Source of the DNA: Candidatus Nanoarchaeia archaeon
Lineage (GTDB): Archaea > Nanobdellota > Nanobdellia > Woesearchaeales > SKGA01
DNA length: 51,645 nt
Direction of reading: 5' to 3'
Assembly: GCA_028691765.1 (NCBI GenBank)
Contig: JAQUYS010000002.1
Span: forward strand, 1-51,645
Shown in pieces: positions 1 through 51,645 of the stretch. The translations under genes were made by a program, and so were the position numbers. Within the stretch, counting starts at the first letter, position 1, and every line of letters begins with the position of its first letter. A model generated the notes under the pieces. It was not told the origin of the DNA. It did no database searches and worked only from the letters and a program-made list of their open reading frames with translations.

Positions 1-138
1 ATGTATTTCTTGTCTGGTTTAGTTGCAAGCACAGGTTCCTCTTTGTTCATGCCTAATTCTTTTGCTTTAGGTGCGAGTGGAGCAATTATGGGTATGTTGG
101 GAGTGACTATTATGTTGTTTTCTTTGTATTTCAATTAA
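1..138 (+). pseudogene. Truncated rhomboid-like fragment, a partial duplicate of the downstream rhomboid gene; its 5' end runs off the window
   Basis: nt 1-119 match nt 321-439 (inside the rhomboid CDS) with 2 mismatches. Frame 1 reads MYFLSGLVASTGSSLFMPNSFALGASGAIMGMLGVTIMLFSLYFN and stops at 136-138. Confidence 0.5.
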
Positions 139-164
139 TTTTCACAGGTTTTACTGAGGCTCTT

Positions 165-797
165 ATGCTTTCTACTGCGGATATTATTACTCGTCCGTGG
201 ATTTTAATTACATCTATGTTTTTACATAGTGGTTTTGGGCATTTATTTTTTAATATGTATGCTTTATTGATCTTTGGACCTCTTTTAGAAAGTCGAATTG
301 GAAAGAAACGATTTTTCTTTATGTATTTCTTGTCTGGTTTAGTTGCAAGCATAGGTTACTCTTTGTTCATGCCTAATTCTTTTGCTTTAGGTGCGAGTGG
401 AGCAATTATGGGTATGTTGGGAGTGACTATTATGTTGTTGCCTCATCTTCCAGTTTTGTTCTTTTTCATCATCCCTATGTCTTTAAGGACTGCAGGAATA
501 ATTTTTGCATTAATAGATATATTTGGTTTATTTAATCCCGCTAGTGGTATTGGTCACTGGGCACATCTCTTTGGTTTAGCAACAGGTTTACTTTATGGTT
601 GGTATTTGTTAAAGAAAAGGGAGAAATTTAAAACCGCATTTAATACTTTAAAGAAATTTTCTCAAACTGTAGAAATTAAACCTGAACATAAGAAAAAAGT
701 TAAATCTGAAGTGAGGGATGCGGATTTTTCATACTCTGAAAGCATTCAATTGAGTGATGAGGATATTCAAAATTATTTAAAGAATGGTCGATTATAA
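165..797 (+). CDS. Rhomboid-family intramembrane serine protease
   Basis: Polytopic 210-aa ORF with rhomboid hallmarks: HSGFGHLFFNM (H..H..N), GASGAIMG (GxSG catalytic Ser) and GHWAHLFG (catalytic His). Confidence 0.85.
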   Translation: MLSTADIITRPWILITSMFLHSGFGHLFFNMYALLIFGPLLESRIGKKRFFFMYFLSGLVASIGYSLFMPNSFALGASGAIMGMLGVTIMLLPHLPVLFFFIIPMSLRTAGIIFALIDIFGLFNPASGIGHWAHLFGLATGLLYGWYLLKKREKFKTAFNTLKKFSQTVEIKPEHKKKVKSEVRDADFSYSESIQLSDEDIQNYLKNGRL

Positions 798-798
798 A

Positions 799-1653
799 AT
801 GAAAGGACAAGTAAATCAAGTTTTTACGATTATTTTTTCGTCTATAATTATAGTTACTTTAATTCTTCTTTCTGTTTCTGGAATAAAGTTATTGTATGAA
901 AATAAATGTGATGCAGAAAATATTGATTTTAGAACTGATTTGAGTGACTCTTTAAATAATTATAAAACGTATGGTGCTTTACAAAAGCATTCTATTGGTG
1001 CGCCTTGTAATGCTCAAGTCTTGTGTTTAATTGATTCTGAAACAAGTTATATTTTTCATGTAGATAGAAATGTTTTTCCTGCTAACTTCCCTTTACCTTT
1101 AGCAGGAGCAATTGAAGCGTTTCATGATGGAAATAAATACTCTAAAAATGTTTTTATTTATGACAATCAATTTATTTATGATTTGGATTATATTGAAGGA
1201 ATTAAAATAGATGATGATAATAAAATTGTGTGTATTCAAAGAAAGAACGGAAACTTTGAATTTTACTCTTTGGGTAAAGGTAATGGTGTTGAGATTTATT
1301 CTGAAAACAACATTGTACAAAATGCTATTTTAATGTCTTTCTTGAATCCTTATGAATCTTATCTTACTGGAAGTAGTACAGAGGTTACAGTTTATGTTGA
1401 TGGAAATAAAATTGATGGTGGTTTAGGTATTGACGCAATAAAAGAAATCGCTTCAAAACAAATTGAAAATCTTGATTCCACACAAATAATTGTTGATGAA
1501 GATGGATTAAAATTTACGATTAAAGGAAACACTTTCAGAAATTTATTTGGAATCTTTCCATTACCTGTTGGAATTCAACAACAAATTAAAAGTGATGGAG
1601 AAATAACTGATACCACAAAATCTTGGTGGAGTGTTTTTACGAGGAAATATTAA
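799..1653 (+). CDS. Type IV pilin-like secreted/membrane protein (class III signal peptide-like N-terminus)
   Basis: ORF track gives 784..1653. ATG 799, right after the rhomboid stop, gives MKGQVNQVFTIIFSSIIIVTLILL: Lys-Gly|Gln followed by a hydrophobic helix, the archaeal prepilin pattern. The C-terminal ...GEITDTTKSWWSVF resembles the C-terminus of ORF 24269..24982. Confidence 0.45.
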   Translation: MKGQVNQVFTIIFSSIIIVTLILLSVSGIKLLYENKCDAENIDFRTDLSDSLNNYKTYGALQKHSIGAPCNAQVLCLIDSETSYIFHVDRNVFPANFPLPLAGAIEAFHDGNKYSKNVFIYDNQFIYDLDYIEGIKIDDDNKIVCIQRKNGNFEFYSLGKGNGVEIYSENNIVQNAILMSFLNPYESYLTGSSTEVTVYVDGNKIDGGLGIDAIKEIASKQIENLDSTQIIVDEDGLKFTIKGNTFRNLFGIFPLPVGIQQQIKSDGEITDTTKSWWSVFTRKY

Positions 1654-1654
1654 G

Positions 1655-2296
1655 ATGACTACAGAAGAATTAATTAAATGGATGAAAGACTCTTTATCTA
1701 AAGGTTTTAGTAAGGAGCAACTATCTCAAAAATTAATTCAAACTGGATATGATGAAAAAACAATTACGGAGTTATTTAATCAAATTGAAGCCTCTCAAAA
1801 TATATCTTCTCAACCAACTCTTGAAGTTAAAAAAACTAATTGGTTTTTGAATATTTCGTTATCTTTGTTGTTTGTTGGATTGGTTATTGGAGCCATGCTT
1901 TTTTTTAGTAGTGGTAATGAATCTTTGTTAATAGAAGAGGAGGATTTATTTCAAACTGTTGAAACGCTTAATGATTGTTATAATTTTAGTTCTAATTTAA
2001 AGTCTTGTTCTCCTTATGATTGTGAATTTAAACATTTGGTTACTGGTGAAACCTTAAGTAGGGAGATAGTTGGAATACAAAATGAGAGTTGTATTTATTC
2101 TGAACAAATGTTAAATAATTTAACTATGACTTGTAAATGGAATGTTTCTGAACTTAATCTTATTGCAAATGAGTTTGAGAATATGCCTCCTACTCAAGTT
2201 TTGATTTTATTAAACACAACGAATTATTTGATTAATGGCAGTGAACAAAATTTAATTCAAGAAAGTTTAGCGTCTGGAGAATGTATTGTTTCTTAA
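1655..2296 (+). CDS. Hypothetical single-pass membrane protein with a Cys- and N-x-S/T-rich outer domain
   Basis: ORF track gives 1631..2296. ATG 1655 follows the upstream stop (1651-1653) by 1 nt. It has a soluble N-terminal helical segment, a TM helix (WFLNISLSLLFVGLVIGAMLFF), then a Cys-containing domain with several NxS/T sequons. No family recognised. Confidence 0.5.
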   Translation: MTTEELIKWMKDSLSKGFSKEQLSQKLIQTGYDEKTITELFNQIEASQNISSQPTLEVKKTNWFLNISLSLLFVGLVIGAMLFFSSGNESLLIEEEDLFQTVETLNDCYNFSSNLKSCSPYDCEFKHLVTGETLSREIVGIQNESCIYSEQMLNNLTMTCKWNVSELNLIANEFENMPPTQVLILLNTTNYLINGSEQNLIQESLASGECIVS

Positions 2297-3096
2297 TAAA
2301 CATAAACTTCCAAAACACCTGCTATTACTACGATTAGTATTGAAAATGCCAACAATAGAGATGCGTCTTTTACAACTTTCATAAAATTAGGAGAAGAAAA
2401 TTTTTCTGCTAAAATCATTTTAGAGATTATTCCTCCTGTGATGGCTGCTCCAACGTAAGAAAGTCCTTCTGTAACCATATGTGGTAAAAATGGTCCTATG
2501 CTTTTGAAGAACCCTATGATTGGACTTGTGCCTTCGCCTATTGCAGTTTGAACTATAAAAAAAGTAAATACTGTTCCCCAAACAGACGCATTCCACGTTA
2601 AGAAAACAATTGCTCCCGCTCCGTAAAAAAATGATAAGAGTAAACAAGCCATAAATACTATTAAATTATTTTGTAGTATGGATAAAAACAAAGACTCGCT
2701 TTGAATTGCTGCGCCAGTTATTCCTGCTACTCTTAATTGTGGTGCAAACATTTTCAATATTATTGGTGATGGTATTAATATAGTCATTAAACTATATGCG
2801 AAGAATATTCCTAAGAATAGTAACATGTATGTTTTGAATATTAATTTGTGATCTTGATATAGTGTTTTTAGAGAAATTCTTTTCTCAGAGGTTTCTATTT
2901 GTTCTTGGGTTTTTAACAATTTTGCTATGGACGGGACTAAAAGTATGGATGTAAAATATATGCTCATTAATCCTGTGCTTGATGGAAAGATTAATTTAGC
3001 AGTTATTAGACCTATTATTGTGAATATGAATCCTAGAAAAAACGCATTAAATTTGCTTTCTAACCAAGTTAGTTTTATTATGTCTTCAAATACCAC
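2293..3096 (-). CDS. SpoIIM/DUF95-like integral membrane protein
   Basis: 267-aa polytopic ORF. LQNNLIVFMACLLLSFFYGAG ... GPFLPHMVTEGLSYVGAAITGG resembles the NN..V / LPHG..E signature of stage II sporulation protein M-like proteins. Confidence 0.55.
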   Translation of the reverse strand: MVFEDIIKLTWLESKFNAFFLGFIFTIIGLITAKLIFPSSTGLMSIYFTSILLVPSIAKLLKTQEQIETSEKRISLKTLYQDHKLIFKTYMLLFLGIFFAYSLMTILIPSPIILKMFAPQLRVAGITGAAIQSESLFLSILQNNLIVFMACLLLSFFYGAGAIVFLTWNASVWGTVFTFFIVQTAIGEGTSPIIGFFKSIGPFLPHMVTEGLSYVGAAITGGIISKMILAEKFSSPNFMKVVKDASLLLAFSILIVVIAGVLEVYVY

Positions 3097-3140
3097 AAAC
3101 TTTTTTTATAAAGGAAATATTTAAACCTTTTTAATCAAAA

Positions 3141-3150
3141 CCTATAAAAA
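3141..3150 (+). promoter_or_regulatory. Candidate TATA box for infB
   Basis: cctataaaaa lies about 30-38 nt upstream of ATG 3179, in the divergent spacer shared with the SpoIIM-like gene. Confidence 0.3.
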
Positions 3151-3178
3151 GCAAAGATTATTCCAATTACTGATTAAA

Positions 3179-4951
3179 ATGCCTATAAGAAGTCCAATTG
3201 TGTCTGTTTTGGGTCATGTCGACCATGGTAAATCTTCAGTTCTAGATGCAATTAGAGATTCTAATATTCTTGCTACTGAGGCCGGAGCAATTACTCAAGC
3301 TATTGGTGCGTCCATTGTTCCCATTGAAACTATTAAATGTAAATGTGGTGATTTGCTTCAAAAAATGAATATTTCTTTGAAAATTCCTGGGTTGTTGTTT
3401 ATAGATACTCCTGGTCACGCTGCTTTTACTTCTTTGAGAAAAAGAGGAGGAAGTTTGGCCGACATTGCGATTGTTGTCATTGATATAAATGAAGGTTTTA
3501 GACCTCAAACTTTTGAAGCGATTGATATTTTACGTGCGGCTAAAACTCCTTTCGTAATTGCTGCGAATAAAGTTGATCTTTCGCCTAATTATAGAATTCC
3601 TCGAGAAATAAATACTCCAATTTTAAAACAAATTAATGATCAAGAACCTAAAGTGATCACTCATATTGAAACTAAGTTATATGAACTTGTTGGTGCGATT
3701 CATGAACGGTTCGGCATATCTGCGGAACGTTTTGATAGGATAGATGATTTTACTAAACAAATCGCAATCATTCCTATTTCTGCTAAAATGAAATTGGGCT
3801 TGTCTGAATTATTAATGGTGATTAGTGCGTTAACTCAAAAATATCTTGAAAATAATTTACAAGTAGATGTTTCAGGTTATGCTAAAGGTTCTATTTTGGA
3901 AGTAAAAGAAGAACAAGGTCTTGGCACAACTCTTGACGTTATTATTTATAATGGTACTTTGAGTGTCGGAGATTGTGTTGTTATTGGCGGTATTGATACT
4001 CCGGTTGTTACTAAAGTTCGGGCTTTATTTGAACCTGCTCCGTTAAGTGAAATGAGAGATAAAAAATCTAATTTTAGTCCTGTTAAAAAAGTGGTCGCAG
4101 CGACTGGTGTTAAAATAAGTTGTCCTGATATTGATGATGTTCTTTCGGGGATGCCTATCAGGTCATGTGAGAATACACTCAAAGGCATTGAAGAAGCCAA
4201 AATTGAAGTTCAAAAAGAAATTGAAAACGCAAAAGTTAAAACTGTTCCTACAGGAATATTAATTAAAGCAGATAATATTGGAAGTCTTGAAGCCTTAGCA
4301 CATATTTTGGGAGAGAAAAAAATTCCTATTAGAAAAGCTTTAGTTGGACCGATATCTAAAAAAGATTTAATTGATGCAGAAGCTAGTTTTGAAGAAGACC
4401 GCTTAAATTCTGTGATTCTTGGATTTAATGTTCCAAATGAGAAATCTACTGAAACTGTAAAGATAATTACTAATGATGTTATTTACCACATTATTGAAGA
4501 TTATGAAAAATGGGTTGAAGATGAAAAGAAAAGAATAGAGCAAGAAAAATTAAAAGACTTATTTAAACCGTGTAAAGTTAAAGTTCTTCAGCATTGTATT
4601 TTTAGACAATCCAATCCTTGTATTGTTGGTGTGGATGTTCAAATGGGCATTCTAAAACAAAATATGGATATGATTAAAAAAGATGGTTCAAAATGTTCTC
4701 ATATAAAAAGTATCGGTTCTGGTAAAGATAATTTATCCTTTGCAGAGAAAGGAAGTCAAGTTGCAATTGGTTTACCAGGAGTTACTGCGGGACGACAATT
4801 AAATGAAGAGGATGTTTTATATTCGGATCTTAATGAAACTCAATATCGCGCATTAAGAGATAATAAGAAATTTTTAAGTGAAGATGACATTGAATTGTTG
4901 AAAGAAATTTCAGAGATTAAGAGAAAACAAAATCCACTTTGGGGTGCGTAA
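3179..4951 (+). CDS. infB: Translation initiation factor aIF5B (IF-2 family GTPase)
   Basis: RSPIVSVLGHVDHGKSS (G1), FIDTPGHAAF (G3), ANKVD (G4). The 590-aa length and domain order are typical of archaeal aIF5B. Confidence 0.95.
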   Translation: MPIRSPIVSVLGHVDHGKSSVLDAIRDSNILATEAGAITQAIGASIVPIETIKCKCGDLLQKMNISLKIPGLLFIDTPGHAAFTSLRKRGGSLADIAIVVIDINEGFRPQTFEAIDILRAAKTPFVIAANKVDLSPNYRIPREINTPILKQINDQEPKVITHIETKLYELVGAIHERFGISAERFDRIDDFTKQIAIIPISAKMKLGLSELLMVISALTQKYLENNLQVDVSGYAKGSILEVKEEQGLGTTLDVIIYNGTLSVGDCVVIGGIDTPVVTKVRALFEPAPLSEMRDKKSNFSPVKKVVAATGVKISCPDIDDVLSGMPIRSCENTLKGIEEAKIEVQKEIENAKVKTVPTGILIKADNIGSLEALAHILGEKKIPIRKALVGPISKKDLIDAEASFEEDRLNSVILGFNVPNEKSTETVKIITNDVIYHIIEDYEKWVEDEKKRIEQEKLKDLFKPCKVKVLQHCIFRQSNPCIVGVDVQMGILKQNMDMIKKDGSKCSHIKSIGSGKDNLSFAEKGSQVAIGLPGVTAGRQLNEEDVLYSDLNETQYRALRDNKKFLSEDDIELLKEISEIKRKQNPLWGA

Positions 4952-5263
4952 CTGAGAGCGGGATTCGGGAAGCGGATTTCAGCAAGGCATACAGCATTAA
5001 GTAAGGCATGCAGAATTTGGGATTCGTTACAGAATTCAATTGTGAATTAAACTCGAAGAGTTTATATTCGCCACGACTCGCCTAGTGTAACTGGCAGAGA
5101 AAACAAAATCCACTTTGGGGTGCGTAACTGAGAGCGGGATTCGGGAAGCGGAATGCAGAGTTCAGCAAGGCATGCGGAAGGCTGAAAGAGTGAAGCAGAA
5201 GACAGGAACCAGCACGCAGCGTTCAGTACAACATGCAGAATGTGGGATTCGTTACAGAATTCA
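4920..5263 (+). repeat. Imperfect tandem duplication of the infB 3' end plus a GC/purine-rich downstream spacer (copy A 4920-5038, copy B 5096-5263)
   Basis: 57 nt at 4920-4976 (last 10 infB codons, the stop, and ctgagagcgggattcgggaagcgga) recur exactly at 5096-5152. ttcagcaaggcat occurs at 4978-4990 and 5161-5173. atgcagaat(t/g)tgggattcgttacagaattca occurs at 5008-5038 and 5233-5263. Copy B carries extra inserts. Confidence 0.85.
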
Positions 5264-5273
5264 GAAGATTACA

Positions 5274-5747
5274 ATGATAAACAAAATAGAAGTCCTAAAT
5301 AGTAAAGATAAAAAACATTTTCTTCAAATAATTAAAGATATTTATGGAATCACTCAATTACTTGAATTTGTTTATTTTAAAGAAGAAGATAAATTATTTG
5401 TCGCTAATAAAGATTTATTTGATTTTGGTTTTGATGAATATCGAGTTAAATCTTTGGGTAATTATATTGGAACGTTTATGAAAGATGGGTTTAGATTTTC
5501 CATAGAAGGGTCTCAGCTATTTGGACAGTTAGCAAATAAAAATATTTTTGAAATAAACGAAGAAGAAAGAAATTTATGGATTTTAGGAGAAACTTTAAAT
5601 TGTGATAAATCTGATTTTGAAGATACTTATGTTTTAATTAAATGTGGTAATGATTTTATTGCGAGTGGAAAAATTAAAGATGGAAAAATTTTAAATTATA
5701 TTTCTAAGAATCGAAAATTAAAAAAAGTTTTTGAAAATGAGGATTAA
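5274..5747 (+). CDS. NIP7-like / PUA-domain RNA-binding protein (ribosome biogenesis-type)
   Basis: ORF track starts at 5115, but the first 53 codons lie in the GC-rich repeat. ATG 5274 gives a 157-aa AT-rich protein. SLGNYIGTF..., EGSQLF, YVLIKCGNDFIASGKIKDGKILNYISKNRKL resemble archaeal Nip7 (N-domain plus C-terminal PUA). Confidence 0.55.
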   Translation: MINKIEVLNSKDKKHFLQIIKDIYGITQLLEFVYFKEEDKLFVANKDLFDFGFDEYRVKSLGNYIGTFMKDGFRFSIEGSQLFGQLANKNIFEINEEERNLWILGETLNCDKSDFEDTYVLIKCGNDFIASGKIKDGKILNYISKNRKLKKVFENED

Positions 5748-6781
5748 ACTAATCCACCAAATAAACTTGCCAATATTACCATGAATATTAAGTAAAATAT
5801 TAATGATCCGAAAACAAACAACGGTATGTATTTTAAACCATTTCTTATGTCTCCTTTTTCAATTATAGAAATTATCATTGAAGATCCTGTTGCAATTATT
5901 GCTAAGGCGAATATTGAGAAATTTTTAAAATTGGATATATCTAAGTCATTGCTGAAATTTAAACTGGATCCTGCAGAGGTTGATGAAATTGCCCCTCCTA
6001 GCGAAGATGTGAATCCTAGAATTATTTGAAGTAATTGATAGGCTAATGCGAATAAAGCAGGACTGATAACTATAACTATTGCTCCAATGAAAATTATGTA
6101 TGCAATGGTTGCTGCAGCCATTTCTTCTTTCAATGCACGTGTTTTCTTTAATGAATCTATTACTTTGTCAATTACAACTACAATTTTACCTCCGCTTGTT
6201 ATTTCTCCAATAATTAATTGTAAATTTCTTTGCAATAGGGGAGATTGATATTTATCTGCGAATTCATTTAGAGCTTCGCCTAAATCGTTTCCAGTCATAA
6301 CTCGTTTAGAAACTAAAGTCATTTCTTCGGCTAATAATCCAAATTCAGGTCTAATTGATGACCACAATGATTGTTCTAAAGATAATCCTCCTTTCATATT
6401 TGTAGATACTAAAACTAAAAAATCAGGAAGAGCCAATTCAATTTCTTGTGTTCTTTTAAATATTTTAACGTTAAAATTAAAATATATTGCAATCATAGTT
6501 AATGTTACTATTAAACCTTGTATTAATGTCCATGCAACAAAAGAGAATATGAATGATAAAATCATTCCTGAGCCTTTTATGAAATAAGGGTATGCTAAAC
6601 TTATGAATGTTACGTATGTTAATATTGCAGTTACCCAAAAAAGAATTCCGAAGAATTTGTATGGAACTTTTCGAATACCTGCTTTTGAAAGATAATTACG
6701 TAAATTTGAACGGACATCTATGTTGAATATTTTTTCAGGCACTAATGCTTTTCCAAATTCTTCTAAAACTGTGATTATCAT
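5744..6781 (-). CDS. Type II secretion system F-domain membrane protein (TadC/FlaJ-like pilus platform subunit)
   Basis: Polytopic 345-aa ORF with a cytoplasmic helical domain (LPDFLVLVSTNMKGGLSLEQSLWSS..., LLQRNLQLIIGEITSGG) between TM blocks. It overlaps or abuts the upstream platform and ATPase genes. Confidence 0.7.
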   Translation of the reverse strand: MIITVLEEFGKALVPEKIFNIDVRSNLRNYLSKAGIRKVPYKFFGILFWVTAILTYVTFISLAYPYFIKGSGMILSFIFSFVAWTLIQGLIVTLTMIAIYFNFNVKIFKRTQEIELALPDFLVLVSTNMKGGLSLEQSLWSSIRPEFGLLAEEMTLVSKRVMTGNDLGEALNEFADKYQSPLLQRNLQLIIGEITSGGKIVVVIDKVIDSLKKTRALKEEMAAATIAYIIFIGAIVIVISPALFALAYQLLQIILGFTSSLGGAISSTSAGSSLNFSNDLDISNFKNFSIFALAIIATGSSMIISIIEKGDIRNGLKYIPLFVFGSLIFYLIFMVILASLFGGLV

Positions 6782-6782
6782 T

Positions 6783-7592
6783 TTATACTTCCATGTTTGG
6801 TCTTGCTGATCTAAATAATGTGATAAACATAAATTGTATTGCTGCCAATATTAATGCAATTATTAAAAATAGCATCATGTCAAGTTTTATTGAAACTAAA
6901 GATGCCACTACTACAAAAAGGGTCATTCCTAAGGAGGGCACAATTATTGCTAGAAGCATAAAAAACATTGTGAGACTCGATAATTTTTTCCCATATTTCA
7001 TTATCTCTAACATTTGTTCATCTGAAATTTCATCTAATGTTGCATCTAAAAATTCTGTGACGTCAATACCTATTTTAAGCGCGTTGGTCATTTGAAATAA
7101 TATTTTTTTTAAATGTTTTGAAGGACAATATTCTGTTGCTTTTTCAAGAGCATTCTCGATTGTTGTTCCTAATTCCATGTCTCGCATGATTTCTCCAAAA
7201 TATTGTGAAGCAACACCATAACTTTTTGAAGCTTCTTCTATTGCATTAATTAAAGGAGCTCCACTGTTTAATTTTATTAATAAAAATCTTCCTGCAAATA
7301 ATACTCCTCGATCAATTTCTTTTGCTTTTTTCCGAATTGAAACTTCTACTTTTTTAATGCTAAGAGTATAAAAGAAAAATGTTGCAACTACGCCTAATAA
7401 AATGGGCATACCTATTTTTGGTTCATCTTTGCTAAAAACTAAAAATGAAAGTATTAAAAACATAAATCCCATCATCAAAGAAGACTTTAAACTTTTTTTA
7501 ACATAATCTTGTGGCGTATCTTTTATTTGTGCGATTCTTAAATTCTTTTTTAAATTTGGTTGACGAGAGGTTAAACGTGAAACTAAACTCAT
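6783..7592 (-). CDS. Type II secretion system F-domain membrane protein (TadB/FlaJ-like)
   Basis: 269 aa with a T2SSF-like soluble domain (FAGRFLLIKLNSGAPLINAIEEASKSYG...) flanked by TM helices. It overlaps the ATPase stop by 4 nt. Confidence 0.65.
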   Translation of the reverse strand: MSLVSRLTSRQPNLKKNLRIAQIKDTPQDYVKKSLKSSLMMGFMFLILSFLVFSKDEPKIGMPILLGVVATFFFYTLSIKKVEVSIRKKAKEIDRGVLFAGRFLLIKLNSGAPLINAIEEASKSYGVASQYFGEIMRDMELGTTIENALEKATEYCPSKHLKKILFQMTNALKIGIDVTEFLDATLDEISDEQMLEIMKYGKKLSSLTMFFMLLAIIVPSLGMTLFVVVASLVSIKLDMMLFLIIALILAAIQFMFITLFRSARPNMEV

Positions 7593-9103
7593 TTATTTGC
7601 ACCTTTTTTTAATTCTTCTGCAAATATTTTTGTATCTAATATTCCTAAATAATATTGTGACATGATTAAACCGATTGTATCTATACCATAATACTTGTTG
7701 TCAAGCATCCACTCCAATATTCTTTCTTTTTCAATTAAATCATCGTCGATTTCTTTTGTAGACATTCCTGTGTAGAATTGTAATTTTTTATAAACTACTT
7801 GAGAATCATTTAAAGGTCCTAATAAATCTTCAGACATTCTTAATTGTTGTACTACATTTGCATCTCCATTTGGTAAAATTTCTGCGATTTGTAATGTTCT
7901 TCTACTACCATTTCTTCTATTTCTGTTTTGAACTACTATTAATCCTAATGAGGCCAACATGGGTTTGGGAATATTTATTGGAGGATTAGTTAATCTAACT
8001 ACAACTTCATCTGCATTGTTTGCGTGTATTGTTGCATATACTGAATGTCCTGTATGCATTGCTTCAAATAATACTGTTGCTTCTTCTTTACGTCTTATTT
8101 CTCCTACAAGTATTCTGTCTGGACGCATACGTAATGAGTTAACTAATAAATCCAGCATTGTAACTCCTCCTTTTCCTTCAGGGTTAGGGAGTCTTGTTGC
8201 CATAGGTACCCAATGTTGTGTTTCGGGTAAAACCAATTCTCTAGTATCTTCTATTGAAAGAATTCTGTGATTTGCTGGAAAGAAATTTGATAAAACGTTA
8301 AGCATAGAAGTTTTACCTGAACCCGTTCCTCCTGCAATTATTATGGACATCTCGTTTTGTATTGCCAACCATAAAAATGCTGCAGCTTGTAATGAAATTG
8401 TTCCTGCTTCTATGAATTTAGTTATGGTCCATGGATCTTTTGCAAACTTTCTGATGGTGATTGTATTTCCTTTTGAAGAAATTGGTTCTAGTGTTGCGTT
8501 AACTCTGTCTCCGCTTTTTAAGTGTGCATCCATTAAAGGTGCAAGATTAGTAATTTCTTTTCCTACTCCTCGTCCAATCATTGATGAGAAATGTCTTATT
8601 CTTGATTCGGTGATTATTTTTATGTTTGCGTCTACCCAACCAAATTTTTTGTGATATGCTCTTACAGGTTCATCGTGATTGTTAATAACTATTTCTTCTA
8701 AGTGTTCATCAGCTAATAAAACATCTACTTTACCAAAACCAAGATTTTCTTCAATTAAATAATTTACAAGCATAGTTTTAGTTTTATCGTCTGTTTTTGG
8801 AAAGTATTTTGAAACTAATCCATGAATTTCTTTTTTGAATCTTGTTTGTACATCGTTTAAATCATTTGACTCAAATTTCTCAACGGCATCTAAATCTACT
8901 TTTTGAATAAATTCTTGTCTTACTTTTTCTAATATTAATTTTGTTGTGTCACTTATGTTTGTTATTTCTATGTTGTAATCTGGAACTGGTTTTTTTGGTT
9001 CTTGGATTATAGTTATATTTATGTTAACATCATTTACAACTAATGAATATTTATCTAATAGTTTTCCTGTTGTTTTTTTTATTGCGTTAATTTCTTCTAC
9101 CAT
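7589..9103 (-). CDS. Type IV pilus/archaellum-type secretion ATPase (FlaI/TadA/VirB11 = GspE superfamily)
   Basis: Walker A IIAGGTGSGKTS, Asp box ILSIEDTRELVL, Walker B LRMRPDRILVGEIR, His box GHSVYATIHA. Confidence 0.9.
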   Translation of the reverse strand: MVEEINAIKKTTGKLLDKYSLVVNDVNINITIIQEPKKPVPDYNIEITNISDTTKLILEKVRQEFIQKVDLDAVEKFESNDLNDVQTRFKKEIHGLVSKYFPKTDDKTKTMLVNYLIEENLGFGKVDVLLADEHLEEIVINNHDEPVRAYHKKFGWVDANIKIITESRIRHFSSMIGRGVGKEITNLAPLMDAHLKSGDRVNATLEPISSKGNTITIRKFAKDPWTITKFIEAGTISLQAAAFLWLAIQNEMSIIIAGGTGSGKTSMLNVLSNFFPANHRILSIEDTRELVLPETQHWVPMATRLPNPEGKGGVTMLDLLVNSLRMRPDRILVGEIRRKEEATVLFEAMHTGHSVYATIHANNADEVVVRLTNPPINIPKPMLASLGLIVVQNRNRRNGSRRTLQIAEILPNGDANVVQQLRMSEDLLGPLNDSQVVYKKLQFYTGMSTKEIDDDLIEKERILEWMLDNKYYGIDTIGLIMSQYYLGILDTKIFAEELKKGANK

Positions 9104-10444
9104 TTATGCACCTAATGTCAATGCTTCTTTTAATCTGATTTTTATTGCTTTGTTATTTGGATGTTTTTTTGCCAAATCTAAAAATATTTTTAATGCCAAA
9201 GATTTGTTATTTGTTTTTATGGCTGAAATTCCTTCAAAATAACTTTTGTTTAATTCTTCTAGATTTTCAGTTGTTTGTTTGGGAAGGGATTTTATTTCTT
9301 CAACTTCTTTTATTTCAGGTATTTCTTTGGATTTTTTGAAATTTAATAGAGGATATGTGTTTTTTAATATGTTGTAAACTTTGTGTTTATATTTTTTATA
9401 TCCTGCAATATTTACTAATTCTTTTTTTATTTTGTTGAAAACGCTTTTTGCTTGTTCGTAATCTTTTTTAGTTATTAGAGATTTGAGTAAATTTAAGCGT
9501 TTGTCAATTATTTCTATGACCATGAAATTTTCATCTGGTGAAGAATCTGAAAGAGGAACGTTGGGAGCGGGGTTCTGGTTGCTGCGTTCTGGTTGCTGCG
9601 TTCTGGTTGCTGCGTTCTGGGTTCTGGAGACGGTTGTCAGATTATTTGTTTTATTTTCTTGAGAAAGTTTTTGTTTGAATTGAATATATTTTTCTCCAAA
9701 TTTTTGTTCTAGTTTCTGTTCTAGTTTCTGAATTTCATTCTTGGTATTTTCTTCCATTTCTTTTTTTACTTTTAGCAACATAGTTTCTCTTTCTTGTTTA
9801 TATTTTTCTTGTAAATTTTCATATTCTCTTTCGCTTTCTAATTCAAGTTTTTGTTTAAATTCGAGCATTAATTTTTCTCTTAGTTGTTTTTCTTTTAAAT
9901 CGGGCAAATTTATTGGAAAATTTAAACCTGAAGAAACTGAAAGTATTGGTGAGCCAGACATAACATTTACGGAAGACGACGTGCTGGAGGCAAGGTTCTG
10001 GTTGCTGCGTTCTGGTTGCTGCGTTCTGGTTGCTGGTTGTATTGGTGTTTTGTTTTTAGGTTGATCATCAAATCCTTCAAATCCGCTACTTCCTGATTCA
10101 ACTTCTTTTTCTTCGATTTGTTCATCTTCTAAATTTAAATTATGTTTGTTACAGAAATCTACAAGTTGAGAATACACTTTTTTTATGATTAAATCCATGG
10201 ATGCTCTTTTTGGACTATTTCTTGCTAATTTCCCATAGGCTCGTTTTGCATCTTTATAGATTAATTTTGCTTTTATTAATTCATTGTTTTCAAGAGCGGT
10301 TCTTATTTCTGCTTCATAATCTTTAACTCCAAATACTACTTCTTGACTATCGTAGGGTCTTGTTTTTACTTGAGATAACGAACGTTTAATTTCATCTAAG
10401 AAATTGTTTATGTCTTCTTCCAAAAATTCATTTATTGTAATCAT
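9104..10444 (-). CDS. Hypothetical coiled-coil protein with TPR-like ends and two GC-rich repeat insertions (pilus operon)
   Basis: 446-aa ORF abutting the ATPase start. It has a central Lys/Glu-rich coiled coil and helical-repeat-like termini. ATRTQQPERSNQN occurs twice, encoded by the 14-nt tandem repeats. Confidence 0.6.
   Translation of the reverse strand: MITINEFLEEDINNFLDEIKRSLSQVKTRPYDSQEVVFGVKDYEAEIRTALENNELIKAKLIYKDAKRAYGKLARNSPKRASMDLIIKKVYSQLVDFCNKHNLNLEDEQIEEKEVESGSSGFEGFDDQPKNKTPIQPATRTQQPERSNQNLASSTSSSVNVMSGSPILSVSSGLNFPINLPDLKEKQLREKLMLEFKQKLELESEREYENLQEKYKQERETMLLKVKKEMEENTKNEIQKLEQKLEQKFGEKYIQFKQKLSQENKTNNLTTVSRTQNAATRTQQPERSNQNPAPNVPLSDSSPDENFMVIEIIDKRLNLLKSLITKKDYEQAKSVFNKIKKELVNIAGYKKYKHKVYNILKNTYPLLNFKKSKEIPEIKEVEEIKSLPKQTTENLEELNKSYFEGISAIKTNNKSLALKIFLDLAKKHPNNKAIKIRLKEALTLGA
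9572..9627 (-). repeat. 14-nt tandem repeat gttctggttgctgc x3 plus two partial units (inside CDS 9104..10444)
   Basis: Units at 9572-9585, 9586-9599 and 9600-9613, then gttctgg twice (9614-9627). GC-rich against an AT-rich gene. Minus-strand translation is AATRTQQPERSNQN. Confidence 0.9.
9995..10035 (-). repeat. Second copy of the 14-nt tandem repeat tract (2 full units plus 13 nt)
   Basis: gttctggttgctgc at 9995-10008 and 10009-10022, then gttctggttgctg at 10023-10035. Encodes ATRTQQPERSNQN again. Confidence 0.9.
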
Positions 10445-10876
10445 TTAAGTTGCCATTACTTTTTGAATGTATTTTTTCCATTGTAATTCAACATCTGGAA
10501 TATTTCTTTGTTGTGTTTTACTTACAAAACTAGATTTTACTTGAGATAATATTTCTTTCAAATGATTTCTCCAGTAAATATCTAATTGTTCTTCAGGAAT
10601 TTTCTTTTCTCTACAAGTTTTAAAAAATTCTTCTTTAAAATAATTTAAATCTTCATTTTGATCTTCTTTTTTCTGTTTAATTAAATATATGGATGGTTTT
10701 GTGAAAGAATATTCTATTCCCACAACTTTTTCTTCTACTAAAAAATCAACCCATAATTGTAATGTATTTATAGAAATATCTAAGGATTTTGCTACGTCTT
10801 CTAGAATGTGTTTTTCTCCGTCTTGAAGAAGTCGTATTAAGTCATCTACCCCTGTCTCAACCCTATTGTCTCCCAT
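10445..10876 (-). CDS. Small winged-helix-like protein of the pilus operon (hypothetical)
   Basis: 143 aa. The N-terminal VDDLIRLLQDGEKHILEDVAKSLDISINTLQLWVDFLVEEKVVGIEY has a wHTH-like pattern. Its stop abuts the start of the next gene. Confidence 0.5.
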   Translation of the reverse strand: MGDNRVETGVDDLIRLLQDGEKHILEDVAKSLDISINTLQLWVDFLVEEKVVGIEYSFTKPSIYLIKQKKEDQNEDLNYFKEEFFKTCREKKIPEEQLDIYWRNHLKEILSQVKSSFVSKTQQRNIPDVELQWKKYIQKVMAT

Positions 10877-10932
10877 GAGGGAAAATCTAACTTTTGAGTT
10901 TAAAAAGTTTGCTTACTACTTTCGAATGGTAT

Positions 10933-11949
10933 TTAAGGACAATCGCATCCTAAAAGATTGCAATTACAATCATTTGCGAGAATAATATATTGAGAAGGTA
11001 TGTTCAATTTCACGGCTAGATCGGGTGTGTAGAAAGTCATATCTTCTTGTTCAAAACGTGAATATTTTATTAAAGCTAAATTATCAAAAGAATATGGTAT
11101 GTCTATGGCGTAATCCCAAGTAAAAAAAGATCTTTGTGGTTTATATGGCGCATCTATTCCAACAAAGGAGTTTAGTCCCATTCTTTTTGAAGCATTAAAT
11201 GTTCCGTTAATAAGTTTTCCTTCCATTGAATCTACAAATGAAGGTGCATCAAAATCTATAAATGTGTATTTGTTGTCAATGTAATCTTTTATTAAAGTCA
11301 TGTCTCCATTAAAATCTGATTTTGAGAATAAATCATCCTCTCCGAACTTAATTATTCTTTCGTCTATTCCTTTTTGTTTTGCTATTGGATCAACAACTCC
11401 AACTAAACTAACTTTTTTGGATACGTTAAAATCAATGTGCCAAATCCATGAAGGATCTTTTTCGAAAATTAATTTTATTTTTGTGTTAACATCTAATCTG
11501 TATGGTTCTGTTTGATTTACTTGTACGCTTACAACTCGAGTAGTACATTGACCTCGATATATTTTTGATGCGTCGGTGGCTATGTTTTGTAATATTGTTG
11601 GTAGAGTGAAATTTTTTATTCCGTCAACTGAACAGTTTTGAAAAGTATCTTTATCAATTCCTGATTTTAAGCAATAATTTAATTTATTTAAAAATGTTCC
11701 ATCATCTAAAGGTATATCTTCCATGAAATATTCTATTGCTTCGTATGTGGCTTCTTCTATAGCGATTCCAACATAATATGGAAATAAATCTATGAATGAT
11801 TCCATTTTAATAACACTTGTTTGTTCTATTTTGGATCTTTGATCAAGAGGTACATGAACGTATGCTGAAAATAAAATCACAAATAACAAAGACATCATTA
11901 TTGAAATCATTGAAAAAATTAAAGCTTTATTTTTGAATTTTATTGCCAA
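10933..11949 (-). CDS. Pilin-like/secreted hypothetical protein (N-terminal hydrophobic anchor, Cys-rich C-terminus)
   Basis: MAIKFKNKALIFSMISIMMSLLFVILF shows a basic stretch followed by a hydrophobic helix (class III signal-like). The C-terminus is NDCNCNLLGCDCP. It overlaps the upstream pilin-like gene by 10 nt. Confidence 0.5.
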   Translation of the reverse strand: MAIKFKNKALIFSMISIMMSLLFVILFSAYVHVPLDQRSKIEQTSVIKMESFIDLFPYYVGIAIEEATYEAIEYFMEDIPLDDGTFLNKLNYCLKSGIDKDTFQNCSVDGIKNFTLPTILQNIATDASKIYRGQCTTRVVSVQVNQTEPYRLDVNTKIKLIFEKDPSWIWHIDFNVSKKVSLVGVVDPIAKQKGIDERIIKFGEDDLFSKSDFNGDMTLIKDYIDNKYTFIDFDAPSFVDSMEGKLINGTFNASKRMGLNSFVGIDAPYKPQRSFFTWDYAIDIPYSFDNLALIKYSRFEQEDMTFYTPDLAVKLNIPSQYIILANDCNCNLLGCDCP

Positions 11950-12443
11950 AGTATTACCTCTGTTGTAACTGGTCCTAATGAGTATGTTGTATTGATTAAT
12001 TTATATGTTATTTTTGCATTTGAAATTGCAATTTTAGAAGATTCTTCTTTAAATTGTTTTTGTTCATATACTATTACATCGTCAACTTTATATCTTATGC
12101 CTATGTGGTTGGGGAGTAACATTTCGGAAATACTTTGAACTAATAATGTGGCGCTTTCATTATGTCCGTTGGCCCATAGATAATATACTAATTCGTCCGT
12201 TGTAATTAATGGATCTGGCCATGTTTCAGGATTTTGTTTTAAGATATCTTTGTATTCGTTTGAATAACTATTTACGGGATTTTTGAAAACTATATTTGTA
12301 AATCCTGTTAGTTTTGTTGCTAAAGCATCGTATTCAGGCATTGAAACTTTAAAACTTATTATCATAAATAAAGTTACTAAAAATATAAATGAGGCTATAA
12401 AAACATCGAGTATGAAAAAAAATGAACCTTTTTTGTGTCTCAC
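11940..12443 (-). CDS. Type IV pilin-like protein (class III signal peptide)
   Basis: MRHKKGSFFFILDVFIASFIFLVTLFMIISF shows KKG|S followed by a hydrophobic helix. It is the first gene of the minus-strand operon ending at 5744. Confidence 0.55.
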   Translation of the reverse strand: MRHKKGSFFFILDVFIASFIFLVTLFMIISFKVSMPEYDALATKLTGFTNIVFKNPVNSYSNEYKDILKQNPETWPDPLITTDELVYYLWANGHNESATLLVQSISEMLLPNHIGIRYKVDDVIVYEQKQFKEESSKIAISNAKITYKLINTTYSLGPVTTEVILWQ

Positions 12444-12490
12444 AGCGATTTATCTAGTTCTTTTATTTATTAAGTTTTCTTTATTAAGCT

Positions 12491-12503
12491 AAAGTTTATA
12501 TAT
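12491..12503 (+). promoter_or_regulatory. Candidate TATA box for polB (leaderless-type spacing)
   Basis: aaagtttatatat is centred about 27 nt upstream of ATG 12524. Confidence 0.35.
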
Positions 12504-12523
12504 GTGTCTTTGTGACTAATTTT

Positions 12524-14932
12524 ATGGTTAAAAAATGGTTAAAAGGCATTATAACTGATGTTTCTTATGAGGTTGTAGGAGATAGCCCTTTAATTAATGT
12601 TTTTGGAAGATTGCAGGATGGAAGGTCGTTTAAGTACTTTGAAAAATTCAATCCTTATTTTTTTATTAAAGAAAATGATGTTGAGAAAGCAAATAAAATA
12701 TTAAAAACAGATATTGAGAAAACATCTTTTAAGAATTTTGAAGGCGAACCCGTTGTTAAAATTAATGTGTCTTTGCCTAAAGATGTTCCTTTTTTGAAGA
12801 ATTTATTTGCAGATGAAAATATTTCTTGTTATGAATCAGATATTCCTTTTACTCGTAGATATTTGATTGATAAAGGAATTCAATCAACTATTGAAATTTG
12901 TGGTGTTGAAAACGAAGATGGATTTGTTGATGTTTTCTTTGAAGATTTTCAAATAAAATATTTAAAGCACGACGAGGTTAAAAATAATTTAGAGATTTTG
13001 TCTATCGATATTGAAACGGATCCTAATGCTAAGGAAATTTATGCTGTGAGTTTTTATGGTAAAAATGTTTCTAAAGTTTTTGTTGTTAAAAATGATGCTT
13101 TTGTTAAAGCAAAAATAAAAGATTGTTTTCTTTTTGAAAGTGAAAAAGAATTGTTGGAAGAATTTTATTCTGAGGTTAAAAAAATTGATCCGGACATCAT
13201 TACTGGATGGAATTTAATTGATTTTGATTTGAAGATAATACTTGAAATTTCTAAAAAATATAAGATTCCATTTAAATTGGGTAGAGATAATTCTGAATCT
13301 AATTTAAGAATTGAGTCATCTTTTCTAAAGGATTCTAAAGGTCATGCAAAGGGCAGATCTATATTGGATGGAATTCATCTCATGAAAATTTCTTTTGTTG
13401 ATTTGGACGATTATAAATTAAATACGGCTGCTAAAGAAATTCTTGGAGAGAGTAAAGTTAATACTGCGGATGATAGAACTAAATTCATTCAAGACTCTTA
13501 TCGTAAGGATCCTGAGATTTTTTTTAAATATAATTTAAAGGATTCTCAATTAGTTTATGATATTTTAATCCGTTCCAATGTTTTTGATTTGACTGTTCAA
13601 CGTTCGCTTCTTACTGGAATGTCTATGGATTCTGTTAGTGCAAGCATTGCTTCTTTTGATTCTATTTATCTTCCTAAATTGCACGAAGAAGGTTTTGTGG
13701 CAAATAGTGTTTTTGTTAATGAAGATGTTGAACAAGGTCTTGGTGGATTTGTTATGAAATCTAAACCAGGAATTTATTCTAATCTTTTAGTGTTGGATTT
13801 TAAATCACTATATCCTTCTTTAATTAGAACGTTTGGTATAGATCCTTTTGATTTTGTGGTTAATGATGAGAAATTGAGTTATTCTGTTGGTGTTGGGAGA
13901 GAAGGTTTGAAAAATATTGGAAAATATGGTGATGAAAAAAAATATGTTATTTCTCCCAATGGAACGGTTTTCAAATCAGATCATGGAATTTTACCTAATT
14001 TAATTGGTGCGTTATGGAAGGAAAGGGAGATTGCTCGTAAAAATAAAAATGAATTAGCTAGAGCGGGAATTAAACTTTTAATGAATTCTATGTATGGTGT
14101 GTTGGCTTCACCTAAATCTAGATTTTTTAACAGATTTGTTTCTAACTCCATAACTTATTTTGCACAATTTTTTATTCAAACTGTAATTAATAAAGTTGAA
14201 AGTGAGGGTTATGAGGTTATTTATGGTGATACGGATTCTATCTTTGTAAATTCTAAATTGAAGGATACTGTTAAAGCGGTTGAATTGGGAAGGAAGATTG
14301 AAAAGGATGTAAATTTGTTTTTAAAAGAATATATTTCTAAGAATTATTCTAGGGAGAGTGTGTTGGAAATTGAATTTGAGAAAACTTTTGTTAGGTTTTT
14401 TATGCCAACTATTCGTGGTAAAGAAGAAGGAGCAAAGAAACGTTATGCTGGTTTAAAATTGTTAGATGATAGGTCTACGGTTTTAGATTTTACTGGTTTA
14501 GAGTTTGTTCGTAAGGATTGGACGGAAGTTTCTAAAGAATTTCAATTGAAATTACTTGATTTGGTTTTCCATGATAAGAGTGTTGATGAATTTATTTTTA
14601 AGTTTGTTAAGGATTTGGAAAAAGGTAAATATGATTCTATGTTGGTTTATAAGAAGTCTTTGAGTAAGCCTTTGGATTCGTATACTAAAACTACTCCTCC
14701 ACATGTTAAGGCTGCAAGAATGTTGGATAAAGTTGAAAGTCGTGTGATTGAATATTTGATGACTGAAGATGGTCCTCAACCGATTCAGATGATTAAATCT
14801 AAAATCGATTACAAACATTATATAGATAAGCAAATTAAACCAATCGCTGATTCGGTTTTACAAGTTTTTGGAAAAGATTTTGAAGATATTATGAAAGGAC
14901 ATAAACAAAGTGGTTTAGGAAAGTTCTTTTAA
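12524..14932 (+). CDS. polB: Family B DNA polymerase
   Basis: Exo I LSIDIETD, motif A DFKSLYPSLI, motif B KLLMNSMYG, motif C YGDTDS, and KKRYAG. The ORF track starts at GTG 12512. ATG 12524 fits the TATA spacing better. Confidence 0.95.
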   Translation: MVKKWLKGIITDVSYEVVGDSPLINVFGRLQDGRSFKYFEKFNPYFFIKENDVEKANKILKTDIEKTSFKNFEGEPVVKINVSLPKDVPFLKNLFADENISCYESDIPFTRRYLIDKGIQSTIEICGVENEDGFVDVFFEDFQIKYLKHDEVKNNLEILSIDIETDPNAKEIYAVSFYGKNVSKVFVVKNDAFVKAKIKDCFLFESEKELLEEFYSEVKKIDPDIITGWNLIDFDLKIILEISKKYKIPFKLGRDNSESNLRIESSFLKDSKGHAKGRSILDGIHLMKISFVDLDDYKLNTAAKEILGESKVNTADDRTKFIQDSYRKDPEIFFKYNLKDSQLVYDILIRSNVFDLTVQRSLLTGMSMDSVSASIASFDSIYLPKLHEEGFVANSVFVNEDVEQGLGGFVMKSKPGIYSNLLVLDFKSLYPSLIRTFGIDPFDFVVNDEKLSYSVGVGREGLKNIGKYGDEKKYVISPNGTVFKSDHGILPNLIGALWKEREIARKNKNELARAGIKLLMNSMYGVLASPKSRFFNRFVSNSITYFAQFFIQTVINKVESEGYEVIYGDTDSIFVNSKLKDTVKAVELGRKIEKDVNLFLKEYISKNYSRESVLEIEFEKTFVRFFMPTIRGKEEGAKKRYAGLKLLDDRSTVLDFTGLEFVRKDWTEVSKEFQLKLLDLVFHDKSVDEFIFKFVKDLEKGKYDSMLVYKKSLSKPLDSYTKTTPPHVKAARMLDKVESRVIEYLMTEDGPQPIQMIKSKIDYKHYIDKQIKPIADSVLQVFGKDFEDIMKGHKQSGLGKFF

Positions 14933-15376
14933 ACTCGTCCTTAGATTTTGTATTTCTTTTGGAGATATTGAATTGATTGTATTTTTTATTTCTAAAATGA
15001 AATTAAATAATTCTTCGTAATCGATTTCAACAACTATATTTTTCAAATAATACTGATTATCTGTTCTCAATTTCTTATCTTCAAACAAAATCGAGTATGT
15101 GTTTTTTGGAAAAATATCTTTTAACAATTTTGTTATTTCTATAGTGCAATCATGAATCTCGCACTTTATTCCTAATTTCATCATTAAAGCGTAAACTGCT
15201 AAATATTCTGCATAATATTTTTTTGTGGCTTTCCACATATTGGAGGTTTCATTAGAATTTTTTAAAGAAAATAAAGTTTCTTCTGAACTGGACAAATATT
15301 CTTTTGCTAAATTGTCATTTGGTTTAACTAATTCAATTCCTCTACTTTGTTTTAAACACCAGTTAATTGTAACCAT
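14915..15376 (-). CDS. HEPN-like domain protein (partner of the upstream nucleotidyltransferase)
   Basis: 153-aa all-helical ORF overlapping the MNT gene by 25 nt. W..TKKYYAEYLAVYALMMKLG...H and LRTDNQYY follow the pattern of MNT-associated HEPN proteins. No canonical Rx4-6H was seen. The 3' end overlaps the convergent polB by 18 nt. Confidence 0.55.
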   Translation of the reverse strand: MVTINWCLKQSRGIELVKPNDNLAKEYLSSSEETLFSLKNSNETSNMWKATKKYYAEYLAVYALMMKLGIKCEIHDCTIEITKLLKDIFPKNTYSILFEDKKLRTDNQYYLKNIVVEIDYEELFNFILEIKNTINSISPKEIQNLRTSLKELS

Positions 15377-15906
15377 TTAACAACATCCTCGACACCGTTG
15401 ACAATTATGTGTTGTTTGAAAACTTCATTTTTTAATGCAAGTTTCACATCAGCTAATTGTTTAACATGTATCTGATGAACTGGTTTATTATACTTCTGCT
15501 CAATTTTCCGGAAATCTACCGGTTCTAAAGAAATCATATCTATATCTTTCGCTTTTGAGAAGTTAGTTACGCTTGAACCAAATATAATTAATGGTTTGGA
15601 TGTTAGAGAATGTAAGTCTGAAATTAATTCTTTCAATATTAAATTTTGAGATTGTTTTATTAAAAATTCTTTTTCAACTATAGATAAATAATCTATCTTT
15701 AAGGAGAAATCTTGGTTTAGTTTATATAAGGTAAGTCTTCCTTTGTAAGACATTTTTAGAAATCCTTCTTTTACGAAATGATTTAGATTTAATCTTACAA
15801 CTGTGTGATTTTTATTTAATTGTCTTGAAATATCTAATAAATGTAAGGATTCATTTGTGAAAAGGAAAGGTGTTAAGAAAAACCATTTAGTTATTTTATT
15901 AACCAT
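15352..15906 (-). CDS. Minimal nucleotidyltransferase (MNT) with N-terminal winged-helix domain
   Basis: IIFGSSVTNFSKAKDIDMISL matches the GS-x(9-10)-DxD Pol-beta-type NTase motif. The N-terminal LLDISRQLNKNHTVVRLNLNHFVKEGFL is wHTH-like. Confidence 0.7.
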   Translation of the reverse strand: MVNKITKWFFLTPFLFTNESLHLLDISRQLNKNHTVVRLNLNHFVKEGFLKMSYKGRLTLYKLNQDFSLKIDYLSIVEKEFLIKQSQNLILKELISDLHSLTSKPLIIFGSSVTNFSKAKDIDMISLEPVDFRKIEQKYNKPVHQIHVKQLADVKLALKNEVFKQHIIVNGVEDVVKWLQLTGV

Positions 15907-15986
15907 ATCGTTATATAATTAACTATTAATATATAAATGTTTGTAAAGTATAAAAGAATTAATTATTTATAATTGAACTAAAAAAA

Positions 15987-16490
15987 TTACTTGAAACTTT
16001 CCATATTTAGATAAGATTTCATTTTTTCTTCGAATCTTGTGTAATTCTTTTTTGCTACGTCTGCTGCTCGGTTTATGTAACTTTTGAATACGAATTTATC
16101 AATCATTACTCTTAAAAAATATTGGAATGCTGTTTGTTCAAATGAGTTTTCATAATCTGTTGCTAAGACTACGCTTGTTTCCAAAGTTAAATTTCCTTTG
16201 TGTAAATGCATTGTTTTTCCATCTTTTTCAAATGAAGTTTCTATTAATTTTTCAAAAACAAATTTTGTTTCCCACATTATTTTTGCAAAGTCCGAAAGTT
16301 TTTTATCTCCATTTAAAACGATAATTATTTGTTTGCCGTCTTCATATACTTCTTCTTCATTACGTGATTCAAATGGATCGTATCCATTTTCATCTAGAAA
16401 GTTTTTAACATGTTTATAGACTCCTTTTACAGGAATTAAGCCTGAATATTTTATTTGTTTTTCACCGATTAAAACTTTTGTTTCTGCCAT
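15987..16490 (-). CDS. Hypothetical protein, paralogue of ORF 16492..17043
   Basis: 167 aa with the same pattern as its neighbour, including the C-terminal ...TRFEEKMKSYLNMESFK versus ...TKFHKETKEFLGMECV. No family recognised. Confidence 0.5.
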   Translation of the reverse strand: MAETKVLIGEKQIKYSGLIPVKGVYKHVKNFLDENGYDPFESRNEEEVYEDGKQIIIVLNGDKKLSDFAKIMWETKFVFEKLIETSFEKDGKTMHLHKGNLTLETSVVLATDYENSFEQTAFQYFLRVMIDKFVFKSYINRAADVAKKNYTRFEEKMKSYLNMESFK

Positions 16491-16491
16491 A

Positions 16492-17043
16492 TTAAACGCA
16501 CTCCATTCCTAGGAATTCTTTTGTTTCTTTATGGAATTTGGTAACTAGTTTTTGAATATTTTTCTTACCCCAAACTTTGTTGTCTCCAAAACTTACTCCG
16601 TCTGGATTGTCCATAAACTCTTGTAAGGTTTTTAACATTTTTTGACGAAAAGCAGACGATTTTTTGTCTTCATACATTTCTGCCCAATCTAAATTTACTT
16701 TTCCTTGGAATTTTAATTCCATTTTTCCGCCAGTCATCATCCGTTTTTTATTGTCGATTATAACTTCTTTTTGTTTAACGTCAAATCCGTGGCCTTCAAT
16801 TTCTAAATATATTTTTATGTAGTGGGTAACTTTTAAGTCTCCTTTAAATTTGAATTCCACTTCAGCTCCGTTGCCTCCGTTTTTGAATTTGAATTTAGGT
16901 TCTTGTATGGCCATTCTGGCTCTTCTGTAGAATGATCTTAATAGGGAAATTAAACCGTCATAATCATATTGTCCTCTAAAACGAATTCTTAAAGGTTTGT
17001 CGAAAACTTCTTTCTCTTTTCCCATAAGACAAATTACAGGCAC
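16492..17043 (-). CDS. Hypothetical protein, paralogue of ORF 15987..16490
   Basis: 183-aa ORF separated by 1 nt from the downstream paralogue and by 19 nt from the upstream radical-SAM gene. Confidence 0.5.
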   Translation of the reverse strand: MPVICLMGKEKEVFDKPLRIRFRGQYDYDGLISLLRSFYRRARMAIQEPKFKFKNGGNGAEVEFKFKGDLKVTHYIKIYLEIEGHGFDVKQKEVIIDNKKRMMTGGKMELKFQGKVNLDWAEMYEDKKSSAFRQKMLKTLQEFMDNPDGVSFGDNKVWGKKNIQKLVTKFHKETKEFLGMECV

Positions 17044-17062
17044 ATTTATTTATAAAAGTTAC

Positions 17063-18022
17063 TTAATTTTTATCCATTTGTTTTAAATAAGATGTTAATT
17101 TTGCTTTTATTTTATTTTTTAATTCGTTTGGGAAGGTTTTTTCGCTTAATTTATTTACTTTAGAATTCCAATCAAGTTGGGGTAAATTAGTTAATTTGCT
17201 CATTAATTTTTTACCTGATAAATTTATTTGTTTTTCAACTTCTTGCATTTTTTTTGTATTGAATTCCCTTATCGCTGGAAGTTTGGTAAAATTATCTGCA
17301 CCTGCTTCTAATATGGATTTATAATACTCCGCTTTATCTAACCATGCTCCTGCAATTATTTCTAATTCAGGAAAAACTTCTCTTGTTTTTTGTATCCATT
17401 GTGAATAATATTCTTTTTCGGGTGAACTTGTAAAGGGTGTTCCTGGATGAGGATTTAAAGCATAAAAAGTTATTCTATCTATTTTATGTTCTTCTATAAA
17501 TTCATGTAACTTTTTGAAATCATCTATTGTTTCACCTAAACCTATGATTATAGTTATTGCTTTTTTTAATCTTAATTCATCACAATGTTCAAATGCTTTT
17601 AAGATTGGTGCCAGATGCTTACTTGGGCAAACTTTTTTTCTTAGTTCCCAATTAACCGTTTCAATAGTTCCAGCATATCCTTCAGAATATGGTAAAAATA
17701 ATTTTAATTCTTCTTTTGTTAAATGACCTATATTTAGCCATTGTTTTTGGCCAGTAATTTCAAATATTCCTTTTACTAGAAAAACTAATTCGTCAATAGT
17801 GTATGAATGATATCCTCCAGATACGAATTCAATTTTCCAATTAAGTTCTTTTGAGATTATTGCTTCGGCGAAGATTGACTCGAAACTTCTTCTGGCTAAA
17901 TGAGGATTATTGTTAGACTCTGTTTTTTGATTTCCGTTTATAGACATGTAGCAAAAAGTACAATCTCCTAAAGCGCAATACCAACTAAAAAATAATGCCC
18001 TTTCAAAATAGGTTTCTTGCAT
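17063..18022 (-). CDS. Radical SAM-like enzyme (BioB/ThiH-like TIM barrel) with an atypical CX4CX2C cluster motif
   Basis: N-terminal FFSWYCALGDCTFCYMS. Also FVSGG, NIGHLT, TIIIGLGETIDDF and RITFYALNPHPGTPF, arranged as in biotin-synthase-like radical SAM proteins. Confidence 0.7.
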   Translation of the reverse strand: MQETYFERALFFSWYCALGDCTFCYMSINGNQKTESNNNPHLARRSFESIFAEAIISKELNWKIEFVSGGYHSYTIDELVFLVKGIFEITGQKQWLNIGHLTKEELKLFLPYSEGYAGTIETVNWELRKKVCPSKHLAPILKAFEHCDELRLKKAITIIIGLGETIDDFKKLHEFIEEHKIDRITFYALNPHPGTPFTSSPEKEYYSQWIQKTREVFPELEIIAGAWLDKAEYYKSILEAGADNFTKLPAIREFNTKKMQEVEKQINLSGKKLMSKLTNLPQLDWNSKVNKLSEKTFPNELKNKIKAKLTSYLKQMDKN

Positions 18023-18073
18023 AATTGGAGAAAAATGTAAATATATTTAAACTATGCTGTATTTGATTTGTTT

Positions 18074-18241
18074 GTGGTTAAAGAAAATAAATTAAAAAAA
18101 GTAGTTTCTCTTATTTTGTTGGTTTTGTTTCTTCTTATGGCAATTTGGACATTAGGTATTGGAAGATGGACTTTATTTGCAATTTCTGCATTGGTAACGT
18201 ATATTTTGATGAAGATTTCAGATAAATTTCTTAAAGTTTAA
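18074..18241 (+). CDS. Possible small membrane protein (GTG start, 55 aa)
   Basis: VVKENKLKKVVSLILLVLFLLMAIWTLGIGRWTLFAISALVTYILMKISDKFLKV has two hydrophobic helices in an otherwise empty 330-nt spacer. It is below the ORF-track cut-off. Confidence 0.25.
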   Translation: MVKENKLKKVVSLILLVLFLLMAIWTLGIGRWTLFAISALVTYILMKISDKFLKV

Positions 18242-18353
18242 GGTTTAGTTTTTATCTCTTAGTTTATAAAAATCTAGAACAGTATATAAACCAACAAGTA
18301 AAAAACCCATAAGTAGATAAGGTTATCTGTATTTAATTCTCTTAGGTGTCACC

Positions 18354-18917
18354 ATGGAACAGAGAAATCCGCTTTTTCCAAAACTTACTGAAAATGATAA
18401 GCTTGTTCTAAATGAAATACTTGATTCAAAAAAAATTCCTGATTCAGATATCGCAAAAACAATGAATCTTTCTCCGCAAGCAATATTTAAAATAAGAACT
18501 AAATTAGAAGATTGTGGTATTATTAAGGGATATATGCCTATTGTTGATTTTAAAAAAATAGGAATTAATGTTATGACTTTACTTATCATTCGTCTAACTC
18601 CTAAAATGTGGGATAATTTTTCGGATGCACAAATTTCTGAAAGAATTTCTAAAACGGCCTGTGTTATTGATGCATACAGGGTTTCTGATGAACAAGCATC
18701 ACACATCTTGATTCTTGGATTTAGAGATACAAATCAAAAAGAAAAATATATTGGAAAAATACAAAGTAAATTTGCTAATGAAATTCAAATTAAAGCAATA
18801 TATACTTTTTCGGTGGATATGATTATATCCCAAAGTCCTTTAGGGCTTTTACGTGAAATTATTGAAAAAAAGAAAGAATTTTCTACAGATGATTTGTTTT
18901 TAGATTCATCTGATTAA
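18354..18917 (+). CDS. Lrp/AsnC-family transcriptional regulator
   Basis: LTENDKLVLNEILDSKKIPDSDIAKTMNLSPQAIFKIRTKLEDCGIIKGY is an Lrp-type wHTH. It is followed by an alpha/beta RAM-like C-terminal half. Confidence 0.75.
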   Translation: MEQRNPLFPKLTENDKLVLNEILDSKKIPDSDIAKTMNLSPQAIFKIRTKLEDCGIIKGYMPIVDFKKIGINVMTLLIIRLTPKMWDNFSDAQISERISKTACVIDAYRVSDEQASHILILGFRDTNQKEKYIGKIQSKFANEIQIKAIYTFSVDMIISQSPLGLLREIIEKKKEFSTDDLFLDSSD

Positions 18918-19148
18918 ATGAACTAGTTACTTTATTCAGTAAATATATGGACTCAAGCTCTGTAAACCTCGTCTAGCAAAAATGTATCAAATTAAAATTA
19001 ACTTATTCTTGATTTATGGTTTAAATTATTAACCGCGATTATATCTACTTTAGCACATTAATTAGTTTGGGAGAAAGTTCAAATGACTAGTTAGTAGATG
19101 TTTAAAAAATATTTATTGATTATACTTATTGGAATTGAGGGGGTAAAA

Positions 19149-19316
19149 ATGTTTTTTGAAGATGAATGCGGAAAAATCTTAACAGATGAGGATATCAACC
19201 ATATGTTTCCTTGGGAAATAGCTGATTTGACATTACATGTGCATGAAAATAGGAATGAGTACAAATTTATCGACGAATGTGAATTATTGAGTGCGATTAA
19301 AAAAATAAATTATTAG
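19149..19316 (+). CDS. Small hypothetical protein (55 aa)
   Basis: The ORF track starts at 19098. ATG 19149 is preceded by the G-rich RBS-like gaggggg. No family recognised. Confidence 0.35.
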   Translation: MFFEDECGKILTDEDINHMFPWEIADLTLHVHENRNEYKFIDECELLSAIKKINY

Positions 19317-19360
19317 TTTCAAAGTAAGAACTAAACTCCACATTATAAAAGAGAATAAAT

Positions 19361-19498
19361 ATGACGAAACAGAAAAAAATTGAAAAACCTTCAAACATAA
19401 TAATATGTAAACATTGTCATAGAAAAGTAACTGAGCCAGAATTAGTGGGAATAACTTTAGTTTGTTCTTACTGTAAAAAACCAGTAAATGGTGGTTGA
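19361..19498 (+). CDS. Small zinc-ribbon protein (45 aa, CxxC...CxxC)
   Basis: MTKQKKIEKPSNIIICKHCHRKVTEPELVGITLVCSYCKKPVNGG. Two CxxC pairs 16 residues apart. Below the ORF-track cut-off. Confidence 0.4.
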   Translation: MTKQKKIEKPSNIIICKHCHRKVTEPELVGITLVCSYCKKPVNGG

Positions 19499-19577
19499 TT
19501 ATTTTTATTTAATTGATCTTGGGGGCAAATTCAGAAAAGCTTTGATTAGATTTATCAATATAAAAAACGAGGAAAAA

Positions 19578-22500
19578 ATGAAAACTAAAAATAAATTATC
19601 GAATTTAATTATGTATTGTATGGTTTTAACCATATTATTAATAAGCACTGTTTTTGTAAGTGCAGTACAATTGCCTGTAGATTTAGGAACTGCAGGAGAT
19701 TATGTTGTTTTAACAAAAACAGGAATAACGACAACAGGATTAACTTCAATTGTGGGAGATATTGCCACAAGTCCAATAGATAGTACGGCCATAACGGGAT
19801 TTGGATTAATCTTGGATTCTTCTGGAGAATTTTCAACATCATCGTTAGTGACTGGGAAAATCTTTGCAGCAAATTATGCTGAACCAACTCCAACGAAACT
19901 CACTACAGCAGTAAGTGATATGGAAACTGCCTATACTGATGCAGCAGGTAGAACATTACCTGATTATACTGAACTTTATGCAGGAGATATTACTGGAAAA
20001 ACTTTAACTCCAGGTCTTTACAAATGGGGAACAGATGTTTTAATATCGGCTAGCGGAGTTACTATTTCGGGTAGTCCGTATGATGTTTGGATTTTTCAAA
20101 TTGCAGGAGATTTAACTGTAGCAAATGATGCAATAATAACCTTGGATGGTGGTGCACAAGCTGCAAATATTTTCTGGCAAGTTGGAGGAGTTACAGGAGC
20201 AATTCTTGGAACTAATTCAGATTTTAAAGGAACAATATTAACCGCAAAAGGTATAGTAATTCAAACGGATGCAGTAATTAATGTGCATGCATTATCTCAA
20301 ACAGCAGCTACGTTAGATGGAAATTCAGTTACTCAATCTGTTTTATTAGTGGATACAACACCTCCAGTAATAACTGTATTAGGAAATCTTTCTGTAAATG
20401 TAACTTTAAATGATGTTTATGTTGATGAAGGTGCAACCGCACTTGATGATTTTGACGGAGATATCACTTCAAGCATTGTAACCATAAATTTAGTTAATAC
20501 ATCCATAGCCGGAACTTATCTAGTAAAATATGATGTTTCTGATACTGCTGGAAATGTTGCTGTTCAAAAAAATAGAACTGTAAATGTTTTAGCAGAAGAC
20601 TCTGTATTAACGAGAATTGAATTATCACCAATATCAGTAAATCTTACAGTTGGAGAAACTCAACAGATGAATGCAACTGCATTTGATCAATACGATTTTG
20701 AAATGGATGTAGAAATTAATTACAATTCATCAAACACGTCTGTTGCAACAATTTCAACAACTGGTTTAGTTACAGCCTTAAATGCAGGAATAATTATAAT
20801 TAATGCATCAAATGGAGATATTAGTAATATTAGTACAATTATGGTTGAAGAACCTGTATTGACTACATTTACCTTATTGCCAGCAAGTGCAGGAATTACT
20901 GTAAATAATACTTTACAAATGAGCGTAACTGCGCTAGATCAGTTTGGTTATGTTATGGATGTAGAAATTAATTATACATCTAGTAATGATTCCGTTGCAA
21001 CAATAAATTCAACTGGTTTTGTAAATGCAATCAAAGAAGGTCTTACAACCATTACAGCGACTAGTGGAGTATTGAATGACACAAGTGCAATAACTGTGGA
21101 AATTGCAACTTTTACAGCAATAGAATTATTGCCAGAAACAGTAAACATGACTATAATGAATTCATTACAATTAGACGCTAAAGCAGTTGATCAATTTGGT
21201 TATGTTATGGATGAAGAAATTAATTATACATCTAGTGATGAACTTATTGCAACAGTAAACTTTACAACTGGTTTAGTGAATGCTATTAGTATCGGTAGTG
21301 CAACCATTACTGCGACTAGTGGAACAATATTTAATACAAGTATAATTAATGTAGTGAATACAACTGCACCCGTAATAACTTCATTTACATTAAACCCTAC
21401 AAGCGTATATGTGGGAGAAACAATTACTGGAACTTGTATTATAGCTGATAATTTAGATATGGGCATCATTACATCTATTACAGGCATTGATACATCGAGT
21501 ACAGGAACAAAAACGGCTACATGTACTGCAACAGGTACAACTAATCTCACTGATTCAGCTACAGCAACGTATGAAGTAAGTAGTTCTTCTGGCGGTAGTA
21601 GTGGAGGTAGTGGTAGTGGTAGCTATAATTATGTACCTTCTTCATCTGAAGAAAAATTATTTATGGATATGCCTGAAGGAACATATTATTTAGTTTTTAC
21701 AAATGAAGGAATTGTAATAAACCAAATTGAATTAAAAACCAACAGGGATGCAAGTAATGTACGAATTGCAATAACGCAATTACTTGGAAAACCAGCAGAG
21801 ATACCTACACCAAACTTAGAGAAAATCTATGTTTATTTAGAAATGGACCACATCAATTTGGATAATTCAGCTATCGACTATGCTAAAATGAAATTTAAAG
21901 TTGATAAACAATGGATGATAGATAATGATGTTGACGCATATCAAATAAATATGTATAGATATACTTCCAATTGGGATTTATTAAATACGAAAGTTGTTGG
22001 ACAAACCTCAACACACTATTATTTTGAATCAGATAGTCCGGGTTTATCTTATTTTGTTATTGGAACTCCTTTTGAACCAATAGTAATTACACCAATAATT
22101 GTTCCCGTAACAGAAATACCTGTTGAAGATGAAGGAATTATTTCGGATACAAAGAACTTAATTACTGGGATGGTTACAAATGTGGGTGAAAAAGGAACTT
22201 TGTTTTGGGGATTGTTACTAGTCTTTTTGTTGATTGGAATAATTGTTGCAGCACTATTAATACCACCAAAGAAAAAGAAAAAGGTTCATTCAGAATATAA
22301 TTATTATTCCGAACATCTTAGTCCTTTTAGTGATGGTAGTGTTCATGAAGTAAATGAACTTCAAGGAATCGGACCAAAATATAATAAAGAATTAGTGGCT
22401 ATGGGAATAGTTAACACAGAACAATTGTGGAATGCAAATTCAAACAAGATTGCTAATAAAACGAGCGTTTCAACAAGTACTGTTGAAAGTTGGCAAAACA

Positions 22501-22736
22501 TGGCAGAATTATCTTGTATAAAAGACATAGGTCCGCAATATTCCGAACTTTTGGAAAGATCTGGTGTTCACAGCATAAAACAATTAAAAAATTATGATGT
22601 GAAAAGTCTCCTTAAACTTGTTACAAAAAAAGAAGACTCTTTAAAAAACAACATACAAGGAAACACACCTGGTTTGGCATTAGTAAGTAATTGGATAGAA
22701 CAGGCGAAGTCACACAAATTTGTTCATAAAAAATAA
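19578..22736 (+). CDS. Large cell-surface protein: signal peptide, ice-binding-like (DUF3494-type) beta-solenoid, Ig-like domains (one DUF5011-like, four Big_2-like), Ser/Gly linker, pre-PGF-like domain, TM helix, cytoplasmic tandem DUF4332-like motifs
   Basis: ATG 19578 (after gagg) gives MKTKNKLSNLIMYCMVLTILLISTVFVSA. LGTAGDYVVLTKTGITTTGLTSIVGDIATSP..TGF and VWIFQIAGDLT...GGAQAANIFWQVGG match the DUF3494 pattern. There are four ~85-aa repeats (ELSP.SVN.T....Q..A.A.DQ(F/Y)....D.EINY.SS...VAT...TGLV.A). Then SSSGGSSGGSGSGS, a TM helix LFWGLLLVFLLIGIIVAALLI followed by KKKKK, and ELQGIGPKYNKELVAMGI / IKDIGPQYSELLERSGV. Many NxS/T sequons. Confidence 0.85.
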   Translation: MKTKNKLSNLIMYCMVLTILLISTVFVSAVQLPVDLGTAGDYVVLTKTGITTTGLTSIVGDIATSPIDSTAITGFGLILDSSGEFSTSSLVTGKIFAANYAEPTPTKLTTAVSDMETAYTDAAGRTLPDYTELYAGDITGKTLTPGLYKWGTDVLISASGVTISGSPYDVWIFQIAGDLTVANDAIITLDGGAQAANIFWQVGGVTGAILGTNSDFKGTILTAKGIVIQTDAVINVHALSQTAATLDGNSVTQSVLLVDTTPPVITVLGNLSVNVTLNDVYVDEGATALDDFDGDITSSIVTINLVNTSIAGTYLVKYDVSDTAGNVAVQKNRTVNVLAEDSVLTRIELSPISVNLTVGETQQMNATAFDQYDFEMDVEINYNSSNTSVATISTTGLVTALNAGIIIINASNGDISNISTIMVEEPVLTTFTLLPASAGITVNNTLQMSVTALDQFGYVMDVEINYTSSNDSVATINSTGFVNAIKEGLTTITATSGVLNDTSAITVEIATFTAIELLPETVNMTIMNSLQLDAKAVDQFGYVMDEEINYTSSDELIATVNFTTGLVNAISIGSATITATSGTIFNTSIINVVNTTAPVITSFTLNPTSVYVGETITGTCIIADNLDMGIITSITGIDTSSTGTKTATCTATGTTNLTDSATATYEVSSSSGGSSGGSGSGSYNYVPSSSEEKLFMDMPEGTYYLVFTNEGIVINQIELKTNRDASNVRIAITQLLGKPAEIPTPNLEKIYVYLEMDHINLDNSAIDYAKMKFKVDKQWMIDNDVDAYQINMYRYTSNWDLLNTKVVGQTSTHYYFESDSPGLSYFVIGTPFEPIVITPIIVPVTEIPVEDEGIISDTKNLITGMVTNVGEKGTLFWGLLLVFLLIGIIVAALLIPPKKKKKVHSEYNYYSEHLSPFSDGSVHEVNELQGIGPKYNKELVAMGIVNTEQLWNANSNKIANKTSVSTSTVESWQNMAELSCIKDIGPQYSELLERSGVHSIKQLKNYDVKSLLKLVTKKEDSLKNNIQGNTPGLALVSNWIEQAKSHKFVHKK

Positions 22737-22847
22737 TTTTTATGAATGTTAGTTGGTGCCAGTCATTCCTTTGAATTGCTGAGCATTTTTTTATTTTTTT
22801 ATAATACACGGTGTAATTATGATGAATAAAACAAGGGGGGAAATAAA

Positions 22848-23168
22848 ATGGTTATTTTAACAGGATTGATTAGTTTTTTATTGAGTTTAATAATTTCAGG
22901 AATAATTATATTCATATCTACAAAATTAATGGGCGAAGATGAAGGTTTTGGTACTGCAATATTTGCTGCATTTATAGGTGCCTTGCTATTTGGTGTTGTT
23001 GCTATTTTTTTAGGAACTGGTTGGATTGCAGGATTAGTTGGATTTATTGTATGGCTTATAGCTATTGGTAGTTTATATCAAATTGGATGGTTAAAATCCT
23101 TTTTAATATCTATGATAATTTGGTTTTTTACTATATTGTTGGGTTTAATTATGTCCATTTTAGGATAA
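22848..23168 (+). CDS. Small integral membrane protein (3-4 TM helices)
   Basis: 106-aa hydrophobic ORF preceded by the strong G-rich RBS-like aagggggg. No family recognised. Confidence 0.55.
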   Translation: MVILTGLISFLLSLIISGIIIFISTKLMGEDEGFGTAIFAAFIGALLFGVVAIFLGTGWIAGLVGFIVWLIAIGSLYQIGWLKSFLISMIIWFFTILLGLIMSILG

Positions 23169-23197
23169 AAAACTATTAAAAATAAAAGGAATGAAAA

Positions 23198-24268
23198 ATG
23201 AAACTTCGCAACCAGTATCAAAAAACAGTTCCTTTTATTTTATTTATATTTGCTTTAATTTTATTATTTAAATTAATTCAACCATTAATAACAATTATTT
23301 TAAGTGCAACTTTATTGGCATATATTACTCATCCATTATCTAATAAGATAAAGGCAAAGATAAAGAATCAAACAACTTCAATAATTTTGGCTTTAACAAT
23401 CATTTCTTTAATTATTTTAATTCCTTTTTCATTTATTATGTATGAAACTGCACAACAAGGAAACAATTTTTATAGTTCAATCTCAACTAAAATTGAAGGT
23501 GGAGAATTGTTTGGTTTCGGATGTACTAGCGCAGAATCAAAAGTATGTGAAATTCTTAATCAAGCAGAAAGATTCAGTAAAGAAAAATTATCTACTTTTG
23601 GAATTGATGATCAAATAGAGAAAATATTGCCTGTCATACAAGAAAAAATTGTACTATTTATTCTAAGTGTGCCTTTGATTGTTGCTGAAATTTTCATTAC
23701 GTTAGTTATTACTTTTTTTATGTTAAAGGATTGGAGAAATATTATTAAAAAAATTAGTGATATAATTCCAATGAGATTAAAAACAAAGAAAAAACTTATG
23801 GCTCAATTTGAAAATATAACTCACACTGTAATTTATGCTCAATTATTTGTTGCGGTGGTTCAAGGAATTGTTGGAATGATTGGATTTTATATATTTGGAA
23901 TTCCATTTCCGATTATTTTAGGAGCGATAATGGCGTTTTGTGCTTTGATTCCAACAATTGGAACGGCTTTAATCTGGTTGCCTGCATCAGGTTATTTGAT
24001 ATTGATGGGTTATTTTTACAAGGATTATGTAATATTAATGAAAGGCATAGGCTTATTACTTTATGGTCTTTTAATTATAAGTACAATAGATAACATTTTA
24101 TTGGCAAAAATAGTGCATCAAAAAACAAAAGTAAATCAAATAGTTGTAATTTTGGGCGTTATTGGAGGAGCGGCTTTATTTGGTGTTCCTGGATTATTTA
24201 TTGGGCCTATAATGTTACCTTTACTTATGACTTATTTTGAAACATTCAAAGAACGATTTACAGATTAA
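23198..24268 (+). CDS. AI-2E family transporter (PerM/UPF0118-like permease)
   Basis: 356-aa polytopic protein. ALIPTIGTALIWLPASGYL and GVIGGAALFGVPGLFIGPIMLPLL are typical of the AI-2E/PerM family. Confidence 0.8.
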   Translation: MKLRNQYQKTVPFILFIFALILLFKLIQPLITIILSATLLAYITHPLSNKIKAKIKNQTTSIILALTIISLIILIPFSFIMYETAQQGNNFYSSISTKIEGGELFGFGCTSAESKVCEILNQAERFSKEKLSTFGIDDQIEKILPVIQEKIVLFILSVPLIVAEIFITLVITFFMLKDWRNIIKKISDIIPMRLKTKKKLMAQFENITHTVIYAQLFVAVVQGIVGMIGFYIFGIPFPIILGAIMAFCALIPTIGTALIWLPASGYLILMGYFYKDYVILMKGIGLLLYGLLIISTIDNILLAKIVHQKTKVNQIVVILGVIGGAALFGVPGLFIGPIMLPLLMTYFETFKERFTD

Positions 24269-24982
24269 ATGGAGATGAAAAATATGAAAACTAAATTAGT
24301 GCAAACCACAATATATTTTATTTTGTTAATTTTATTTACATCATTTGTTACTGCAATTCCAAATCCTGCACAAACTTATTGTCATAATATGGGATATAGG
24401 ACAAATCTTAATAATTCTAATTGTATATTTGATGATGATAATCAATGTCCTTTATGGGAGTTTTATGAAGGAAAATGTGGACAAGAATATGTTCATAAAT
24501 TAGATTGTAAAGAGTTAGGTGAACATAAATCGCCAGGTTTTGAATGTTGTGAAGGTTTAATTCCTGTTAATCCTGATTCTGTTGGTGAAGATGGAACTTG
24601 TAAAAACATAATTGGAATGTGGGCTGTTTGTCTTGCATGTGGTGATGGAGTATGTGATCGAATTGAATCTAATGAATTGTATCAAAACAATTATTGGTCC
24701 GAAAATGAATGTAATTGTCCGACAGATTGCTTTAATCAAACAAACATTTTAACAGAAGAAGAAATTTTATTAAAAATTGATGATTTTTCAAACATTAAAA
24801 GTGTTGAATTGTTAAATCAAAACAATGAATCCACTTATGTTGTTAAAGGAACGGAAAATGCAAAATTCTTAAATTTATTTAATGTAAATTTAGGTTTTGA
24901 GACGGAATTAAATGCAAAAACAGGAAATATGATTTCAAATAAAAACTCTTGGTGGGGAATTTTTTGTAAAAAAATAAATTAG
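24269..24982 (+). CDS. Secreted Cys-rich protein with an N-terminal DUF333-like domain
   Basis: Signal peptide MKTKLVQTTIYFILLILFTSFVTA. NPAQTYCHNMGY...NCIFDDDNQCPLWEFYEGKCG matches the DUF333 pattern. A second Cys-rich block follows. The C-terminal ...TGNMISNKNSWWGIF is PepSY-like. Confidence 0.6.
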   Translation: MEMKNMKTKLVQTTIYFILLILFTSFVTAIPNPAQTYCHNMGYRTNLNNSNCIFDDDNQCPLWEFYEGKCGQEYVHKLDCKELGEHKSPGFECCEGLIPVNPDSVGEDGTCKNIIGMWAVCLACGDGVCDRIESNELYQNNYWSENECNCPTDCFNQTNILTEEEILLKIDDFSNIKSVELLNQNNESTYVVKGTENAKFLNLFNVNLGFETELNAKTGNMISNKNSWWGIFCKKIN

Positions 24983-25019
24983 ATGCTTAGAGGGGTAAGA
25001 GATAATTAAGTAAAACTAA

Positions 25020-26909
25020 TTATCTTAGTCTTTCTGCATCAAGATTTCTTGGAACATCTGTTTCTATTTTAAATTGTTTATGAACGCTGTTTGCAAAATC
25101 CAATAATCTTGATTGTTCTCCGTGATTAAATAAAACTCTTTTTGGTCTTGGAGTACATTTTGCCATAAAATTCATAAGTTCTTTTCTATCTGCATGTCCT
25201 GTGATTTCTATTCTTGAAACATCCATATTTATGGTGAATGTTTCCACATTATTTCCTTTCGCAATTGAAAATTCTCTTGCTCCTTGAAGTATTCTTTTTC
25301 CTAAAGATCCTTCTCCTTGATAACATGAGAAAATTAATGAGTTTCTTGCATCTTCACATAACGCTTTTAGATATTCTACGCTTGGCCCACCAACTAACAT
25401 TCCGCTTGTTGCTAATATGATGCAAGGCGTTCCATCTTCAATTACTTGTTGTCTTTCTTTATTGCTTCCTACTTGTTTTATGTTTTCAGCTAAGAAAGGA
25501 TTATTGTCTTTGTGAAATATTTGTGACCTTACTTGATTTGAAAGATATTCAGGATACGCTGTATAAATTGCAGTAATATCCCAAACCATTCCGTCAATAT
25601 ATATTGGAACGTTAGGTATGGTTCCTTCAGAAATCATTTTTTCTGCGAGAACAATCATTTCTTGTCCTCTACCTGAACCTAATGTTGGAATAAGTACTTT
25701 TCCTCCTCTCTCAATAGTTGTTTTAATTATGTTTCCAATAATTTCTTCTTGTTCTTTTACAGGTGGAGTTATGTTGTCTTTTCCTCCATAAGTTCCTTCT
25801 ATTAATAAGGTTTCTAATCTTGGAAAAATATGTGCTGCACGATTTAATAAACCTGTTTGTGCAAATTTAAAATCTCCTGTATACAACATGTTGTGTAATC
25901 CATTTCCTATGTGTATGTGGACCATTGCGCTTCCTAACATGTGTCCTGCATTGTAGAATGTTATTCTAACGTCGGGAGTTATGTCTGTAACTTCTTCATA
26001 ATTTAATGTGATTGTATGTTTTACAACTTCACGAATTTCTTCGCTTGTGTATAATGGATCTAATCCTTCACCAACCATTATTTTTACAACATCTAATTGG
26101 ATTAAACTCATTATGTCTCTTGTTGGTTCTGTACAATATACTGGTCCTCTATAACCAAATTTGAATAGGTATGGTATGAATCCAATGTGATCTAAATGTG
26201 CATGCGATACTACTATTGCATCTAATTCATCTAGTTTAAATTCTGGTGCTTCTAGCATAGGATAACCATCCATTACTGAAGGCACAATTCCACAATCTAA
26301 AAGTATTCGTGATTCAGGCGTTTGTAATAATATTGCTGAACGACCAACTTGACGTCCGGAACCTAAATAACTAACTCGAACCCATTCTTCTTTTTTTTGT
26401 CTAAGCCAACCGTTATATACTCTTTCACCTGTTTGATTTAGAAATTTTCTTCTGTAATCTGAATTTTCATATAAAACTGAACGTATGTTTTCAATTATTT
26501 GTGAACGAATCGGAGGAAGTCTTTTAACTTGGGGCATCCAAAATGTTTGATGTCTTAATTTTGTTAGATTTTCTCCTTGTTTTCCAATTATTACTCCTGG
26601 TTTTTCTGCTTCTATTATTGCTATGGATCTTTGTGGATCAAAAATTATATTTCCCACATTTGCTTCGGGGTCTATTAATTCACGTAATTTTTTTTCAGCT
26701 TGTTCCATACCCATACATATTGCAGGATCGGGTCTTAATTCAATTCTTTTTTTTATTGCATGAACTGCTTTTTTTATAAGTCCTTCATCATTTTTGAAAA
26801 AGTCTTTGTCTTTTGTATATAGAACTATGTTAGCCGCTTCAAATACTGCGTCGCTAATCTTTTCTTTTGGAACTATTTTGAATATTTCTTTTATGATTTC
26901 AGCTACCAT
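25020..26909 (-). CDS. aCPSF1/FttA-type beta-CASP ribonuclease (KH domains, metallo-beta-lactamase, beta-CASP)
   Basis: 629 aa with an N-terminal KH-like region (VIIGKQGENL), the MBL motif VVSHAHLDHIG, and a beta-CASP/C-terminal GHADRKEL. Confidence 0.92.
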   Translation of the reverse strand: MVAEIIKEIFKIVPKEKISDAVFEAANIVLYTKDKDFFKNDEGLIKKAVHAIKKRIELRPDPAICMGMEQAEKKLRELIDPEANVGNIIFDPQRSIAIIEAEKPGVIIGKQGENLTKLRHQTFWMPQVKRLPPIRSQIIENIRSVLYENSDYRRKFLNQTGERVYNGWLRQKKEEWVRVSYLGSGRQVGRSAILLQTPESRILLDCGIVPSVMDGYPMLEAPEFKLDELDAIVVSHAHLDHIGFIPYLFKFGYRGPVYCTEPTRDIMSLIQLDVVKIMVGEGLDPLYTSEEIREVVKHTITLNYEEVTDITPDVRITFYNAGHMLGSAMVHIHIGNGLHNMLYTGDFKFAQTGLLNRAAHIFPRLETLLIEGTYGGKDNITPPVKEQEEIIGNIIKTTIERGGKVLIPTLGSGRGQEMIVLAEKMISEGTIPNVPIYIDGMVWDITAIYTAYPEYLSNQVRSQIFHKDNNPFLAENIKQVGSNKERQQVIEDGTPCIILATSGMLVGGPSVEYLKALCEDARNSLIFSCYQGEGSLGKRILQGAREFSIAKGNNVETFTINMDVSRIEITGHADRKELMNFMAKCTPRPKRVLFNHGEQSRLLDFANSVHKQFKIETDVPRNLDAERLR

Positions 26910-27003
26910 TTTACTTACCTAGAATGTTTTTAAAACACTCAAAAAAAACTTATTTTTTTGGTGCCCTGAAAATATTTGTATTTTCATGGAAATTTAAAAA
27001 AAA

Positions 27004-27645
27004 TTATTGGAATTTAGTATTCATTCGTTTTGATAATGCTTTTCTTACACCAGCTTTACTAATTACAAATACATTTATTCCATTACCTGATGCGTTATCT
27101 CTTTGTATTGCTGCTTCAACACATTCTGTTGCTAATTTGATTCCTTCTTCTTCAGACATATTTTCTTTGTATTTGTTTTCTAATATTCCGTACGCGAATG
27201 TGCTTCCAGAACCTGTTGATTTAAATTTATCTTCTTTATTTAATGACCCATCTGGGAAGATATCGTATAAATGTAAACCATAGTTATCTGCTCCTGCAAC
27301 TAAGAAATGTGCAATTCCTGGCATCATTGATGGTTGTCTTATTACAGAATAAACCCAATTTCGTAATAAATTCACACCTTCGTGTGTTGTTATTTCTCTA
27401 TTGTTTCTGATTTTAAGCATTTTTAGTTCAGATTTTAAGTATTGCATTAAGATTTGTATTGTTGATACGCTTCCTGCTGTAGTTACGGCCATTGTATCGC
27501 TAACTGGGATTACTTTGTCAACTACAGAGTCAACTATTAAATTTCCTGCTGTTGCTCTTGTATCTGCTGCTAATATTACGCAGTCTTTACAAACTATACC
27601 TATTGTTGTAGTACCTGTTTTCATTTCTTCAGTCAAATTATTCAC
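27004..27645 (-). CDS. psmB: Proteasome subunit beta
   Basis: Propeptide followed by TTTIGIVCKDCVILAADTRATAG (Thr1 nucleophile, D17, K33 context DKVIPV). Also STGSGSTFAYG. Confidence 0.92.
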   Translation of the reverse strand: MNNLTEEMKTGTTTIGIVCKDCVILAADTRATAGNLIVDSVVDKVIPVSDTMAVTTAGSVSTIQILMQYLKSELKMLKIRNNREITTHEGVNLLRNWVYSVIRQPSMMPGIAHFLVAGADNYGLHLYDIFPDGSLNKEDKFKSTGSGSTFAYGILENKYKENMSEEEGIKLATECVEAAIQRDNASGNGINVFVISKAGVRKALSKRMNTKFQ

Positions 27646-27739
27646 CTAGAATTAAGATAGTATTATAATTATGTCGTTATTTATAAATGTTGCTTTTTTG
27701 GAAAAGATTTAAAAAGACTTTATTTATTCTGTAAGATAT

Positions 27740-27824
27740 GCCTCGATCGCATAGCTCGGTATTGCGCCAGATTGCTAATCTGGTTCCTTTGGAAGCGTGA
27801 GTTCAAATCTCACTCGAGGCGCCA
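27740..27824 (+). tRNA. tRNA-Ser(GCU), class II, CCA encoded
   Basis: Folds by eye: acceptor gcctcga:tcgaggc, 3-bp D stem gca:tgc, anticodon stem ccaga:tctgg with loop ttGCTaa, long variable arm ttcc-ttt-ggaa, T arm gtgag-ttcaaat-ctcac, discriminator g, then cca. Confidence 0.9.
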
Positions 27825-27916
27825 TTATTCTTATTGGAATTAAAGTTGATATGTGAACCAAGATTTGAACATGCTCAAAAATCAAAGATTTTTGGCACCA
27901 CTCGCTTTGCTCTTGG

Positions 27917-27934
27917 AATCTCACTCGAGGTGCA
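27917..27934 (+). repeat. Partial copy of the tRNA-Ser 3' end, 93 nt downstream of the gene
   Basis: aatctcactcgaggtgca versus the tRNA 3' end aatctcactcgaggcgcca (27806-27824): 14 identical nt, then one c>t substitution and one missing c. Confidence 0.6.
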
Positions 27935-28007
27935 ATTATTTCTGGAGTCAGATTTCAAAATACAGAAGTCAATTTTTCTTTCAGAAAAAGATAATAAAAA
28001 ATAAAAA

Positions 28008-29276
28008 TTACTTAAATTCATTTGAACGATTGAATCGTTTCTTCACAAAAGGTTTATCTCCGCTTTCTCCTCTGGGTCTTGGTCTTCTTCCATCTCTAGG
28101 TGGACCTCTTCTATCTTGAGAGTGTGCGGGTCGGTTTCCGAATTTTTTTTCTTCGGGAATTTTAAGTTCTTCTATGAATGGTTTTTCTTGTTTTTTAATT
28201 TGAACATTATATTCTCTTAAAACGTTTGAAAAATATTCATAATCTTTCTGGGAAAGTAAATTGATTATTTCTCCACTCTTTCCTGCTCTTGCTGTTCTTC
28301 CAATTCTATGTATGTATTGTTTTGGATCTTGAGGTAAATCATAATTGTAAACGTGTGAAACGCTTGGTATGTCTAATCCTCTTGCGGCAACATCTGTGCA
28401 AACTAAAACGAAAGGTGTTGGTGATTTGAATTTTTGTAACACTCTTGTTCTTTGTGCTTGAGATAAACCGCCATGAATTCCTAATGCATCTATTTTTAAT
28501 GAATTTAGATTTCTTGCTACAACATCGACATATCTTCTTGAATTACAAAAAACCATAACTAATCCTGTTTTTTCTTTTTGCAATAAATGAACTAATAACG
28601 AAAATTTTAATTTAGATTGTATGTCGTAATACACTTGATTCATTTTTTTAGGATCAACTAAATTACTTATTGTTATTTTTGTTGGGCTATTCATGAATTT
28701 TTTTGATATTTGTGCGACTTCTGGCGGAATTGTTGCTGAAAATAATAGCATTTGCTTTTGTTTTGGACATCTTCCTATGATTTTATTTACGTCATCTAAA
28801 AATCCCATATCCAGCATTCTATCTGCTTCATCTAAGACTAAATATTTTACATTGGTTAAATCGATAGTATTTCTTTCTAAATGATCCAATAATCTTCCTG
28901 GTGTTCCTACAACAATTTCAGCTCTTTCTAATTCTTTAAATTGTTGATTGATTGAAACTCCACCATATATTGCATTTACTTTTAATCGAGATATTGTTCT
29001 TAAAACTCCTTGTATTTGTTCTGCAAGTTCTCTTGTCGGTGTTAAGATTAAAGCTTGTATTCCTCCTTTTGAATGGCAATTTTGCAATATTGGTGCTCCG
29101 AATGCGATTGTTTTTCCTGATCCAGTTGCACTTCCAACTATTACATCTTTTCCTTCTAAAACTAGAGGTATTGTCTTTTCCTGTACGTCTGTAGGTTCTT
29201 CAAAACCTAATTTGTTTATGTGGTCTAACATTTCTTTATTTAGACCTAGTTCTATAAATTGTTTCATTTTATTCAC
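28008..29276 (-). CDS. DEAD-box ATP-dependent RNA helicase with an Arg/Gly/Pro-rich C-terminal tail
   Basis: Q motif region, motif I GSATGSGKT, PTRELA, VLDEADRM (DEAD), SAT, HRIGRTARAG. The tail is RPAHSQDRRGPPRDGRRPRPRGESG. Confidence 0.92.
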   Translation of the reverse strand: MNKMKQFIELGLNKEMLDHINKLGFEEPTDVQEKTIPLVLEGKDVIVGSATGSGKTIAFGAPILQNCHSKGGIQALILTPTRELAEQIQGVLRTISRLKVNAIYGGVSINQQFKELERAEIVVGTPGRLLDHLERNTIDLTNVKYLVLDEADRMLDMGFLDDVNKIIGRCPKQKQMLLFSATIPPEVAQISKKFMNSPTKITISNLVDPKKMNQVYYDIQSKLKFSLLVHLLQKEKTGLVMVFCNSRRYVDVVARNLNSLKIDALGIHGGLSQAQRTRVLQKFKSPTPFVLVCTDVAARGLDIPSVSHVYNYDLPQDPKQYIHRIGRTARAGKSGEIINLLSQKDYEYFSNVLREYNVQIKKQEKPFIEELKIPEEKKFGNRPAHSQDRRGPPRDGRRPRPRGESGDKPFVKKRFNRSNEFK

Positions 29277-29414
29277 TTGTTTAGAAATAGATAAATTTGT
29301 TAAATTGTTATTTTTAAAAAAACAAACTCCAAGGTTAATAAAACTTTATTTATTAACATCGTATTTCTTTATAAATGTAGATATTTTGTTTCCTTTATAA
29401 ACCTATGTTTTGTT

Positions 29415-29897
29415 TTATTCTATATATTCAGAAATTATTGTGATTAGTTTATCTTTGTTTTTCAAGGATTTTATTTCTTCAGCCAAATCTTTTAATTTTA
29501 AAACATCTTTAATCCATAATGAAAAATCGTTTGGAATGGAAGTTATATGGTGATTAAAAGTTGTTTCATCCATATCTTTTAGAAACGTCAATAATTCATG
29601 TATTGAACTAACTTTTGCTCCATTTTTTAATTTGAAATATAATTCTGGATGAATCGGACCATGAAGTTGTTTTTTTTCTAAGTTTTTTAATCTATCTTCA
29701 ACTTTAGATAAGTATCTTAAGAATTTTTCATTATCTTTTCTCTCTTGTTCTATTTTGTTTTTTAAGGAGTTCAGTTCAGATTCTACTTCTTTTTTTAGAT
29801 TTACTTTTACTTCGTATAAAAAGTCTTCAAACTTTTTAGAATCTGGTGTTGGTTGTTTTGATAATTTTATGAATTTCTCTTTTAAAGAATCTTCCAT
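29415..29897 (-). CDS. Hypothetical coiled-coil protein
   Basis: 160-aa ORF with a Lys/Glu-rich N-terminal half and a globular C-terminal half (SIHELLTFLKDMDETTFNHHI...). No family assigned. Confidence 0.5.
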   Translation of the reverse strand: MEDSLKEKFIKLSKQPTPDSKKFEDFLYEVKVNLKKEVESELNSLKNKIEQERKDNEKFLRYLSKVEDRLKNLEKKQLHGPIHPELYFKLKNGAKVSSIHELLTFLKDMDETTFNHHITSIPNDFSLWIKDVLKLKDLAEEIKSLKNKDKLITIISEYIE

Positions 29898-29980
29898 TTG
29901 TCTCCCCGTTGTTGATTAACTTTTTAGTCTATTTAAATATTTCGATTAAGTTTAAATAGTTTTCATTTGTACATTTTGTT

Positions 29981-30520
29981 ATGATTATTACTATTTGTGG
30001 TGATTTAGGCTCTGGAAAAAGTACTGTTGCGAAGATTTTAGCTTCTAAATTAGATTTTAAAAGAAAATCTGTCGGAGATTTCATGGGAGAACTCGCTTTG
30101 AAAAGAGGATTAAGTCTTAATGAATTGGGAGAAATAGCTAAACACGATGGTGGCGAGATAGATGCAATTTTAGATGAAGAACAAAGAAAGTTAAAAACGT
30201 CTAAAGAAAACATTATTTTTGATTCTCGTCTTGGATGGTTTTTTGTTCCTGATTCATTTAAAGTTTATTTGAAAGTGGATATTAATGTTGCAACTGAAAG
30301 AATTTTTAAAGATCATCGAGAAGATGAAAAGGAAAATGTTTCATTGGAAGAAACTAAAAAAAATATTATACTCCGAACAAATAATAATCTTGAACGATGG
30401 GACAACCATTACAAATGTGGAAGATATGATGATCCTAAACATTTTGATTTAATCATAGATACTACGAATATTTCTGCTGAAGAAGTTGCTGAAAAAATTA
30501 TTGAGAAATTAAGAATTTAA
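29981..30520 (+). CDS. cmk: Archaeal-type cytidylate (CMP) kinase
   Basis: MIITICGDLGSGKSTVAKILASKL (P-loop), SVGDFMGELALKRGLSLNELGEIA, IIFDSRLGWFF. The layout matches archaeal putative cytidylate kinases. Confidence 0.75.
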   Translation: MIITICGDLGSGKSTVAKILASKLDFKRKSVGDFMGELALKRGLSLNELGEIAKHDGGEIDAILDEEQRKLKTSKENIIFDSRLGWFFVPDSFKVYLKVDINVATERIFKDHREDEKENVSLEETKKNIILRTNNNLERWDNHYKCGRYDDPKHFDLIIDTTNISAEEVAEKIIEKLRI

Positions 30521-31015
30521 TAATTCTTTAAGTTTAGAAACAAATAAAATTGTTTTTAATTTTAAATCTTCAACTTCAGCTTTATCAAAATGTATTTTTG
30601 TTGAATAAGACGCATCTTCTCGTTTATTTTTTGTTTCAACATAGAATAAAATATCGTGATAATCCAATAAATTTGAAAATAACTTAAAGTCTTCTTTCGA
30701 TAGTTCTTTATCATAATACTCTTTTATTAAAATAACTAATGTTGCAAGGTGGTTTTTTGAAGCATATCCTTTGTATACTGTTGCTGCTAAAGCACAATGA
30801 TAACAAGCATAATAACAACCAACAACAATCCAATCGGAAAATTCAATATTTTGTTTTTGAATAAATCTTAAGTTATGTTCTGTTTTTGCTAAATGTCCTT
30901 TAATCTCTTCATCATCTATGATTTGTTTTTTTATTTTTTCAGATAATAAAAATTCCTTGAATTTTTTGTCTAAATTTTCTTTTGAAAAAAGTAAATTCAA
31001 ATCATATTCTTTCAT
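30509..31015 (-). CDS. HEPN-like domain protein (second HEPN-MNT module)
   Basis: 168 aa, helical. SDWIVVGCYYACYHCALAATVYKGYASKNHLAT and KREDASYS parallel ORF 14915..15376. It overlaps the MNT gene by 14 nt. Confidence 0.55.
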   Translation of the reverse strand: MKEYDLNLLFSKENLDKKFKEFLLSEKIKKQIIDDEEIKGHLAKTEHNLRFIQKQNIEFSDWIVVGCYYACYHCALAATVYKGYASKNHLATLVILIKEYYDKELSKEDFKLFSNLLDYHDILFYVETKNKREDASYSTKIHFDKAEVEDLKLKTILFVSKLKELLNS

Positions 31016-31682
31016 TATTTAAAACCTCATAATAATAATTCTGATTATAGACTGGATAGCCTGAAAAAATTGCAGATTGTATTACATGATCTCGTTTCAT
31101 TTTTAGTTCTTCAATAAATTCTTTATAAGTAATTTGAAATGTACTTATATTCATACTTGTTAAAGCACAAACTTCTTCTTCAGAATTTTTTGGATTTATT
31201 TTTGTATTTGTAACTAATAAAATATCGATGTCGGATTTTTGAGTAAATGTTTCTTTTGCTGTTGAACCAAATAAAATTACGAATACGGGCATTTGGGGTA
31301 AATTTTGAATGTATGTTTTTATTGCATTTTTTCTTAATAAGGGTAGAGAATTTAATTTTTTTAAATCAAATAAAGAAAATATTTGTGGGAGTTTTTCTTT
31401 GGATATTTTAAATTTTTTTAAATTTCCTTCTTTTTCAAAAATTAAAATTTTATCTTTCAACAATGTGTTTAAATGTCTTGATAAAGGACCTTCTTTTAAA
31501 TTTATTTGTCTTGAAAGCTCTCTTAAGTGTATGGATTTATTTTTATTAGCATAAAAACATTTAAATATTTTTTCATATGTTTGGTTTATTATTGTTCTCA
31601 TTTTTAAAACAATTGTTTCAAATTTTGAAACATTTATATAGTTTTCGTTTTTTGAGTAGGATTTTGAGAGTAATTTGTTCAT
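31002..31682 (-). CDS. Minimal nucleotidyltransferase (MNT) with N-terminal winged-helix domain (second module)
   Basis: ILFGSTAKETFTQKSDIDILLV (GS...DxD). The wHTH-like segment is IHLRELSRQINLKEGPLSRHLNTLLKDKIL. Confidence 0.75.
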   Translation of the reverse strand: MNKLLSKSYSKNENYINVSKFETIVLKMRTIINQTYEKIFKCFYANKNKSIHLRELSRQINLKEGPLSRHLNTLLKDKILIFEKEGNLKKFKISKEKLPQIFSLFDLKKLNSLPLLRKNAIKTYIQNLPQMPVFVILFGSTAKETFTQKSDIDILLVTNTKINPKNSEEEVCALTSMNISTFQITYKEFIEELKMKRDHVIQSAIFSGYPVYNQNYYYEVLNNERI

Positions 31683-31700
31683 AAAACTAGTTTAATAAGA

Positions 31701-31744
31701 ACTGTTATTTATAATCGAGTGAAGAATTTCCGGAAAGTTTCCGG
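31701..31744 (-). promoter_or_regulatory. Conserved promoter/operator block: TATA-like attataaata plus a TTTCCGGAAA palindrome upstream of MNT2
   Basis: actgttatttataatcgagtgaagaatttccggaaagtttccgg is 34/44 identical (ungapped) to 47416-47459. It sits at the same distance (38 vs 39 nt to the gaagaattt core) from a minus-strand start codon. Confidence 0.5.
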
Positions 31745-31751
31745 CAAAAAA

Positions 31752-33131
31752 TCAATTCTCGAAGAAGGCTTTGTAAAGTAAATATGCGCAATAAATATCT
31801 ACTTTTGAAGTAACTTCGCATGGTGAATGCATTCCCATTACACAAGGTCCTACATCTACGCAATCCATTCCATATTTGGACATAAACATTGCTATTGTTC
31901 CGCCGCCACCAATATCGATTTTTCCTAGTTCTCCTATTTGATGAGGGATTTTATTTTGAACTAAAATTTTTCTTATGAAGTTCATATATTCTGCACTTGC
32001 ATCATTTGAAGAATATTTTCCTCCTGAACCACCATATTTTTCTATTGAAACTCCTCTTCCTAAATGTGATGCATTGTCTTTATCGTGTACTTCTTTGTAT
32101 ATTGGATCCATGGCTGCAGTTACGTCTGCAGAAATTGAACGAGAATTTTCAAATAATTTTCCTGTTCCTATTTTTAGATTTGTTTTTTCTATATATTCTT
32201 GAGCGAAATTTTGTAGTATGAAACTGTCTGCACCTACGTCTCCTGCTGATCCTATTTCTTCTTTGTCTACGAAAAAAGTTATGGCTGTGTTTTTTGTTTG
32301 TTTTGTTTTTAATAATGCCATTAACGATGTGAATACGCACACTTTATCATCTTGTCCATATGCACCTATTAATGATCTGTCTAAACCTATGTCTGTGGGT
32401 TTTAATGATGGAACGAAGCTAAATTCTGCGAATCTAAAATCTTCTTCGGATACGTGGTATTGTTCTTTTAATATTTTTAAAACGTTGAGTTTTATTTGAT
32501 TTTTTGTTGCGTTTTCATTAATAGGAATGTTTCCAAAAAGTATTCTTAATTGTTCTGCTTCGACTACTTTCCTACCAACTTTCTCCATTTGGTCTCTTGC
32601 TAAATGAGGAAGTAAATCTGAGATTATAAATTTTGGTTCGTCTTCTTTTTCTCCGATACTTAAAATTATTTTTTCTTTTTTGGTGTAGACGATTCCTTGT
32701 AAGGATAATGGAAGATTAACCCAATGATATTTTTTTATTCCTCCATAATAATGTGTTTGTAATAGGGCTAATTCTGAATCTTCATATACTGGGTTTGGTT
32801 TTAGATCCAATCTTGGTGAATCAGTGTGACTTCCAATTATGTTTAATGAATCTAATTCTTCTCCAACTATTCCTGCTATGATTACTTTTTCTTTTATTAA
32901 TTTGTAAAATTTGTCTCCTTTTTTTAAGTTCTTAATTAAATGAAATTCTTTAAAATTTTGTTTTTTTAATGTTGTGAGTATGTTTTGAATGCATGCTCTT
33001 TCTGTTTTACTTTCTGAAAGAAATTTTTTGTAAGATTCTGTAAATTTAAATATTTCTTCTTTGTTTTTGAAAGAATTCCACGCAGAATTATGTTTCATCA
33101 ATAGATTGTCTTGTTTCGCCATAAAATTCAA
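31752..33131 (-). CDS. M18-family aminopeptidase (aspartyl aminopeptidase-like)
   Basis: IIGSHTDSPRLDLKPNP, YGQDDKVCV, DKEEIGS, SADVTAAMDP and MHSPCE match M18 metallopeptidase motifs. An alternative start MAKQDN lies 3 codons downstream. Confidence 0.85.
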   Translation of the reverse strand: MNFMAKQDNLLMKHNSAWNSFKNKEEIFKFTESYKKFLSESKTERACIQNILTTLKKQNFKEFHLIKNLKKGDKFYKLIKEKVIIAGIVGEELDSLNIIGSHTDSPRLDLKPNPVYEDSELALLQTHYYGGIKKYHWVNLPLSLQGIVYTKKEKIILSIGEKEDEPKFIISDLLPHLARDQMEKVGRKVVEAEQLRILFGNIPINENATKNQIKLNVLKILKEQYHVSEEDFRFAEFSFVPSLKPTDIGLDRSLIGAYGQDDKVCVFTSLMALLKTKQTKNTAITFFVDKEEIGSAGDVGADSFILQNFAQEYIEKTNLKIGTGKLFENSRSISADVTAAMDPIYKEVHDKDNASHLGRGVSIEKYGGSGGKYSSNDASAEYMNFIRKILVQNKIPHQIGELGKIDIGGGGTIAMFMSKYGMDCVDVGPCVMGMHSPCEVTSKVDIYCAYLLYKAFFEN

Positions 33132-33210
33132 ATTTCTAACAAATTTATAAAATCTTTGAAATTTGGGTTAGCAAAAGCTTTTTAAATAAAAGGGCGATTC
33201 TTGAGCTTGT

Positions 33211-33312
33211 GGACTCGTGGCCTAGCTTGGATAAGGCGACAGCCTTCTAAGACCTTATTTGGTTAACGGAGCAAGCTGTAGATCGAGGGTTCAAATCCCT
33301 CCGGGTCCGCCA
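33211..33312 (+). tRNA. tRNA-Arg(UCU) with a 24-nt canonical (37/38) intron, CCA encoded
   Basis: Acceptor ggactcg:cgggtcc, D arm gcct-agcttggata-aggc, anticodon stem acagc:gctgt with loop ctTCTa[intron 33250-33273]a, T arm gaggg-ttcaaat-ccctc, discriminator g, then cca. Confidence 0.88.
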
Positions 33313-33359
33313 TTTATGTTATTCTTTATAGTTGGATGTTATTAGATGTAGTTCTTCGT

Positions 33360-33454
33360 GACACGGAGGTAGGGAACAAAGTGAGTGTTTCTTTGGGTCC
33401 GCCACATATTCTTAGTTTTGATTTAGAAGGACACGGAGGTAGGGAACAAAGTGA
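33360..33454 (+). repeat. Two perfect 25-nt direct repeats (gacacggaggtagggaacaaagtga) flanking a 45-nt spacer that contains a copy of the tRNA-Arg 3' end
   Basis: Repeats at 33360-33384 and 33430-33454. The spacer contains gggtccgcca (33395-33404), identical to the tRNA 3' end at 33303-33312. Confidence 0.85.
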
Positions 33455-33456
33455 TT

Positions 33457-34467
33457 TTAAGACATAAAATGAGCTATTTTTTCTGTGTTTTTGAATTGTT
33501 CCAATATTATTTTTATTATTGCTGTAAGAGGTACTGCTAAGATCATTCCTCCAACACCCCATAACCAATGCCAGAAGAATAATGAAACTATTATTACTAA
33601 AGGAGACATTTTGAGAACGGAACCTTCCAACATAGGTTCTAATATGTTACCGAACACGATTTGTACTGTTGTTAAAACTATTGTTAAAGCTATGAATGGA
33701 TACCCCCAACCTGTTTCTAAAAAATAAATTAGAGCGACTAAAACTACTGCGAAAATTGAACCTATATTTGGTATGTAGTTAAATAAAAATATGATTATTG
33801 CTAAGGATACGGCAAATTCTGAATTAAAAAGATGTAATGCCAATAAACTAAATAATGCAGTTCCTAAACTTATACTTGTTTTAGTCCACAAGTATTTTCT
33901 TACACTTTCTTTGGTTTTATTTATTGTTTGAGTAATGCTTTCTTTCTTTTTTTCAGTGTATAATTTTCCTAATTTACTTCCTAATGAATTGTAGAAAGGA
34001 ACTATGAATATTAAGAATATTATTATTAACATTATTTCATACATAATTCTTCCAGTTGTTTGTAATACTGGTGTTATTAATTTATTCATATTTTGTAGAT
34101 TTATTAATTCTTCAAGTTTTATTGTTTGTCCTGTAAATTCTAATTTTGATGAAAATGATTGAGATAAAGAAGTTATTTTTGTTTGATAATCAGGAAGATG
34201 TTTTGAAATTTGGTTTGCTTCGGAAACAACTATGGATGTTAAGGATATTAAAATAACTAATAATAGCATAATTGTTATTGTGAGTATTATGTATGCAGGA
34301 ATACCTATTTTTTTGGAATATTGAACTAGGGGGGTAAATAAAACTGCCAGGATGATTGCAAATGCTAACGGTCTTAGGAATGAAGAAAAGACTTTTAATG
34401 TTATGATTACTAAAAATAAAGTAATAATTAAGCTAGAATACTCTACTAACTCAGTCTTTCTCACCAT
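33457..34467 (-). CDS. AI-2E family transporter (PerM/UPF0118-like permease), second copy
   Basis: 336-aa polytopic protein. NYIPNIGSIFAVVLVAL, GNILEPMLEGSVLKMSPLVIIVSLFFWHWLWGVGGMILAVPLTAIIKI. Confidence 0.8.
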   Translation of the reverse strand: MVRKTELVEYSSLIITLFLVIITLKVFSSFLRPLAFAIILAVLFTPLVQYSKKIGIPAYIILTITIMLLLVILISLTSIVVSEANQISKHLPDYQTKITSLSQSFSSKLEFTGQTIKLEELINLQNMNKLITPVLQTTGRIMYEIMLIIIFLIFIVPFYNSLGSKLGKLYTEKKKESITQTINKTKESVRKYLWTKTSISLGTALFSLLALHLFNSEFAVSLAIIIFLFNYIPNIGSIFAVVLVALIYFLETGWGYPFIALTIVLTTVQIVFGNILEPMLEGSVLKMSPLVIIVSLFFWHWLWGVGGMILAVPLTAIIKIILEQFKNTEKIAHFMS

Positions 34468-34550
34468 GTATTACTTGGGGAATTACTTATTTAAATAGGT
34501 TTCCACCAGAATTGGAAGAATTTAAAAAATAAACTGATTAACTTTAATTC

Positions 34551-35624
34551 ATGGATATTAAATTTGAATTTGTTAATTCACCTAAAAAATTGGATGAAGC
34601 TTGTTCTGAATTGCGAAAAGAGGATATTTTGGGTATTGATTTGGAATGTGAAAACAATCTTCATTATTATGGTGTGCGGATTGCTTTGATTCAAATTTCA
34701 AGTAAAACTAAAAATTATATTTTTGATACTATTGGTTTGTTGAATATTGATCCTTTGATTAAGATTTTTGAAAATGAAAAAATAGTTAAGATTTTTCATG
34801 ATGTTTCTTTCGATTTTCGTATGTTGACTATGCAATACAATTGTGTTCCTAAGAATGTGTATGATACTCAACTTGCTGTGGCTTTGCTTGGTTCTGCTCA
34901 AATGGGTTTGGGGGAGTTACTAGAAAAGTATTTTAGTGTTAAAAAGGAATGTAAATTTCAAATGGCTGATTGGGTTAGAAGACCTATTTCTGAAGATATG
35001 TTGGAGTATGCAATTCATGATACGTTACATTTAATTGAATTGAAGGAAATTTTAGATGAGGAGTTAAAAAAACAAGGAAAGTTAGCTTGGGCTCATGAAG
35101 AATTTAAGAACTTTGAAAAGAAGGATTGGACTTATGTTCAAGGAAGTTTTGAAGATATACGTGGAATTAAAGCTTTAAGTGATAAGGAAAGGGCGGTTGC
35201 ATTCGAGATATATAAATTAAGGGAGAAGTTGGCTGAGAAAGTTAATCGTCCTATTCATTTTGTTGTGGGAAATAAGTTGTTGTTGGAATTAGCATTACAT
35301 CCTTTGAAGACTTTAAAGCAATGGAAAGATATTAAAGGAGTTCATCCTATTGTGCGATTAAAGGCGAATGAGTTTTTGGTAGCGACTTTGAAGGGTTTGA
35401 ATAAAGAGTATAAGATTGAAGTTGAGAAACGGAAAAGATATAATCAAACTCAAATTGATATGTTTACTTCTTTGAATGAAATTAAGGAAAAATTATCTGA
35501 AAAATATAAGATTCCTTCTCATTTAATTATGAATAAAGAGCAAATGAAGAAGATTGTTTTGGAAGGGAATTATAATTGTTTATCTAATTGGCAAAGAGAA
35601 TTAGTTGAAACAATTAATAAATAA
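34551..35624 (+). CDS. RNase D-like DEDDy 3'-5' exonuclease with HRDC domain
   Basis: Exo motifs GIDLECE, FHDVSFDFRML, YAIHDTLHL, followed by the HRDC-like AVAFEIYKLREKLAEKVNRPIHFVVGNKLLLELA. Confidence 0.8.
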   Translation: MDIKFEFVNSPKKLDEACSELRKEDILGIDLECENNLHYYGVRIALIQISSKTKNYIFDTIGLLNIDPLIKIFENEKIVKIFHDVSFDFRMLTMQYNCVPKNVYDTQLAVALLGSAQMGLGELLEKYFSVKKECKFQMADWVRRPISEDMLEYAIHDTLHLIELKEILDEELKKQGKLAWAHEEFKNFEKKDWTYVQGSFEDIRGIKALSDKERAVAFEIYKLREKLAEKVNRPIHFVVGNKLLLELALHPLKTLKQWKDIKGVHPIVRLKANEFLVATLKGLNKEYKIEVEKRKRYNQTQIDMFTSLNEIKEKLSEKYKIPSHLIMNKEQMKKIVLEGNYNCLSNWQRELVETINK

Positions 35625-35631
35625 AAAATGG

Positions 35632-37074
35632 TTAATAATTCTTAGCGAAATAAATTTTATATTTAGCTTTTTCACCGCAACAAACACATTTGGAATTTGG
35701 TTCAGGTTTGTCTTCTCCTGTTGGCCGACATCTTGTTGTTGCTCCGCCTGTATCTGTTTTGATTTGTTCTTCACACTCTTTGTTTCCACAATGATGTGCT
35801 AAAACTAATTTCTTTTCTTCTATTGCGTTCTTTAATTCGTCATATGTGGTGGCTTTTGTTTTTCTTTCTTCTACTTTTTTTCTAGCCTTTTCCAGCATTT
35901 CTTTTTGTATTTGTTTTAGTTTTTTATCTACAAAAGCGACTAAATCATTTAATGGTACAATTTCTTTTTGTCCGTTAAATCTTGAAACTACGACACAAGA
36001 TTGTTTTTCTAAATCTTTTGGTCCTAATTCTATTCTTAATGGAACTCCTTTTAATTCCCATTCGTTGAATTTGAATCCAGGGGATTTATCTGCTCGGTCA
36101 TCTAAGTGTGCATTGAATTTTTTTAATTTTTTATGAATTTCTTTTGCTTTCTTCATAACTTCAGGAGATTTATCTTGTGCAATTGGAACTATAACTGCTT
36201 TTATTGGTGCCATTTTTGGAGGTAGGACTAATCCTTTATCATCTCCATGCACCATAACTAATGCTCCTAAAAGTCTTGTTGAAAATCCCCAACTGGATTG
36301 CCAAGGTGTATGTTCTTCGCCATCTTCACCATGAAATGAAATGTTAAATGCTTTTGCGAAACCTTGTCCTAAATTATGTGAGGTTCCTGATTGTAATGCT
36401 TTTCCATCAGGCATAAATGATTCAAAGGTATATGTTCTTATTGCTCCCGGAAATGTTTCTTTTTTGGATTTTATTCCTGTGATTGCAGGTATTGCTAAAA
36501 GTTCTTCAGACATTTTTGCATATTCTTTGAGCATCATTTTAGTTTCTTTTTCGCATTCTTTTTCTGTTGAATATACGCAATGTCCTTCTTGCCATAAGAA
36601 TTCTCTTGATCGTAAAAATATTTTTACATCGCTAATTTCCCATCTAACTATGTTTGCCCATTGATTTATTCGCAGGGGCAAATCTCTATGTGAACGAATC
36701 CATTTTGAATAGGAGTCATACATTATGGTTTCTGATGTTGGTCTTATTGCTAGTCTTTCCTCGTTATCTGATTTTGTTGAAATCCAAGCTACTTCAGGTG
36801 CAAAACCCTCCACATGTTGTGCTTCTCTATGAAAAAATGATTCTGGTATGAATAATGGAAAATATGCATTTTGAACATTTAATTTATTTAATCTTTGGTT
36901 AAAATAATCCACTATTGATTGCCATAATGAATATCCTAATGGACGTATAACTGCACAACCTCTAACTACAGAATAATCTGCAAGTTCGCTTTTAACAACA
37001 ACTTGAGAATACCATTCTGGCATGTTCTCTTCTTTTTTGACAGTTATACCCATTTCGTTTGCCATTATTTGCAC
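35632..37074 (-). CDS. proS: Prolyl-tRNA synthetase, archaeal/eukaryotic type
   Basis: Class II motifs (AIRPTSET, FLWQEGH, GTSHNLGQ), an anticodon-binding domain, and a C-terminal Zn-binding domain ending CVCCGEKAKYKIYFAKNY. Confidence 0.93.
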   Translation of the reverse strand: MQIMANEMGITVKKEENMPEWYSQVVVKSELADYSVVRGCAVIRPLGYSLWQSIVDYFNQRLNKLNVQNAYFPLFIPESFFHREAQHVEGFAPEVAWISTKSDNEERLAIRPTSETIMYDSYSKWIRSHRDLPLRINQWANIVRWEISDVKIFLRSREFLWQEGHCVYSTEKECEKETKMMLKEYAKMSEELLAIPAITGIKSKKETFPGAIRTYTFESFMPDGKALQSGTSHNLGQGFAKAFNISFHGEDGEEHTPWQSSWGFSTRLLGALVMVHGDDKGLVLPPKMAPIKAVIVPIAQDKSPEVMKKAKEIHKKLKKFNAHLDDRADKSPGFKFNEWELKGVPLRIELGPKDLEKQSCVVVSRFNGQKEIVPLNDLVAFVDKKLKQIQKEMLEKARKKVEERKTKATTYDELKNAIEEKKLVLAHHCGNKECEEQIKTDTGGATTRCRPTGEDKPEPNSKCVCCGEKAKYKIYFAKNY

Positions 37075-37161
37075 CGTTTTATATGTGGAGTTTGAGCTTA
37101 TTTAAATATATATTCTTTAAAATGGCAATGTTTTTAAATTTATGCTTGTGCTTAAAGTTAT

Positions 37162-37611
37162 ATGGCTACAGAATTAAATTCTTTTTTAGAGAAACACAAC
37201 TTACCTAGTTTGAATGATTTGGAAAGTGAACTTGGTCGATTACATATTGATGATGAAGATATTATTTTATTTTTAATTAAGAAATTGAGTGATAAAGTTA
37301 ATGTTTATATTGATTTTTTAAGTGATCGATTACAACCTGATTCTGATTTGATTTCTATGCAAGAAGCGAATATGTTTGATGGAAATGAACGAAAGGAAAT
37401 GTTTTATTTGTTGAAGAACATAATTTATCAAGACAGAGTATTTATGAAAATTAATTTGAACGGAACTGAGGGAGATAAGATTAATTATTTTAAAGAATAT
37501 TTTAATAATTGGTCTGTATTAAAATTAAAATTGGTTCCTTTTGTTCAAAAAGCAATAAATGTTTGGAAATTAAAAGATGATGATGTTAAATTTGAGGCGT
37601 ATTTTGGATGA
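37162..37611 (+). CDS. Hypothetical protein
   Basis: 149-aa ORF overlapping the adk start by 4 nt (atga). No family recognised. Confidence 0.5.
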   Translation: MATELNSFLEKHNLPSLNDLESELGRLHIDDEDIILFLIKKLSDKVNVYIDFLSDRLQPDSDLISMQEANMFDGNERKEMFYLLKNIIYQDRVFMKINLNGTEGDKINYFKEYFNNWSVLKLKLVPFVQKAINVWKLKDDDVKFEAYFG

Positions 37612-38237
37612 ATAATTATATTATTTTTGGTCCACCTGGTAGTGGAAAGGGAACTTTGTCTAATTTGATTTCTGCTAAATTGAAAATTCCTCATATTTCT
37701 CTTGGGGAAATTTTGAGAAAGAGGGCAACTAAAAAGGATTCTTTGAGTAAGCAGATTTCTCAAGTTATTGAATCAGGAAATTTGTTGCCTGATGAATTAG
37801 TTAATAAAATTTTAGCTAAACGATTTGAATTAAAAGATGTTAAGAAAGGTTTTATTATTGATGGTTATCCTAGACATGTTGGTCAAGTTGATTTTTTGCT
37901 TGGTTTGACTGAAATAGATCGTGTTGTGGTTTTAAAAATTCCTGAAGAAGATATAATTTCTAGGTTAAAGGGTAGGAGAATTTGTCCTAAATGTGGTGCA
38001 GAATATCATATTACTGCAATACCTCCTAAGGTTAAAGGAATTTGTGATAAGTGCGGGACTAAATTAATTAAGCGTTCTGATGAAAACAAAATAAAACATA
38101 GATTAGAAGTTTATCATAAGGAAACTGAACCAGTTATTAAATATCTTAAGAAAAAAGGGATTCAAATTAAATTTGTTCCTGGTGGATGGGATTTGAAAAC
38201 TGAAAATGAAAAAATCATCGATAAATCTATAAATTAA
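37608..38237 (+). CDS. adk: Adenylate kinase (long form with Zn-binding lid)
   Basis: P-loop IIFGPPGSGKGT, IIDGYPR, and lid CPKCGAEYH...CDKCG. Confidence 0.9.
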   Translation: MNNYIIFGPPGSGKGTLSNLISAKLKIPHISLGEILRKRATKKDSLSKQISQVIESGNLLPDELVNKILAKRFELKDVKKGFIIDGYPRHVGQVDFLLGLTEIDRVVVLKIPEEDIISRLKGRRICPKCGAEYHITAIPPKVKGICDKCGTKLIKRSDENKIKHRLEVYHKETEPVIKYLKKKGIQIKFVPGGWDLKTENEKIIDKSIN

Positions 38238-39262
38238 TTTTCTAGAGAAAGTTTGTTTTTCGTTAAAATACTTTTTATGACTATTGTTGCATAACTTCCG
38301 CTTCCTAATTCGAATTTTAATTTTTGTTTTTTCTTTTCTGTAAATTCTTCGTCATCTTCTGGCGGAAATAATTCTAAATTTTTTACTTGGAAAAATGCAT
38401 CTCTTTCTCCTCCTTCTAAGGAAAATTCGGGAAGGCTTTTTATTAAGAAATCTCTTGCAACTATATTTTTTGTTTGAAGTAAATCTTCGTATCCTTCAGT
38501 CATATAGCCTATTAAAGGTAATGAATTTATTGGGGGGTAGATGTCTGCGAAAAGCATTTTTCCTTCTGAATAATTTAATTCATATGTTTGTTTTGTGAAT
38601 TGGTTTATTTTTTGTGATAATAATTCGTTAAAGAAATAGCTTTGTACTGAGTGTATGAAAAAAAGTGTTGTTTTTTTTGGAAGTATTTTTAATGCACCTA
38701 TAAAATCGTTTGGATGTTTTTGTAAATGTTCTTCTATTTTTTCTTTGAAATCTCCATCGGTTTGTGAAAGTAAGTTTATTGCTTCTTTGAAGTTTTTTTG
38801 TATTAAAAATAACCCTATTTGTAGGTTTGCTGTTGAAAATCTTTGTTCATCAAAATAATTCGGAATTAATAATTCGTTTGTTTCTTTTAGAGTTATGTCT
38901 TGAGGTAAATCTCGTAAAACTATTTCGAATTCATTCCCTTCTAAATCGCCCAATTTCATTTCTGTTTTTGTTGTTCCAACATATTCTAATTCTATATCTT
39001 TTAATTTTAAGTTATCTATTTTTTCTTTTGAACAATTTTTTATTGAAATATATTGGTAAGTTATTCCATTTTTATCTTTGGTTCCTGCGTATGAGATGAA
39101 TTTTCTTGGTAAATGCAAAGATCTTGTTAATTGCATTACTGCTCTTTCGGTGGTGTAGTTTGTTTTCTTCAATAAATATATTTTATGAGGTCCTTCTTCT
39201 AAATTTATATTTGTTTTTTCTTTGACTATGAAGTCTTGAAGTAAATGTTTTATTTTAACCAT
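38234..39262 (-). CDS. truD: tRNA pseudouridine synthase TruD/Pus7 family
   Basis: DFIVKE near the N-terminus, ISYAGTKDKNGITYQ (the GxKD catalytic Asp motif), NYFDEQRF, and 342-aa length. Confidence 0.85.
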   Translation of the reverse strand: MVKIKHLLQDFIVKEKTNINLEEGPHKIYLLKKTNYTTERAVMQLTRSLHLPRKFISYAGTKDKNGITYQYISIKNCSKEKIDNLKLKDIELEYVGTTKTEMKLGDLEGNEFEIVLRDLPQDITLKETNELLIPNYFDEQRFSTANLQIGLFLIQKNFKEAINLLSQTDGDFKEKIEEHLQKHPNDFIGALKILPKKTTLFFIHSVQSYFFNELLSQKINQFTKQTYELNYSEGKMLFADIYPPINSLPLIGYMTEGYEDLLQTKNIVARDFLIKSLPEFSLEGGERDAFFQVKNLELFPPEDDEEFTEKKKQKLKFELGSGSYATIVIKSILTKNKLSLEN

Positions 39263-39315
39263 TCTATTTGAAAAATAGTAAAAGTTTTTAAAGTGTTTGT
39301 ATTTTATATATTTGT

Positions 39316-39536
39316 GGACTTGTAGCCTAGTATGGAAACGGAATGCAGGAAACAGAATTCAGAAGGCGGTTTCTGCGTTTTTGTATAAATAGGGCGACAG
39401 CCTCCTAAGCCGGAATGCAGTATTTGGAATGCAGATTGCTGTATTCGGTTAACGGTGTAAGCTGTAGGTCGGGAGTTCAAATCTGTGTTCTGTACAGTGA
39501 ATTCAGAATGCAGGGAAATTCTTCCCAAGTCCGCCA
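39316..39536 (+). tRNA. tRNA-Arg(CCU) interrupted by three introns (D-loop 39336-39388, anticodon loop 39408-39459, T-loop/stem junction 39483-39520), CCA encoded
   Basis: The exons align block by block with tRNA-Arg(UCU): ggacttg ta gcct agtatgg|ata gggc g acagc ctCCTa|a gctgt aggtc gggag ttcaaat|cttcc caagtcc g cca. After removing the three inserts a 78-nt cloverleaf remains. Intron borders are ambiguous by 1-2 nt. Confidence 0.78.
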
Positions 39537-39582
39537 TTTTTATTAGTAATGCTTATAAATTATCTATAATTATTCTATGTAG

Positions 39583-40596
39583 ATGGAAAACATTAAACGA
39601 AACTCAGTTATTGCTTTATTTATACTTATTGGAATTAGTTTATTAATTTGGACTTTTAAACAAATTTCTTTTGAAGAAATTAAAAAGGTATTTTTTTATA
39701 GTGAACATAAATATGTTTTATTGTTTGTTTTATTCTCTTTTTTGATTATATTTTTACATACTTATCGTTGGAAAATTATAATTGGAACTGTGGGGCACAA
39801 TATTTCGATTTTTAAACTACTTAGTTATAAGATTGCTGGTATGAGCGTTAGTTTTATCACTCCTGGTGCCAAAGTTGGAGGAGAACCTGTTAGAGCTATG
39901 TTATTGCAAAAACACGGTATTGCATTTCATAAGGGCTTATCTACTGTAATTACAGACAAAATTGTGGATTTATCTAGTCAGGGAGTGTTGTTTGTTGTAG
40001 CCGCAATTGTTGCGATTACTACTGTTGCAATGCCTAAAGATATGTTAATTTTACTTATTATTACAACACTATTTTTTGCTGGAATGATAATCTATGTTTA
40101 TTATCAAATATTTAATGATCGAAATTTATTTTTGCGTTTGTTTAGAAAATTAAAAATGAATAAATTAAAAATTTTTAAAAATACTGAAAATAAAATCATC
40201 GAATTTGAAAGAATAATTGTTAAATTTCATAAAGAAGATAATAAAGAATTTTATCTTGCTATGATTGTAACTATGCTTGCTTGGATACTTATGTTTGGTG
40301 AATATTATTTCGCTTTAATGATTTTGAATCAATTTGGAGTTTCAGTAATGCAAGTGTTCATGATTATTACTATGATGGGTGCGGCTTATCTTATGCCTGT
40401 TCCTATGGCTTTAGGTGTTTTTGAAGCAGGACAAGTTATGATTTTCAAAATACTTGGGCTTGGTGCAGCAGTAGGTATTGGTTTAGCAATGGTTATTCGT
40501 GCCAGAGATACTTTGATTTGTTTAATTGGTTTGAGTATTTTGGGTTTAAATGGTTTGAATTGGAAAACTATAAAGAAGAAAGAAGAATTATTTTAG
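39583..40596 (+). CDS. Flippase-like/lysylphosphatidylglycerol-synthase-TM-region family membrane protein (UPF0104-like)
   Basis: 337-aa polytopic protein. LHTYRWKIII... and SFITPGAKVGGEPVRA resemble the UPF0104 family. Confidence 0.6.
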   Translation: MENIKRNSVIALFILIGISLLIWTFKQISFEEIKKVFFYSEHKYVLLFVLFSFLIIFLHTYRWKIIIGTVGHNISIFKLLSYKIAGMSVSFITPGAKVGGEPVRAMLLQKHGIAFHKGLSTVITDKIVDLSSQGVLFVVAAIVAITTVAMPKDMLILLIITTLFFAGMIIYVYYQIFNDRNLFLRLFRKLKMNKLKIFKNTENKIIEFERIIVKFHKEDNKEFYLAMIVTMLAWILMFGEYYFALMILNQFGVSVMQVFMIITMMGAAYLMPVPMALGVFEAGQVMIFKILGLGAAVGIGLAMVIRARDTLICLIGLSILGLNGLNWKTIKKKEELF

Positions 40597-42435
40597 TTGT
40601 TCGGAAACCAATTTATTTATTTCTTTTCCATCTATTTTACCAGCATATTTGAGCATTATTTTTCCCATCAATGCGCCTTTAGGTAAATTTTTATTTTGAG
40701 AAATCATTTCTTTTATTTCTTTTTCAACATCTTTTATGGATAATGGTTTGTAATTTTCGTAATTTATTTCTTGATCTTTTATTAGTTTTAATAATAATTC
40801 GGGTATGGCTTCTTTGGTTATTTGATTCTTATTTAATTTTGAAAATAATTTGTGTGCATATTTTTTTACATCTATTTCTTCATTGTATTTCTTTTTGATC
40901 ATTGACGGAAATGAAAAATAATAATCTAACATATATGCGGGTTTTATGTTGGGATAAGTTTCTGCTAAACTTGTTAAATCAATTTCTTCTTTAATTAATT
41001 TTTTTGCTATGTCTTCGGTTAAATCGAATTTGGTTTGTAGTTCTTTTATTCTTTCTGAAAGTAATTTTGGTAAAACTATTTTTGATGGATCTATTTCTAT
41101 GGATTTTAAATCTGTTTCTGGATACATTCTTGAAGATCCGGGCATAGGTCTTAAATAACTAGATGTACCGTCCGGTCTTGCCATTCTTACGCATTTACGT
41201 AAAGATAAGTCTTGAGCTCTCGCAATTACTTTTTCTATTGCTTTTTGTGCTATTAACTTGGAGTCAGATAATATTATAAATGCGTCATTTTCTTTACATG
41301 AAAGTTTTTTTGCAATTAAATCTTTTTCTTCTTGGGTAATTCCGTAATTTGGAAGTTCATCTGAATGGAATAGTCCTTTCACACCCATTGTTTTTGCGTG
41401 GTCGGATAATTCTGAGCCAAATCGTCTTCCTGGTTGTACTTCAAATCCAATTAAGCCTGAAAAGTTTTGGAGTTGTATTCCTAGAACGCATCCTTCTTTT
41501 TTTGAAAGTCCTTGTTGAATTACTTTTGAAGAAGAATTTTTTAATTCTTTAGAGAGATCAATTACATTTGTGTTTACTTTTGCTTTTCGTTTTTTTAATT
41601 CTTGAAATAAATTTAACATATTTTTTTGTCTTATTGATTCATATTCAACTATTGTTGGAATTAATTTTAAATCTTGGGCTCCTTTTATTTCAACACGAAC
41701 TCCTTCTTTTATTGAAACATTAACATCTTGTCTTATTGTACCTAATCCTCTTTTGACATTTGGAAAACTTCTTAGAATCGTACCTATGAATTCGGCGGTT
41801 TCTTTTACTTGTAAAGGCGTTTTTAAATCTGGTCCTGTTGCAATTTCTATTAAAGGTATTCCTAATCTTGAGAGATTGTATTTTTTATTTTCTGGAGTTT
41901 CTTCAATTATTTTTGCGGAATCTTCTTCTAAACAAACGGTTTCAATTGTGATTTTGCTGTTTTGTTCTAAAAGTCCGTCTGTTGCAATTAAGGTTGTTCT
42001 TTGAAAGCCTGATGTGTTTGAACCATCTATGACAATTTTTCTCATAACTTTGACTTTGTCTGGAAAAGTCATGTTGAATATTTTTCCTAATCCTAATGCT
42101 GTATTTAGTGCTTCTTGATTTAAATTTTGTGGTGGTGCTTCGTCTAATTCAACCAAACAAGTTGTATCGTTATATGCTTCATATGTGAATTGTTTTTCTT
42201 TTTTACTTTCTGCTTCTGCGGCTAAATCGGTTTTTCCTAATTCTCCTGTGGAGGCTCTTAATTTTCGTTTTATTATGAAATCAGGTTTATCGTCTCGAAT
42301 AGTTGTCGGACAAGAACAAAATAGTTTTTTTCCTTCTAGTTGTTGATGTATTTCTAATCCAGATTTTAATCCTAAGGAGGAAAGTTCATCTTCAGTTAGT
42401 CTTTGTATAGGTTGTAGTTTATTCATTTTCTTCAA
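40588..42435 (-). CDS. gatE: Glutamyl-tRNA(Gln) amidotransferase subunit E
   Basis: GLEIHQQL, KLFCSCP, LDEAPP, RQDVNVSI, and a C-terminal GatB/YqeY-like helical domain. It overlaps gatD by 17 nt. Confidence 0.93.
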   Translation of the reverse strand: MKKMNKLQPIQRLTEDELSSLGLKSGLEIHQQLEGKKLFCSCPTTIRDDKPDFIIKRKLRASTGELGKTDLAAEAESKKEKQFTYEAYNDTTCLVELDEAPPQNLNQEALNTALGLGKIFNMTFPDKVKVMRKIVIDGSNTSGFQRTTLIATDGLLEQNSKITIETVCLEEDSAKIIEETPENKKYNLSRLGIPLIEIATGPDLKTPLQVKETAEFIGTILRSFPNVKRGLGTIRQDVNVSIKEGVRVEIKGAQDLKLIPTIVEYESIRQKNMLNLFQELKKRKAKVNTNVIDLSKELKNSSSKVIQQGLSKKEGCVLGIQLQNFSGLIGFEVQPGRRFGSELSDHAKTMGVKGLFHSDELPNYGITQEEKDLIAKKLSCKENDAFIILSDSKLIAQKAIEKVIARAQDLSLRKCVRMARPDGTSSYLRPMPGSSRMYPETDLKSIEIDPSKIVLPKLLSERIKELQTKFDLTEDIAKKLIKEEIDLTSLAETYPNIKPAYMLDYYFSFPSMIKKKYNEEIDVKKYAHKLFSKLNKNQITKEAIPELLLKLIKDQEINYENYKPLSIKDVEKEIKEMISQNKNLPKGALMGKIMLKYAGKIDGKEINKLVSEQLK

Positions 42436-43723
42436 AGGAGAAATACTTTTCTGGATTTAATTCTCCAACTATGTTTGTTAATAGTAGTTGTTTAATGTCT
42501 TCTTTTTTTGCTGTGGATAATAAATATGCTAGTTTTATGAAAGCAGTTTCGGTTATCATTGTTGAATTGTGTCCTACTACTCCGGCATCTTCTATCATCC
42601 TTAAAGGAGAATATACTGTGAGATTAACTGCACCATGTATTGTTTGTGTAGACATGATGATGGGCATGGTTTTTGCCAGAATTTGTATTGATTTTAAAAT
42701 TTTGTTGTGTTCTTTGCTTTCTTTATCTGAAGCAATTACGGGGAAATGTCCAAATCCTGATCCTGCGAGTACTAATCCATCGAATTTTTTATACGCATCT
42801 AATTCTTTTGCGTAAAATTGTGGATGTGAATATACTAGTCCTATTTTTAGGTTTTCTTTGAATAGAGGTAGTGTTTTTGGAATTTCTTTTTGCATGAAAA
42901 AAGAGTATTCTTTTAACATAGTTATGCTTTTTGAACTGTAATTAACTTCTGCGACTTTATCTTCATTAATTTGTTTGAATGCATCTCTTCTTGATGAATG
43001 CATTTTTCTCACATTGACTCCATGTAGGATGTCGCATGTACCATCAGAGGATGTTGAATGCATGCAAACAAAAACTCCTGGTATGAATTTATTTTCTAGA
43101 AAATATGCTGCGTTTGTTAAGTTATCTTCTGCATCTGTGCTTGGTCTATCACTACTTCTTTGTGAGCCGACCACAATTGTGCTTATTGGTAAGTCTTTTA
43201 ACAGGAATGCTAATGAAGCTGAAAGATAATGTAGAAAATCTGTTCCTGAGGTTACAATAAATTTAGTTTGTCCTTTTAAAGCTCTTTTGTGTATTGCTTG
43301 AGCTATTTGATTGAAATGGTGAAATCTGAAATTGTCTGACATGATGTTTCCAATGAAATGTGACTCTATTTTCGAGATTTCTTTTAGTTTAGGGAATAGG
43401 TTGATAAGGGTGTCTGGATCAAAAGATGCTATTACTGCTCCTGTTTTATAATCTACTTTTGAGGATATAGTTCCTCCTGTATGTATTATTACTACGCTTT
43501 CTTTATTGAATGAGAGGGGTTGTTTTGACTGTGATTTGGATTTTTTTGGTTTGGATATTAAAGTTAAATCTGATATGTTTTCTTTTTTAAAACTTAAAGT
43601 GTATCCTGAGGAAAGTTTTAGAACTTTTGAATCTCCTTCATCGGCTAGAAGAGTTCCTTCATAGGTTTTGTTTTTTGTCGTCAATTTGACTTGGCTGAAT
43701 AAAGGTATTGTTTGTTTTACCAT
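42419..43723 (-). CDS. gatD: Glutamyl-tRNA(Gln) amidotransferase subunit D (asparaginase-like)
   Basis: N-terminal beta domain, then the asparaginase motifs IIHTGGTISS and VTSGTD. 434 aa. Confidence 0.93.
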   Translation of the reverse strand: MVKQTIPLFSQVKLTTKNKTYEGTLLADEGDSKVLKLSSGYTLSFKKENISDLTLISKPKKSKSQSKQPLSFNKESVVIIHTGGTISSKVDYKTGAVIASFDPDTLINLFPKLKEISKIESHFIGNIMSDNFRFHHFNQIAQAIHKRALKGQTKFIVTSGTDFLHYLSASLAFLLKDLPISTIVVGSQRSSDRPSTDAEDNLTNAAYFLENKFIPGVFVCMHSTSSDGTCDILHGVNVRKMHSSRRDAFKQINEDKVAEVNYSSKSITMLKEYSFFMQKEIPKTLPLFKENLKIGLVYSHPQFYAKELDAYKKFDGLVLAGSGFGHFPVIASDKESKEHNKILKSIQILAKTMPIIMSTQTIHGAVNLTVYSPLRMIEDAGVVGHNSTMITETAFIKLAYLLSTAKKEDIKQLLLTNIVGELNPEKYFSFEENE

Positions 43724-43825
43724 AACGATATTAAATAAGAGCAGAAACTTATAAATTTAACTGAATTTTTAGAAAAAAAAGAAAAAATAACAAAAAGGAT
43801 TAAACTAATATCCTATATCAAAGAT

Positions 43826-44092
43826 TTATTTTTTCTTTGTAGTAGCTTTTTTAGCAGCTTTCTTTGCAGGCATGGCGGACACCCCCTTCTTAGTAGATTT
43901 CTTAGCTTTACGCTTAGAGTTTGAAACCTTTTTTGCACTACTTTTTTTTGGTTTGATTTGTTTTTCTTGAACTTTTTTTGGTTTTCTTAAGAAAATGAAT
44001 GCTAAAGTTCCCGCAACAACACCTGTTACTACTCCTGCTATTCCTATTGCTTTTTTATGTTTTTTCACATAATCTTTTATTGCCATTAACAC
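43826..44092 (-). CDS. Small membrane-anchored protein with a Lys/Ala-rich tail
   Basis: 88 aa. One TM helix (AIGIAGVVTGVVAGTLAFIFL), then a highly basic tail KPKKSSAKKVSNSKRKAKKSTKKG...AKKAAKKATTKKK. Confidence 0.5.
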   Translation of the reverse strand: MLMAIKDYVKKHKKAIGIAGVVTGVVAGTLAFIFLRKPKKVQEKQIKPKKSSAKKVSNSKRKAKKSTKKGVSAMPAKKAAKKATTKKK

Positions 44093-44150
44093 ACCTTTTA
44101 ATTTAATGCATTATTTTTGTTTCTCGTGTTTATAAGTTTTTTTATTTGTG

Positions 44151-44906
44151 TTAGAACTCTTGAAGCGTTTGAATTAATTTTGATGCTAAGAAAGAAGTTT
44201 TATTTTCAATGTCTTTTTTTGGATTGACTTCAACGATGTCTATTAATTTTATGTTTTTGGTTTGGATTATTTTTTGGAGTATGTTGAAAAGATCTTTTTG
44301 TTTGAATCCGTTTGGTTCGGCATATCCTGTTCCTGGTGCAATGTCTGAATCGAAAACATCTATGTCTATGGAAAGGTAAGTTGGTTGGTCACAGAAGGAG
44401 ATTAATTGTTGGGTGATTGTGTTTAAATCTTGGGATTTTATGTCGCTCATGTAAATGCAATGGATTAATTTTTTGCATATGTATTCTGTTTCTATTTTAT
44501 CTGAATTTCTAATTCCAACCAGAAGTATGTTTTGTGGGGGGATTATTTTTTTTTCTATTAATACTTTGAGGTAATCTTCGTGTGTAGGTGGGACAAAGTT
44601 GTTCACTAAGTCTGGATGTGCGTCGAATATTAAAAGTTTAAAGTCTTTGTTGTTTTTTGAAAATCCTTTTACTGAAGGATATGTTATGGAGTGGTCCCCT
44701 CCTAAGAGTATTGCTTTTTGATTTAGGTTTGAGATGAAATTTTCTATGTTTTTATGGCTTAGAGAGATGTTTGATTCTTCGACAGGTATTTCTTCTATTT
44801 GAAAGGAAGCGGCGTCTAAGAAAGAAATTATTTTATTCGGTGCTTCGTTTGAGCCATTCCCTTTTCCTAATCCTCCGCCACTAAAGGGGATTTTAATTAG
44901 TTTCAT
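44151..44906 (-). CDS. speB: Agmatinase/arginase-family ureohydrolase
   Basis: Mn-binding motifs GGDHSITYP, FDAHPDL, SIDIDVFD. It overlaps the decarboxylase stop by 4 nt. Confidence 0.85.
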   Translation of the reverse strand: MKLIKIPFSGGGLGKGNGSNEAPNKIISFLDAASFQIEEIPVEESNISLSHKNIENFISNLNQKAILLGGDHSITYPSVKGFSKNNKDFKLLIFDAHPDLVNNFVPPTHEDYLKVLIEKKIIPPQNILLVGIRNSDKIETEYICKKLIHCIYMSDIKSQDLNTITQQLISFCDQPTYLSIDIDVFDSDIAPGTGYAEPNGFKQKDLFNILQKIIQTKNIKLIDIVEVNPKKDIENKTSFLASKLIQTLQEF

Positions 44907-45925
44907 TTTAGTTTTGTTGGGATTTCTTCTAAATCACAAAAGCTTGTTGTAAAATTATATGCTCCTGCATTTAAGAATGTTATGGTATCTCCTACTTTGG
45001 GATTGTTTAGATATACTTTGTATCTGAAGAGATCCAATGAACATGGTGTGAGTCCTTTTATGATGTAATGATTTCCCGTTTCTTGTTCTCCTTTTACTAG
45101 TAATTTTACAGGTACTATTAAGGCGTCCATGTCTGAATTATATACTGAAGCGTTAACTATTATGGTGTTGCTGTGTATTGCGATTATTTGTGTGTGTAGT
45201 TTGACTGCCGGAGCGGATATGTATCTTCCGGGTTCAATCATTAGTTCTATGTTGTTTTTATTTAGGAACGATTTTAATTCTTGGATTTTTTTAAATATTG
45301 AATCAAATACTTTTATGTTTGTGTTGGCGTATTCTGAAGGAAGTCCTCCTCCTATGTTTAATATGTCTATGTTGTTAAATATTTCTTGGGAAAAGGTGTT
45401 TTGAAGTTCATAGGCTAAATTCCACTCAGCCATGTTTTGTGTTTTTCTGTGAAAATGTATTCCTAGTTTGTCTATATTTTTGTGATTTTTTAATTCTTGG
45501 ATTTTTTGTGAGATTATGTTTGATTCCATTCCAAATACGTAATATTTTTCGGTTTTTATTGTGTTTTCTTTTAATTTCATTCTTAATAGAAGTTGTATTT
45601 TGATGTTTGTTGAGGTTATGTATTGAATTAGAATTTTTAAATCTGTTTCGTTGTCGACTATGAATTTTGTAATATTTTGTGTTGTTAGTTGGTTTAATTC
45701 TTCTTGGTTTGTTCCTTGTTATAGAAATATAACTCTTGATTTATCTTTTATGTGTTTTAACTCGTTTTTGAAGTGTATGCTAAATTGTGAGTTTGTATTT
45801 TCTTCTAATATTGGGGTGATTAGAGGATTTGTTTTGGAAGAATATGATATCTTATCTACATATGGTTCTAAATATTTGTATTGGTCTAAAATTATTTTTT
45901 TGGAAAGTTCGAAATAAGGAGTCAT
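44903..45925 (-). pseudogene. PLP-dependent Orn/Arg/DAP-family (group IV) decarboxylase interrupted by one in-frame TAA (45719-45721)
   Basis: ORFs 45719..45925 and 44903..45580 are in the same frame. My hand translation of 45718-45581 is open (QGTNQEELNQLTTQNITKFIVDNETDLKILIQYITSTNIKIQLLLR). The joined 340-aa product carries SYSSKTNP (PLP Lys), GIHFH, GGGLP, EPGRY, TPCSLDLF, AGAY. Confidence 0.8.
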
Positions 45926-46854
45926 AGTAAATTTTCCTCTTCTAATTCATCTAATGCAGCAATCATTGCTAAGGGGAATGTTATGGTTACGTCTCCTATG
46001 ACTGTGGCTATATCGCTTTCGTCTTTGACTTTTCCCCAAGATTTAGCTTCTTTGGTTGTAGCTCCTGACATTGACCCGCTTGATGAATGTGCTGTTGTCA
46101 TGTAAACTGCAAAATTTGCTCCTCCGTTTAGAAGTGTTGCTAGGATTGCATGATGTTTGGATATTGAACCACCTAGAGCGATGATTCCTTTTTTTTCATC
46201 GTGTGTTGTAGTGAAGAGAATATTTCCAAAATCTTTTATGGGGTCGATTATGAAATCTTTATGTTTTTGTTGGTATAAGTATAAATGAAATCCGAATGCT
46301 CCGTCTGTTATTGAAGGGCAGAATATTGGCACGTTGTTTTTTGCTGCTTGATATAATATTGAGTTTTCGTCGTTTAGTAAAAATCCCATTTCTTTTAATA
46401 ATTCTGAGGGGGTCCAGATGGATTGTTTTTGATGAAGTTTATCTAACATAGGGAGGATAAGGTCTTCAAATTTCATGTAACTTTCGTTATTTATAGTTAG
46501 GTTTCCTACTCGGTTTATTCCTTTTTCGTGTAATTCTACGTCATCTGCTTGAAATGATGCGATTGTAAATTGTTCTCCATTTGCTTTCATTATATCTTCT
46601 TCTATTCCGCCTACGGTTGTGACGATTACTGAAGGTATTTTTAATGAGATTAATTGTGCGAAGAAGCCTCTTAAGCCACTTGTTACCATATTGGATGTGA
46701 AGGTTAGGAATATTTTTGCAGATTCCTTTTTCATTTTTACTATAACTTCTTTTGCATTGTTTAATTCTATACTTTGATAGCCTAGATTTTGGAATGAATT
46801 TACTAGGTCTTTTACTTTCATATCTTTTTTATATTTTAAATCTTTAACGAACAT
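45922..46854 (-). CDS. dys: Deoxyhypusine synthase
   Basis: 310 aa. FLTFTSNMVTSGLRG, SVIVTTVGGIEEDI, GGSISKHH, TTAHSSSGSMSGA. Its stop overlaps the decarboxylase ATG (atga). Confidence 0.92.
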   Translation of the reverse strand: MFVKDLKYKKDMKVKDLVNSFQNLGYQSIELNNAKEVIVKMKKESAKIFLTFTSNMVTSGLRGFFAQLISLKIPSVIVTTVGGIEEDIMKANGEQFTIASFQADDVELHEKGINRVGNLTINNESYMKFEDLILPMLDKLHQKQSIWTPSELLKEMGFLLNDENSILYQAAKNNVPIFCPSITDGAFGFHLYLYQQKHKDFIIDPIKDFGNILFTTTHDEKKGIIALGGSISKHHAILATLLNGGANFAVYMTTAHSSSGSMSGATTKEAKSWGKVKDESDIATVIGDVTITFPLAMIAALDELEEENLL

Positions 46855-46982
46855 ATTGGTTACCTCGGGTTTTAAAAAATTGAATTATGAACTAGTTGGA
46901 ATAGAATTAACTTGACATCTTTACTCTGTTGTCTTGGTATGTGTTCATATTGTTGAGAATGGGTTTATGTTTATAAATATAT

Positions 46983-47396
46983 TTAAATCAAATCTTCAGG
47001 TTTAAAATGAGGATGAATATCTTTTAATTGGTTGAAGTGTTTATCTCGCGTAATTAATATTGCATTATTATCTCTTGCAACGATTGCGTGTAAAACATCT
47101 CCTGTTGGTAAATTTCTTTCTTTTGCAATTAATTTTGCTTGTTGTTTTTGTTTTTCAGAAATATTTATTTTTATTAGATTATTTTTGAAAGGAGTCATCA
47201 TACCATTTATTTCGGAAGTTGAATATCTTGTACTAAGTTCTTCCATTAAAAGAGTTGTAATTAATAAGGGGTATTGTTTTAATTTAATTAGAATGAATAA
47301 TTTAGTTGCGAAAATCCACAAAGGTTCATTTTTGTAACCTTTTCTTTCTTCAATTAAATCCATCCAAATTGATGTGTCAATATAGTACGCATTCAT
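46983..47396 (-). CDS. PIN-domain protein (VapC-like ribonuclease)
   Basis: YYIDTSIW (first Asp), LLMEEL (Glu), GDVLHAIVARDNNAILITRDKHF (distal Asp residues). 137 aa. Confidence 0.75.
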   Translation of the reverse strand: MNAYYIDTSIWMDLIEERKGYKNEPLWIFATKLFILIKLKQYPLLITTLLMEELSTRYSTSEINGMMTPFKNNLIKINISEKQKQQAKLIAKERNLPTGDVLHAIVARDNNAILITRDKHFNQLKDIHPHFKPEDLI

Positions 47397-47415
47397 AATT
47401 TAATGGTTTAATTCT

Positions 47416-47459
47416 ACTGGTTAATATAATGATTTGAAGAATTTCCGTAAATTTTCCGG
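47416..47459 (-). promoter_or_regulatory. Conserved promoter/operator block (second copy) upstream of the PIN gene
   Basis: actggttaatataatgatttgaagaatttccgtaaattttccgg. See 31701-31744. The core gaagaatttccg(g/t)aaa(g/t)tttccgg is 22/24 identical. Confidence 0.5.
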
Positions 47460-47506
47460 ATAGCGTATAGAAATATTTATATATACATTGTATATACTAT
47501 GGATAT

Positions 47507-47755
47507 ATGGTGACTGAAATGATAAGTTTGAAGCTAGAAGGAAACTTTTTGAAAGAGATTGATAAGGTTGTTCAAAAAGAAAATTATCACAATAGAACTG
47601 AATTCATTCGAAATGCTTTGAGAGAGAAAATAGATAAAGAAAAATATAAAGAAGCAATGGAAGAGATTAAAAAATCCATATTAGGAAAAGCTAAACGAAA
47701 AACTACTGAAGAAGAATATGAATATATGCGAGAAAATGCATATAAATTAATTTAA
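47507..47755 (+). CDS. Ribbon-helix-helix (CopG-like) protein, divergent from the PIN gene
   Basis: MISLKLEGNFLKEIDKVVQKENYHNRTEFIRNALREKI shows the beta-strand/helix/helix pattern of RHH_1. Confidence 0.7.
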   Translation: MVTEMISLKLEGNFLKEIDKVVQKENYHNRTEFIRNALREKIDKEKYKEAMEEIKKSILGKAKRKTTEEEYEYMRENAYKLI

Positions 47756-48112
47756 ATCATAATTCCAGAACCCTAGTTTTCCGTTGATTTCTATTGGTTG
47801 TATTCTTTGGGGATTTTTTAGAATGAATCCGTACTTTCCCCAAGAGGAAGTTGCTTTGTGTTTATCTTGGTCTAAAGTGAAGTCGTTTGTTTCTTCGTAA
47901 TTTTTTATGTTTGTGAGGGTTATTTTTCCTAGAATTTTTCCTGTTGGGAGATTTTCGTAGTTGAATTTTTTCATAGCTTCTTTATCTGGTGTTTTTGAGG
48001 CATGAATTAAGAATTCTCCTCTAAATTTTGTATTCCAAGTTCTGAGTTCAATGGTTTTCTTACCTGAGAGAATTAGTTCAACGTAAGGTTGTTTTATAGA
48101 TAAAACCTTCAT
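47747..48112 (-). CDS. ASCH (PUA-like) domain protein
   Basis: MKVLSIKQPYVELILSGKKTIELRTWNTKFRGEFLIHASK is the typical ASCH N-terminus. 121 aa. Confidence 0.8.
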   Translation of the reverse strand: MKVLSIKQPYVELILSGKKTIELRTWNTKFRGEFLIHASKTPDKEAMKKFNYENLPTGKILGKITLTNIKNYEETNDFTLDQDKHKATSSWGKYGFILKNPQRIQPIEINGKLGFWNYDLN

Positions 48113-48155
48113 GTATGAAGGTGTTTAATCTAATTTATAAAATTAATTAAAAAAA

Positions 48156-48482
48156 TTATTCTGTTAGTAAATCTAGAATTTTATCTAATTTTCGATTGAT
48201 TTCTTTTAGGTCATCATTAGAATCATTTCTTGATGGTCTTGATGGTCCTTCTTTTCTAAAACAATCGCTACACAAAACTGGTTTTTCACCTGTTGGTTTG
48301 AATGGAAGTTCGCATCTTGAACCGCATTTATCGCATGTTGCTATATGTTTCTCAAAACTTCCTCTACCGCCACTACTTGGTCTACCTCTACCTGAGCTTC
48401 TTTCGCTACTTCTACTACTTGAGCCGTACTCACTTCTACTTCTTCCGGAACTTCGTCCAGAACTTCTACCTTCGAATGCCAT
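48156..48482 (-). CDS. CxxC-x17-CxxC zinc-ribbon protein with an Arg/Ser/Gly-rich N-terminus
   Basis: CDKCGSRCELPFKPTGEKPVLCSDCF preceded by GRSSGRSSGRSRSEYGSSSRSSERSSGRGRPSSGGRG. The GC-richer codons are explained by the low-complexity region. Confidence 0.75.
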   Translation of the reverse strand: MAFEGRSSGRSSGRSRSEYGSSSRSSERSSGRGRPSSGGRGSFEKHIATCDKCGSRCELPFKPTGEKPVLCSDCFRKEGPSRPSRNDSNDDLKEINRKLDKILDLLTE

Positions 48483-48544
48483 TTTTTACCTTGTGGCTTT
48501 ATTAAGCCTAAAGGGAATCCGTTTGTGTGTATATAAAGGTATGT

Positions 48545-48706
48545 TTAAATTTGACCTGTTTGGTTGTATTTTTCCATGAATTTTTCTACAACTACATTTG
48601 GAGCAAATCCTTTTTTTGAGCATGCTCTGACGAAATTGTCGTAAATTTCTTTATCTATTCCATATTTGATTTCAACTTTTGCTTGTTTTTTTAGACTTGC
48701 AGCCAT
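48545..48706 (-). CDS. Possible small RHH-like protein (53 aa)
   Basis: MAASLKKQAKVEIKYGIDKEIYDNFVRACSKKGFAPNVVVEKFMEKYNQTGQI has a strand-helix-helix pattern. Below the ORF-track cut-off. Confidence 0.4.
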   Translation of the reverse strand: MAASLKKQAKVEIKYGIDKEIYDNFVRACSKKGFAPNVVVEKFMEKYNQTGQI

Positions 48707-48772
48707 AAGATCACCTTATAGAGTTAGTTTGATTGTATTTATAAGGTTAATTGAATTATTTTGTTAAGAAAT

Positions 48773-49801
48773 TTATTTGTTGACTTGTGCATTTATGTCT
48801 GCTATTGTAGTTTGAATTTTTTCCATTAGGTTCTGTTGTCTTGTTATTTGCAATTTGTTATAATTGATGAATTTATCAATTCCTTTTTGCATTATGGTTT
48901 TCAGAGCTTCTTCTATGTTTGTTTGTATTAGTTTTCGTTCTTCCACCAACTGATTTAGAACACTTATATTGCAAGTTCCTCTAAAATACTCTTCTGTGTG
49001 TTCTGTGTACGTTTGCTTTATTTTAAAATAATCTCGCATATCTGAATCAAATGAATAATAAAAGGTATCAATTAATTTTTTATATTCTCTCGCGAACAAA
49101 TGTTGAATTAATATTTTCTCATTTAGATTTTCTGTTTTTATTACTTCTGCCACATATTCTCTAGGTCCCCTTTCTTCATCGAAAGAAATATCGGGATGGT
49201 ATAATCTTGAGACACCTTCAGGAGTCACAAATCCGAATTGAAATTTGTCATTTACAAAACTATCTAATGAGCCATAACGCTCTAAATCATAAAACGAACT
49301 GAATGATTCAACTAAATCGAATTTATTTGGATCTTTACCTAGTTTCTTGGAACATCTACGGAATTCATCCGCATAAATTGAACCGGAACCGTCGAAAATA
49401 ATTTCTTCTCGTTCAACAAAATTGTGTTCTTTACTTACTGCTATTCTATATAGGAGAGGTTGCCCTGTTTCATGATGCCCTCCGACAAGAAATATTGCTG
49501 TTGAACCGCAAATATTTTTTTCTTTGGCTTTTTCAAATAATTCGTACACAAAATGATTTACTGGTTGAGGGTTGTTTGTTACTGAATTTATTGCTGTTTT
49601 TGCTAGATTTGGATTTCCGGCAATTACAACCAAGTTGTCGCCTTTATTATATAATTTTTGAACAGAATCATATTTTGTAGAGGTTTCTTCGACAGAACCC
49701 ATGCTATCTGCGATTAGAAATATTTTGTCTCTGAAGCACATTCCCCCTATGTTTGTCATAAATGGTGAAAATTTGTTTAGATTTATAAATCTTTTCATCA
49801 C
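48773..49801 (-). CDS. Divergent proteasome-beta-like (Ntn-hydrolase fold) protein with a ~140-aa helical C-terminal extension
   Basis: MMKRFINLNKFSPFM|TNIGGMCFRDKIFLIADS...VQKLY...LVVIAGNPN...IFLVGGHHETGQPLLYRI...IIFDGSGSIYA parallels the window's own PsmB: TTTIGIVCKDCVILAADT...DKVIP...AVTTAGSVS...HFLVAGADNYGLHLYDI...FKSTGSGSTFA. The track start 49801 is GTG; ATG is at 49798. Confidence 0.6.
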   Translation of the reverse strand: MMKRFINLNKFSPFMTNIGGMCFRDKIFLIADSMGSVEETSTKYDSVQKLYNKGDNLVVIAGNPNLAKTAINSVTNNPQPVNHFVYELFEKAKEKNICGSTAIFLVGGHHETGQPLLYRIAVSKEHNFVEREEIIFDGSGSIYADEFRRCSKKLGKDPNKFDLVESFSSFYDLERYGSLDSFVNDKFQFGFVTPEGVSRLYHPDISFDEERGPREYVAEVIKTENLNEKILIQHLFAREYKKLIDTFYYSFDSDMRDYFKIKQTYTEHTEEYFRGTCNISVLNQLVEERKLIQTNIEEALKTIMQKGIDKFINYNKLQITRQQNLMEKIQTTIADINAQVNK

Positions 49802-49891
49802 TTATGAGTGATATTAAAAGTTTAATAAATTTCTACTTCTTTTTGATATTCATATTTGTTTTATTCTATTGTAGGCATTTTCATATTCTTG

Positions 49892-49909
49892 TAAGATTTC
49901 CGGAAATTG
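49892..49909 (-). promoter_or_regulatory. Third TTTCCGGAAA palindrome (atttccggaaat) in the long spacer upstream of the proteasome-like gene
   Basis: taagatttccggaaattg is about 94 nt upstream of ATG 49798. It shares only the palindrome core with 31721-31744 and 47436-47459. Confidence 0.3.
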
Positions 49910-50058
49910 TTGAGGCGATTTTACATATGGAATTTTACCTCAAGCTAATGTGGAACCTGCTAAAGAATCGCTGAATAATTCAAAAATTTTCTTTAAACAC
50001 ACATATAATGTGCTTAATTGAAAAATGGAATTCTAATTGAACTTAAATGGATTAGGAC

Positions 50059-51348
50059 TTAAACCATCAAATATTTATATAATGGTATAATTTTTATTTT
50101 CTTGTTTTCAACAATTAATTCGTCTTCTTCGTCTAAGGTTAGTATAATTCCTTCTTTTAATTTATATTCACTCATCGCTTCTAACAATCCATTAATTTCT
50201 CTTTGTTTGGTTTTTGTATCTTTTAAATTCTCGCATACTTGTATTGCTTCTTTTATTTTCAAACCTTCTCTTATTACAAAATCACATTCGAATTTATTTT
50301 TGTGATAATAAATATCTTTTCCATTTGATTTAAATTGAAGAAAAACCACATTTTCAATAATTCTTCCTAAATCTTTAGAAAAGGAAAATGCCAAGGTGTT
50401 TCTTAAGCCGGTATCAATAAAATATATTTTTCTTGGTGTTTGTATTTGTATTGTTTCTTTTACAGAATAAGAATATTTTTTCAATTGAAAAACAAGATAT
50501 GCATTTTCCATTTGATTTAAATATTCTTTTACAGAATCTACTGAAATGCCTAATGCTTTTGAAATTTTATTGTAGCTAAATAAGGTTCCTATGTTTGTTG
50601 AACAAAATAAACCTAGATCGTTTAATTTTGATTCTTCTTTTATTTTTCCTAAAGATAATATATCTCTAAATAAGATTCCTTCATAATAATCCCTGTGTCT
50701 TTTTTCATTTATTACTTGATTCTCTTCTTTTACTACTTCAGGAAATCCACCAAATTGAATAAAATTTTGGAAGTTATGTTTTAATTCTTCTATGTTTGAG
50801 CTGGAAATATTTATATTTTTGAATTTTAAATATTCTTTGAAATCTACAGGAAATACTTCTATGTGAAAAATCCTTCCTGTAAGTAATGTGGCTGTATTTG
50901 ATTTGAGCAAAGAATTATTTGAACCAGTTAAAATAAATTTAATATTCGGGTTGGTATCGTAAATTGCTTTTATTTGATTGTGCCAATTGTCGATTACTTG
51001 TATTTCATCTAAAAATAGATAAATTTTATTTTTTGGATTGGTTATTTCTTTAAATGTTGATAGAATATTTTCGATGGTTTTCAAACTATTTTCTATTGGA
51101 ACATCAAAATTAAAATAACAAATATTTTCTTTAGGAACTTTGTTTTTTAACAATTTATTGATTAATTGGTACATAATTGTAGATTTTCCTGATCTTCTAA
51201 CTCCCGTTAATAAAATAATCTCTTTTGAAGAAAGATATGTGGATATTTTGTTAAGATATGTTTCTCGATTTATGCCTAAAAAATTTTCTGAAATAGTTCC
51301 TTCAAAAGTCCAAGGATTTAATTTTTGAATTGTTTGTTTTAGTGTCAT
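50059..51348 (-). CDS. AAA+ ATPase of the AAA_14/DUF4143 type
   Basis: Walker A LTGVRRSGKST, Walker B IYLFLDEIQ, LLTGRIFHIEVFPVDFKEY, and a C-terminal DUF4143-like region ending with the nuclease-like ECDFVI. Confidence 0.8.
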   Translation of the reverse strand: MTLKQTIQKLNPWTFEGTISENFLGINRETYLNKISTYLSSKEIILLTGVRRSGKSTIMYQLINKLLKNKVPKENICYFNFDVPIENSLKTIENILSTFKEITNPKNKIYLFLDEIQVIDNWHNQIKAIYDTNPNIKFILTGSNNSLLKSNTATLLTGRIFHIEVFPVDFKEYLKFKNINISSSNIEELKHNFQNFIQFGGFPEVVKEENQVINEKRHRDYYEGILFRDILSLGKIKEESKLNDLGLFCSTNIGTLFSYNKISKALGISVDSVKEYLNQMENAYLVFQLKKYSYSVKETIQIQTPRKIYFIDTGLRNTLAFSFSKDLGRIIENVVFLQFKSNGKDIYYHKNKFECDFVIREGLKIKEAIQVCENLKDTKTKQREINGLLEAMSEYKLKEGIILTLDEEDELIVENKKIKIIPLYKYLMV

Positions 51349-51381
51349 TATGTTGGTTATGTTGGTTTATTTATAAAGCCT

Positions 51382-51434
51382 TCGATTTGAATCGAAGGTT
51401 TAGGTGTAAAACTGTCGATTTGAATCGAAGGTTT
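51382..51434. repeat. Two 20-nt direct repeats (tcgatttgaatcgaaggttt), the first within a perfect 7-bp hairpin, just upstream of the ATPase TATA region
   Basis: Copies at 51382-51401 and 51415-51434. ccttcga-tttgaa-tcgaagg forms a hairpin. A TATA-like tttataaata (minus strand) lies at about 51365-51378, 17-30 nt from start 51348. Confidence 0.6.
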
Positions 51435-51645
51435 GGATTTATTTACGATGGTTTAGTTGGTTTTAATTATTTGCAATGTGCTTTTGAGATTTTCTTTATA
51501 AAGGAAGTCAATATGATGACAAAAAGTCTGGAAAATATGGCATTATAATGCAAATATTTGTAAATTTTATTGCATCGTAGTGCAAAAAACCTTTTTAGTT
51601 CATTGGAAATTTTGATGGTGTTTTAGTTGTTACTGCTCAGTGGTT

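Follow-up and report, generated by a model that had tools for sequence, protein, structure and literature searches.

The question raised by positions 39316-39536 of the window, by which we mean the whole 51,645-nt stretch of DNA analysed here, is whether these 221 nucleotides encode a tRNA whose transcript has to be spliced three times. The original prediction, made from the sequence alone, described a tRNA-Arg(CCU) gene interrupted in its D-loop, anticodon loop and T-arm, and when we re-read the sequence the exon and intron coordinates and sequences were as described. We consider it very likely that the block is a functional, thrice-spliced tRNA-Arg(CCU) gene with introns of the bulge-helix-bulge (BHB) type at tRNA positions 19/20, 37/38 and 59/60.

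Four exons and three introns

Joining positions 39316-39335, 39389-39407, 39460-39482 and 39521-39536 leaves 78 nt, which ARAGORN calls tRNA-Arg(cct). The fold has the stems that had been listed for it: a perfect 7-bp acceptor stem, a 4-bp D-stem, a 5-bp anticodon stem and a 5-bp T-stem with one G-U pair. The spliced 78-mer also has a TTCAAAT T-loop, a discriminator G and, as predicted, an encoded CCA.

All parts of the gene lie on the plus strand. Exon 1 (39316-39335), which is 100% identical in two close relatives described below (L001 and L082), carries the 5’ strands of the acceptor and D-stems and the D-loop up to G19, where intron 1 (39336-39388, 53 nt) interrupts the D-loop at 19/20. 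Exon 2 (39389-39407) supplies the remainder of the D-loop, the 3’ strand of the D-stem, the 5’ strand of the anticodon stem and the anticodon loop up to A37, including the anticodon CCU at 39403-39405. Intron 2 (39408-39459, 52 nt) follows at the canonical position, 37/38, and contains a long inner hairpin. Exon 3 (39460-39481) runs from A38 through the 3’ strand of the anticodon stem, the variable loop and the 5’ strand of the T-stem to A59 of the T-loop. Intron 3 (39482-39519, 38 nt) lies at T-loop 59/60, and exon 4 (39520-39536) completes the tRNA with U60, the 3’ strands of the T-stem and acceptor stem, the discriminator G and the CCA (39534-39536). The borders of introns 1 and 2 stand as predicted. 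Those of intron 3 are ambiguous by one base in either direction, with no change to the spliced product, and we place it at 39482-39519 rather than at the predicted 39483-39520 because the BHB geometry of the orthologues gives the T-loop site 59/60.

The flanks carry candidate transcription signals. Reading the sequence, we found a promoter-like element at 39280-39292 on the plus strand, in which AAAAG (BRE-like) is followed by TTTTTAAA (TATA-like). It is centred about 27 nt upstream of the first tRNA base and is identical in L001 and L082, and we infer that it may serve as an archaeal promoter. A run of five T on the same strand (39537-39541) comes straight after the CCA and is likely to act as an archaeal transcription stop.

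The window also encodes a paralogue, tRNA-Arg(UCU), at 33211-33312 on the plus strand, with a single 24-nt intron (33250-33273) at 37/38. The resemblance noted originally between the two genes is borne out, 64 of 78 positions being identical after both are spliced, and the tRNA-Arg(UCU) intron has its homologue in the 3’ part of intron 2.

Two other kinds of interrupted gene were ruled out. A split (trans-spliced) or permuted tRNA gene does not fit four exons that are colinear within 221 nt on one strand, and a self-splicing group I or II intron, whose catalytic core takes up hundreds of nucleotides, does not fit introns of 38-53 nt in a block, 39316-39536, that has no Rfam match.

Detection and chance control

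The unspliced locus gave no match with ARAGORN, with or without its intron mode, and none in the Rfam scans, which covered the whole window both at the gathering score and at E-values up to 1. As a chance control, both strands of the whole window, divided into 410 chunks, were searched by spliced alignment with the intron-less tRNA-Arg(CCU) of an orthologous locus (L031). Positions 39316-39536 scored best (79), tRNA-Arg(UCU) scored 71 and a tRNA-Ser 28, while background scores reached at most 18, with a median of 2.5. The spliced match at 39316-39536 is thus far beyond chance. No second tRNA-Arg(CCU) was found in the 51.6-kb window, either by a stem-loop scan for an intron-less CCU arm or by the L031 spliced alignment; the candidates for a CCU anticodon arm that appeared when introns were tolerated were dismissed as noise.

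Host and orthologous loci

The window is 30% GC overall, and the tRNA-Arg(CCU) gene is richer, with 54% GC in its exons and 41% in its introns. The host is a Woesearchaeota-type DPANN archaeon. Archaeal markers encoded by the window include GatD/GatE, an archaeal-type ProRS, a family B DNA polymerase and aIF5B, and further ones among its genes are FttA/aCPSF1, a proteasome subunit and deoxyhypusine synthase. The neighbour of the tRNA gene is truD, for tRNA pseudouridine synthase D (38234-39262, minus strand), a conserved, divergently oriented gene that we treat only as context and whose start codon is separated from the first tRNA base by 54 nt. Its relatives in a one-genome-per-species collection are in MAGs labelled Woesearchaeota, Nanoarchaeota or Nanoarchaeia, and the TruD protein is 95% identical in L001 and at most 46% identical in all the others. 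Some ‘binchicken’ MAGs among these relatives are labelled Methanosarcinales, a label that we take to be unreliable.

With truD as the anchor for locating orthologous tRNA loci, we found tRNA-Arg(CCU) adjoining it in about 25 fetched Woesearchaeota loci, with zero to three introns each. Intron content was assigned by our own reading of the alignments and of a table of 20 loci, the 3’ exons being located partly by T-stem and acceptor pairing and by eye. In the 20 tabulated loci the introns all lie at D-loop 19/20, anticodon loop 37/38 or T-loop 59/60. The exceptions are a 20-nt intron near 29/30 in L034, outside the 20-locus table, and L044, which seems to have two other non-canonical introns.

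The three sites are occupied in many combinations. Three orthologues are intron-less (L031, L033 and L039). The D-loop intron occurs alone in L028, the anticodon-loop intron alone in L016 and L026, and the T-loop intron alone in L005, L007, L048, L054 and L015 and probably in L004, L008 and L046, where the sequence ends within the locus. D-loop and T-loop introns are combined in L021, D-loop and anticodon-loop introns in L062 and L023, and anticodon-loop and T-loop introns in L002, L006, L009, L010 and L018. All three are present in the window, in L001, in L041 (13, 24 and 34 nt) and in L013 (93, 19 and at least 90 nt, the last a lower bound since the contig ends inside the intron). The description of the gene as unusual therefore holds against the published record, which is centred on the Thermoproteales, but less so within the clade, where the layout recurs in the distant L041 and L013 and the count in most orthologues is one or two. 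Between distant lineages the intron sequences are unrelated and their lengths range from 13 to 149 nt.

The spliced products keep the tRNA fold. In 19 spliced orthologue products all 399 cloverleaf cells (100%) are paired and 13 of the 21 pairs have changed on both sides, a count that leans towards structure for the T-stem and acceptor because the 3’ exons were partly located by that pairing. When the same 19 products were slid by one to three columns, only 29-45% of cells were paired.

Bulge-helix-bulge motifs at the junctions

The BHB geometry that we used consists of an outer helix, a 4-bp central helix, two 3-nt bulges that are cut after their second base, and an inner helix. The canonical tRNA-Arg(UCU) intron served as a check and has the central helix CUUC:GGAG, with 4/4 pairs. 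The geometry was checked further on the anticodon intron of L062 and the T-loop intron of L015, two orthologue motifs that satisfy the strict hBHBh’ definition, in which both bulges are 3 nt long, all 4 bp of the central helix form and each flanking helix has 2 bp or more.

Each junction of the window was folded in turn, and the BHB motifs that the original prediction called for are there in relaxed form only: none of the three is a strict hBHBh’, and all three are relaxed motifs (hBH, HBh’ or BHL) with cut sites 4 bp apart and the correct mature sequence. At intron 1 the outer helix CCUA:UAGG (4 bp) is a shifted register of the D-stem that replaces GCCU:GGGC, the central helix GUAU:GUAU has 4/4 pairs (two G-U and two A-U), and the bulges are GG/A and AA/A (the slash marks the cut). 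Its inner helix is weak, with 2 contiguous base pairs, or more if bulges are allowed. At intron 2 the anticodon stem is the outer helix (5 bp), and the central helix CUCC:GGUG has 3/4 pairs with a U-U mismatch between bulges UA/A and UA/A; the inner helix is reduced to 1 bp, and the 5’ cut faces UAAC in a 3x4 internal loop, with the long hairpin beyond. At intron 3 the T-stem is the outer helix (5 bp), the central helix UUCA:GGAA has 3/4 pairs with an A-G mismatch, the bulges are AA/U and AU/U, and the inner helix is 10 bp long (CUGUGUUCUG:CAGAAUGCAG). With the BHB motif imposed, the folds of introns 1, 2 and 3 cost 4.3, 0.7 and 3.9 kcal/mol more than the local minimum free energy, respectively, and the motifs in the window are therefore relaxed rather than strict.

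Across the orthologues the central helix is specific to the predicted register. In that register it has 4/4 pairs in all 7 D-loop introns and in 10 of 11 T-loop introns, the single T-loop exception being the window with 3/4. In 12 shifted registers the mean number of central-helix pairs ranges from 0.1 to 3.0. A full 4/4 is never attained at shifts of up to 3 bases, and at shifts of up to 6 it is attained in one D-loop locus, at +4. The central helix also covaries with the exon loop, since base 17 is in an A-U pair in the window and in a C-G pair elsewhere, and base 57 is in an A-U, G-C or G-U pair depending on the locus. The 37/38 central helix is weaker across the orthologues, with a mean of 2.7 pairs. 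Several orthologue introns at this site end in GAAG, a perfect partner for a UCU-type loop, which hints at a history shared with tRNA-Arg(UCU).

Proposed route of processing

The central claim of the original prediction, that of one tRNA-Arg(CCU) gene with three introns, is upheld by the ARAGORN product, the constraint on the exons, the sites in the orthologues and the register specificity of the central helix. For transcription, cleavage and ligation we argue by analogy with established archaeal BHB introns (PMC4033280, PMC4090602, PMC5829648). One transcript of about 221 nt would start from the BRE/TATA-like promoter and end at the T-run. The junctions would pair locally within each arm, with bases of the tRNA stem supplying the outer helix; the loop bases before the 5’ cut would pair with the last bases of the intron in the central 4-bp helix, and the bulk of the intron would form the inner hairpin. 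EndA, the archaeal splicing endonuclease, would then cut two bases into each 3-nt bulge, and an RtcB-type ligase would seal the four exons together, giving a tRNA of 78 nt with its CCA in place and releasing the introns. Neither EndA nor RtcB is encoded in the window (Pfam, 51 ORFs) or in the fetched loci, and tblastn with an approximate M. jannaschii EndA query gave no match in either.

An alternative is that EndA removes in this way only the 37/38 intron, and that the inserts in the D- and T-loops leave by another route, leave in an obligatory order after refolding, or are partly retained. The BHB folds of introns 1 and 3 lie about 4 kcal/mol above the local minimum and have weak central helices, the D-loop motif requires a shifted register of the D-stem, and the EndA of M. 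kandleri is far less efficient on a D-loop intron than on a canonical one (PMC5829648). Against this, the orthologue central helices at the D- and T-loop sites have 4/4 pairs and are register-specific, as recognition by EndA predicts and as no other known pathway predicts. To our knowledge there is no other mechanism for removing inserts of 38-53 nt from an archaeal tRNA, and inserts retained in the D- and T-loops would break the contacts of G18/G19 with the T-loop. We regard such processing as improbable, and splicing of all three introns at BHB motifs as the better explanation.

Conservation in close relatives

The complete gene is found again in L001, which is about 90.5% identical to the window across 6.2 kb and has the same three inserts in the same places between the same flanks. 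Between the two, 1 of 78 exon positions differs and 21 of 144 intron positions do (Fisher p = 0.0008), and third codon positions of truD differ at 40 of 342. The sole exon substitution is in exon 2, at the unpaired position 26. Relative to the introns, the exons are under purifying selection. By our own reading of the L001 alignment, pairing in the hairpin of intron 2 is kept through two double changes (C-G to U-A and G-C to A-U), three changes on one side only and the disappearance of a bulged G. Intron 3 has one difference, in the hairpin loop. A third assembly came from a metagenome scan with exon 1: L082, the JGI contig Ga0172381_10001961, is 98.3-99.7% identical to 29363-39410 of the window. 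It covers the first two exons, separated by an intron at the D-loop site used in the window, and breaks off where intron 2 begins.

These comparisons bear on whether the locus is a decaying pseudogene that has received three insertions, with AGG being read by tRNA-Arg(UCU) or another copy. In favour of decay, AGG is rare (30 of 15,182 codons in the window ORFs, vs 297 AGA, or 2.0 per 1000 codons and about 7% of Arg codons), the BHB motifs in the window are relaxed rather than strict, and standard tRNA finders reject the locus. Decay is contradicted by the near absence of exon changes (1/78, vs 21/144 in the introns) in a relative about 10% diverged, by a cloverleaf that is perfect after splicing, and by a promoter-like element, encoded CCA and T-run that are all intact. 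Nor would it place inserts exactly at three sites that, in many orthologues, carry register-specific BHB helices. We thus hold a pseudogene to be highly improbable and conclude that the locus is not one. AGG is in use, and a working tRNA-Arg(CCU) is plausibly useful; how far the cell could do without it would depend on other copies, if any, and on whether tRNA-Arg(UCU) can read AGG by wobble.

The chance that the block is an artefact of assembly or binning, a chimeric join of tRNA fragments and repeats, is practically negligible: the contig behind L082 ends inside the gene, at the start of intron 2, so the locus does disturb assemblers, but L001, assembled independently, has all four exons and three introns in the same surroundings, L082 has the first two exons and intron 1 there as well, and the architecture recurs in distant genomes.

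Comparison with known multi-intron tRNA genes

The presence of two or three BHB introns in one archaeal tRNA gene is well documented, chiefly from the Thermoproteales, and the number is said not to exceed three (PMC8450103, PMC4033280, PMC3218864). N. equitans, M. kandleri, Korarchaeum and ARMAN-1/2 are likewise listed as having tRNAs with more than one intron (PMC4033280). The tri-intronic layout is thus known from other archaea, and what is new is its occurrence in Woesearchaeota. In the searchable literature we found no description of tri-intronic tRNAs, or of these three sites, in Woesearchaeota, and the only tRNA-intron survey there that covers the group is that of Kaneta et al., who scanned one Woesearchaeota genome with tRNAscan-SE (PMC5829648).

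The closest parallel is with the Thermoproteales (Pyrobaculum, Thermofilum and Caldivirga), whose tRNA genes likewise have up to three BHB introns, at 37/38 and at non-canonical sites in other arms, as well as relaxed BHB motifs, genes missed by standard tRNA finders, and related introns at different sites, which were read there as intron transposition (PMC8450103, PMC4033280, PMC3218864). Those organisms are hyperthermophilic crenarchaea, whereas the gene described here belongs to an AT-rich (30% GC) Woesearchaeota-type DPANN archaeon, and here the related blocks sit in three introns of one gene. The enzymes probably differ as well, judging from other DPANN lineages: EndA of the Thermoproteales is an (alpha-beta)2 enzyme with the crenarchaeal loop, whereas several DPANN lineages have an alpha4-type enzyme with an ‘L3’ loop (PMC5829648).

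Within DPANN, ARMAN-1/2 (Micrarchaeota) and Nanoarchaeum equitans also have non-canonical or multiple tRNA introns and endonucleases of broadened specificity (PMC4033280, PMC5829648). The ARMAN enzyme is of the epsilon2 type; N. equitans has an (alpha-beta)2 enzyme and split (trans-spliced) tRNAs, unlike the four colinear exons of the single 221-nt locus described here. In Methanopyrus kandleri, tRNA-Glu(UUC) combines a D-loop intron (20b/21, relaxed HBh’) with a 37/38 intron, both of which were spliced in vitro (PMC5829648), but it has two introns with none in the T-loop, and the D-loop site here is 19/20. Ectopic and multiple tRNA introns, up to three per gene and with BHB-like junctions, occur in a eukaryote as well (PMC3728597, PMC4090602), where the endonuclease has a different make-up and many of the genes are permuted, which tRNA-Arg(CCU) here is not.

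The known tri-intronic architecture is hereby extended to Woesearchaeota, a mesophilic, AT-rich DPANN group, in which the sites 19/20, 37/38 and 59/60 recur across the clade while the presence or absence of introns varies by genome. Loop-bearing alpha4-type EndAs of DPANN archaea have been linked to more disruption of tRNA genes, and the relaxed junctions described here make up a set of substrates that bears on the broad specificity proposed for these enzymes (PMC5829648).

Consequences for tRNA inventories

Incomplete tRNA sets point to disrupted genes that went undetected (PMC5829648). For 208 complete Nanobdellota genomes, a 2026 preprint gives 26-54 tRNAs each, with a median of 35, and describes lineage-specific ‘missing’ tRNAs for which split genes were proposed (10.64898/2026.05.13.725050). 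Among the fetched orthologues, Rfam and ARAGORN find the intron-less genes (63-70 bits) and one gene with a single canonical intron (53 bits), return shortened matches of low score in L028 and L048, and miss all of those with two or three introns. Genes with multiple or non-canonical introns are thus missed or given wrong borders, and DPANN tRNA inventories therefore under-count. Hidden multi-intron genes are a simpler candidate explanation than split genes for the tRNAs ‘missing’ from Nanobdellota.

Shared blocks and possible turnover of the intron sequences

Sequence blocks are shared among the introns of the gene. CGGAATGCAG is common to introns 1 and 2, occupying bases 4-13 of each (p ~0.008, by shuffling), GAATTCAGAA(G/T)GC is common to introns 1 and 3 (p ~0.002), and TATT(C/T)GGTTAACGG is common to intron 2 and the tRNA-Arg(UCU) intron (p ~0.0005). 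Of the five copies of GAATGCAG in the window, against about one expected overall, four fall within the 221 nt. All nine 7-nt CAG-CAG spacings on the plus strand are in the tRNA-Arg(CCU) gene or in 4952-5276.

The latter is a GC-richer, partly duplicated non-coding stretch after aIF5B, and it has a 10-mer and a 14-mer in common with intron 1. It was considered as another hidden multi-intron RNA gene and set aside, having no Rfam match, no tRNA-like exons that we could see and a weak fold (z = -1.9).

Intron 1 is hypervariable between near-identical strains. The window and L082 differ in 22 of 54 columns of this intron and in 0 of 68 in the flanks and exons, while the window and the more distant L001 differ in only 8 of 54. 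A diversity-generating retroelement as the source of this variability was dropped: by eye the changes affect bases other than adenine as well, and none of the Pfam matches of the window ORFs names a reverse transcriptase. A C/D-box guide RNA in the window introns was likewise dropped, no C or D boxes being seen by eye.

The shared blocks and the variability of intron 1 fit a fast turnover by duplication, by slippage or by exchange between lineages, a reading to which we give a low probability. In a bolder version, which we also think rather unlikely, the introns would belong to a single young family with rapid turnover that spreads, or grows anew, within the gene, whether by transposition, by gene conversion or by slippage of 7-nt units led by CAG. 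Acting across Woesearchaeales, such a process could conceal tRNA genes in sufficient number to account for the ‘missing tRNAs’ of Nanobdellota. An intron family with GGAATGCAG or the CAG heptads in other tRNA genes would, if it exists, support intron transposition.

Divergence of intron 1 between close relatives

We compared intron 1 of the tRNA-Arg(CCU) gene, which interrupts the D-loop at 39336-39388, with its counterpart at 11727-11771 of L082, a JGI contig from a very close relative, and found that 22 of the 54 aligned columns differ. The flank and exons adjoining the intron show no differences between the two (0/68), and the surrounding genomes are 98-99% identical. Intron 1 of the more distant relative L001 differs from that of the window at only 8 of 54 columns and is nearer to it than the L082 intron is. 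The L082 contig terminates where intron 2 begins.

Introns and 3' ends of the orthologues

T-loop (59/60) introns were found in a group of orthologous tRNA-Arg(CCU) loci comprising L002, L005, L006, L009, L010, L018 and L048, together with the truncated L004 and L008. The complete introns of this group are 87-149 nt long and are assembled from repeated hairpin modules such as CAGCTTCTTGCTAAGCTGGCACGCA, which in some cases occur twice within an intron and are gained or lost from genome to genome. In many of them the inner helix beside the 5' cut is absent, giving a bulge-helix-loop form. The anticodon-loop (37/38) intron of another orthologue, L026, is 75 nt long and includes GATGATGA and TGATGAGA strings that look like the C box of a C/D guide RNA, of the sort present in euryarchaeal tRNA-Trp introns.

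The 3' CCA is part of the coding sequence in each of the window's two arginine tRNA genes (33274-33312 and 39520-39536). In the tRNA-Arg(CCU) orthologues at other Woesearchaeota loci the discriminator base is followed directly by a T-run.

Sequences shared with intron 1

Downstream of the aIF5B gene (3179-4951) lies a stretch of non-coding DNA richer in GC (4920-5276). It contains a duplication that covers the final 32 nt of aIF5B with its stop codon and about 90 nt beyond; the corresponding segments are 4920-4982 and 5096-5158, which agree at 97%, and 4987-5038 and 5212-5263, which agree at 85%. Runs of CAG-led heptamers occur within it, and two of its strings, CGGAATGCAG (5149-5158) and ACAGAATTCAGAAG (5254-5267), recur in tRNA intron 1. 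Rfam gave no match in this stretch, whose fold z-score was a mere -1.9. For the ORF called at 5115, the probable start lies close to 5277.

Two copies of a tandem (CAGCAAC CAGAACG)x3, both in frame, lie on the minus strand at 9585-9625 and 10000-10040 within ORF 9104-10444, where they form GC-rich islands in an otherwise AT-rich gene. The CAGCAAC heptamer of these repeats recurs in intron 1 of L082.

Other differences between the relatives

The prolyl-tRNA synthetase (ProRS) encoded at 35632-37074 (minus strand) shares only 38% protein identity with the ProRS at the matching position in L001 and L082, and the DNA flanking the gene is 90-99% identical to theirs. From these comparisons, the window gene looks like a distant ProRS allele substituted in place. 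L082 also carries approximately 1.8 kb of additional DNA (2383-4215) that has no counterpart in the window (at 31745-31753); the genes on either side of it are those at 31002-31682 and 31752-33131.

Follow-up and report, generated by a model that had tools for sequence, protein, structure and literature searches.

Degenerate heptanucleotide arrays common to tRNA-Arg(CCU) introns, the infB spacer and a coding linker in a presumed Woesearchaeota-like archaeon

The loci, their host and the sequences compared

The stretch of DNA analysed here, referred to as the window, is 51,645 nt long, has a G+C content of 30% and contains a tRNA-Arg(CCU) gene with three introns, a tRNA-Arg(UCU) gene with one, an infB gene followed by a repeat-bearing spacer and an ORF with two tandem arrays. 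Its aIF5B/infB protein shares 94%, 80% and 79% identity with proteins of uncultured archaea, one of them labelled Woesearchaeota, and the homologues of its TruD and M18 aminopeptidase also carry Woesearchaeota or Nanoarchaeota names. Judging from the names of these homologues the host is a DPANN archaeon, AT-rich and Woesearchaeota-like. Disrupted tRNA genes and splicing endonucleases of broad specificity are known from DPANN lineages, according to the part of PMC5829648 drawn on here.

The comparison covered about 50 kb of the window genome and, from ENA and JGI, a small number of strain contigs (L108, L109, L114 and L235), which share approximately 98% DNA identity with the window, together with loci from more distant relatives: L001, from a 94% relative; L110, from the same genome as L002; L211, from the same genome as L003; and L111. 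TruD identity to the window is 61% for L110 and 58% for L111. At the tRNA locus the sequences compared were L108, L109, L110, L111 and L211, the genome of the 94% relative being left out, and the gene order of GatB/GAD-domain gene, LPG-synthase, tRNA and TruD is kept in the relatives. A locus search by way of the LPG-synthase neighbour in a genome-contig collection gave no relatives among the matches listed.

The tRNA-Arg(CCU) gene lies on the forward strand at 39316..39536, with exons at 39316-39335, 39389-39407, 39460-39481 and 39520-39536 and an encoded CCA, and all of the "three tRNA introns" of the initial annotation are found inside this one gene. Intron 1 (39336..39388, 53 nt) is placed in the D-loop at about 20/21, intron 2 (39408..39459, 52 nt) at the canonical 37/38 and intron 3 (39482..39519, 38 nt) in the T-loop at 59/60, all three being known archaeal tRNA intron sites (PMC4090602). 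Splicing in silico gives a 78-nt product that ARAGORN calls as tRNA-Arg(cct), and the unspliced gene is called neither by ARAGORN nor by Rfam, so that annotation of such genomes with these tools would record tRNA-Arg(CCU) as missing.

BHB junctions can be assigned to each of the introns, with outer helices of 4-5 bp: intron 1 has the central helix GUAU/GUAU (4/4) and an outer helix of 4 bp, intron 2 the central helix CUCC/GGUG (3/4), the anticodon stem serving as its outer helix, and intron 3 the central helix UUCA/GGAA (3/4), an outer helix of 5 bp formed by the T stem and an inner helix of 10 bp. The central helix of intron 1 also displays a compensatory change, being GTAT/GTAT in the window and GTTT/AAAC in L211. 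Given these junctions and the compensatory change the three introns look real and their splicing is predicted; the ORFs scanned yielded no EndA gene. Within intron 3, CAGAATGCAG forms the 3' strand of the 10-bp inner helix with CUGUGUUCUG, and in the computed helix CAGAAUGCAG pairs with CUGUGUUCUG. For the other two introns a reading of the sequence beside the MFE fold indicates that GCCGGAATGCAG can pair with CTGTATTCGGT as an inner helix and GCCGGAAUGCAG with CUGUAUUCGGU in intron 2, and that in intron 1 GUUUCUGC is a possible partner of GCAG(G)AAAC. In these models the repeated motif appears to be structural inside the introns, where it would be mostly buried in helices.

An intron-encoded box C/D sRNA was considered and rejected, UGAUGA being absent from the three introns and Rfam giving no match in the introns or the spacer, either at the gathering threshold or at E up to 5; a further Rfam search of nine relatives' loci found no tRNAs. 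Other Woesearchaeota tRNA-Arg(CCU) introns do carry box C/D-type boxes. Almost all of the 74 other archaeal tRNA-Arg(CCU) genes listed with an identical anticodon arm are without even the canonical intron.

The tRNA-Arg(UCU) gene (33211..33312, forward strand; Rfam tRNA, 55 bits) carries a 24-nt canonical intron at 33250-33273 with a BHB junction of 4/4. Its core TATTTGGTTAACGG (33256-33269) is a 13/14 match to CCU intron 2, the pattern TATT[TC]GGTTAACGG occurring at 33256 and 39442 and the 3' core TATTCGGTTAACGG of CCU intron 2 being common to both introns. The initial annotation counted 28 extra nucleotides in the CCU intron, and this is correct (52 nt versus 24 nt). A derivation of the CCU intron from the UCU core plus an insert is nevertheless disfavoured: orthologous copies of intron 2 are 37-60 nt long, the UCU intron of the L111 genome (approximately 50 nt) is unrelated to that genome's own CCU intron 2, and a common core that, on these comparisons, appears specific to the window lineage does not favour this direction of change.

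The spacer between infB (stop 4949-4951) and a gene encoding a PUA-domain protein (ATG 5274) occupies 4952..5273 on the forward strand. It is composed of a diverged array copy 1 (4952-~5038), a 57-nt piece of untraced origin (5039-5095), a repeat of the ~30 nt that end infB (5096-5127) and array copy 2 (5128-5273). Its direct repeats measure 63 nt (97%, offset 176) and 52 nt (85%), with 0 pairs of inverted repeats in 4850-5350. A structured ncRNA in the spacer was rejected, the RNA of the single-copy L114 allele being unstructured (z +0.42). A 210-aa ORF with a TTG start (5115-5747) running through array copy 2 is taken as non-coding, because a stop closes the equivalent frame in L001. The gene directly 3' of the spacer has a PUA-like domain that scores below the Pfam threshold (24.3 versus 27.6 bits), and look-ups of its exact protein returned no match.

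Two further arrays lie on the reverse strand inside ORF 9104-10444, in a low-complexity linker of a pilus-type-operon protein, and consist of perfect 14-mers: array 1 (9995..10035) holds 2.9 copies of AACCAGAACGCAGC and array 2 (9572..9620) is (AACCAGAACGCAGC) x3.5, detected by TRF with period 14 and 100% matches. This unit is identical in 13/14 positions to AACCAGCACGCAGC in the spacer (~5207-5220).

A repeat family in heptamer register

A k-mer search of the window recovered every match at the coordinates given by the initial annotation, all on the forward strand. CGGAATGCAG occurs at 5149 in spacer array copy 2, at 39339-39348 in intron 1 and at 39411 in intron 2, and GGAATGCAG is found additionally at 39426 in intron 2. 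In intron 3, GAATTCAG (39499) overlaps AGAATGCAG (39505), and ACAGAATTCAGAAG is present both in intron 1 (39352-39365) and in spacer array copy 2 (5254). The matches to ATGCAGAAT[TG]TGGG at 5008 and 5233 are not independent of each other, since they belong to the two copies of the tandem duplication with an offset of 176 nt in the spacer.

Could such matches arise by chance, or simply reflect the composition of islands that are richer in GC than the AT-rich genome around them? The count of GAATKCAG in the whole window, just 9 versus 3.7 expected, would by itself allow it. However, 8 of these 9 matches fall on one strand in the introns and the spacer, approximately 1% of the window, where local dinucleotide-preserving shuffles lead one to expect 0.06 and none of 5000 shuffles reached 8; nor did any of these 5000 put a copy of the motif into each of the four elements at once, namely the three introns and the spacer. 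CGGAATGCAG was observed 3 times versus 0.01 expected, with 0/100 shuffles reaching 3, and all six forward pairwise local alignments among introns 1-3 and the spacer score above shuffles (z 3.2-5.1). The CGGAATGCAG count and the local GAATKCAG shuffles refute the chance reading, which we regard as scarcely credible; against a composition-matched null in the window the motif family is real, and coordinates and shuffles agree that it ties the tRNA introns to a non-tRNA locus, the infB spacer, as had been proposed.

The recurrent 9-14-mers are the visible part of degenerate arrays of in-phase heptamers, with a unit of roughly RAWKCAG, or more loosely nnnnC(A/T/G)G. Intron 1 reads in register as GAAACGG AATGCAG GAAACAG AATTCAG AAGGCGG, intron 2, with seven in-phase heptamers, as AAGCCGG AATGCAG TATTTGG AATGCAG ATTGCTG TATTCGG TTAACGG, intron 3 as AAATCTG TGTTCTG TACAGTG AATTCAG AATGCAG, and the spacer as AGAGCGG GATTCGG GAAGCGG AATGCAG AGTTCAG ... 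GAAGCAG AAGACAG GAACCAG CACGCAG CGTTCAG. The head-to-tail arrangement of 7-nt units is borne out in every element by lag-7 periodicity, identity at this lag being 0.43-0.51 per intron and spacer versus ~0.25 in local shuffles (P 0.005 to <0.0004), and when the 51.6 kb are ranked by period-7 signal the top five windows are intron 2, two spacer stretches and the two arrays of ORF 9104-10444. According to TRF the ORF arrays have period 7/14, and intron 1 has period 14.

Chains of at least 4 in-phase heptamers ending in CAG, CTG, CGG or TGG make up 7 arrays in the window versus 0.06 expected, with chains of 5-8 units found, and all 7 are confined to three loci, namely the introns, the infB spacer and ORF 9104-10444. 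The relatives' sequence (103 kb) yielded chains of 4 or more units at these same loci and nowhere else. All arrays read nnnnCAG in the transcribed sense. The two spacer copies differ by indels of 7 nt and 39+3 nt, and an indel of 7 nt is found at ORF array 2. A rule of strict 7-nt unit indels was not borne out, changes of 8, 8, 6, 10 and ~61 nt also occurring in orthologous introns and alleles, where indels are often not multiples of 7, and slippage by whole units is therefore insufficient as the only process.

Age of the introns and differences between strains

In L110, L111 and L211, relatives with 58-79% protein identity to the window, tRNA-Arg(CCU) has three introns at the same positions as in the window. 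Introns 1, 2 and 3 measure 34, 60 and 42 nt in L110, 45, 52 and 44 nt in L111 and 39, 37 and 44 nt in L211, as compared with 53, 52 and 38 nt in the window, and GAATKCAG is absent from the orthologous introns of all three relatives. The introns and their size therefore predate the motif. The initial annotation had suggested that the introns were expanded by insertion of a module; with same-site introns of comparable length (within 34-45, 37-60 and 37-44 nt) in relatives that do not have the motif, this is not supported, and it would appear instead that existing interiors were rewritten in the window lineage. The same three sites are also occupied in L108. Similarity between introns and spacer is significant in the window lineage only, none being detected between the introns of L110, L111 and L211 and the window-lineage spacers. 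A part of intron 2 (GCAGA..CTGTATTC) can be aligned between the window and L110.

A 7-nt phase with C(A/T)G is found again in L111 (introns 2 and 3) and in L211 (intron 2), in sequences that differ. Within L211, and likewise within L111, intron 2 is similar to intron 3, the sequences again differing from genome to genome, which is the outcome that concerted evolution within the gene would produce.

Between the window and the strains with ~98% identity, over ~14 kb, the only short structural differences are intron 1, the spacer (146 versus 322 nt) and ORF array 2. With respect to L108, 22 differences are concentrated in the 100-nt bin that holds intron 1, with 0 in ~900 nt upstream and ~300 nt downstream, and the allele difference thus sits within more than 1 kb of identical DNA. 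The sister allele, found in L108 and L109 (AAGAAATACAGATAGCAGACATTCAGCAACCTGTTTTCTGCACAA, 45 nt), is 60% identical to the window over 55 alignment columns, does not contain the motif and has no similarity to the spacers (z 0.7-1.5). It is closer to intron 1 of L111 (68%) than is the window allele (50%), indicating that the window allele is the derived one. The window allele and the L001 spacer, for their part, agree in 25/26 aligned bases, with gaps of 7 nt and 1 nt.

The spacer is 322 nt long in the window, 146 nt with a single copy in L114 and ~86 nt with the module in L001; it is 4 nt in L002, and the 65 nt of L003 are unrelated. Both motif-bearing ends are kept in the window, L114 and L001, with a variable middle. 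The 176-nt duplication has been seen in one assembly only, and an independent Logan contig, obtained by infB look-up, stops exactly at the repeat. Over 9 kb the only indels between the window and L114 are those of 176 nt in the spacer and of 7 + 10 nt in ORF array 2, and mismatches cluster densely at these indel sites and otherwise just in two 50-nt bins, which hold 7-8 differences. The two ORF arrays have an exact stretch of 42 nt in common in the window and a different one of 29 nt in L114; as the exact stretches differ between strains, array 2 would have been overwritten from array 1 independently in each. The proposal of a "mobile or recombinogenic mini-element" is therefore supported in its second part, the arrays being the sole short structural hot spots between strains of ~98% identity and the ORF arrays being rewritten per strain, but not in its first, since inverted repeats, a target-site duplication and extra copies were not found in the material compared.

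Possible origin of the arrays and known systems

The reading that we prefer, at about even confidence, is that the heptamer arrays are neutral and that slippage, together with short-patch ectopic gene conversion, homogenises them; the repeated 9-14-mers are the units best preserved in a family of degenerate heptanucleotide arrays specific to this lineage. The arrays would be situated in sequence under low constraint: the interiors of BHB introns, the intercistronic spacer between infB and the PUA gene, and a protein linker. The splicing endonuclease requires the BHB junction alone, and the interior of an intron is for this reason free to change. Inside the introns the arrays and their complements would form the inner helix below the junction, and rewritten interiors that still form a helix would survive. 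Change would come about through slipped-strand events or unequal exchange and through short-patch ectopic gene conversion between arrays and between alleles, for which the conserved tRNA exons are possible anchors. The expected outcome would be both a resemblance within the genome (concerted evolution) and hypervariable spots at the strain level. The exact stretches common to the ORF arrays and the 25/26 agreement between window intron 1 and the L001 spacer look like direct signs of copying from array to array. Four observations bear against parts of this reading: indel lengths often depart from multiples of 7, the 7-nt phase of C(A/T)G in distant introns, which the reading leaves unexplained, could mean constraint and not neutrality, the uniform nnnnCAG sense orientation would also fit a role at the RNA level, and window intron 1, which differs over its full length from the sister allele, could be an import from another lineage instead of a product of intragenomic conversion.

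The locus bears on the question of how archaeal tRNA introns change, spread and become alike. It offers a natural and datable case, in that strains of ~98% identity have different intron alleles inside otherwise identical DNA, and the same repeat family is rewritten as well in a coding linker and in the spacer of an mRNA. Neutral arrays would show that old introns can come to look "related" through short-patch copying with no transposition involved, which calls for caution when mobility is to be inferred; functional ones would constitute a new cis-element of a DPANN archaeon, present in both an mRNA and a pre-tRNA.

A shared binding site is one such functional reading, which we consider unlikely: the GAAU(G/U)CAG heptamers would be candidate targets of a trans-acting RNA or RNA-binding protein that links the processing of pre-tRNA-Arg(CCU) with expression of the infB/PUA-gene operon, one candidate factor being the PUA-domain protein encoded just 3' of the spacer. 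The sense orientation of every array in its transcript, the purine-rich, unstructured and therefore accessible spacer array, the retention of both motif-bearing spacer ends around a variable middle in the window, L114 and L001, the persistence of the 7-nt phase in distant orthologous introns and the sub-threshold PUA-like RNA-binding domain of the downstream gene would all fit. Yet any such function would have to be very young, the exact motif being missing from the introns of L110, L111 and L211 and the L002 spacer being only 4 nt long; the intron copies are mostly buried in helices, the sister-strain intron 1 does without the motif, and the 25/26 similarity extends beyond it, which argues for copying rather than convergence. 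Trans-pairing between introns and spacer is no better than in shuffled sequences for introns 1 and 2 (72/300 and 58/300 shuffles as good), with intron 3 marginal (4/300). A broader version of the non-neutral reading, still less probable in our estimation, is that a factor reads the 7-nt-phased C(A/U)G pattern kept in BHB introns across deep divergence, the signal having been copied into the infB operon mRNA so as to couple tRNA-Arg(CCU) maturation to an operon of translation and ribosome biogenesis, or else that an RNA-level copy-and-paste process is tied to intron excision. The reader could be the splicing machinery, the 4-bp helix and 3-nt bulge of a BHB adding up to 7, or a dedicated RNA-binding protein such as the PUA-domain protein, whose gene adjoins the spacer.

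Transposition of BHB introns, or RNA-mediated copying, would start from an excised tRNA-Arg(CCU) intron or from a fragment of the pre-tRNA, which was copied to further BHB sites within the gene and to the infB 3' UTR, with the spacer as a decayed landing site. Sequence common to introns at three positions of one gene, the similar sharing that underlies the Thermoproteales model (PMC4090602), the strain-level intron heterogeneity at a tRNA locus of a Caldiarchaeum population (PMC3293823) and the 57-nt piece in the window spacer can be cited for it. All three sites are nevertheless occupied in relatives down to 58% TruD identity with no presence/absence polymorphism seen, the likeness is limited to motifs of 8-14 nt and not to whole introns, the spacer has neither a BHB-capable fold nor an inverted repeat, and no reverse transcriptase or recombinase was seen beside either locus; we regard it as rather doubtful. 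A mobile mini-element of MITE or REP type, autonomous or not, inserting into introns and spacers would explain identical 10-14-mers at unlinked loci 34 kb apart and a spacer element present in the window, L114 and L001 and absent in L002, but it is very improbable given the missing inverted repeats and target-site duplication, copies without common ends and introns older than the motif. No extra copy of the module was found in the 51.6-kb window or in the relatives' loci, and an nhmmer module profile gave no new copy in the other loci compared. The matches listed for the module pattern across 185,579 species genomes were the orthologous L001 spacer and 16 others, which are bacterial and consistent with chance.

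The closest precedent is the intron relatedness of Thermoproteales, in which related introns at different tRNA sites have been read as intron transposition and the mechanism is thought to act at the DNA level (PMC4090602). As in that group, BHB introns occupy several positions, including 20/21 and 59/60, both listed there among the known non-canonical sites (PMC4090602), and introns at different sites have sequence in common. The window differs in that the sharing involves one gene, an mRNA spacer and a coding linker by means of short heptamer motifs only, and in that its introns are old and orthologous, with rewritten interiors and no intron gain seen. Identity between introns does not approach full length (exact stretches of 8-14 nt, local z 3-5), and the sites are not recent gains, being occupied in L108, L110, L111 and L211; in both respects concerted evolution of existing introns is suggested rather than intron gain. 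A Caldiarchaeum tRNA locus has been described in which a 1.8-kb recombinase-encoding element is associated with intron gain and gene splitting (PMC3293823). There too, a single tRNA gene varies in its introns, by content or by sequence, among close members of a natural population, whereas in the window one intron allele has been replaced in otherwise identical DNA with no element present. Several relaxed BHB introns per gene are a further likeness to the multi-intron tRNA genes and broad-specificity endonucleases of DPANN archaea, as far as they are described in the parts of PMC5829648 and PMC3239211 drawn on here, and that portion of PMC5829648 makes no mention of repeat families common to introns and non-tRNA loci.

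REP/BIME and MITEs are, like the window arrays, short dispersed repeats in intergenic DNA, but they have a palindromic or inverted-repeat structure and defined ends, neither of which was found in the window arrays. Heptanucleotide arrays of cyanobacteria, the short tandemly repeated repetitive (STRR) sequences, were reportedly described by Mazel et al. in 1990. STRR sequences are bacterial tandem heptanucleotides in non-coding DNA, dispersed over several loci, variable between strains, near-perfect and present in many copies per genome. The window arrays are likewise tandem heptamers at several strain-variable loci, although they are degenerate, number three loci so far and are embedded in introns and a coding linker. 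STRR sequences have been used for the fingerprinting of cyanobacterial strains (PMC5088731).

Introns of tRNA-Arg(CCU) in other lineages

In other Woesearchaeota and related archaea (L168, L170, L179, L182, L197 and L213), the canonical introns in the anticodon loop of tRNA-Arg(CCU) are 63–74 nt long, contain sequences resembling box C (ATGATGA) and box D (CTGA/CCGA) and share a conserved tail, AGAGTTAGC(A/C/T)GAGGC. This combination suggests, from the sequence, that a C/D sRNA may be encoded by the tRNA-Arg(CCU) intron in lineages other than that of the window, whose own tRNA-Arg(CCU) lacks the box C/D-like pattern. The T-loop introns of the same tRNA in four further loci (L030, L037, L043 and L079, belonging to Woesearchaeota and to one genome mislabelled 'Methanosarcinales') vary widely in length, from approximately 40 to more than 150 nt, and are composed of common modules such as GCT(C/A)AGCTGGCACGC; they are a further example of modular, fast-changing non-canonical introns in tRNA-Arg(CCU).

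The three-intron tRNA-Arg(CCU) of the window (39316–39536) was detected neither by ARAGORN nor by Rfam, and in genomes of this kind tRNA-Arg(CCU) would be listed as missing by automated annotation.

Duplicated gene ends behind tRNA-Arg(UCU) and infB

Directly 3' of tRNA-Arg(UCU), within the region 33303–33454, the window carries 92 nt (33313–33404) that are absent from the sister-strain contig L235. The 3' end of the tRNA, GGGTCCGCCA, is found twice, at 33303–33312 and again at 33395–33404 as the terminus of the insert, and a perfect 25-nt duplicate, GACACGGAGGTAGGGAACAAAGTGA, starts at 33360, inside the insert, and at 33430. The infB spacer duplication has this same layout: the 3' end of the upstream gene is doubled and the upstream copy has diverged. 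The insert may have been left behind by an integration event or have arisen by tandem duplication, or strain alleles may have been mis-assembled here.

Between the two infB spacer copies lies a 57-nt piece, ATTGTGAATTAAACTCGAAGAGTTTATATTCGCCACGACTCGCCTAGTGTAACTGGC (5039–5095), for which no match was found in the rest of the window or in the loci of relatives that were compared. Within it, GACTCG..CCTAG bears a vague resemblance to the 5' end of a tRNA.

Protein-coding regions

A divergent stretch was noted at 35600–37050, where the gene for prolyl-tRNA synthetase (ProRS; 35632–37074, minus strand) differs from that of the sister strain L108 in approximately 50 alignment columns per 100 nt throughout its length, while the DNA on either side is 98–100% identical. 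Judged by this comparison, it looks like a replacement of the whole gene, allelic or xenologous, inside the population.

The ORF with 14-nt repeats (9104–10444, minus strand) lies within a type IV pilus/archaellum-like cluster, together with genes for a T2SSE ATPase (7589–9103) and T2SSF (5744–7592). Its perfect repeats are translated through all three frames successively (ATRTQQPERSNQN), and the linker therefore tolerates slippage-generated sequence.

Follow-up and report, generated by a model that had tools for sequence, protein, structure and literature searches.

The forms taken by proteasome-like Ntn hydrolases extend from degradative barrels to connectase, a monomeric protein ligase that is now a biotechnology tool, and because of this range each uncharacterised branch of the superfamily is a candidate for a new quaternary structure or a new chemistry. 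Fuchs, Alva and Lupas (2021) added 22 families of proteasome homologues to those known, including the archaeal coiled-coil family ACC, and found no AAA+ partner for the new homologues (PMC8665760). Connectase, ACC, WPH, PHI and several PMI families all occur in archaea (PMC8665760), which contradicts the premise of the first-pass annotation of the present locus that archaea normally encode only PsmA and PsmB and that extra homologues are bacterial. ACC has been recorded in Euryarchaeota, Crenarchaeota and other archaea, it has RefSeq (WP_) members, and it amounts to 17 sequences at nr90 with WP_161937350.1 (KEGG OC.1179207) as representative (PMC8665760). In Anbu, a C-terminal helical extension mediates coiled-coil contacts between subunits (PMC8665760), and in connectase the Thr1/Asp17/Lys33 set runs a ligase reaction in a monomer (PMC7980362, PMC8665760).

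The window analysed here, a stretch of 51,645 nucleotides of an archaeal contig, carries both a canonical PsmB gene (27004..27645) and a second, proteasome-like gene, which was listed as a 342-codon open reading frame at 48773..49801 on the minus strand; all features of this gene given below lie on that strand. The gene had been described as coding for a protein with a Thr behind a short leader, and this description of the N-terminus needs to be corrected. The gene callers place the start at the ATG of 49759, where the protein (P0001, 328 aa) begins with MTNIGG, and the revised gene, with its ATG-ACA start (Met-Thr-Asn-Ile-Gly-Gly), comprises 328 codons and a stop at 48773..49759; it matches the family HMM at E 1.2e-82. 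The 14 codons upstream (GTG-ATG-..., 49760..49801), whose residues would be MMKRFINLNKFSPF, are most likely an untranslated promoter or 5' region, for the homologues start with Met-Thr and a TATA-like box lies inside the supposed leader. In the family as a whole, a Met-, Leu- or Val-Thr start is found in 51 of 62 representatives and the 14-codon extension is not conserved. Most of the exceptions are mis-called starts, among them three over-long and three over-short gene calls, and longer cluster members (P0069-71) restore MTNIMAY on representatives that start with "MAY". The box itself, TTTATAAA at 49782..49789 with a purine-rich AAAAGA before it, was read from the sequence 23-30 nt upstream of the ATG and falls inside the GTG-extended frame. 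Boxes of the type TTTATAAA, TTTATATA or TTTAAATA stand upstream of the Met-Thr codons in seven of eight homologue loci examined (L001, L005, L007, L013, L014, L016 and L018), while a scan for bacterial-type promoters and terminators gave nothing above chance. Judged by the position of the box, the mRNA would be leaderless or nearly leaderless, and the 14-residue leader is very probably not translated. Translation most likely begins with the ATG of 49759, and since the Thr follows the initiator Met directly, the protein would have no propeptide.

As regards the fold, profile comparison and structure prediction together identify the product of the 48773..49801 frame as a true, though highly divergent, proteasome-beta-fold Ntn hydrolase protein, as the first-pass annotation had proposed. 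The AlphaFold2 model of the full protein reached a pLDDT of 95.3 and a pTM of 0.92, and when it was searched against the PDB with Foldseek, each of the best 50 matches was a 20S beta subunit (E 6e-10 to 3.5e-8; TM normalised by target 0.60-0.76, about 0.7); in BFVD the matches were phage proteasome- or HslV-like proteins. The beta-fold domain, delimited by the predicted secondary structure, Foldseek, hhalign and an hmmsearch against the PDB, covers residues 1-210 (49130..49759) and is modelled as two beta-sheets flanked by the helix pairs H1/H2 and H3/H4, with H1 at residues 50-59, H2 at 67-81, H3 at 127-139, H4 at 149-163 and an H5-like helix at 198-207. All core strands and H1-H5 of the 20S beta subunit (PsmB; PF00227, MEROPS T1) are thus represented.

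The sequence evidence leads to the same fold once profiles are used. The motif-by-motif likeness to the PsmB of the window, on which the original description was built, proved genuine and far stronger than chance would give: when the alignment of the 62 family members was compared with this PsmB alone, hhalign gave a probability of 94% (E 1.3e-7) and paired the Asp of ADS with Asp17, the Lys of QK with Lys33, (T/A)G with Gly47, FLVGG with FLVAG and DGSGS with TGSGS. Against a profile of 27 PsmB sequences the probability rose to 97.7% (E 1.6e-12, 181 columns) at an identity of about 18%. The family HMM matched the PsmB of the window in a local hmmsearch (E 7e-7) and more than 45 beta-subunit sequences of the PDB (best E 3.9e-9), with its position 2 aligned to the first residue of the mature chains of yeast PRE3 and human PSMB6. 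Searches with the single sequence were null: BLASTP between the window protein and PsmB gave E 1.0, which is not significant, nothing significant was returned from Pfam, NCBIfam, PADLOC or the PDB (phmmer), and PF00227, against which the PsmB of the window scores 173.7 bits, gave no match at E<1, nor at E<=10 for four family members. A four-sequence profile reached E about 1 in the PDB, to PSMB9 only, and significance came with the 62-sequence profile. Such a contrast between single-sequence and profile or structure searches means that the resemblance is visible only at the profile and structure level.

The catalytic residues of PsmB, namely Thr1, Asp17, Lys33, Gly47 and Gly-Ser129-Gly, have counterparts in matching positions, and the window protein carries all of them. 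The predicted N-terminal nucleophile is Thr2 (codon 49754..49756), which would become Thr1 after removal of Met; it is Thr in 54 of the 62 representatives and is aligned by profile with the mature Thr1. Sixteen residues further, as in PsmB, comes Asp18 (49706..49708), the counterpart of Asp17, with Asp in 57/62 and Glu in 3/62. Lys35 of the Q-K-L motif (49655..49657; Lys in 60/62) corresponds to Lys33, Gly48 (49616..49618; Gly in 60/62) to the oxyanion-hole Gly47 in the TTAG of PsmB, and Gly124-Ser125-Gly126 (49382..49390; conserved in 62, 52 and 53 of 62) to G-S129-G, here aligned with the GSGS of PsmB. The conservation of the Thr1/Asp17/Lys33 set, which the first-pass annotation had put forward as a check, is therefore borne out. 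A further motif, V-N-D-K-(L/F)-Q-x-G at residues 169-176 (49232..49255; Val 59, Asn 53, Asp 51, Gln 60 and Gly 56 of 62), is the family's own signature and, unlike PsmB, occupies the loop and strand where proteasomes carry Asp166 and Ser169, although the hhalign register has low confidence there. Asp171 and Gln174 were considered as equivalents of Asp166 and Ser169; the register gives them no support.

One could ask whether the protein keeps the fold only and, having no catalytic activity, serves as a structural protein, a scaffold or a regulator, and we regard this as very unlikely. Some paralogues have indeed lost residues, such as P0055 with Ser1 and with GSG changed to GAA, and the equivalents of Asp166 and Ser169 are not clearly conserved in the family, the register being uncertain; against this, Met-Thr and the equivalents of Asp17, Lys33, Gly47 and Gly-Ser-Gly are near-universal at a mean family identity of about 22%, which argues for selection on catalysis, and no residue of the set is missing from the window protein. 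By its residues, the window protein is probably an active, Thr-protease-like enzyme. The sequence does not distinguish the activity of a peptidase from that of a ligase or another amidase; connectase shares the triad and yet is a ligase.

The first-pass annotation had called the protein an orphan. We found relatives in 62 clusters at 50% identity, typically of 300-370 aa and with the same architecture, most of which carry an insertion of 5-25 residues in the S1-S2 hairpin that sets them apart from PsmB. A word-indexed profile search of a large protein database returned 14 proteins, and locus scans with a 15-sequence sub-alignment, which make a narrow back-translated pattern, found 4 loci in GTDB and 5 in metagenomes; the same narrow pattern found 0 loci in a viral scan, that is, no viral copies. 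The members are annotated as "hypothetical" almost everywhere and are not covered by Pfam, NCBIfam or PADLOC models. For 27 of the clusters the accessions were looked up: no WP_ entry was among them, and where a name is given, it is Woesearchaeota or an unclassified "archaeon". On these sequence records the family is small and uncharacterised, and has been seen so far in metagenomes of Woesearchaeota and DPANN-type archaea.

Among the known homologues, ACC was compared with the family by its description: archaeal origin, here in a Woesearchaeota/Nanoarchaeota context, a proteasome-like core with the catalytic residues and no propeptide, a C-terminal helical or predicted coiled-coil extension (long helices in the AlphaFold2 model of the present protein), no AAA+ partner and no characterised function are common to both. 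In the same comparison by description, the two differ in the WP_ accessions and in the lineages named above. HslV (ClpQ) has the same catalytic set, and this homo-oligomeric Ntn protease offers the closest model of a mechanism; in many of its members the Thr also comes right after the initiator Met. However, HslV is bacterial, measures about 175 aa without a C-terminal arm and is encoded beside HslU, whereas no ATPase gene is a conserved neighbour of the present family in 15 other non-redundant loci, and no HslV chain stands among the best 60 PDB matches of the HMM or the best 50 Foldseek matches. Anbu and WPH resemble the present protein in having a helical extension beyond the core, which is much longer here; Anbu is moreover bacterial and does not appear among the sequence and structure matches listed.

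In sequence and structure searches the protein comes closest to genuine 20S beta subunits, the beta1/PSMB6 type in particular, and it might therefore be thought an extra beta-type subunit that co-assembles with PsmA and PsmB into a variant 20S particle, with its arms projecting from the barrel surface. A PsmB is present in the same genome, and the C-termini of beta subunits do point outward (PMC8665760). This reading is nevertheless improbable, for the identity to PsmB is about 18%, there is no propeptide, psmA or psmB linkage was seen in no locus examined, and the family is rare among Woesearchaeota, with 62 clusters as compared with more than 1,200 PsmB relatives found.

Another feature foreign to PsmB is the C-terminal helical arm of about 120 residues, which is conserved across the family as an extension of long helices. 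In the window protein it covers residues 211-328 (48776..49129) and was modelled, both within the full protein and alone, as three long helices at residues 216-259, 265-291 and 294-327 (44, 27 and 34 residues). The arm modelled alone has a pLDDT of 90.2 and finds no specific match in the PDB with Foldseek (best E 0.94), the matches being long alpha-hairpins of a generic kind, for instance BAR, EmrA, LipC and the SerRS arm; the earlier remark that the tail belongs to no recognisable family is consistent with this result. If the H5 coiled coils of Anbu, WPH and ACC are taken as a guide, the arm may be an element for oligomerisation, gating or partner binding. The enzyme itself is probably oligomeric, as suggested by the presence of H1-H4, which make the subunit contacts in the proteasome, HslV and BPH, and by two tandem paralogues of the family on one contig (L024).

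The monomer model, with its pTM of 0.92, also allows for a monomer that is complete in itself, with its arm packed against the core, and this leads to the most serious of the alternatives: a connectase-like, substrate-specific transpeptidase, ligase or amidase without a degradative chamber, in which the arm would lie over the active site or give it its shape, and would recognise a single specific protein substrate. Connectase (DUF2121, PF09894) likewise belongs to the archaeal proteasome homologues, has Thr1, lacks a propeptide and does its ligase work with the same Thr1/Asp17/Lys33 set; the very confident monomer model with a fixed orientation of the arm and the lack of a conserved unfoldase partner would suit such an enzyme, as would the synteny that one subclade keeps with genes for Methyltransf_30, U32 and a RIO-type kinase, which are of RNA-modification or ribosome-biogenesis type. 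The hallmarks of connectase are missing, however: in connectase H1/H2 are lost and two helices are inserted between S3 and S4, the model of the window protein shows the reverse, the family members searched gave no PF09894 match, and connectase is confined to methanogens. Furthermore, the nearest matches, by sequence as by structure, are beta subunits that form rings, the tandem paralogues hint at hetero-oligomers, and the synteny is limited to close relatives, with the kinase gene convergent rather than operonic. On balance we consider a monomeric enzyme of this kind unlikely, while giving it more weight than a variant 20S subunit.

We then turn to the neighbouring genes. The annotations that had been given to them, namely AAA_14 with DUF4143, a treble-clef zinc finger, ASCH, RHH and PIN, are confirmed, except that the likeness of a small 53-aa frame to RepB/RHH is weak (E 0.009, below the Pfam cut-off). 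From these surroundings it had been proposed that the proteasome-like protein works with the ATPase, perhaps in defence or stress, which would make an HslUV-like two-gene system of a peptidase or effector and the AAA_14/DUF4143 ATPase. In the window, several observations speak for it: the ATPase gene (50059..51348) lies upstream on the same strand at about 300 bp, the surroundings (PIN/RHH, ASCH, Zn-ribbon) have an accessory flavour, and the ATPase matches a candidate defence family of PADLOC, PDC-S01, at E 6e-120. But PADLOC defines PDC-S01 as a single-gene candidate system, and the proteasome-like protein has no match among PADLOC models, where the only other hit is a weak one of the ASCH protein to PDC-M11B, and no viral copies. 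It also has a TATA-like promoter of its own in the intergenic gap, and its GC content (0.31-0.33) is that of the genome, as against 0.25 for the ATPase gene. In the neighbourhood survey of 15 non-redundant loci besides the window, an AAA_14/DUF4143 gene stands beside the homologue in none of them (0/15) and no other neighbour of the window recurs either, the 53-aa frame, the Zn-ribbon and the ASCH protein included. At these loci the neighbours vary, and housekeeping genes make up most of them (thermosome, Cdc6/Orc1, DNA ligase, GAPDH/PGK, RIO kinase), and all-versus-all BLAST of the locus frames showed synteny only among close relatives. At the loci surveyed, the proteasome-like gene thus shows no conserved link to the adjoining ATPase gene; the proposed partnership is largely refuted by this missing linkage and is, together with a role in defence or stress, the least probable of the readings considered. 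The term "accessory island" was also examined: no tRNA or integrase boundary was seen, and GC is slightly under the local mean only for the ATPase and PIN/RHH genes, with no deviation in the proteasome-like gene.

Taken together, we propose that the gene encodes a catalytically competent Ntn hydrolase of MEROPS T1 type, which belongs to a small subfamily in Woesearchaeota/DPANN archaea and works independently of the adjoining ATPase, and we put the probability of this reading at roughly 0.6. Transcription would yield a leaderless or nearly leaderless mRNA that starts at the ATG of 49759; methionine aminopeptidase would remove Met1, because Thr is permissive as the second residue, and thereby expose Thr1. 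Autocatalytic cleavage of a propeptide would be unneeded, as in most non-proteasomal homologues, and the free alpha-amine and hydroxyl of Thr1, with Asp17 and Lys33, would carry out a proteasome-type attack on a peptide or amide bond. The enzyme would act without the AAA_14/DUF4143 ATPase beside it, and its position next to mobile or defence-type genes in the window would be incidental. A bolder extension of this proposal, which we offer only tentatively as a possibility somewhat ahead of the connectase-like monomer, is that the family forms a DPANN-restricted branch of the superfamily distinct from ACC and the 21 other families of Fuchs et al., with a novel homo- or hetero-oligomer built by the long antiparallel arms, and that it may serve symbiotic archaea with reduced genomes as a protease, or as an enzyme of protein processing, that needs no unfoldase. 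The idea of a hetero-oligomer was hinted at by the paralogue pair of L024.

The branch is notable because its host genomes, which are of DPANN archaea and very small, already have a canonical PsmB, and because it combines a full catalytic set without propeptide with a conserved arm that matches nothing solved. Current understanding is not overturned by it, since the "wealth" of such homologues was already described in 2021; the family is a real, uncharacterised addition to the known range of proteasome homologues, and the annotation of archaeal metagenomes would gain from a family definition based on the MTN-I start, ADS/ADG, QKL, GTG, DGSGS, VNDKLQxG and HPD.

As a single sequence, the protein (P0001) encoded by the minus-strand open reading frame at 48773..49801 gives nothing significant: searches of Pfam, NCBIfam and the PDB returned no match for it, and BLASTP against the canonical proteasome beta subunit of the same window (PsmB, 27004..27645) gave an E-value of 1.0, which is not significant. 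At the family level, however, the proteasome resemblance is real, on decisive evidence. When 1.84 billion representative proteins were scanned exhaustively with phmmer (E<=0.001), 62 clusters were found, aligned as A2, whose members have 293-373 aa and match over most of their length, the exceptions being three shorter sequences of which at least two are fragments. Using hhalign, A2 was matched to the window's PsmB with a probability of 94% (E 1.3e-7), and to A4, a profile of 27 Woesearchaeota/Nanoarchaeota PsmB sequences, with 97.7% (E 1.6e-12, 181 columns). Searched against all PDB sequences, the HMMER profile of A2 matched over 45 distinct beta-subunit sequences of the 20S proteasome, besides a few alpha subunits (best E 3.9e-9); run over the ORFs in all six frames of the window and of the loci fetched, it recovered the window's PsmB at E 7e-7. 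Since positions 2-157 of the profile fall on residues 1-145 of mature yeast PRE3 and human PSMB6, Thr2 of the family is placed on the proteasomal Thr1.

The predicted structure leads to the same fold. AlphaFold2 on A2 gave a very confident model (pLDDT 95.3, pTM 0.92), and its best 50 Foldseek matches in the PDB were all 20S beta subunits, with E-values of 6e-10 to 3.5e-8 and TM-scores normalised to the target of 0.60-0.76; in a viral structure library, the named significant matches were phage proteasome/HslV-like proteins and the remainder mostly unnamed. The modelled secondary structure has the complete proteasome-beta topology with no insertion in the core: the S1-S2 hairpin, further strands, H1 (50-59), H2 (67-81), four strands, H3 (127-139), H4 (149-163), two strands and an H5-like helix (198-207). 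Both HMM-HMM comparison and structure prediction, the checks proposed in the first-pass annotation, therefore give proteasome beta matches, and its assignment of the fold holds. It had also noticed a long helical tail of no recognisable family, which the model resolves into an arm (residues 211-328) of three long helices (216-259, 265-291 and 294-327), again confident when modelled alone with 24 homologous tails (pLDDT 90.2). Because Foldseek gives no significant or specific match for this arm (best E 0.94), the weak ones being generic long antiparallel alpha-hairpins (BAR, EmrA, LipC, the seryl-tRNA synthetase arm and SMC arms), the tail is regarded as a family-specific arm, whose presence is conserved together with a few aromatic residues (Tyr202, Tyr234 and Tyr300).

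For the active site, residues were counted over all 62 representatives and numbered as in P0001, the initiator Met being residue 1, and the equivalences were placed by the hhalign and HMMER alignments. Thr2 (proteasome Thr1) is present in 54/62, a count that rises once gene calls are corrected, Asp18 (Asp17) in 57 with Glu in three more, and Lys35 (Lys33) in 60, so that the three positions whose conservation had been proposed as a check are kept in homologues. Gly48 (Gly47) is found in 60 of the 62, and the Gly-Ser129-Gly motif corresponds to Gly124 (62/62), Ser125 (52/62) and Gly126 (53/62). The Thr-to-Asp spacing of the window protein, 16 residues, is exactly that of PsmB, and most homologues have an insertion of 5-25 residues in the S1-S2 hairpin. 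Around Asp166/Ser169 the hhalign register is of low confidence, and there stands a nearly invariant family motif, V-N-D-K-L-Q-x-G (169-176), followed by (L/I)-x-H-P. That exactly the catalytic set is conserved, despite a mean column identity of only 22% in A2, argues for an active enzyme, and the protein is almost certainly an Ntn enzyme of the proteasome-like kind whose catalytic set is intact.

The first reading, made on a GTG start, had placed a short leader before the Thr. The ORF has 342 codons, from the GTG at 49801 to 48773, and its start codon is moved to the ATG at 49759, 14 codons inside, where the gene callers of the public protein collection begin the gene (49759..48773, minus strand; 328 aa, beginning MTNIGGMCFRDKIFLIADSMGS). 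This start is adopted on three grounds. Met/Leu/Val-Thr starts are found in 51/62 representatives, and three more are over-long calls with an internal M-T-x-(I/V/L) a few residues in; three 'MAY...' representatives are over-short calls, two of which (P0053 and P0058) have longer sequences in their clusters that start MTNIMAY...; and a TTTATAAA box, preceded by AAAAGA, lies within the GTG extension at 49782..49789 (minus strand), 23-30 nt upstream of the ATG. Similar boxes occur 30-46 nt upstream of the Met-Thr codon at six loci (L001, L005, L007, L013, L016 and L018), at some of them with a Shine-Dalgarno sequence (GGAGG or AGGTGA) between box and codon, and L014 has AT-rich TATA-like matches too. 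Judging from standard archaeal promoter geometry, the TTTATAAA box is a putative TATA element that would yield a leaderless or short-leader mRNA. Wrong starts are frequent in public calls for the family (P0003 at L005 6975, P0032, P0043, P0053, P0058 and P0067) and hide the N-terminal Thr, either by over-long calls such as MNVLK-MTNIGG and VKNRG...-MTHIGAF or by over-short ones that start MAY... instead of MTNIMAY.... Methionine aminopeptidase tolerates Thr as the penultimate residue, hence a Thr directly after the initiator Met would need only Met removal for activation, without autoprocessing. Such activation would agree with propeptides being confined to proteasome beta and HslV (Fuchs et al., PMC8665760).

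An adjacent ATPase had been proposed as the partner of the protease, perhaps in defence or stress. It opens a same-strand run of AAA_14+DUF4143 ATPase (51348..50059), protease, a 53-aa ORF, a 108-aa treble-clef zinc-finger protein (48156..48482; PF23477, E 2.6e-14) and an ASCH protein (47747..48112; weak PADLOC PDC-M11B match, E 2.8e-5), all on the minus strand. The zinc-finger protein has a low-complexity, Ser/Arg/Gly-rich N-terminus (GRSSGRSSGRSRSEYGSSSRSSERSSGRGRPSSGGRG) ahead of the finger, and is not beside protease homologues in other loci. An RHH/PIN pair comes next: the convergent RHH gene (47507..47755), whose end the ASCH gene overlaps, and the adjoining PIN gene (46983..47396). Beyond it are housekeeping genes, for deoxyhypusine synthase, a PLP decarboxylase that appears split, a member of the arginase family, an asparaginase resembling GatD, and GatE. 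The putatively split Orn/Arg decarboxylase, within the arginase-family/decarboxylase/deoxyhypusine synthase cluster, consists of a 225-aa ORF (44903..45580, minus strand) covering only PF02784 positions 131-247, with a separate 68-aa ORF just upstream (45719..45925, minus strand), and may reflect a frameshift, a pseudogene or an assembly error.

All-against-all BLAST of the ORFs at 15 other non-redundant loci found no neighbour family common to loci beyond close relatives and no AAA_14/DUF4143 gene; nor do the window's small neighbours recur. The neighbours are instead thermosome and D-aminoacyl-tRNA deacylase (P0002), ZIP transporter, DNA ligase and Cdc6/Orc1 (P0003, P0004 and L011), methionine aminopeptidase-type M24, DUF429, GAPDH and PGK (P0031), or Methyltransf_30, U32 peptidase and a convergent RIO-type kinase (P0053, P0058 and P0065). 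Synteny is conserved at L014, L016 and L018, which carry genes of a shorter 'ADGL' subclade (281-318 aa): Methyltransf_30 lies upstream, a RIO1-type kinase gene follows directly downstream in convergent orientation, and two of the three lineages have a U32 peptidase nearby. This synteny may reflect genome relatedness only. The ATPase itself matches the single-gene defence candidate PDC-S01 of PADLOC at near full length (E 6e-120), has a weak Mrr_cat-like match at its C-terminus, and has a GC content of about 0.25, below the local mean, versus 0.31-0.33 for the protease gene, equal to that mean. The partnership is therefore unsupported, and the defence reading is unsupported too. Fuchs et al. 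(2021, PMC8665760) likewise reported no AAA+ partners co-occurring with new proteasome homologues. The family shows no gene organisation of the HslVU type.

The source is a DPANN archaeon, its PsmB being 76% identical to that of a Candidatus Woesearchaeota MAG and otherwise related to named sequences of Woesearchaeota, Nanoarchaeota or Nanobdellota. Named family members are Woesearchaeota or unclassified 'archaeon', and the 27 clusters looked up are mostly metagenome singletons, none with a RefSeq WP_ accession; a scan of IMG/VR found no family copy. GTDB matches comprise two MAGs of Woesearchaeota and two third-party MAGs that bear the label 'uncultured Methanosarcinales' (L009, CAZYAB010000014.1; L012, CAZMDB010000040.1). 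One of the latter carries the P0002 locus. The L009 copy has the same family HMM score as the P0002 loci, whose contigs otherwise look DPANN-like; label or binning may be wrong. One member, P0031 (L013 6001..7080), is named '20S proteasome alpha/beta subunit' by JGI, the others seen being 'hypothetical' or unnamed.

The initial premise that archaea encode only PsmA/PsmB is outdated, since archaea also have connectase (PMC7980362) and several of the 22 families that Fuchs, Alva and Lupas described in 2021 (PMC8665760). Connectase is ruled out for P0001, which has H1/H2, no S3/S4 insertion and no PF09894 match; so is canonical PsmB, the family having no PF00227 match, no propeptide and an extra arm. 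The closest known family, compared by description only, is ACC, the archaeal proteasome homologues with a coiled coil (Fuchs, Alva and Lupas 2021). That the family of P0001 has no RefSeq members and is centred on Woesearchaeota mildly favours a family of its own, possibly a sister one.

Two paralogues lie in tandem on a contig from groundwater (L024): P0033 (3143..4171), starting MTYVG, and P0055 (4203..5234), starting MSHVS, that is, with Ser1, and with Gly-Ala-Ala for Gly-Ser-Gly. They resemble pairs of active and inactive subunits and may form such a hetero-oligomer. With these paralogues and with H1-H4, the contact helices of ring-forming homologues (PMC8665760), an oligomeric enzyme appears the likelier reading by analogy. 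The protein is most likely a hydrolase that depends on Thr1, probably an oligomeric one and probably a peptidase, which would be activated by Met removal and act independently of the adjacent ATPase; we put the probability of this statement as a whole at roughly 0.6. The family would then be a variant within the known phenomenon of archaeal proteasome homologues, or one already named if it is ACC: a clean, conserved and unannotated enzyme family in reduced genomes, and one more case of what was described in 2021.
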